Shown: positions 1-24,000, counted from the stretch's first letter. The stretch is DNA of 24,000 nucleotides from Candidatus Bathyarchaeia archaeon (GCA_038872815.1 JAVZFM010000003.1:1-24000); one strand, 5' to 3'. The notes: generated from the sequence alone by a model not told the origin. Numbers and translations are program-made.

Positions 1-700
1 CTATTATTGGGTGAATATGTTCTAATGGACATAAAAATACAAGTAAAATTACATCTAAAGAATTATCGATTATAGGCCCACCTGCTGAAAAAGCATGAGC
101 CATAGACCCTGTTGGAGTAGATGTTATTAAAGCATCCGCTCTTGTCTCAAGAAGCTTTTCATCGTTTATTGAAATCTCAAAATTAAGCATTTTAGATGGA
201 AGCGAAGGAGCTATTAAAGCTTCATTCAATCCATCAACCAGCTTTTTATCATCTAGAAAAACAGAAATTTTTAAATGCTTCTCAAGCCTATAATCTCCTT
301 CTAAATAGCGTTTAATGGCATTGAATGCTTCTTTTGGAGGGACTTCTGCCAGGAATCCTCTCTTGCCCATATTTATAGCTAAAATAGGTGTTTCAGGTTT
401 CGAGACTTCCATACAAGTTTTTAAGATAGTGCCATCACCGCCAATAGTAATCAATAGATCTGCAAAGATTTCAGGTAACGCTTTTCCATTTTTTAGGCCC
501 ATTCTTTTAGCAAATTCAAGCTCCGGTATTGTTTCAATACCTAAATCCAATAAATATTTATAAACTTCAAAGGAAAGCTTTAATGCATCCATTGAATCCA
601 ATTTTGATATTAGACCAACTTTAACCAAGTCATTTATACACCAAGAGAAGATTTCTTTATAGATTTTATCTTTAATGGCGCTCTTAAAGTTTATAACCAT
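1..700 (-). CDS. nadK: NAD kinase, N-terminal ~233 codons (C-terminus runs off the left edge)
   Basis: Not in the ORF track because it is edge-truncated. Minus-strand translation from the ATG (complement of 698-700) gives MVINFKSAIKDK...ADLLITIGGDGTILK...LNEALI...RADALITSTPTGSMAHAFSAGGPII. The GGDGT and TPTGS.A..SAGGP motifs are NAD kinase signatures. The track ORF 315..563(+) is its antisense shadow. Confidence 0.85.
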   Translation of the reverse strand, partial: MVINFKSAIKDKIYKEIFSWCINDLVKVGLISKLDSMDALKLSFEVYKYLLDLGIETIPELEFAKRMGLKNGKALPEIFADLLITIGGDGTILKTCMEVSKPETPILAINMGKRGFLAEVPPKEAFNAIKRYLEGDYRLEKHLKISVFLDDKKLVDGLNEALIAPSLPSKMLNFEISINDEKLLETRADALITSTPTGSMAHAFSAGGPIIDNSLDVILLVFLCPLEHIHPII

Positions 701-775
701 AAAAATTAATAATCTTTTTTAGGATGATTGTTTTCATATTCTTCAAAGAATCATATAAATTTGGGGGAAATATAA

Positions 776-1196
776 TTGAGTAAGCCTGAAGAAGTAGGTT
801 CGCTTAAAGTTGGCCAATATATAGTCATCGATGATGAACCTTGTAGAATAGTTGAGCTTGAGAAAAGTAAGCCCGGAATGTAGTCAATTTAAACTACCCG
901 GATAACATGGATCTGCTAAAGCTAGGATAGTTGCTATTGGAGTCTTTACTAATCAAAAAAAGAGCATAATCGGCCCAGTAGATGCTAAAGTAGATGTACC
1001 TTTAATAGATAAAAAAAGTGGACAAGTGATAGCGATTGCTGGAGAAATAGTTCAATTAATGGATATGGAAACTTATCAAACCTTTGAAATTTCAATGCCT
1101 TTAGAGGATGAAATAAAAAATAAGTTAGCTCCAGGAGTAGAAGTTGAATACTGGAGTATGCTGGGAAGAAATAAAATAGTGAGGGTTAAGGGTTAA
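776..1196 (+). CDS. eif5a: Translation initiation factor 5A (aIF5A), split gene: join(776..878,904..1196), 131 codons after removal of a 25-nt BHB intron
   Basis: TTG at 776 has an in-frame TAA directly upstream (773-775). Exon 1 encodes (M)[33 protein letters not shown] plus the first base of a codon. Exon 2 supplies AA, then [96 protein letters not shown], with TAA at 1194-1196. The joined protein has the SKPGKHGSAKA hypusine loop and full-length similarity to crenarchaeal aIF5A as I recall it. Read contiguously, the frame stops at TAG 881-883. Confidence 0.88.
879..903 (+). other. Putative archaeal bulge-helix-bulge (BHB) intron, 25 nt, inside the aIF5A coding sequence
   Basis: Central 4-bp helix: CCGG 873-876 pairs with CCGG 898-901. 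3-nt bulge AAT 877-879. 5-bp helix GTAGT 880-884 with ACTAC 893-897, closed by the 8-nt loop CAATTTAA. Second 3-nt bulge ATA 902-904. Cleavage after the 2nd nucleotide of each bulge (the BHB rule) removes 879-903 and joins A878 to A904-A905, giving AAA (Lys) in frame. The outer exon-exon helix is weak (G871-C906, A869-T908, T868-G909), so this is a relaxed form of the motif. Confidence 0.8.
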
Positions 1197-1205
1197 TTTT
1201 TTAAA

Positions 1206-2156
1206 TTGGGCTTGAAAGATTTGCAAAATGTTAAACAAATGAAAGTATATGCTGGGATGAGTGTTAACAAGCTAATAGAAGAAATGAATGAATGTGGAGT
1301 ACTAGGAGCTGGAAAAATAGCTAAAGCTGTAGAAATAACTACTAAAATGTTCAACGACCCAGATTGTACAGTTTTATTATCGTTAGCAGGGCCCTTAGTG
1401 GCTGGAGGACTTAGAAAAATAATAAAAGACTTAATCGAGTATGGTTATTTAAAAGCCATAATTACTACTGGAGCCAACATAGTTCATGATGTTGTTGAAT
1501 CTTTAGGATATAAGCATATTAGGGGAACTTTTAAATCCAATGATTCAAGATTATGGAAAGAAGGCATTGGAAGGATTGGAGACATTTACATAGAGTTAAA
1601 AGTATTTGAGAAAGTTGAAAAATGGATTTATAAAAACTTAGAAAGTTTGCCTGAAAAAGAGCGAGAGAGACTTTCTCCAAATAAATTATTGTTTGAGCTT
1701 GGAAAACGAATTGATGATAACGATTCAATATTGGCTTCAGCAGCTAAAGAGAATGTTCCAATAATTTGTCCATGGCTAATTGATTCAATAATAGGATTTC
1801 AGATATGGAGTTTTGGAAGAATAAAAACTTTAAAAATAGATCCAATGCTCGATCTAAATTTATTAATGGATCTTGTTTTAAACGCTAAAAAAGTTGGAGC
1901 TATGATCTTAGGCGGAGGTATGCCTAAGCATTTTACATTGTTTGCAAATACTTTTAGAGGCGGTGTTGATTTTACTGTTCAAATTACTATGGATAGGCCT
2001 GAAGCTGGAAGTTTAAGTGGGGCTCCTTTAGAAGAAGCTATAAGTTGGGGTAAGGTTAAGGATGAAGCAAATTTAGTTACAGTTATTTGCGATGTAACTA
2101 TAGCTTTTCCAATTATAATTGCAGCAACCCTCGAAAGGCTCAAAAAAGCTTTTTAG
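1206..2156 (+). CDS. dys: Deoxyhypusine synthase
   Basis: 316-aa ORF with DHS-like sequence throughout (IITTGANIVHD, ILGGGMPKHF, RPEAGSLSGA..EEAISWGK). It begins 9 nt after the aIF5A stop. The start is TTG 1206; the in-frame ATG at 1239 is an alternative. Confidence 0.9.
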   Translation: MGLKDLQNVKQMKVYAGMSVNKLIEEMNECGVLGAGKIAKAVEITTKMFNDPDCTVLLSLAGPLVAGGLRKIIKDLIEYGYLKAIITTGANIVHDVVESLGYKHIRGTFKSNDSRLWKEGIGRIGDIYIELKVFEKVEKWIYKNLESLPEKERERLSPNKLLFELGKRIDDNDSILASAAKENVPIICPWLIDSIIGFQIWSFGRIKTLKIDPMLDLNLLMDLVLNAKKVGAMILGGGMPKHFTLFANTFRGGVDFTVQITMDRPEAGSLSGAPLEEAISWGKVKDEANLVTVICDVTIAFPIIIAATLERLKKAF

Positions 2157-2191
2157 AATCTATTTATGATAAAAGATTATCAGGGATTAAC

Positions 2192-3529
2192 TTGAGCGTT
2201 TTAGAAAGTTTAGGAAAATCCTTAAATGAAGCTATTAAAAAAATCTTTAAAGTTTCTATAGTTGATGAAGAAGTTATAAAAGAGCTTATAAGAGATTTAC
2301 AAAGAGCTTTACTACAAGCTGATGTTAACGTAAATTTAGTAATGGAAATCTCAGAGAAGATAAAAGAAAGGGTTTTAAAAGAGCCTATTCCACCTGGAAT
2401 TTCTAGAAAAGAACATGTAATTGAAGTTCTTTATGAGGAATTAACTAAATTTTTAGGAGAAAAGCCTGCTCAAGTTCAAACTCAGCCTGGAAAAACTCAT
2501 GTAATCATGCTTGTTGGAATTCAAGGCTCTGGTAAAACTTTAAGCTCAGTTAAAATTGCTAGATTTTATCAAAAAAGAGGAATGAAAACAGCCTTAATAT
2601 GCGCAGATACTTTTAGGCCTGGAGCATTTGAGCAATTAAAGCAATTAGCTGATGCATACTCAATTCCAGTTTATGGAGGTTTTATAGGAGAAAACCCAGA
2701 ATCAATAATAAAGAATGGTTTAGAGAAATTCAAAAAAGCGAAGTACGATGTCTTATTAATAGATACTGCTGGCCGTCATAAAAATGAAATCGATTTAATG
2801 AATGAAATGAAAAAACTTTCTGAATTAATAAAACCCGATGAAATAATGCTTGTTATAGATGGGACCATAGGCCAGCAAGCAAACGCTCAAGCAAAAGCGT
2901 TTAAGGAATATACCAATATAGGATCTATATTTGTAACAAAGCTTGATGGCTCAGCTAGAGGAGGAGGGGCTCTTTCAGCCGTAGTTTCTACAGGTGCAAA
3001 AATAAAATTCATTGGAATTGGAGAAAAAGTTGATGATATTGAAGTTTTTGATCCAGAAGGCTTTGTTGGAAGGTTATTGGGAATAGGCGATATAAAAGGA
3101 TTGTTAAGTAAAGTAAAAGAGTTAAAAGAACAAAGTTTACAAAAACCTAAAACATTTTTAGAAGGGAAATTCACTTTAAAAGACTTATACGATCAAATGG
3201 AGGCTTTACGTAAAATGGGTCCACTTAAAAGGATTTGGTCCATGTTACCAGGAAGCTACAATATGCCAGATGAGCTTATAGAGGTTGCTGAAAAAAAATT
3301 AAATGTATGGAGAGTTATTATACAATCTATGAGAAGGGAAGAAATAGAAAATCCAAAAATTGTTTCTTCTTCAAGAATTAAAAGAATTGCTAGAGGCTCA
3401 GGAACTAGTGAAAAGGATATAAAAGAATTAATTCAACAATACTTTATGATGAAAAAACTTCTTAAAAGCATTAAAAGAAGACATGCTTTTTTACCAAGAA
3501 AATTGGGATTGTTTAAAGCAAGTGGTTAA
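2192..3529 (+). CDS. srp54: Signal recognition particle protein SRP54
   Basis: GTPase motifs GIQGSGKT, DTAGR and TKLD, plus a Met-rich M domain. The conserved N-terminus (M)SVLESLGKSLNEAIKKI begins at in-frame TTG 2192. The track start at 2087 lies inside the dys gene and adds 35 non-homologous residues. Confidence 0.9.
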   Translation: MSVLESLGKSLNEAIKKIFKVSIVDEEVIKELIRDLQRALLQADVNVNLVMEISEKIKERVLKEPIPPGISRKEHVIEVLYEELTKFLGEKPAQVQTQPGKTHVIMLVGIQGSGKTLSSVKIARFYQKRGMKTALICADTFRPGAFEQLKQLADAYSIPVYGGFIGENPESIIKNGLEKFKKAKYDVLLIDTAGRHKNEIDLMNEMKKLSELIKPDEIMLVIDGTIGQQANAQAKAFKEYTNIGSIFVTKLDGSARGGGALSAVVSTGAKIKFIGIGEKVDDIEVFDPEGFVGRLLGIGDIKGLLSKVKELKEQSLQKPKTFLEGKFTLKDLYDQMEALRKMGPLKRIWSMLPGSYNMPDELIEVAEKKLNVWRVIIQSMRREEIENPKIVSSSRIKRIARGSGTSEKDIKELIQQYFMMKKLLKSIKRRHAFLPRKLGLFKASG

Positions 3530-3535
3530 TACATT

Positions 3536-3548
3536 AAGTTAATAAATC
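3536..3548 (+). promoter_or_regulatory. BRE/TATA-like promoter element upstream of rpl21e
   Basis: AAGTTAATAAATC, about 35-45 nt before ATG 3582. Matches the recurring window motif AAGTTTAWAAATC. Confidence 0.4.
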
Positions 3549-3581
3549 GCAACTTATACTAATTCTTTTAAGTGAGCAACA

Positions 3582-3881
3582 ATGGTTGAAAGGTCAAAAG
3601 GTTACCGTTCTAGGACTAGAAACCTTTTAAGAAAAAGGCCTAGGGATAAAGGGAAAATAAATCTTAGCAAAATACTTAGAACCTATAAAAATGGCGACAA
3701 AGTTTGTATAAAGATAGATCCAAGCGTACATAAGGGTATGCCTCATAGAAGATACCATGGTAAAATTGGATTGGTAATTGGAAAAAGAGGACGTAGCTAT
3801 GAAGTTAAAGTGATTAGTGGAGATAAATCCAAAATCCTCTTAGTTAGACCTGAGCATTTAGAAGCTTATGGAGGTTTGTAA
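3582..3881 (+). CDS. rpl21e: 50S ribosomal protein L21e
   Basis: 99 aa: MVERSKGYRSRTRNLL...DPSVHKGMPHRRYHGKIGLVIGKRGRSYEVKV, a typical L21e sequence. Confidence 0.92.
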   Translation: MVERSKGYRSRTRNLLRKRPRDKGKINLSKILRTYKNGDKVCIKIDPSVHKGMPHRRYHGKIGLVIGKRGRSYEVKVISGDKSKILLVRPEHLEAYGGL

Positions 3882-3882
3882 A

Positions 3883-4215
3883 ATGCCAAGAAAAATCATT
3901 TTTAAGCAAAGAATACCAATTCCTATTGCTAAAAAAATTTTAGAGGGGGTAGATGAAGCTGAGCTAGGAGAATTTCAAAGAAGAACTTTAGAATATACTA
4001 GAAAATTTTCAAAAATTTCTCCTGAAAAAAGCAATGAATTACTTGAAGAATTAATTAAAAAATTCCAATTAGAAGAAAGCATAGCTGTTCAATTAGTGAA
4101 CTCTTTGCCTAAAACTATTGAAGAAATTCGTTCAATAGTTGCAGTTAAAGGAAGAGTTGCAACAAGTGATCAATTAATAAGCATCTTGGAATTAATTAAA
4201 AAATTTGAAAAGTAA
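3883..4215 (+). CDS. rpoF: DNA-directed RNA polymerase subunit F (Rpo4)
   Basis: About 110 aa and helical: PIPIAKKILE...RRTLEYTRKFSKISPEKSNELLEELIK...LPKTIEEIRSI. It occupies the conserved L21e-RpoF-DUF655-KsgA position. ATG 3883 is preceded by GGAGGT (3870-3875); the in-frame ATG at 3868 is an alternative. Confidence 0.75.
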   Translation: MPRKIIFKQRIPIPIAKKILEGVDEAELGEFQRRTLEYTRKFSKISPEKSNELLEELIKKFQLEESIAVQLVNSLPKTIEEIRSIVAVKGRVATSDQLISILELIKKFEK

Positions 4216-4282
4216 AACTGATTTTTAGTTCTAGCTAAGCTTTTCTTACCTAACTTCATAGTTTAATGTTCTAGAATATTTT

Positions 4283-4295
4283 GAGTTTATAAAAT
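4283..4295 (+). promoter_or_regulatory. BRE/TATA-like promoter element upstream of the DUF655 gene
   Basis: GAGTTTATAAAAT, centred about 30 nt before TTG 4320. This spacing is consistent with a near-leaderless transcript. Confidence 0.4.
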
Positions 4296-4319
4296 AAATT
4301 TTATGGCAGTAGATAGAAG

Positions 4320-4928
4320 TTGTTTTTAAGAAATCATGATAAATTAGAAAAATCACAGTTTAAATCAAAAGAAGGAATATTTCATCGTTTTTTTGAGGAA
4401 TATGCATATGTTTTAGATTATTTACCGCATGGAAGGCCTTTACCAAATAGGCCCTTTGCTACTCCAACTATACAAATAATAGGAGAAAACTATTTTATTC
4501 TCTTAGAAGCTGAACTAAAACCTGGAATAACTGTTTCAATCCATGAAAGAATTTATGTTGGAAAGGAAAGGCGTGAAAAAGTAAATAGGATCATAGGTAA
4601 AATAGAGTATGAAAATTTAACTGCGGTAGCAAAAGCTGAATTGCCAAGCGTTTTAGAAGAAATCATAAAAAATCAAGAAAAAAAGTTTGTAGAATTCTTT
4701 AATAAAGCTCAACCAATTACTCCAAGAATGCATTCACTTGAATTGCTTCCAAGTATTGGGAAAAAAACTATGTGGCAAATAATAAACGAAAGAGAGAAAA
4801 AACCTTTTGAAAGCTTTGAAGAGATTAGGAATAGGGTTGGAATAGACCCTTTAAAGCTTATCGTTAAAAGAATTCTTGAAGAATTAAGTGAAGAATCAAA
4901 ATATAGATTATTCATAAAGGTTCCTTAA
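4320..4928 (+). CDS. DUF655-family protein with C-terminal helix-hairpin-helix (putative RNA/nucleic-acid binding)
   Basis: FEEYAYVLDYLPHGRP near the N-terminus and the HhH-like LELLPSIGKKTMWQII are typical of the DUF655 family. It has the conserved neighbourhood between rpoF and ksgA. TTG start; no in-frame ATG lies near the N-terminus. Confidence 0.7.
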   Translation: MFLRNHDKLEKSQFKSKEGIFHRFFEEYAYVLDYLPHGRPLPNRPFATPTIQIIGENYFILLEAELKPGITVSIHERIYVGKERREKVNRIIGKIEYENLTAVAKAELPSVLEEIIKNQEKKFVEFFNKAQPITPRMHSLELLPSIGKKTMWQIINEREKKPFESFEEIRNRVGIDPLKLIVKRILEELSEESKYRLFIKVP

Positions 4929-4930
4929 TA

Positions 4931-5758
4931 ATGAGCTTAAACTATTCAAGAATAAAAATTAAGAAAAGATATGGGCAGCATTTTTTGGTCTCTAAGCAAA
5001 TAGGCCATAAACTAGTTGAGTTAGCTGAGGTGAACGATAAAGATATAGTTCTGGAGATAGGGGCTGGAACAGGCTCATTAACTTCTATACTTAAGAATAA
5101 AGCAAATAAGGTAATAGCTGTTGAAAAGGATCCTGAACTTTTTGAGTTTTTAAAAAGAAAATTTTCATTTGATACTAGAGTTGAGCTTTTAAAAGGAGAT
5201 ATACTGGAAATAAAATTGCCAAGATTTAATAAAATAGTTTCAACCCCTCCATATAATATTTCATCTAAGTTGATTTTGTTCATAATAAACAAAAAAATAG
5301 ATTCAGCAACATTGATCCTACAAAAAGAATTTGCTGAAAGATTAATTGCAAAATGTGGTACAAAAAACTATGGAAGATTGACTGTTTCAGTTGGTCGTAA
5401 AGCATTTGTTGAAATTTTAGATTATGTTTCAAGAAATGCTTTTTATCCTCCTCCCAAAGTCGATTCTGCAATAGTTAAGATAATTCCAAAAAAGTCTGAA
5501 ATCAAGCTTCATAATGAACTTTTCTTTAATGAGCTAATAAGGGAGCTCTTTACGCAAAGAAGGAAAAAACTAAAAAAAGTTTTAGCAAAATATCTAGAAA
5601 AAACACATAGTTTAGATATAGAGAATGTATTGCTTAATCCTGCTGTGTTGAATAAAAGAGTTTATGAATTAAGCGTTAAAGAATTAGAATTAATTTCTGA
5701 CAAACTTTATGATGAAATTTCAAAGCATAACAGCTCAAAAGGATTATTAAGTGATTGA
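4931..5758 (+). CDS. rsmA: 16S rRNA (adenine1518/1519-N6)-dimethyltransferase RsmA/KsgA (Dim1)
   Basis: YGQHFL, the EIGAGTGSLT SAM-binding motif and the STPPYNISS catalytic motif. Confidence 0.92.
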   Translation: MSLNYSRIKIKKRYGQHFLVSKQIGHKLVELAEVNDKDIVLEIGAGTGSLTSILKNKANKVIAVEKDPELFEFLKRKFSFDTRVELLKGDILEIKLPRFNKIVSTPPYNISSKLILFIINKKIDSATLILQKEFAERLIAKCGTKNYGRLTVSVGRKAFVEILDYVSRNAFYPPPKVDSAIVKIIPKKSEIKLHNELFFNELIRELFTQRRKKLKKVLAKYLEKTHSLDIENVLLNPAVLNKRVYELSVKELELISDKLYDEISKHNSSKGLLSD

Positions 5759-6482
5759 TTTGATTTATCCAATAGTTATTTTGGTTGAACCTGAAAATGA
5801 GTATAACATAGGATTCATAGCTAGAGCTATGAAAAACTTTGGGTTAAAAGAACTAAGGTTAGTAAATCCTAAAGTAAGCCTTAGTGAAGGTGCTGAAAAA
5901 TGTGCAGCTCATGCTAAGGACATCCTTTTTAACTGTAAAATATTCAATAGCCTACTTGATTCAATTCAAGACATAGATTTTAAGATAGCAACAACAGCTA
6001 ACGTAGCAACAGATCCATCAAATCTACTTAGAATAGCTATACCAGTATATGAGCTTGGGAAAAAATTGTCACTTATAGAAAATAAAATTGCAATAATTTT
6101 TGGCAGGGAAAGCATAGGCCTTAAAAATGAAGAGCTTGAGTTTTGTGATATTTTAATAAATATACCGACAGATCCATGCTATCGAACAATGAATGTTTCA
6201 CATGCCGCCTCTATAATTTTTTATGAACTTTATAAAACTCATAGAAAATTTGATAAAAAGCTAATAGGAGCAAGTATAGAACTAAGAAAAAGATTGATTG
6301 AGTATTTTTTACAATTAGCTTATGAATCTGAAATTCCTGGGCATAAAATAAAACAAGCCTATAGAGCGTTTAAAAATGTTATCAATAGAGCTTCTATATC
6401 ACAAAGAGAAGCTTCTTTACTTATTGGTATATTAAGAAAGGCAGTTAATCTAATTAAGAAACATGATCAGGTAATCTGTTAG
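5751..6482 (+). CDS. trmJ: SpoU-TrmD (SPOUT) RNA 2'-O-methyltransferase, TrmJ-like
   Basis: VILVEPENEYNIGFIARAMKNFGLKELRLVNP, IIFGRESIGL and NVSHAASIIFYEL are TrmJ/LasT-type SPOUT motifs. The GTG start overlaps the rsmA stop (GTGATTGA). Confidence 0.8.
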   Translation: MIDLIYPIVILVEPENEYNIGFIARAMKNFGLKELRLVNPKVSLSEGAEKCAAHAKDILFNCKIFNSLLDSIQDIDFKIATTANVATDPSNLLRIAIPVYELGKKLSLIENKIAIIFGRESIGLKNEELEFCDILINIPTDPCYRTMNVSHAASIIFYELYKTHRKFDKKLIGASIELRKRLIEYFLQLAYESEIPGHKIKQAYRAFKNVINRASISQREASLLIGILRKAVNLIKKHDQVIC

Positions 6483-6540
6483 AAGTAAAAGTTTAAAAAT
6501 AGGTTTTATGTAACAATGGGTAAAAAAGTAAAAGTTTAAA
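6483..6540 (+). promoter_or_regulatory. Tandem promoter-like repeat upstream of rpl10e (two copies of AAGTAAAAGTTTAAA)
   Basis: An identical 15-mer occurs at 6483-6497 and 6526-6540, a 43-nt period. Each contains an AAGTTTAAA BRE/TATA-like core. The proximal copy lies about 33 nt before the TTG start. Confidence 0.45.
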
Positions 6541-6572
6541 TCAAATAGTTATTATGCTATTATAAAGGGGAG

Positions 6573-7076
6573 TTGGAGTTGAGAGGAAAAAACTATAGGA
6601 TCCCAAAAGGGCAACCTTATACTCGAGAAGAGTATATTCATGGAACCCCTCAACCAAAGATTTCCAAGTTTACGATGGGAAGCCCAAATGGAGATTATCA
6701 ATACAAAGCCTCTTTAATTTCCCAAATCGATGCACAAATACGTCACAATGCTTTAGAGGCAGCAAGAGTAGCTACAAACAAAGTTTTATTGGAAAAAATT
6801 GGCGATGCTGGATATTTTTTAATAGTATATCCATATCCACATGTGGTTTTAAGAGAAAATAAGATGATAGCTACAGCAGGTGCTGATAGATTGCAAGAAG
6901 GTATGAGAAGGTCTTTTGGAAAGCCTATAGGAAGAGCTGCTCGTGTTAAAGCCAATCAGCCAATAATAAGCATTTATGTTAACGAAAATCATTTAGGATA
7001 TGCAAAAGAAGCTCTAAAAGTGGGAGCCTCTAAGCTTCCAACTCCCTGTAGAATACTTGCTGAAAAAATATCTTAA
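6573..7076 (+). CDS. rpl10e: 50S ribosomal protein L10e (uL16)
   Basis: (M)ELRGKNYRIPKGQPYTREEYIHGTPQPKISKFTMG...RHNALEAARVA...RENKM...GADRLQEGMRRSFGKP, a typical L10e sequence. TTG start preceded by AAGGGGA. Confidence 0.92.
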   Translation: MELRGKNYRIPKGQPYTREEYIHGTPQPKISKFTMGSPNGDYQYKASLISQIDAQIRHNALEAARVATNKVLLEKIGDAGYFLIVYPYPHVVLRENKMIATAGADRLQEGMRRSFGKPIGRAARVKANQPIISIYVNENHLGYAKEALKVGASKLPTPCRILAEKIS

Positions 7077-7081
7077 AACAA

Positions 7082-9523
7082 ATGGAGAGTGATTTAAATT
7101 TGAAAAAACATGAAGGCTCTGAGGATATAATTTGGTTTGAGCAATTAAGAAAGGATGATGTTCCAATAGTTGGAGGAAAAAATGCAAACTTAGGGGAAAT
7201 GCTTTCTTTTGGCATACCTGTTCCAGAAGGCTTTGCAGTTACTGCAAAAGCCTATCAAAAATTCATAACAAAAACTGGAATCGCAAATAAGATATATGAA
7301 GTAATAAAGGAGGTAGTTAAGGATCCAAACGATCCTAAACAATTCGAAGAAGCTTCAATAAGGATTAGAGAGCTTATAGAATCAACACCTATGCCAAAAG
7401 ATATAGAAAAAGCTATAAGGGATTCTTATCGTAAACTTTCTGAAAGAGTTTCTATCCCTCAGGTTTCTGTTGCTGTTAGATCATCAGCTACTGCTGAAGA
7501 TTTACCAGATGCTTCATTTGCAGGACAACAAGAAACTTTTCTAAATATAAAAGGAGAAGATGAAGTAATAAAAAGTGTTCATAAATGTTGGTCAAGCTTA
7601 TTCACTCCAAGAGCCATATTTTACAGGACTAGTAAAGGCTTTCAGCATGAAAAAGTCTTAATAAGTGTAGGAGTTCAAAGAATGGTCAATGCAAAAGCAG
7701 CAGGAGTAATGTTTACGCTTCATCCAGCAACTGGTGATACTTCAAAAATAATTATAGAGTCTACATGGGGACTTGGAGAAAGCTTAGTCTCTGGAGCAAC
7801 AACTCCTGATAGGTTTATAGTAGATAAAAATTCCTTAGAAATAGTTGAAAAAGAAGTTGCTAGAAAAACTATAATGTACGTGAGAGATCCAAAAACTGGA
7901 AAGACAATCCATTCAGAAGTACCTATTGAAAAACAAAATACTCCATCTTTAACTGATGAGGAAGTTAAGTATTTAGCTCAACTTGGAAAGCGTATAGAGG
8001 AACATTATGGTAGAGCGCAAGATATAGAATTTGCTATAGATTCAGATTTAACATTTCCTAAAAATATCTTTATAGTACAGTCAAGACCTGAAACTGTTTG
8101 GAGTTTAAAGACCCCTAAAAAAGTTGAGGAAGTAAAACTTGTTAGTGAGCGAAAGCCGATTATAAAAGGATTGCCAGCAAGCCCAGGAATTCATGCCGGA
8201 GTTGCTAGAGTGATAAAAACAATTGAGGAAGCTAAAATAATGAAAGAAAACGATATTCTAGTAACTAAAATGACTAACCCAGATTGGGTTCCATACATGA
8301 AAATAGCAGGATCCATAGTAACAGATGAAGGTGGAATGACTTGTCATGCAGCAATAGTTTCAAGGGAACTAGGTATTCCATGCATAGTTGGAACAAAAGA
8401 AGCAACAAAAACAATGGTAAGTGGAAAAGAGTATACGGTAGATGCTAAATCAGGTATAGTTTATGAAGGCATAGTGGAAGAAATGATTAAACCAGCTATA
8501 CCCACGACTGTGCCTACTGTTAGTACTTTAGCTTTAGCTCATCAAATGCCAATAGTAGCTACTAAGATATATGTTAATTTATCAATTCCTGAAGTTGCTG
8601 AAAAAGTATTGAAAGAATCTCAACCAGATGGTGTTGGATTGCTTAGGGCTGAGCATTTAATGCTTTCTGTTGGTAAGCATCCAAGGCTTCTTATAGAGGA
8701 AGGTGGCACTGAAAAAATGATAAATTCTTTTGCTGAAGGAATTAGAAAAGTGGCTGAAGTGTTTTATCCAAGACCAATAGTTTATAGGTTCCTTGACTTC
8801 AAACCAGATGAATTCTTAGCCTTACCTGGAGGAGAAAAATATGAAAAAGAAGCAGGTCATGTAGGTCCAAATCCATTAATTGGATATAGAGGATGCTTTA
8901 GGTACATTAAAGAGCCCGATGTTTTCAGGTTAGAGTGTAGAGCAATAAGGAAAGTTAGGGAAGAGTTTGGATTGAATAACGTTTGGGTAATGCTTCCATT
9001 TGTAAGAACCATTGAAGAATTCAGGAATGCAAAAAAGATAATGGAAGAAGAAAAATTAATTAGAGGCCCAGACTTTAAACTATGGATAATGGTTGAAGTA
9101 CCAAGCACAGTATTATTGATAGATAAATTCATTGATGAAGGAATAGACGGTGTTTCTTTTGGGACTAACGATTTAACAATGCTTATTTTAGGAATAGATA
9201 GAGATGATGCATCAATACAAGAAATTTATGATGAAAGAAATCTTGCAGTTTTAAGGGCTATGAGCCATGTTATAAGAATATGCAAGTCTAGAGGAGTTAC
9301 TACTTCAATATGCGGGCAAGCTCCATCGAATTATCCAGAAGTTGTAGAGTTTTTAGTTCGTGAAGGAGCTACTTCACTTTCAGTAAACCCAGATAAAGTA
9401 AATGAAACTAGGCAGTTGGTTGCTTCTATAGAGCAAAAAATAATTTTAGAGGAACTTAGAGCTCTTAAAGAAGGAAGAACGAAAGAATTCTTTAAACCAT
9501 CATGGTCTAAAGAGTTAGAATAA
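7082..9523 (+). CDS. ppsA: Phosphoenolpyruvate synthase (pyruvate, water dikinase)
   Basis: 813 aa. N-terminal ATP-grasp region (GGKNANLGEM), phospho-histidine swivel domain (GGMTCHAAIVSRELGIPCIVG) and C-terminal PEP-utilising TIM barrel (GVSFGTNDLTM). Confidence 0.95.
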   Translation: MESDLNLKKHEGSEDIIWFEQLRKDDVPIVGGKNANLGEMLSFGIPVPEGFAVTAKAYQKFITKTGIANKIYEVIKEVVKDPNDPKQFEEASIRIRELIESTPMPKDIEKAIRDSYRKLSERVSIPQVSVAVRSSATAEDLPDASFAGQQETFLNIKGEDEVIKSVHKCWSSLFTPRAIFYRTSKGFQHEKVLISVGVQRMVNAKAAGVMFTLHPATGDTSKIIIESTWGLGESLVSGATTPDRFIVDKNSLEIVEKEVARKTIMYVRDPKTGKTIHSEVPIEKQNTPSLTDEEVKYLAQLGKRIEEHYGRAQDIEFAIDSDLTFPKNIFIVQSRPETVWSLKTPKKVEEVKLVSERKPIIKGLPASPGIHAGVARVIKTIEEAKIMKENDILVTKMTNPDWVPYMKIAGSIVTDEGGMTCHAAIVSRELGIPCIVGTKEATKTMVSGKEYTVDAKSGIVYEGIVEEMIKPAIPTTVPTVSTLALAHQMPIVATKIYVNLSIPEVAEKVLKESQPDGVGLLRAEHLMLSVGKHPRLLIEEGGTEKMINSFAEGIRKVAEVFYPRPIVYRFLDFKPDEFLALPGGEKYEKEAGHVGPNPLIGYRGCFRYIKEPDVFRLECRAIRKVREEFGLNNVWVMLPFVRTIEEFRNAKKIMEEEKLIRGPDFKLWIMVEVPSTVLLIDKFIDEGIDGVSFGTNDLTMLILGIDRDDASIQEIYDERNLAVLRAMSHVIRICKSRGVTTSICGQAPSNYPEVVEFLVREGATSLSVNPDKVNETRQLVASIEQKIILEELRALKEGRTKEFFKPSWSKELE

Positions 9524-9526
9524 AAC

Positions 9527-9532
9527 TTTTTT
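9527..9532 (+). terminator. Oligo-T tract after ppsA
   Basis: TTTTTT begins 4 nt after the ppsA stop. Oligo-T runs act as archaeal intrinsic terminators, but such runs are frequent in this AT-rich sequence. Confidence 0.3.
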
Positions 9533-9553
9533 AAAAAAATTAAAAAGGCACTT

Positions 9554-10036
9554 TTGTTGGGATTAATTGATTCTAAAGATATAGTGGATTTTATAGTAAC
9601 TAATTACAAACATGCAAAAAAAATAGTAGAAGTAATGATTGGAAATCATCCTTGGATAGCTATTGGTATTAAAAAACGTTTGCCTAATGTTGAGCTTTTA
9701 GTTACGGATATCGATTTAGAAAAACTAAAAGATATTAAAACTAAATTTCCATTCTTAAAATGTATAAGCGATGATATCATGTTACCCTCATTGAATTTAT
9801 ACGAAGGAGCAGATTTAATCTATGCTATAAGGCCGCCACCAGAGCTAATAAACGAAATAGTTAAGCTAGGAATAAAAATTAAAAGCGATGTTTTAATTAG
9901 AAGTTATTCAAATGAAACTTGTGGATTTGAGTTTGAAAAGCGAAAGGGATGGATTAAAATAAAGTATGGATATGCTATGCTTAATCTACTAAGATATAAA
10001 AGCTTAATCAAAATAGGAAAAAGCCTAAATGGTTAA
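9554..10036 (+). CDS. UPF0146-family protein (Rossmann/methyltransferase-like fold, function unknown)
   Basis: IVEVMIGNH..IA..., VTDID, DDIMLPSLNLYEGADLIYAIRPPPEL match my recollection of the archaeal UPF0146 (MTH1000-like) family. The stop overlaps the dph2 start (ATGGTTAA). Confidence 0.6.
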   Translation: MLGLIDSKDIVDFIVTNYKHAKKIVEVMIGNHPWIAIGIKKRLPNVELLVTDIDLEKLKDIKTKFPFLKCISDDIMLPSLNLYEGADLIYAIRPPPELINEIVKLGIKIKSDVLIRSYSNETCGFEFEKRKGWIKIKYGYAMLNLLRYKSLIKIGKSLNG

Positions 10037-11048
10037 TGATAAAGTATTGGAATTCGATTTAGAGGAAAAACGCTTAATAGAGATCATTAAAAAGAGAAAA
10101 GCGAGAAGTGTTTTAATTCAATTACCAAACGGTTTAAAGAAATATGCCATAAATTTAATAAGCCTTATCGAGGAAAGCACAAAAGCCATTGCATATATTT
10201 CTGGAGGAGCTTGTTATGGCGGTTGTGATTTAGCTTTACAAGATGCAAAGGCATTAAAAGTAGATTTGATAATACATTATGGGCACTCTCAATTTGTATT
10301 TAAGAATTCCCATGGTTTCAACATCGCTTACTTTAATACTCCGTTTAAACTTAATCTAAGCGATTTAATCGAAAAAACTTTAATCTTAATGGAGAAGGAA
10401 AAAAAGTATGGTTTAGTAACAACAACTCAGCATTTACATCAACTAGAAGATATTAAAAAGCTTCTCGAAAAAAATGGTTATAGCGTAATCATACCTTTAA
10501 GAGGAAAATTTTCAATCTATAACGGTCAAATATTGGGTTGTAATTATAGCTCGTTAAAAAGCATCGAAAAAGAAATAGATGGTTGCTTAATAATTGGAAG
10601 CTATTTTCATGGCTTAGGTGCAACTCTTTGTTTGGATAAGCAAATAATACTTGTTGATCCTTATAGCTATGAGGCTATCGATATATCCTTTGAAAGGAAT
10701 AAATTACTAAAACAAAGGTATTCCTACATAAATGCTGCTAAAACTGCAAAAAACATTGGTATAATAATAGGAATGAAGATTGGGCAATACAAACCTAAAA
10801 TTGCTCAAAGATTAAGAAAATTAGTTAAGGAAAGTGGAAAAAACCCTATACTAATATGCATGGATGAAGTTGTCCCTGATCGTGTTAATAACTTTACTGA
10901 AATTGAAGCATTTGTTAATACTGCCTGTCCAAGAGTTTCAATAAATGATGCTTCAAGATTCTTAAAGCCTATTTTAACGCCTAAAGAATCCTTAGTTGCT
11001 TTAGAAAAATTAGATTGGAAAGATTTAATAAAACAAGGAATATTCTAA
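10029..11048 (+). CDS. dph2: 2-(3-amino-3-carboxypropyl)histidine synthase Dph2 (diphthamide biosynthesis, radical SAM-type 4Fe-4S)
   Basis: 339 aa: SVLIQLPNGLKKYA, ISGGACYGGCD, DLIIHYGHS, ILGCNYS and NTACPRV. The three conserved Cys regions of archaeal Dph2 are present. Confidence 0.88.
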   Translation: MVNDKVLEFDLEEKRLIEIIKKRKARSVLIQLPNGLKKYAINLISLIEESTKAIAYISGGACYGGCDLALQDAKALKVDLIIHYGHSQFVFKNSHGFNIAYFNTPFKLNLSDLIEKTLILMEKEKKYGLVTTTQHLHQLEDIKKLLEKNGYSVIIPLRGKFSIYNGQILGCNYSSLKSIEKEIDGCLIIGSYFHGLGATLCLDKQIILVDPYSYEAIDISFERNKLLKQRYSYINAAKTAKNIGIIIGMKIGQYKPKIAQRLRKLVKESGKNPILICMDEVVPDRVNNFTEIEAFVNTACPRVSINDASRFLKPILTPKESLVALEKLDWKDLIKQGIF

Positions 11049-11066
11049 TTTTCAATCAATAAGCTA

Positions 11067-11687
11067 ATGGAAATTAAAATGCGTAAACGCAAGCTTGAAA
11101 TTCTTTTAGAAAAAGTTTTGCCAAATCCAAGTCCAAAACTTCTTCTTGAACAATATACTATTCCAGCAAAAACAGCTGCTGAAGTATTGTTTATAGCAAA
11201 CAAAGTTTACAACGATATAGAAGGAAAGAAAGTGATTGATCTAGGATGCGGAACTGGAAGATTGGCTATAGGCGCTGCAATTTTAGGAGCAAAAGAAGTT
11301 TTTGGAGTAGACATAGATCCAATATCGATAAAAATAGCTAGAAAAAATGCTAATGGGCTTCAAGTTAAGATAAATTTAATAGTTGGCGATATAGAATGCA
11401 TACGTAACGATTTTGATACTGTGCTTATGAACCCTCCTTTTGGAAGCTGGAGACGTGGAGTTGATATAATTTTTTTAAAAAAAGCAATAGAAATATCTAA
11501 AGTTGCTTACTCATTACATAAACGTGATAAAAAATCTAGAGAATATATTTTAAAAAAAGTAAAAGAGTTTGGAGCAAAAATAGATAAAGTTTATGAGTTG
11601 GAAATGATTATACCATGCATATTTAATTTCCATAGAAAAAAGAGGTATCCAGTAAAAGTTGACCTTTATAGAGTTTTAAGAATTTAG
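11067..11687 (+). CDS. METTL5-like (COG2263) predicted rRNA N6-adenine methyltransferase
   Basis: [16 protein letters not shown] motif and the NPPFG catalytic motif. Position next to dph2/csl4/rpoL, as in the known archaeal exosome-neighbourhood gene cluster. Confidence 0.75.
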
Positions 11688-11737
11688 GATTTAAAAAAAG
11701 CCATGTTGTTTAAGTAAAAAGAAAAAGGGATTATTAA

Positions 11738-12358
11738 ATGCAAGATAGGCAAAAAAACGAGAAATGGTTTGTGATACCTGGAGATAAGCTTGGAGTTGTT
11801 GAACAATTTATGCCAGGTAAAGGAACTTATGAAATAAACGGAACTATATATGCTAAAACTATAGGCTATGTAAATGTAGACGTTATGAACAAAAATATTT
11901 CAGTAATTCCTGTTATAAAGAAACCTATTGTACCAAAAGAAGGAGATGTAATAATCGGGAAAGTCTCAAGTACTCAAGAAAAAATAGCGATTATAAAGAT
12001 ACTTGAAATTAATAATTATAAACTTTTTACGCCTTTTACAGGTATGCTTCACATATCATCAGCTAGTAAAAAATATGAGCCAAATATGGATGAAGTTTGT
12101 AAAGCTGGAGATATAATTAGAGCTAGAATCATTAACACAAAAAATAAATTCCCTCAATTAACCACGGATGAAAAAAACTTAGGTGTAATAAAGGCATTTT
12201 GTAGTAAATGCGGAAATGCTTTATACTTGCTTAAGGATAGAAATTTAAGATGTCTTAATTGTGAAAACATTGAAAAAAGAAAAGTGGCAAACGATTATGA
12301 AAATAGTTTAGAGGTGGAAAAAAATGAAAATAAACATATTGAAGAAAACAGAAAATGA
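11738..12358 (+). CDS. csl4: Exosome complex RNA-binding subunit Csl4
   Basis: VIPGDKLGVVEQFMPGKGTY N-terminal domain, an S1-like middle region (GDVIIGKVSS...) and a C-terminal zinc ribbon (CSKCGNAL...LRCLNCEN). Confidence 0.85.
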   Translation: MQDRQKNEKWFVIPGDKLGVVEQFMPGKGTYEINGTIYAKTIGYVNVDVMNKNISVIPVIKKPIVPKEGDVIIGKVSSTQEKIAIIKILEINNYKLFTPFTGMLHISSASKKYEPNMDEVCKAGDIIRARIINTKNKFPQLTTDEKNLGVIKAFCSKCGNALYLLKDRNLRCLNCENIEKRKVANDYENSLEVEKNENKHIEENRK

Positions 12359-12605
12359 ATTAAAGTTTGTCTTAGAAGGAGAAAGTCATACTTTTTGTAA
12401 TTTATTACAAAACATTCTAAATGAAGACCCTGATGTAGAAATAGCAGGCTACGATTTACCCCATCCGCTTACAAAACATCCAATAGTTTATATAAGAACT
12501 ATAAACAAAGTTTCACCAGTAAAAGTTTTGGAAAAAGCTTTAGAAAAAATAAATGAAAAAGTAACAGAGTTGTTAAAAAAATTCGATAAAGAGGTTGGAA
12601 GTTAA
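12324..12605 (+). CDS. rpoL: DNA-directed RNA polymerase subunit L (Rpo11)
   Basis: MKINILKKTENELKFVLEGESHTFCNLLQNIL...AGYDLPHPL...PIVYIRT, a typical RpoL sequence. GAGGTGG lies upstream of the ATG. Overlaps the csl4 tail by 35 nt. Confidence 0.9.
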   Translation: MKINILKKTENELKFVLEGESHTFCNLLQNILNEDPDVEIAGYDLPHPLTKHPIVYIRTINKVSPVKVLEKALEKINEKVTELLKKFDKEVGS

Positions 12606-12611
12606 AATAAT

Positions 12612-12983
12612 ATGAAAAATAATTCATTAAATAAAATTCTTCAAGATCGAAAGCTTGCAAGGCTAGGAGATTCTTATATCAATTTTATATATTCTTTAGC
12701 CTTGACTAACAAAAAAGGTGAGCCATGCGGTATAAAAGTAAGCGATAAAGTACTTTTTGAAGCTGCAAAAAAATCTCATATAAGGGAACTATTGCCTAAA
12801 AGAATAAAGAAAGGAATGGTAGCAAATGCTATAGAATCTTTACTTGTTTATGCATGGTTGAACAAGTCTATGAGTTTAGATGAAGCTGTAGAAACGCTTT
12901 CTAAAAATATTGATAATCCTTCAGAGGCTATAGCAAAGCTTTCTATAGAATCTATCAGGAGACTAAATTTTAAAAATGATTAA
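12612..12983 (+). CDS. Conserved archaeal hypothetical protein, possibly RNase III-like fold
   Basis: 123 aa. KLARLGDSYINFIYSLAL and ANAIESLLVYAW resemble the helical RNase III-like signature region. The assignment is from memory of the family only. Confidence 0.4.
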   Translation: MKNNSLNKILQDRKLARLGDSYINFIYSLALTNKKGEPCGIKVSDKVLFEAAKKSHIRELLPKRIKKGMVANAIESLLVYAWLNKSMSLDEAVETLSKNIDNPSEAIAKLSIESIRRLNFKND

Positions 12984-13551
12984 AAAATTAAAAAACATAA
13001 AAAAAGAAATAAGGATAATTGGAATAGATGAATATACTTTCAAGAGCAACTCGCTTAAAGGAACTTTAATAATTGGGATAATTTTTAGAGGCGGATTATT
13101 TTTAGATGGATTAGTAGCTTCTATGATTGATTCTGAAAAATTTAACGTAAGCGAAGAAATATCTAAAATGATAATGAATTCTCGTTATTTCGATGAATTG
13201 CGCATTGTAATGCTTTCTAAATTAGTATTTGGTAATATGAATATTTTAGATTTGAAAAGTTTTTATGAAAAGATCAAATTGCCTGTAATATTGGTTACTG
13301 AAAATAAAGATGAGGAGAATATAGAAAAATTTATGAATAAGGAGAATTATGAAGTTTTAAAAAGAATCGATGATCGTAGTTTGCTCAAGATTATTGATTA
13401 TTTTAAACCTTTTTGCATAGGGTTTTATGGAATCGATGAAGATAAAGTGATAAATATTTTAAAAGCTTCATGTGTTAAAGAAAAAATTCCTGAGCCATTA
13501 AGAGTAGCTAAAATATTGATTAAAGCTATAAAAGAATTTAATAGAGGTTAA
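12976..13551 (+). CDS. DUF99/UPF0215-family protein (endonuclease V-like fold, function unknown)
   Basis: IRIIGIDEYTF...LIIGIIFRGGLFLDG at the N-terminus is characteristic of UPF0215. The start overlaps the upstream stop (ATGATTAA). Confidence 0.65.
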   Translation: MIKKLKNIKKEIRIIGIDEYTFKSNSLKGTLIIGIIFRGGLFLDGLVASMIDSEKFNVSEEISKMIMNSRYFDELRIVMLSKLVFGNMNILDLKSFYEKIKLPVILVTENKDEENIEKFMNKENYEVLKRIDDRSLLKIIDYFKPFCIGFYGIDEDKVINILKASCVKEKIPEPLRVAKILIKAIKEFNRG

Positions 13552-13556
13552 GAATA

Positions 13557-13880
13557 ATGAAATTTTGCCCAAAATGTGGAACTGCACTATCTCCAGTTAA
13601 AAAAGGCAAAAAAGTAGGATTAGCTTGTATGAAATGCGGCTATGAAACTACTCAAAAATTGAAGGCTGTCTCGAAAATCATTCATGAAAAAGAAAACATC
13701 GTTGTGATAGGGAAAGGAGAAGAAAAAATTAGAACTTTACCAACAATGAAAACAGAATGCCCAAAATGTGGGCACTCTGAAGCATTTTATTGGATGGTTC
13801 AAACTAGAGGAGCTGATGAATCTTCTACTCAATTCTTTAGATGTGCTCGATGTGGCTATACTTGGCGTGAAGTATCTTAA
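13557..13880 (+). CDS. tfs: Transcription factor S (TFS; RpoM-like transcript cleavage factor)
   Basis: N-terminal zinc ribbon MKFCPKCGTAL...CMKCGY. C-terminal ribbon CPKCGH..AFYWMVQTRGADESSTQFFRCARCGYTW with the acidic DE loop. Confidence 0.9.
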   Translation: MKFCPKCGTALSPVKKGKKVGLACMKCGYETTQKLKAVSKIIHEKENIVVIGKGEEKIRTLPTMKTECPKCGHSEAFYWMVQTRGADESSTQFFRCARCGYTWREVS

Positions 13881-13892
13881 AGTTTAAAAATC
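13880..13892 (+). promoter_or_regulatory. BRE/TATA-like promoter element upstream of pcn
   Basis: AAGTTTAAAAATC overlaps the last base of the tfs stop codon, about 35 nt before TTG 13923. Confidence 0.4.
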
Positions 13893-13922
13893 TTTAAAGG
13901 CTTAATTTAAAAGTGATCTGAA

Positions 13923-14678
13923 TTGATTAAAGCTGTGTTAAGCAATGCAAAAATTTGGAAAAATATCTTGGATGCAGTTTCGACTTTGATAGATGAAGCT
14001 GATTTCAATTTTGATGAAAATGGGATAAAATTAAGGTCTATGGACCCTTCACATGTAGCTATGGTAGACCTTGATTGGCAAAAATCTGCTTTTGAAGATT
14101 ATTCATGCTCAAAACCAACTAAAGCAAGAATAAGTATTAAAGGAATGCTTAAGCTTTTAAAAAGAGTTAAAAGTGATGAAAATCTAGAAATAGTTTTTGA
14201 TGATGAAACAAAAAAAATTAACTTAACGCTTAAAGGAAAAATAACAAAAAAATTCGTTATTCCAACTTTAGAACCTGGAGGAGGAGAAGCCCCAACTCCA
14301 AAGCTTACTTTTGATTCAAAAATTAAAATTTTATCTAGAACTTTAAAAGAAGTGCTAGATGATATACAAGCTGTTAGTGATAACGTTAAATTAGAAACTA
14401 CGATGGAGAAGTTTGTACTCCAAGCTATTGGAGAGTTAAGTAGTGCAACAATAGAAATTGAAAAAGGGAATGAATCCTTATTGGAGCTTGATGTAAAAGC
14501 GCCTTCTAAAGCCGCGTTTAACTTATCTTATTTAACTGAAATCGTTAAAGCTGGTGCATCAACTTCAGATTTATTAAGTTTAGAATTCTCAACAAATAAA
14601 CCGATTAAATTAGAATTTGAATTACCAGGACAAGGAAAGTTATCATACTATTTAGCTCCAAGAATAGAAAGTGAATGA
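13923..14678 (+). CDS. pcn: DNA polymerase sliding clamp PCNA
   Basis: 251 aa: (M)IKAVLSNAKIWKNILDAVSTLIDEADFNFDENGIKLRSMDPSHVAMVDL..., a typical archaeal PCNA sequence. TTG start. Confidence 0.92.
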   Translation: MIKAVLSNAKIWKNILDAVSTLIDEADFNFDENGIKLRSMDPSHVAMVDLDWQKSAFEDYSCSKPTKARISIKGMLKLLKRVKSDENLEIVFDDETKKINLTLKGKITKKFVIPTLEPGGGEAPTPKLTFDSKIKILSRTLKEVLDDIQAVSDNVKLETTMEKFVLQAIGELSSATIEIEKGNESLLELDVKAPSKAAFNLSYLTEIVKAGASTSDLLSLEFSTNKPIKLEFELPGQGKLSYYLAPRIESE

Positions 14679-14687
14679 ACATAGTTA

Positions 14688-14700
14688 TGATTTATATAAT
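14688..14700 (+). promoter_or_regulatory. TATA-like element upstream of priL
   Basis: TGATTTATATAAT, centred about 30 nt before TTG 14727. Confidence 0.3.
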
Positions 14701-14726
14701 AAATAATTTAAGGTTTAAATACAAAA

Positions 14727-15779
14727 TTGCCATTTTCTAAAACTGATCTAGCTAAGTATCCTTTCATCGACGAAGCAACTGAGTACATTAAACAGTTTAA
14801 CATAAGTTTAAACGAATTACAATCTAAAGAATTTGAGCAAGTGTTAGTTAGGGCTGAAAAAAGGTTAAAAGAGTCTATAACGTTTGGAAAGATTTCAAAA
14901 GAATGGGAAAACGATGATTTAGAAATTCTTTCTTTTCCAATAGCTTTAATGATACTGGCCTTTATAGGTGATGAAAAAAGTAGAAGTAGGCATGCTTTAG
15001 CTGAGTCTAAAAGAGCATATGAATTCTTTAAAAATGAATCTATGGAAAAAATTTTAGAAATATCAAAAAATACTTTTAAATGGGATGCAAAATTAATTAA
15101 GGAAAAAATCCTTGGAAAAATCTTTGATTTTTTAATTCATTTCAAAGATTATTTAAGAAACAGTATTCCAATGCATGAACTTAGATGGAAGCTTACAAAT
15201 CGTATTTTAAGCAATGGATATGTTTATCTCACAAAAGATGAATTCTCTAGGCTATTGAGCGAAGAGGTTAAAAGAAAAGTTTTAGAAAAGGCCTCTTTGC
15301 CTATAAAAGATTTACCAGAAGCATTAAAATCTATCGCTTTTAAAATTAAAGATTCTATCCTTAAAAAAGAAGTTTTAATAGCTAATGAACATATGCCGAA
15401 AACATCAGTTCCAACTGCATTGCCTCCATGTATCAAAAGCTTATATGAAGCTCTAATAAGCGGAAGGCATATACCTCATATGGGAAGATTTGCACTAACA
15501 TCATTTTTAATCAATGTTGGGATAAAAGAAGATGAAGTAATCAAAATCTTTAAGGGCATAACTGATTTTGATGAAAGAAAAACTAGATATCAAGTTGAGC
15601 ATATAGCAGGAGCTAGGGGTTCAAAAATAAAGTATACACCTCCTAAATGTGCCACTCTTAAAACACATGGGCTTTGTAATCAACCAGACCAAATTTGCAA
15701 TCAAGTTAAACATCCAATAAGTTATTATAGACTAAAACTTAAAAAATTATTAAGGAAGAAAAAAATTGTTAGAAGTTGA
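14727..15779 (+). CDS. priL: DNA primase large subunit PriL
   Basis: DLAKYPF near the N-terminus. Fe-S domain PPCIKSLYEAL..GRHIPHMGRFALTSFL...RYQVEHIAG...YTPPKCATLKTHGLC. TTG start. Confidence 0.9.
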   Translation: MPFSKTDLAKYPFIDEATEYIKQFNISLNELQSKEFEQVLVRAEKRLKESITFGKISKEWENDDLEILSFPIALMILAFIGDEKSRSRHALAESKRAYEFFKNESMEKILEISKNTFKWDAKLIKEKILGKIFDFLIHFKDYLRNSIPMHELRWKLTNRILSNGYVYLTKDEFSRLLSEEVKRKVLEKASLPIKDLPEALKSIAFKIKDSILKKEVLIANEHMPKTSVPTALPPCIKSLYEALISGRHIPHMGRFALTSFLINVGIKEDEVIKIFKGITDFDERKTRYQVEHIAGARGSKIKYTPPKCATLKTHGLCNQPDQICNQVKHPISYYRLKLKKLLRKKKIVRS

Positions 15780-17010
15780 AAGTTATCTTAAACAAAAATT
15801 CTTCGAGTATTATGAGTCAAATATAAACAGGATAAAATCTCCTTCTTATATCAAAAAAAGAGAGTTTGGTTTTATCCTATTTAAAGATAGAGTTATGGTT
15901 CGTCATAAAAGTTTTAAAGATATAGATGAATTAAAAAGATTTATAAAAACAATGGTTCCTGCAGATGTTTATCACTCAACAGCATACTACTTATATCCCG
16001 AAGAATCTATGGATAAAAAAATATGGGAAGGTGCAGATCTATGCTTCGATATAGACGCAGATCATTTAAAAACTCCTTGTAAAAATGATCATGATGAATG
16101 GAAATGCATGAACTGTGGAGTAGAAGGGAAAGGAGTTAGTCCAAAAAATTGTCCAAATTGTGGGCAAGAAAAAATAGAAGAGAAAGCTTGGTTTTGTGAG
16201 GTTTGCATTGAAGAAGCTAAAAATGAAGTTAAAAAATTAGTTGAGATTTTAGAGGATGATTTTGGAATACCGAGCAAAACTTTCTACATATATTTTTCAG
16301 GCCATAGAGGATACCATGTTCATGTAAAAGCAGAAGAAGTAATTAGACTTAAAGAAGATGAAAGAAAAGAAATAGTAGATTATTTAATAGGAAATGGAAT
16401 CGACATCAAGCTTTTTATGTTAGAGCTAAAAAATGTTGACTTTAATGAACTCAATAAGCTTATAACATATAAAATTCCAATAGGTTGGAGAAAAAGAATT
16501 ATAAATGGGCTTTATAGCTTAATCTTAAGCTTGGAAAAGCCAGATTTAATTAAAATAGGCTTAAATGATAATTTTGCTAAAGAATTTATAGAAGAGAAAA
16601 ATGAATTAGAAAGCCTATCCGTAAAGAAAATGCTTGAGATATACTTTAAGCTTAAAGAGAAAGCTCGTAAGTATATTTTAGATAAAGTTATAGATTCTTC
16701 TTCTGTAAATATAGATACAGTCGTAACAACAGATATTCATAGATTAATAAGGCTTCCAGAAACCTTAAACAGTAAAACTGGGTTTAGAGTTGTAGAAATA
16801 AACATTAACGAACTTGATAGCTTTAATCCTTTTGACGATGCATTAGCATTTATTAATAAAAATGAAAAAGTATACATAAAAGATGCACCAAAATTTAAGT
16901 TAAAAGGAGAAACTTATGGCCCATTCCATGAAGAAACAAGAATTTTGCCAATTGAAGTAGCTATATTGCTAATATGTAAGAATAGAGCATTTCCAATTGT
17001 TGAAAAATAA
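15766..17010 (+). CDS. priS: DNA primase small (catalytic) subunit PriS
   Basis: Catalytic DLCFDIDADH, zinc knuckle CMNCG...CPNCG, and SGHRGYHVHV. Overlaps the priL end by 14 nt. TTG start. Confidence 0.9.
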   Translation: MLEVESYLKQKFFEYYESNINRIKSPSYIKKREFGFILFKDRVMVRHKSFKDIDELKRFIKTMVPADVYHSTAYYLYPEESMDKKIWEGADLCFDIDADHLKTPCKNDHDEWKCMNCGVEGKGVSPKNCPNCGQEKIEEKAWFCEVCIEEAKNEVKKLVEILEDDFGIPSKTFYIYFSGHRGYHVHVKAEEVIRLKEDERKEIVDYLIGNGIDIKLFMLELKNVDFNELNKLITYKIPIGWRKRIINGLYSLILSLEKPDLIKIGLNDNFAKEFIEEKNELESLSVKKMLEIYFKLKEKARKYILDKVIDSSSVNIDTVVTTDIHRLIRLPETLNSKTGFRVVEININELDSFNPFDDALAFINKNEKVYIKDAPKFKLKGETYGPFHEETRILPIEVAILLICKNRAFPIVEK

Positions 17011-17034
17011 ATATTCAAAGAGGAAATATAAAAT

Positions 17035-17574
17035 TTGTATGAAGAACTTTATAAAGTTTGGATAGGAGAAAAAAACAATCCAAAATTACAAGCTATTCCA
17101 AAGAATTTTTATGAACGCTTACATGATTATTTTTCAAGATTAAATCTAGAGCTATCAAGCAAAGATAAAAACTCTATTCAGTATATTTTCTTAAAAAAAG
17201 AGCTAGAAAATGGAAAAAAACTTGTCCTAAATCTTTTGAATAAAAGGTTTATTAAAATTCTAACTTCATTTATTGAAGGTGAAGTTATAGATTCTAACTT
17301 GCTTACAAATGAGGAAAAAGCTTTATGTAAAAATTTAAGCAATTTAAAGGATGTTTACGAAAAAATTAAAGCTTATATTTTAAGCGAGAATGCTAACTTA
17401 AGTATCCCAAAGAAAAGAATGTTAGTACGATTTATTTCTGATACACCAGCCATAATCGGAATAGACTTAAGAAGTTATGGACCTTTTAAAGCTGAAGATG
17501 TAGCAAATTTACCAATTGAAAACGCTAAAGTATTAATCAAGCAAGGTGTTGCTATCGAAATAAAAGCAGACTAG
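17035..17574 (+). CDS. gins51: GINS complex subunit Gins51 (Gins15)
   Basis: 179 aa. N-terminal (M)YEELYKVWIGEK...LQAIPKNFYERLHDYF resembles the GINS A-domain. Sits immediately downstream of priS, the arrangement described for Sulfolobus Gins15. TTG start. Confidence 0.65.
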   Translation: MYEELYKVWIGEKNNPKLQAIPKNFYERLHDYFSRLNLELSSKDKNSIQYIFLKKELENGKKLVLNLLNKRFIKILTSFIEGEVIDSNLLTNEEKALCKNLSNLKDVYEKIKAYILSENANLSIPKKRMLVRFISDTPAIIGIDLRSYGPFKAEDVANLPIENAKVLIKQGVAIEIKAD

Positions 17575-17657
17575 GCAAAATTTTCTATCCTTTTTCATTA
17601 TTGTGTAACAAGCCTAAATGCATGAATATTATTAATTAATTACAAAGCCTTTATGGA

Positions 17658-17990
17658 TTTGAAGGCTTGGAGAAGAGGAGGATGCTTAAAGGCTCAAGGG
17701 AGCATAATAGAAACATTTTTAAGGCGGATCCTATAAATTCAAGATAATGATCCTCAACCATAAAATACATCTAAAATGTGTCCCAGATATGGGATGGTGA
17801 ATGCCAAAAAAGAGCATTCTATGAATGCAAATATGAGTTGATGATAAATAGGCAATTGAATGCAAGTATAAACCTATACCTTCGGATGGAGGAGCTAAGT
17901 CTGAGGCTCTTTCTTTAGCGAGCTTATGAAGGCTTGGAGCGGGTTAATCCTGACTGGGAAGAGGCTGATGAGGCTTTAATGAACTCATGA
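17658..17990 (+). pseudogene. Decayed C-terminal remnant of a TnpB-like (IS200/IS605 OrfB, RuvC/Zn-ribbon) gene
   Basis: One frame reads FEGLEKRRMLKGSREHNRNIFKADPINSR**SSTIKYI*NVSQIWDGECQKRAFYECKYELMINRQLNASINLYLRMEE...*...YEGLERVNPDWEEADEALMNS*. Two parts match the TnpB pattern V.VDP.YTSQ -(~30 aa)- F.C..CG...DRD.NAA.NI: ADPINS, then 29 positions later FYECKYELMINRQLNASINL. Several in-frame stops are present, the catalytic Asp and a Cys are replaced, and the N-terminal ~3/4 is missing. Confidence 0.45.
17661..17939 (+). repeat. 12-nt direct repeat GAAGGCTTGGAG (17661-17672 and 17928-17939) inside the non-coding gap
   Basis: An exact 12-mer occurs twice, 267 nt apart, bracketing the TnpB-like remnant. 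It encodes (F/Y)EGLE in the same frame both times. Confidence 0.5.
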
Positions 17991-18067
17991 GGAGCTATAA
18001 GAGTTATATACGTTTATCAAAGAACTATGTAGCTCAGAACCCTATTAACTTTAGCCTAGAAGAGAAT

Positions 18068-18080
18068 AAGTTTATAAATC
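18068..18080 (+). promoter_or_regulatory. BRE/TATA-like promoter element upstream of rpl44e
   Basis: AAGTTTATAAATC, about 45 nt before ATG 18122. Confidence 0.4.
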
Positions 18081-18121
18081 TTTGAGTACTTTAAAAACAT
18101 TAAATAGTAAAGTGATTGTTA

Positions 18122-18400
18122 ATGAAAATTCCAAAAAGCATCAGAACCTATTGTCCTAAATGCAATTCTCATACTGAGCATACGGTATCGATTTATAAAA
18201 AAGGAAAAGAAAGAGCTTTAGCTATAGGAGTTAGACGTCATGAAAGGGAGAAACATGGCTATGGTGGCCAAAAATGGCCTGAGTTAAAAAGAACTGCAAA
18301 AACTACAAAAAAACAATTGGCTAAGCTAAAGTGTAAAGTTTGTGGATATATAGTCAAAAGGTTTGGAATAAGACTAAAGAAATTAACAATGGAATCTTAA
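18122..18400 (+). CDS. rpl44e: 50S ribosomal protein L44e (eL42)
   Basis: MKIPKSIRTYCPKCNSHTEHTVSIYKKGKE...GYGGQ...CKVCGY, an L44e zinc-ribbon protein. ATG 18122 is preferred over the in-frame TTG at 18116. Confidence 0.92.
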   Translation: MKIPKSIRTYCPKCNSHTEHTVSIYKKGKERALAIGVRRHEREKHGYGGQKWPELKRTAKTTKKQLAKLKCKVCGYIVKRFGIRLKKLTMES

Positions 18401-18507
18401 AAGCCTAATATCCTTTTAAACCTTCTTTTAAGGAAAAATTGTATGCTTTTTCTATGAATTTCTTGTATCAAAAAAGCGATAAAAAAGGATAGAAATCTTT
18501 GAGAAAA

Positions 18508-19722
18508 ATGAAAAGCCTTGATGTACTCACTATTGGCGCAGGTCCATGCGGTTCATTTACAGCTTTTAAAATAGCATCTCAAGGTTTTAAAGTCATTTTA
18601 TGCGAAGAACATGAGGAAGTGGGAGTGCCCACTCATTGTGCAGGTCATGTAAGTATAGATGGATTTAAGAGAATAGGCATAAATATACCAAGAAACGTTA
18701 TTCAAAATGAAATTTATGGAGCAATACTTTACTCTCCTAAAGGAAAAGAGCTTATAATAGAACGTAAAAAACCTGTTTCCCTTGTTATCGATAGAGCTTA
18801 TTTTGATAAGTATCTTTCTATGCTTGCTGTTAATAAAGGGGCTCAACTTTTATTGAATACTAGGGTAGAATCTTTGTTATTCGAGAAAAATTTTATAAAA
18901 GCAATTACAATAGCTAATGGAAAAAGAATGGAAATATTCCCAAAATTGGTTATAAATGCTGAAGGCTCAAGTAAGATAGTTTTAAGGAAAAGTGGGATTC
19001 TAGAGTCTAAAAAATTCGATTGCGTAATTGGAGTAAATGCTTTAATGGAGAATGTTGAACCATTCGATGAAAAAATCGTAGAATTATACTTTAGCCAAAA
19101 ATATGCTCCAAATTTTTTTGGGTGGGTAATTCCAATAAAAAATGGAATGGCAAAAGTAGGTTTAGGAGTCTCAAAAGGAAATCCTTTAAAACTTTTTAAA
19201 CTCTTTATAAAAAAACATCCTATAGCAAGTAAAAAGCTTAAAAAATCAAAAACATTACACTTAAACATGCATCCAATTCCATTAGAAGGTGGAATAGCAA
19301 AAACTTATCATGATTATTTGTTAATAGTTGGAGATGCTGCTTCCCAAGTTAAACCAACTACTGGAGGAGGGATAACTTTTGGGCTTATTTGTTCAAGTAT
19401 GGCTAGTGAAGTTGCTTGCAATGCTCTTAAATCCAATGATTGCTCACAAAAGTTTTTAGCAGATTACCAAAAGCTATGGAAAAAAAGTATAGGCTTAGAT
19501 CTATACTTTATGAAAAAATTTAGGGAATTCATGGCTTATCTTTCTAATGAGGAAATCGATAAAATAATTCAAAAAGCATCAATGCTTAATTTAGAGAATT
19601 TTATAAGCAAGATTGGAGATATGGATTATCAAGGAAGAGCATTTCTTAAAGCCTTATGGCATCCTTCAATTCTAGCATTTTTATTATACTTAATTTTCAA
19701 AAAGTTTAGCAATAAGTTTTAA
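18508..19722 (+). CDS. Geranylgeranyl reductase-family FAD-dependent oxidoreductase
   Basis: DVLTIGAGPCGS dinucleotide-binding motif, THCAGHVS, and VGDAASQVKPTTGGGI, as in digeranylgeranylglycerophospholipid reductase relatives. ATG 18508 (MKSLDVL) is preferred; TTG 18499 is an alternative. Confidence 0.8.
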   Translation: MKSLDVLTIGAGPCGSFTAFKIASQGFKVILCEEHEEVGVPTHCAGHVSIDGFKRIGINIPRNVIQNEIYGAILYSPKGKELIIERKKPVSLVIDRAYFDKYLSMLAVNKGAQLLLNTRVESLLFEKNFIKAITIANGKRMEIFPKLVINAEGSSKIVLRKSGILESKKFDCVIGVNALMENVEPFDEKIVELYFSQKYAPNFFGWVIPIKNGMAKVGLGVSKGNPLKLFKLFIKKHPIASKKLKKSKTLHLNMHPIPLEGGIAKTYHDYLLIVGDAASQVKPTTGGGITFGLICSSMASEVACNALKSNDCSQKFLADYQKLWKKSIGLDLYFMKKFREFMAYLSNEEIDKIIQKASMLNLENFISKIGDMDYQGRAFLKALWHPSILAFLLYLIFKKFSNKF

Positions 19723-19729
19723 TAAACTA

Positions 19730-19762
19730 CTTTAAAGCCTCTAGTGTTTAAAGGAGTTTTTT
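19730..19762 (+). terminator. Hairpin plus oligo-T after the geranylgeranyl reductase-family gene
   Basis: CTTTAAA (19730-19736) pairs with TTTAAAG (19747-19753) around a 10-nt loop, followed by GAG and TTTTTT (19757-19762). Confidence 0.35.
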
Positions 19763-19800
19763 ATTTATTAGCTTAAGAGGTTTATATGCATTAGTTTGCT

Positions 19801-20799
19801 TTATAACATCTTTAACGAAGGAATGACTTCATCTTTGAGTATAGAATACACTTGATTCTCTTTTCCAGATGGTATTATGATTACAATTCCATCCACGCCA
19901 TTTTTTACAAGTTCTTTAGCATTTTCAATACATGCATCTGTTGTATTCACAATTGGGTATATTTTCATTATCTCATCTGTTACTAACTCAATAGCTTCTG
20001 AAACTTTCTTGCATTTTTTAATCTTTTTAATTGTATTCATTATTCTTGAATCAACTTAAAGCATCTCTAGAATAGAGTTAGGTGTATCAATTATAGCATT
20101 CGCCACTCTTAACTTTAAAAACTTTTTAAATTCTTCATTAAGCATAGGGTTAAGTTCTATCCCTCCATATATTTTGATTTCCTCTAGCTTTCTTCCAGCT
20201 TTATAAGCACCTTTTTTTATTTGATCTATCACAAAATTCGATGAACTTGAAGGCATAAGTCCATAAAATACGCCATCTGCTAACATACCTGCAGTTTGTA
20301 GTATTTGAGGACCCCTTCCAACTATAAATATCGGTATGGATTTCCTAATAGGGTTGAATAAAAGTTGAGCTTCTTTAAGCTTAAACATTTTTCCATCGTA
20401 ATCGACTATTTCTCCTCTAATCAAGCGCTTACATATTTCAATAGTCTCTTTTATGGCGCTTATCGGTTTATTCCACATTGTAATACATAAGGGTTTAAGC
20501 GTTAGCGAACCACCAGGGCATAAACCAAGTTCTACTCGACCATTCTAGATTTCATCAAGAGTTGCTACTGCAGAAGCTATAATTGCTGGGTGGCGAGTAT
20601 AAGGATTAGTTATGAAGAATAGCTTAATTATATCCGTTTTCATTGCAATAGCTGAAAGAATGGAAAATACATCTCTAAATGAGAAGTCATCAGCATACAT
20701 TATGAAGTTAAAGCCAATTTCTTCTATCATTCTTACATATTTTATTAAATCTTGAAATGTTCCTTTGTATGCAATTAAGCTTATCCCTAATTCCAGCAT
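19801..20799 (-). pseudogene. LLM-class (luciferase-like / F420- or flavin-dependent) oxidoreductase, one 333-codon frame interrupted by in-frame TAG and TAA
   Basis: Track ORFs 20545..20799, 20056..20478 and 19801..20040 lie in a single frame. Stops: TAG (complement of 20545-20547) in ...ATLDEI*NGRVELGLCPGG..., and TAA (complement of 20056-20058) in ...NSILEML*VDSRIMNTI.... Homology (TNPYTRHPAIIASAVATLDEI, IPIFIVGRGPQILQTAGMLADG) continues across the TAG without any frameshift; the TAA is also in frame. Confidence 0.75.
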
Positions 20800-20813
20800 T
20801 TTTCATTCCTAAT

Positions 20814-21863
20814 TCATTCTTTGAAGCTTTGGATTATCTTTTCTCCAAAAAGTTTAAGAAATTTTCCTGATTCTCCCCATTCTTTTCGCATTATTGGTAT
20901 TATCTGAGTAATCCCCGCCTTCTTTAGTTTTTCTACTTCACTAATGCATTCCTCGATACTCCCTACTATACAGTATGCATCAACCATTTTATCTAACAAT
21001 TTATCGTTTACAAATTTTTGAGCTTTTGTAAAATTGTACTCATGTATTTCCTTTCTTATTGGATTTAGTTCCTCTATTGTAAAGCCTAATGCATCAGCCC
21101 ATTCTAATGTCCATTCTCCACCAACGAAAACAGTTAGTAATGGTCTTAAAATCTTTTTGGCTATTAACATATCTTTTTTTGACCTTATTATCATGAAAGG
21201 TAAAACTATTCCTATTTCTATATCTTTTAGCCTTCTTCTAACAATTTTAGCGCCCTTGCTAATATGATCGATCATACGCTGTACATACATCAAGGTTTTG
21301 CCATGAGTTAATGTGCCGTTGCATAGTTCTCCAACAAGTTTAAATTTCGATCCTCTAGTAGCTAGATATATTGGTATATCCTTCCTTGTAACATAATGAA
21401 GTCTCACATCTTTAAGATAAAAGAATTTTCCGTTATAGTTTACAGATTTGCCTTTCCATAATGCTTTTATTACTTAAATAGCTTCTCTACAAATCGCTAA
21501 AGGTTTTTTCGCATTTATACCAAGTTTAACTGTTGCCTCGTACCCTGCAGAGCACAACCCAGCAACAACTCTACCATTTGAGATTTTGTCTACTAAAGCT
21601 ATAGCTGATGCTATACACACTGGATGCCTTAAGTATACGCTATTAGCACAAGGAGCAAGCTTAATTTTCTTTGTTTGTGTAGCTGCATATGCTAAAGCAG
21701 AGCATGAATCTATGTAAGCATGATCAGCACTAAGCCAAAGATAATCAAAACCTAATTTTTCTGCAAGTTTTGAATGCTTGCTACATTCTTCTATAGGAGG
21801 TATCATTATACCAAACTTCAAAAATTGACACCTTCTAAAATCATTAAGAAACTGATGACCCAT
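20814..21863 (-). pseudogene. LLM-class oxidoreductase paralogue, 350-codon frame interrupted by one in-frame TAA
   Basis: Track ORFs 21474..21863 and 20814..21407 are in the same frame. TAA (complement of 21474-21476) falls in ...CREAI*VIKALWKGKSVNYNGKFFYLKD..., where the neighbouring paralogue has GAA (KETIEICKRL). Motifs: LRHPVCIASAIALVDKISNGRV, IPIYLATRGSK. Confidence 0.75.
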
Positions 21864-22008
21864 TTAAGTTTTGGAATAACCTTCGCTTATATGGATATTC
21901 GAAAAAAATAAAAAGGAGAGAAGATACATTTTTGCTCATATCTATATATGGCTAAATCATATAATTTTAAACTTATGATGATAACTTATTTTAAAAAAGG
22001 GGCATTCT

Positions 22009-23106
22009 ATGAATAGTAAAAACAATACTAATTCAAAACTGTCTTTAAAACAAAGCTTAATCTTCATTGGACCCTTTATTCTAGGTTTAATTATACTTTT
22101 ACTCTTTATTTATTTCATGAATTTTTGGAATATAGTTAATACAGTTAAAGTTCTTCCTTTAAATATTTTACTTATAGCATTTTTGCTTAATGGATTGGGG
22201 CTATTGCTTTATGGATTAGCTTGGCACCTTTTACTAAAAGCCTCTGGAAGTTTTATTAGGTTTAAAGTATGCTTAGGATCTGCTTTGGCGGCTATATTTA
22301 TGTACTACTTAATGCCAAGTGGATTTTTCCTTGAAGCAGTACGCGTGATGATTGCAGAAAAAGAAGCTAAAGTTAAAGTAGGCATAGGAACAGCTACAGT
22401 GGTTATGCATAGAATTCTTTTCCTATTTGGTTTTATTATTTATGGAATTTTAAGCATGCTTATGCTAACGCTAGAGTTTCATATATCTATACATGTATTC
22501 CAAAAATATCTCATTGTAATTGGAGCACTTTTATTTGGGGCTACAGCAGCATTTTATATGCCATTTAACACTTCAATAATCGACAAGCTAGTCCAATACA
22601 CTTTAAATAAAATAAAGCCTTTTGTTCTAAAGTTTCTTTTAAGAAATGGATATGAATCTAAACTAGATCAAATAGAGAATTTTCTAAGAGACTTCAAAGA
22701 AGGGTTTAAAAGTTTAATTGAAAATAAACTTTATTTAGTTTTATCATTTTTTATGATACTTGGCTATTGGATTACATCAGTTTTAATAATGTTTTTAATG
22801 TTTAAGGGTTTAAATTATGAGGTTCCAATATGGATTCCTATGTTTGCAATGGTTGTTGGAGATTTGATCCAAATGACTCCAATAATTATTCCTGGTATGC
22901 TTGGAATATTTGAAGCTACAATCTCAATAGTGTTAAGTAGTTTTAAAATTCCGATTAACATTGCTGCCTCTGTTACCTTGCTTTCAAGAATAGCAACTTT
23001 TTGGTTTGATATACCTATTACTGGTATTGCTGCAATATATTTTGGAACAAAATACATGGGAAAGACCTTTTTAAAGTTAAACAAAAATCTTTTTGAAAAC
23101 GTTTAA
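22009..23106 (+). CDS. Polytopic membrane protein, UPF0104 / lysylphosphatidylglycerol-synthase-TM-like (flippase-like) family
   Basis: 365 aa with about 8 hydrophobic segments. The N-terminal basic/polar stretch followed by a TM segment, and the overall architecture, resemble the TIGR00374/UPF0104 family. Family assignment is from memory. Confidence 0.5.
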   Translation: MNSKNNTNSKLSLKQSLIFIGPFILGLIILLLFIYFMNFWNIVNTVKVLPLNILLIAFLLNGLGLLLYGLAWHLLLKASGSFIRFKVCLGSALAAIFMYYLMPSGFFLEAVRVMIAEKEAKVKVGIGTATVVMHRILFLFGFIIYGILSMLMLTLEFHISIHVFQKYLIVIGALLFGATAAFYMPFNTSIIDKLVQYTLNKIKPFVLKFLLRNGYESKLDQIENFLRDFKEGFKSLIENKLYLVLSFFMILGYWITSVLIMFLMFKGLNYEVPIWIPMFAMVVGDLIQMTPIIIPGMLGIFEATISIVLSSFKIPINIAASVTLLSRIATFWFDIPITGIAAIYFGTKYMGKTFLKLNKNLFENV

Positions 23107-23338
23107 AATTGTACATGCTTTAGCCATAAATAAAAACAAAGCTATAGAGGCAAAGAAAATGCCTAATTTATAGGAGGATCAAACACATAGATATATAGTG
23201 TATAATATCTATGAATTTGCTTAAAAAACTTATAAGGCTCTCATAATTTTATAGTATCTCTTAAAAACTTCAACAAGTAAAAAAGAAACAAAGCTTAGAA
23301 GAAAATTAGTCTAATTCAAAAGCTTAAGGCAGATCTAT

Positions 23339-23722
23339 ATGGGTTATACGCTTATTATTGCAGAAAAACCTCAAGCTACAGAAAGAATAGTTCAAGCTTT
23401 AGCAGATGGAAAGCCTAAAAGAATAGAAAAAAGAAGAGCTTATTATTTTGAGTTTATAAGAAATGGAAAAAAACATATATGTGTTCCAGCAGTTGGGCAT
23501 TTATTTTTTCTTGATGAGGTAGAAAAGAATAAGTGCAATTATCCAATATTTTCATACAATTGGGTACCAACTTACATAAAAAGAGTCTTAAAGTGGACAA
23601 GGAAATATTTTGAAAATATTGGTGAATTGGCAAAAGATACTAATGAATTCATAGATGCCGCAGATTTTGATAATAAGCTTGTATTGGAAATACAAGCTTT
23701 AGAACATATGTTAAATAAATAG
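23339..23722 (+). CDS. Truncated paralogue of the topoisomerase IA TOPRIM N-terminus (127 aa; possibly a decaying duplicate)
   Basis: LIIAEKPQATERIVQALA...YYFEFIRNGKKHICVPAVGHLFFLD parallels the N-terminus of the downstream gene (ILTEKPDASRRIAEALA...YYEFKKNGKKHIVVCAVGHLFNLD). The acidic DxD/EGE cluster is degenerate (DAADFDNK) and the ORF stops just after it. Confidence 0.55.
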   Translation: MGYTLIIAEKPQATERIVQALADGKPKRIEKRRAYYFEFIRNGKKHICVPAVGHLFFLDEVEKNKCNYPIFSYNWVPTYIKRVLKWTRKYFENIGELAKDTNEFIDAADFDNKLVLEIQALEHMLNK

Positions 23723-23725
23723 GTG

Positions 23726-24000
23726 ATGATAACGACAGTAATTATACTTACTGAAAAACCAGATGCATCGCGCAGAATAGCTGAGGCCTTAGCTGAAGCA
23801 AACAGCTTGAAAACATATACTGATGAGAATAAAGTTACTTATTACGAGTTCAAGAAAAATGGAAAAAAACATATTGTGGTCTGTGCTGTTGGTCACTTAT
23901 TTAACTTGGATCCAGTTGACAAAAGCAAAGGATGGACTTATCCTGTTTTTGAAGCTGAGTGGAAGCCTAGTTTTGAAGTTAGAAAAGAATCTGAATTTTC
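23726..24000 (+). CDS. topA: DNA topoisomerase IA (archaeal TopA/topo III-like), N-terminal part; continues past the right edge
   Basis: Not in the track because it is edge-truncated. ATG 23726 (GTG 23723 is an alternative), preceded by AGGTGA. Translation: MITTVIILTEKPDASRRIAEALAEANSLKTYTDENKVTYYEFKKNGKKHIVVCAVGHLFNLDPVDKSKGWTYPVFEAEWKPSFEV, a TOPRIM domain with the catalytic-Glu EKP motif. Confidence 0.8.
   Translation, partial: MITTVIILTEKPDASRRIAEALAEANSLKTYTDENKVTYYEFKKNGKKHIVVCAVGHLFNLDPVDKSKGWTYPVFEAEWKPSFEVRKESEF

Follow-up and report, generated by a model that had tools for sequence, protein, structure and literature searches.

A 25-nt segment at positions 879 to 903 of the archaeal DNA analyzed here is very probably a bulge-helix-bulge (BHB) intron within the coding sequence of aIF5A, with homologous introns in relatives, as judged by sequence comparison. 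The stretch analyzed, hereafter the window, comprises 24,000 nt (JAVZFM010000003.1:1-24000) from Candidatus Bathyarchaeia archaeon GCA_038872815.1 and has a G+C content of 31%. The intron reading is supported by frame restoration, conservation of the insert, covariation, selection on the exons, and, in one lineage, intron-less contigs. A preliminary description of the window had reported an intron at this locus. That reading is supported, and the intron family proves much wider than this one gene copy and spans two classes.

RESULTS

Interruption of the aIF5A reading frame

The aIF5A gene lies on the plus strand, as do all features described below unless stated otherwise. Its open reading frame starts at TTG 776 and reads ...E-K-S-K-P-G (AAG CCC GGA), then meets ATG TAG. 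Exon 1, defined by this reading frame and its translation, spans positions 776 to 878, and its last base, A878, is the first base of a lysine codon; the tblastn alignments of relatives break at residue 34/35, matching the exon 1 end. The in-frame UAG at positions 881 to 883 ends translation of the unspliced mRNA after 35 residues. Exon 2 (positions 904 to 1196) opens with the AA of the lysine codon, and its frame is open from CAT 906 to the stop codon TAA at 1194 to 1196, with a TAA at 903 to 905 closing it upstream. Removal of the putative 25-nt intron (UGUAGUCAAUUUAAACUACCCGGAU; positions 879 to 903) restores the frame, joining A878 to A904-A905 to form an AAA lysine codon and giving a 131-aa product with a K-P-G-K-H-G-S-A-K loop. 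The stretch from 879 to 903 (TGTAGTCAATTTAAACTACCCGGAT) is the only 25-nt deletion that gives lysine, and the splice junction is unique because moving the deletion one base left or right turns the codon into TAA or ATA. The frame coordinates of the preliminary description all checked out, as did its claim that the lysine codon (A/AA) exists only after splicing.

The spliced product matched the Pfam families IF5A-like_N (PF21485; 3.8e-20), eIF-5a (PF01287; 6.6e-14), and EFP_N (PF08207; 4.7e-07), and it was 73 to 77% identical to intact aIF5A proteins of 130 to 131 aa over 99 to 100% of its length. The named matches were mostly Bathyarchaeia or Hecatellales. The features that mark a protein as aIF5A were all present, namely the N-terminal KOW-like and C-terminal OB domains, the hypusine loop K-P-G-K-H-G, and a deoxyhypusine synthase (DHS) gene directly downstream. 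This DHS gene (positions 1206 to 2156) has a Pfam DS match of 1.2e-98 and a 100% match to the NCBI MAG protein P0140; database gene calls place its start at 1221. SRP54 follows DHS in the window, and the adjacency of aIF5A and DHS is conserved in Bathyarchaeia. DHS is the enzyme that modifies the lysine encoded across the putative splice junction.

One alternative is that the gene is truly split, with two polypeptides, or the C-terminal fragment only, working without the hypusine loop. Gene callers do give C-terminal fragments of 45 to 66 aa at these loci. However, the exon ends are conserved precisely to rebuild K-P-G-K-H-G, and a split protein fails because exon 2 has no in-frame start codon at its beginning (the first is GTG 1026, 40 codons in) and because the modified lysine would be lost while DHS, its dedicated enzyme, is conserved next door. 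We therefore consider a split gene highly improbable.

A self-splicing group I or II intron was also rejected, as its ribozyme core would take up hundreds of nucleotides, far more than the 25 nt of the insert; in addition, an Rfam scan found no family matches anywhere in the window. A tRNA scan of the window likewise gave no match. Within the 24 kb, we found neither a second copy of the intron sequence nor genes for EndA and RtcB. The minus strand of the window has two luciferase-like genes with in-frame stops. We considered whether these could be further split genes and rejected them as intron candidates because their plain nonsense codons come without inserted sequence.

BHB geometry and its chance expectation

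In the minimum free energy structure from RNAfold, positions 873 to 876 pair with 898 to 901 and positions 880 to 884 pair with 893 to 897 around an 8-nt loop, with AAU bulged, which is exactly the helix, bulge, and loop of the preliminary description. The 5' strand of the central 4-bp helix H (CCGG, 873 to 876) is exonic and comprises positions 2 and 3 of the proline codon and positions 1 and 2 of the glycine codon, and its 3' strand (CCGG, 898 to 901) is intronic. Bulge 1 (AAU) occupies positions 877 to 879 and bulge 2 (AUA) positions 902 to 904, so that two 3-nt bulges lie on opposite strands around a 4-bp helix. Between them, the inner helix h' is formed by GUAGU (880 to 884) and ACUAC (893 to 897) and is closed by the terminal loop (885 to 892). 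We rederived the canonical BHB layout from the tRNA 37/38 case, in which one of the two strands of the 4-bp helix comes from the 5' exon, each strand has its bulge on the 3' side of this helix, and cleavage follows the second bulge base. The EndA cut sites predicted earlier, 878/879 in bulge 1 and 903/904 in bulge 2, agree with this layout, and no other cuts restore both K-P-G-K-H-G and the frame.

The outer exon-exon helix h, formed by positions 868 to 872 and 905 to 909, was described earlier as weak. This holds for the window, in which the helix is nearly absent (G871-C906, A869-U908, and U868.G909, with a C872xA905 mismatch), but not for the family described below, in which C-G (872-905) and G-C (871-906) both pair in 31 of 32 variants. 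The helix is weak in the window, the one exception, because its lysine codon is AAA, where the other 31 variants have AAG, which supplies an outer-helix pair. With an inner helix of 5 bp, the window copy appears to be a relaxed BHB form, while the family would be nearly canonical hBHBh'.

The fold energy of the insert is ordinary (z = -1.49), with 16 of 200 shuffles folding as well, and we therefore rejected thermodynamics as evidence for an intron. A scan for relaxed BHB motifs (4-bp helix, 3-nt bulge, inner helix of ≥5 bp, insert of ≤120 nt) found 73 instances in the window compared with 72.1 in Markov shuffles, and motif counting was rejected on the same grounds. Thus, the insert does fit the motif named in the preliminary description, but the motif alone is no commoner than in shuffled sequence. 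No gene is broken at any of the other relaxed motifs in the window. The expectation that a frame-restoring excision would also be BHB compliant by chance is ∼72/(48,000 positions × 106 lengths), or 1.4e-5. Structure alone is weak evidence, and it is comparison with relatives that decides the intron reading. As a side observation, the motif on its own is common in the AT-rich DNA of the window.

Independent assemblies and sister species

The identical insert is present in two NCBI MAGs from different samples, GCA_038871295.1 and GCA_038882795.1, both labelled Candidatus Bathyarchaeia; the latter differs by one amino acid elsewhere in the aIF5A gene. It is also present in an independent Logan assembly of SRR27170999. 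The source of the window is a metagenome-assembled genome, and an assembly or sequencing artefact might be suspected for that reason, but the recurrence of the 25 nt in these separate assemblies, together with homologous inserts in dozens of unrelated ones, makes an artefact scarcely credible.

Relatives were found through the neighboring DHS gene, an unbiased handle that we used because intron-bearing genes rank poorly in protein-based searches. The two nearest relatives are without a full aIF5A gene call, and both have an insert at the identical site. L082 (DHS, 86% identical) carries a 24-nt insert, UGUAGCAAUUCAAGCUACCCGGAU, with the inner helix GUAGC/GCUAC in place of the GUAGU/ACUAC of the window; L083 (DHS, 83% identical) carries a 25-nt insert, CGUAGUCGAUUUAGGCUACCCGGAU, with a U.G pair in the inner helix. 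The fifth pair of this helix is therefore U-A in the window, C-G in L082, and U.G in L083. Alignment with related aIF5A loci, which the preliminary description had proposed as a check, shows that sister species share the insertion site, that the helices of the insert carry compensatory changes, and that its length is 24 rather than 25 nt in one of them.

Between the spliced coding sequences of the window, L082, and L083, 14 to 17% of bases differ, and third codon positions hold 73 to 75% of these differences. The codon differences comprise 33 to 46 synonymous and 15 to 16 nonsynonymous changes, and the third-position-biased pattern is seen in both exons. Because of this bias and the synonymous excess among the three species, the pattern indicates purifying selection on both exons when they are read in the spliced frame.

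In the next relatives (DHS, 66% identical), aIF5A is uninterrupted. When a genome collection was searched with the spliced protein, the best 80 loci were all uninterrupted because the ranking favors single long matches; that scan serves only as an intron-less background. An exon 2 query for truncated homologues was uninformative.

A wider intron family

We scanned a metagenome collection with a pattern that allowed 12 to 42 extra bases between AAGCCNGGNA and ARCAYGGNNNNGCNAARGC. Among 85 readable loci, 36 were aIF5A genes split at residue 34/35; one more aIF5A match was a false positive with an intact gene, and the remaining loci had no tblastn match to aIF5A. The insert was at the identical position in 35 of the 36 contigs and shifted by 1 nt in one. 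The metagenome loci, together with the window, L082, and L083, gave 32 distinct junction sequences. Insert lengths were 21, 22, 23, 24, 25, 26, 27, 28, 29, 31, 32, and 36 nt and thus cover all three classes modulo 3. A stop codon in the exon 1 frame lies inside the insert in all 38 sequences checked (L082, L083, and the 36 contigs), and every spliced product in the family is a collinear aIF5A with K-P-G-K-H-G. The pattern search was not exhaustive because L127, with a 35-nt insert, has a BHB register shifted by one base (H, CGGA/UCCG; junction, AA/A).

Across the family, helix H is CCGG/CCGG or CUGG/CCAG, bulge 1 is N-A-N, and bulge 2 is N-N-A. The first base of bulge 1 is the third position of the glycine codon and is A, U, or C among relatives. 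The inner helix h' has 5 to 11 bp in relatives, with 100% of cells paired, and the terminal loop is free in both length (3 to 9 nt) and sequence. Helix H has four Watson-Crick pairs in 21 of the 32 variants. The other 11, the 26/29-nt group, have three pairs plus G.A as the fourth, and the motif is therefore not uniformly canonical.

The columns of helix H include one covarying pair, 10/47 (C-G in 15 sequences and U-A in 17), which links the synonymous third base of the proline codon to an intron base. In the MAFFT alignment, 96.6% of cells are paired, compared with 17.6 to 33.8% when the 3' partners are slid by 1 to 3 columns. Double-sided changes occur at four pairs (42 cells), and within the inner helix they affect three of five pairs. 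None of 500 shuffles reached the observed covariation, although these counts come from related sequences retrieved with a pattern that fixes part of the exons and are not independent events; the intron columns were unconstrained by the pattern search. With that limit, the structure is kept by compensatory change.

Carriers of the intron

We placed the carriers by their neighboring proteins. The 32-nt variant (L107) has a neighboring protein identical to Ca. Nitrosocaldus WP_103287049.1/SPC34255.1, and this protein is also recorded on a 1.6-Mb contig. The 21- to 23-nt group falls among MAGs labelled Nitrososphaerales or Ca. Nitrosomirales, and the 27-nt variant and L127 fall within Bathyarchaeota/Bathyarchaeia. 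In the 26/29-nt group (54% G+C), the gene order is that of Bathyarchaeia, NAD kinase-aIF5A-DHS, and the proteins of the group are 84 to 94% identical to the intact aIF5A of soil or peat Bathyarchaeia MAGs, with flanking DNA ∼80% identical. By these placements, the presence of the intron is patchy within both Bathyarchaeia and Nitrososphaeria.

The intron ends are similar across the classes (U-G-Y-A-R ... Y-R-C-C-C-R-G-A-U). This similarity is compatible with common descent and could also reflect exon and enzyme constraint. The aIF5A intron is probably homologous across several Bathyarchaeia lineages and Nitrososphaeria.

These data bear on the possibility that a 25-bp insertion inactivated aIF5A, leaving a pseudogene with a coincidentally BHB-like fold. 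The unspliced gene is indeed truncated after 35 residues, the fold energy is not unusual, and the two luciferase-like genes with in-frame stops point to some gene decay or consensus error in this genome. On the other side, both exons bear the marks of purifying selection in three insert-bearing species, and the insert is kept at the same site from Bathyarchaeia to Nitrososphaeria with compensatory helix changes. There is also no sign of a second, intact aIF5A because the spliced product matched nothing above 77% identity among 5.8 billion protein clusters, in which the proteomes of these incomplete MAGs are included, and aIF5A is regarded as essential. A pseudogene is therefore very unlikely.

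Intron-less contigs of the 36-nt variant

P0345, the spliced protein predicted for the 36-nt variant, has an uninterrupted coding sequence on four short contigs, L192 to L195 (1.9 to 2.7 kb), from JGI samples 3300043278, 3300043286, and 3300058672 and SRA run SRR35977026. A literature search for these sample identifiers had no hits. On either side of the junction, the contigs match the intron-bearing genomic ones at 99.5 to 99.8% identity, and exactly the 36 predicted bases are missing (for instance, positions 1381 to 1416 of L132); the junction, GGUA/AGCA, is unambiguous and lies at the predicted cut position. They start within 12 nt of each other, ∼22 to 30 nt downstream of a TATA-like CTTAAAATTA, and span AdoMetDC, spermidine synthase, and aIF5A. 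One of them has at its 5' end a 61-nt inverted copy of internal sequence, resembling a cDNA chimera. Taken together, these features suggest that the four contigs are assembled polycistronic transcripts, which would mean spliced mRNA for the 36-nt variant; an intron-less allele in the same population is a possible alternative, and intron-less genomic alleles do occur in more distant relatives (94% amino acid and ∼80% nucleotide identity). The protein collection had no entry for the spliced product of the window, of L107, or of 12 other variants.

The contigs also bear on translational bypass, in which the insert would stay in the RNA and be passed by programmed frameshifting or by hopping ribosomes, as in T4 gene 60. 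There is a superficial likeness to take-off and landing sites in the window, with CCCGGA on both sides of the insert (872 to 877 and 897 to 902), a nearby stop, and a hairpin between. However, landing on GGA 900-902 or CCC 897-899 meets TAA 903-905, with no Lys-His continuation, and a +1 shift runs into the same TAA; no matched take-off/landing pair of the gene 60 kind yields Lys-His. The 24-nt insert of L082 is a multiple of three and in frame, yet it has two stops inside. Conservation of the BHB geometry over lengths of 21 to 36 nt suits an endonuclease that measures its substrate rather than codon matching, and for the 36-nt variant, contigs without exactly the intron exist at the nucleic acid level. 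With every alternative path closed by TAA 903-905, and given the spread of insert lengths, neither hopping nor frameshifting works, and we regard bypass as most improbable.

DISCUSSION

Proposed path to aIF5A

We infer splicing in this particular organism along the following lines. An aIF5A(-DHS) transcript would be made with the 25-nt insert and, if translated unspliced, would stop at UAG 881-883 after 35 residues, before the hypusine lysine. The RNA would fold locally, with 873 to 876 paired to 898 to 901, bulges at 877 to 879 and 902 to 904, the inner helix, and the weak outer helix. An EndA, expected to be of the (alpha-beta)2 type in this lineage, would then cut after the second base of each bulge, and a putative RtcB-type ligase would join A878 to A904, creating the AAA codon of Lys35. 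The 25-nt intron would be released, probably as a circle. Translation would then yield the 131-aa aIF5A, in which DHS, the product of the adjacent gene, would convert Lys35 to (deoxy)hypusine.

Whether the intron does anything for its host is a more speculative matter. By analogy with XBP1/HAC1, it might be an ancestral element of Bathyarchaeia and Nitrososphaeria that makes aIF5A synthesis dependent on EndA and RtcB, and so acts as a checkpoint rather than being a mere tolerated parasite; we think this unlikely but worth naming. Alternatively, a mobile BHB intron may have repeatedly targeted the ultraconserved, palindromic CCNGG of the hypusine loop. The shared intron ends, with AAG in 31 of 32 variants, are compatible with either an ancient element or a mobile intron, and the same is true of presence and absence between relatives with 94% identical proteins.

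Significance of a probable intron in aIF5A

In all likelihood, the aIF5A intron is an endonuclease-type archaeal intron in a new and conspicuous host gene. With a second coding-region case, mRNA splicing of the endonuclease type could no longer be seen as peculiar to one gene. The host is a universal translation factor, and the site is exactly the codon of its unique hypusine modification. The intron spans two major, environmentally abundant classes, with a Ca. Nitrosocaldus-assigned contig included. Ca. Nitrosocaldus is a genus with published enrichment cultures, and a cultured ammonia oxidizer would permit direct tests of splicing and of any regulatory role. In addition, inserts of 21 to 36 nt that range from canonical to relaxed would make a natural, variable substrate set for the study of non-tRNA recognition by (alpha-beta)2 EndA.

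There is also a practical consequence for annotation. Gene callers report the intron-bearing aIF5A as missing or as fragments of 45 to 66 aa, and completeness estimates and metabolic reconstructions may therefore misscore an essential marker, which may be wrongly counted as absent or as a pseudogene in these lineages.

Comparison with known systems

A full-text literature search, with subscription journals outside its coverage, found no published aIF5A intron, in keeping with the preliminary description, which knew of none; it also found no intron reports for Nitrosocaldus or Bathyarchaeota, nor any more recent coding-region case than cbf5. According to a 2020 paper (PMC7714728), the crenarchaeal cbf5 intron is the only reported mRNA BHB intron besides that in the 5' untranslated region (UTR) of HVO_1309, which bears out the earlier choice of cbf5 as the coding-region precedent, and for protein-coding introns, a 2025 paper on the structure of EndA refers to the cbf5 work alone. 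PMC5829648 defines the BHB motif and describes its relaxed variants. [quoted passage not shown]

The closest parallel is the BHB intron of crenarchaeal cbf5 pre-mRNA (Watanabe 2002; Yoshinari 2006; Yokobori 2009, PMC2738675). Both are short introns inside the protein-coding sequence of TACK archaea, both are patchily present with gain or loss among relatives, and both have a host gene belonging to the translation/RNA machinery. They differ in the host gene itself, which for cbf5 is a pseudouridine synthase, and in their hosts, which are Sulfolobales and Desulfurococcales for cbf5 and Bathyarchaeia and Nitrososphaeria for aIF5A. Unlike the cbf5 intron, that of aIF5A splits the single codon of a posttranslationally modified residue. 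Cleavage was shown biochemically for cbf5, whereas the aIF5A intron is known here from sequences.

The introns of archaeal tRNA and rRNA have the hBHBh' motif (Marck and Grosjean 2003, as cited in PMC5829648). Like the aIF5A intron, they have two 3-nt bulges, a 4-bp central helix that is half exonic and half intronic, and cuts after the second bulge base, and the size of the aIF5A intron is in the tRNA-intron range. In contrast, the aIF5A motif lies in an mRNA, without a tRNA body to aid recognition; its exonic parts are constrained by codons, and its outer helix has only 0 to 2 bp. A further mRNA case comes from Haloferax volcanii, whose HVO_1309 transcript has a BHB intron in its 5' UTR (Schwarz 2020, PMC7714728). 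That mRNA, like the putative substrate proposed here, is cut by the archaeal splicing endonuclease outside tRNA and rRNA, but it comes from a euryarchaeon and carries its intron in the untranslated leader, where excision, unlike that of the aIF5A intron, rebuilds no reading frame.

In eukaryotes, HAC1 and XBP1 mRNAs undergo unconventional, stress-regulated splicing in the cytoplasm by Ire1 together with RtcB or Trl1. As in the path proposed for aIF5A, an endonuclease cuts at paired stem-loop sites and a tRNA ligase then joins the ends, and the removal of a 26-nt intron from XBP1 changes the reading frame, akin to removal of the 25-nt aIF5A insert. The endonuclease, Ire1, and the motif that it recognizes are different from those of the aIF5A intron.

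Sequence variation of the aIF5A intron and its exons

Across the 32 junction variants, comprising the window, L082, L083 and the metagenome contigs with a split aIF5A, the hypusine lysine codon is AAA only in the window and AAG in all others, the third base of the codon corresponding to position 905. A G at this position would form an outer-helix pair with C872; because the window has an A instead, its bulge-helix-bulge (BHB) motif is the weakest in the family.

Presence of the intron also varied among relatives. A 29-nt aIF5A intron was found in two bathyarchaeial contigs (L106 and L092) and was absent from three others (L061, L048, and L041). Given that the aIF5A proteins of the two groups are 94% identical, with flanking DNA ∼80% identical, this difference points to a relatively recent gain or loss.

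The 35-nt insert in aIF5A of L127 (JGI Ga0272445_1000448, ∼620 to 700), a contig assigned to Bathyarchaeia via a neighboring protein, has a BHB register that is one base off compared to all other aIF5A inserts. Its central helix is CGGA/UCCG and its junction is AA|A, while the others have A|AR. This contig was detected only through a chance match of the search pattern within the intron, and thus additional aIF5A intron variants beyond those found here surely exist.

Four short contigs (L192 to L195; JGI 3300058672, 3300043278, and 3300043286 and Logan SRR35977026) encode a Nitrosocaldus-like aIF5A without the 36-nt intron. Apart from the missing intron, they are 99.5 to 99.8% identical to the intron-bearing genomic contigs. 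Their 5′ ends all lie within 12 nt of one another, downstream of a TATA-like box, and the 5′ end of L192 is chimeric (61 nt, inverted). Judging from these sequence features, the four are probably metatranscriptome contigs.

Other genes in the window

Two genes for enzymes that modify translation factors, deoxyhypusine synthase (DHS; 1206 to 2156) and the diphthamide synthesis gene Dph2 (10029 to 11048), lie ∼8 kb apart in a dense information-processing block that also holds L21e, Rpb4, KsgA, L10e, Csl4, RpoL, TFS, PCNA, PriL/PriS, Gins51, and L44e. No EndA, RtcB, cbf5, or tRNA genes were found within the 24-kb window.

In-frame stops (TAA, 21474 to 21476; TAG, 20545 to 20547; TAA, 20056 to 20058) interrupt both of two tandem luciferase-like monooxygenase paralogues (PF00296; 19950 to 21866, minus strand). 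Neither paralogue has additional sequence compared with the Pfam profile, and the window uses all three stop codons for ordinary termination as well. Rather than introns or recoding, these are probably pseudogenes or consensus errors.

Gene neighborhood of aIF5A

In Bathyarchaeia, aIF5A lies in front of DHS. The DHS match is in two pieces on three bathyarchaeial MAG contigs (L018, L033, and L065), with a deletion or overlapping frames at the break; frameshifts, assembly errors, or another cause may account for the split. The aIF5A-DHS order does not hold in the Nitrosocaldus-like contigs L132, L149, L111, L154, and L135, where spermidine synthase is directly upstream of aIF5A; in L194 and L195, AdoMetDC is in turn upstream of spermidine synthase. 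The Nitrosocaldus-like aIF5A is next to genes of its polyamine substrate pathway and not to the gene for its modifying enzyme.
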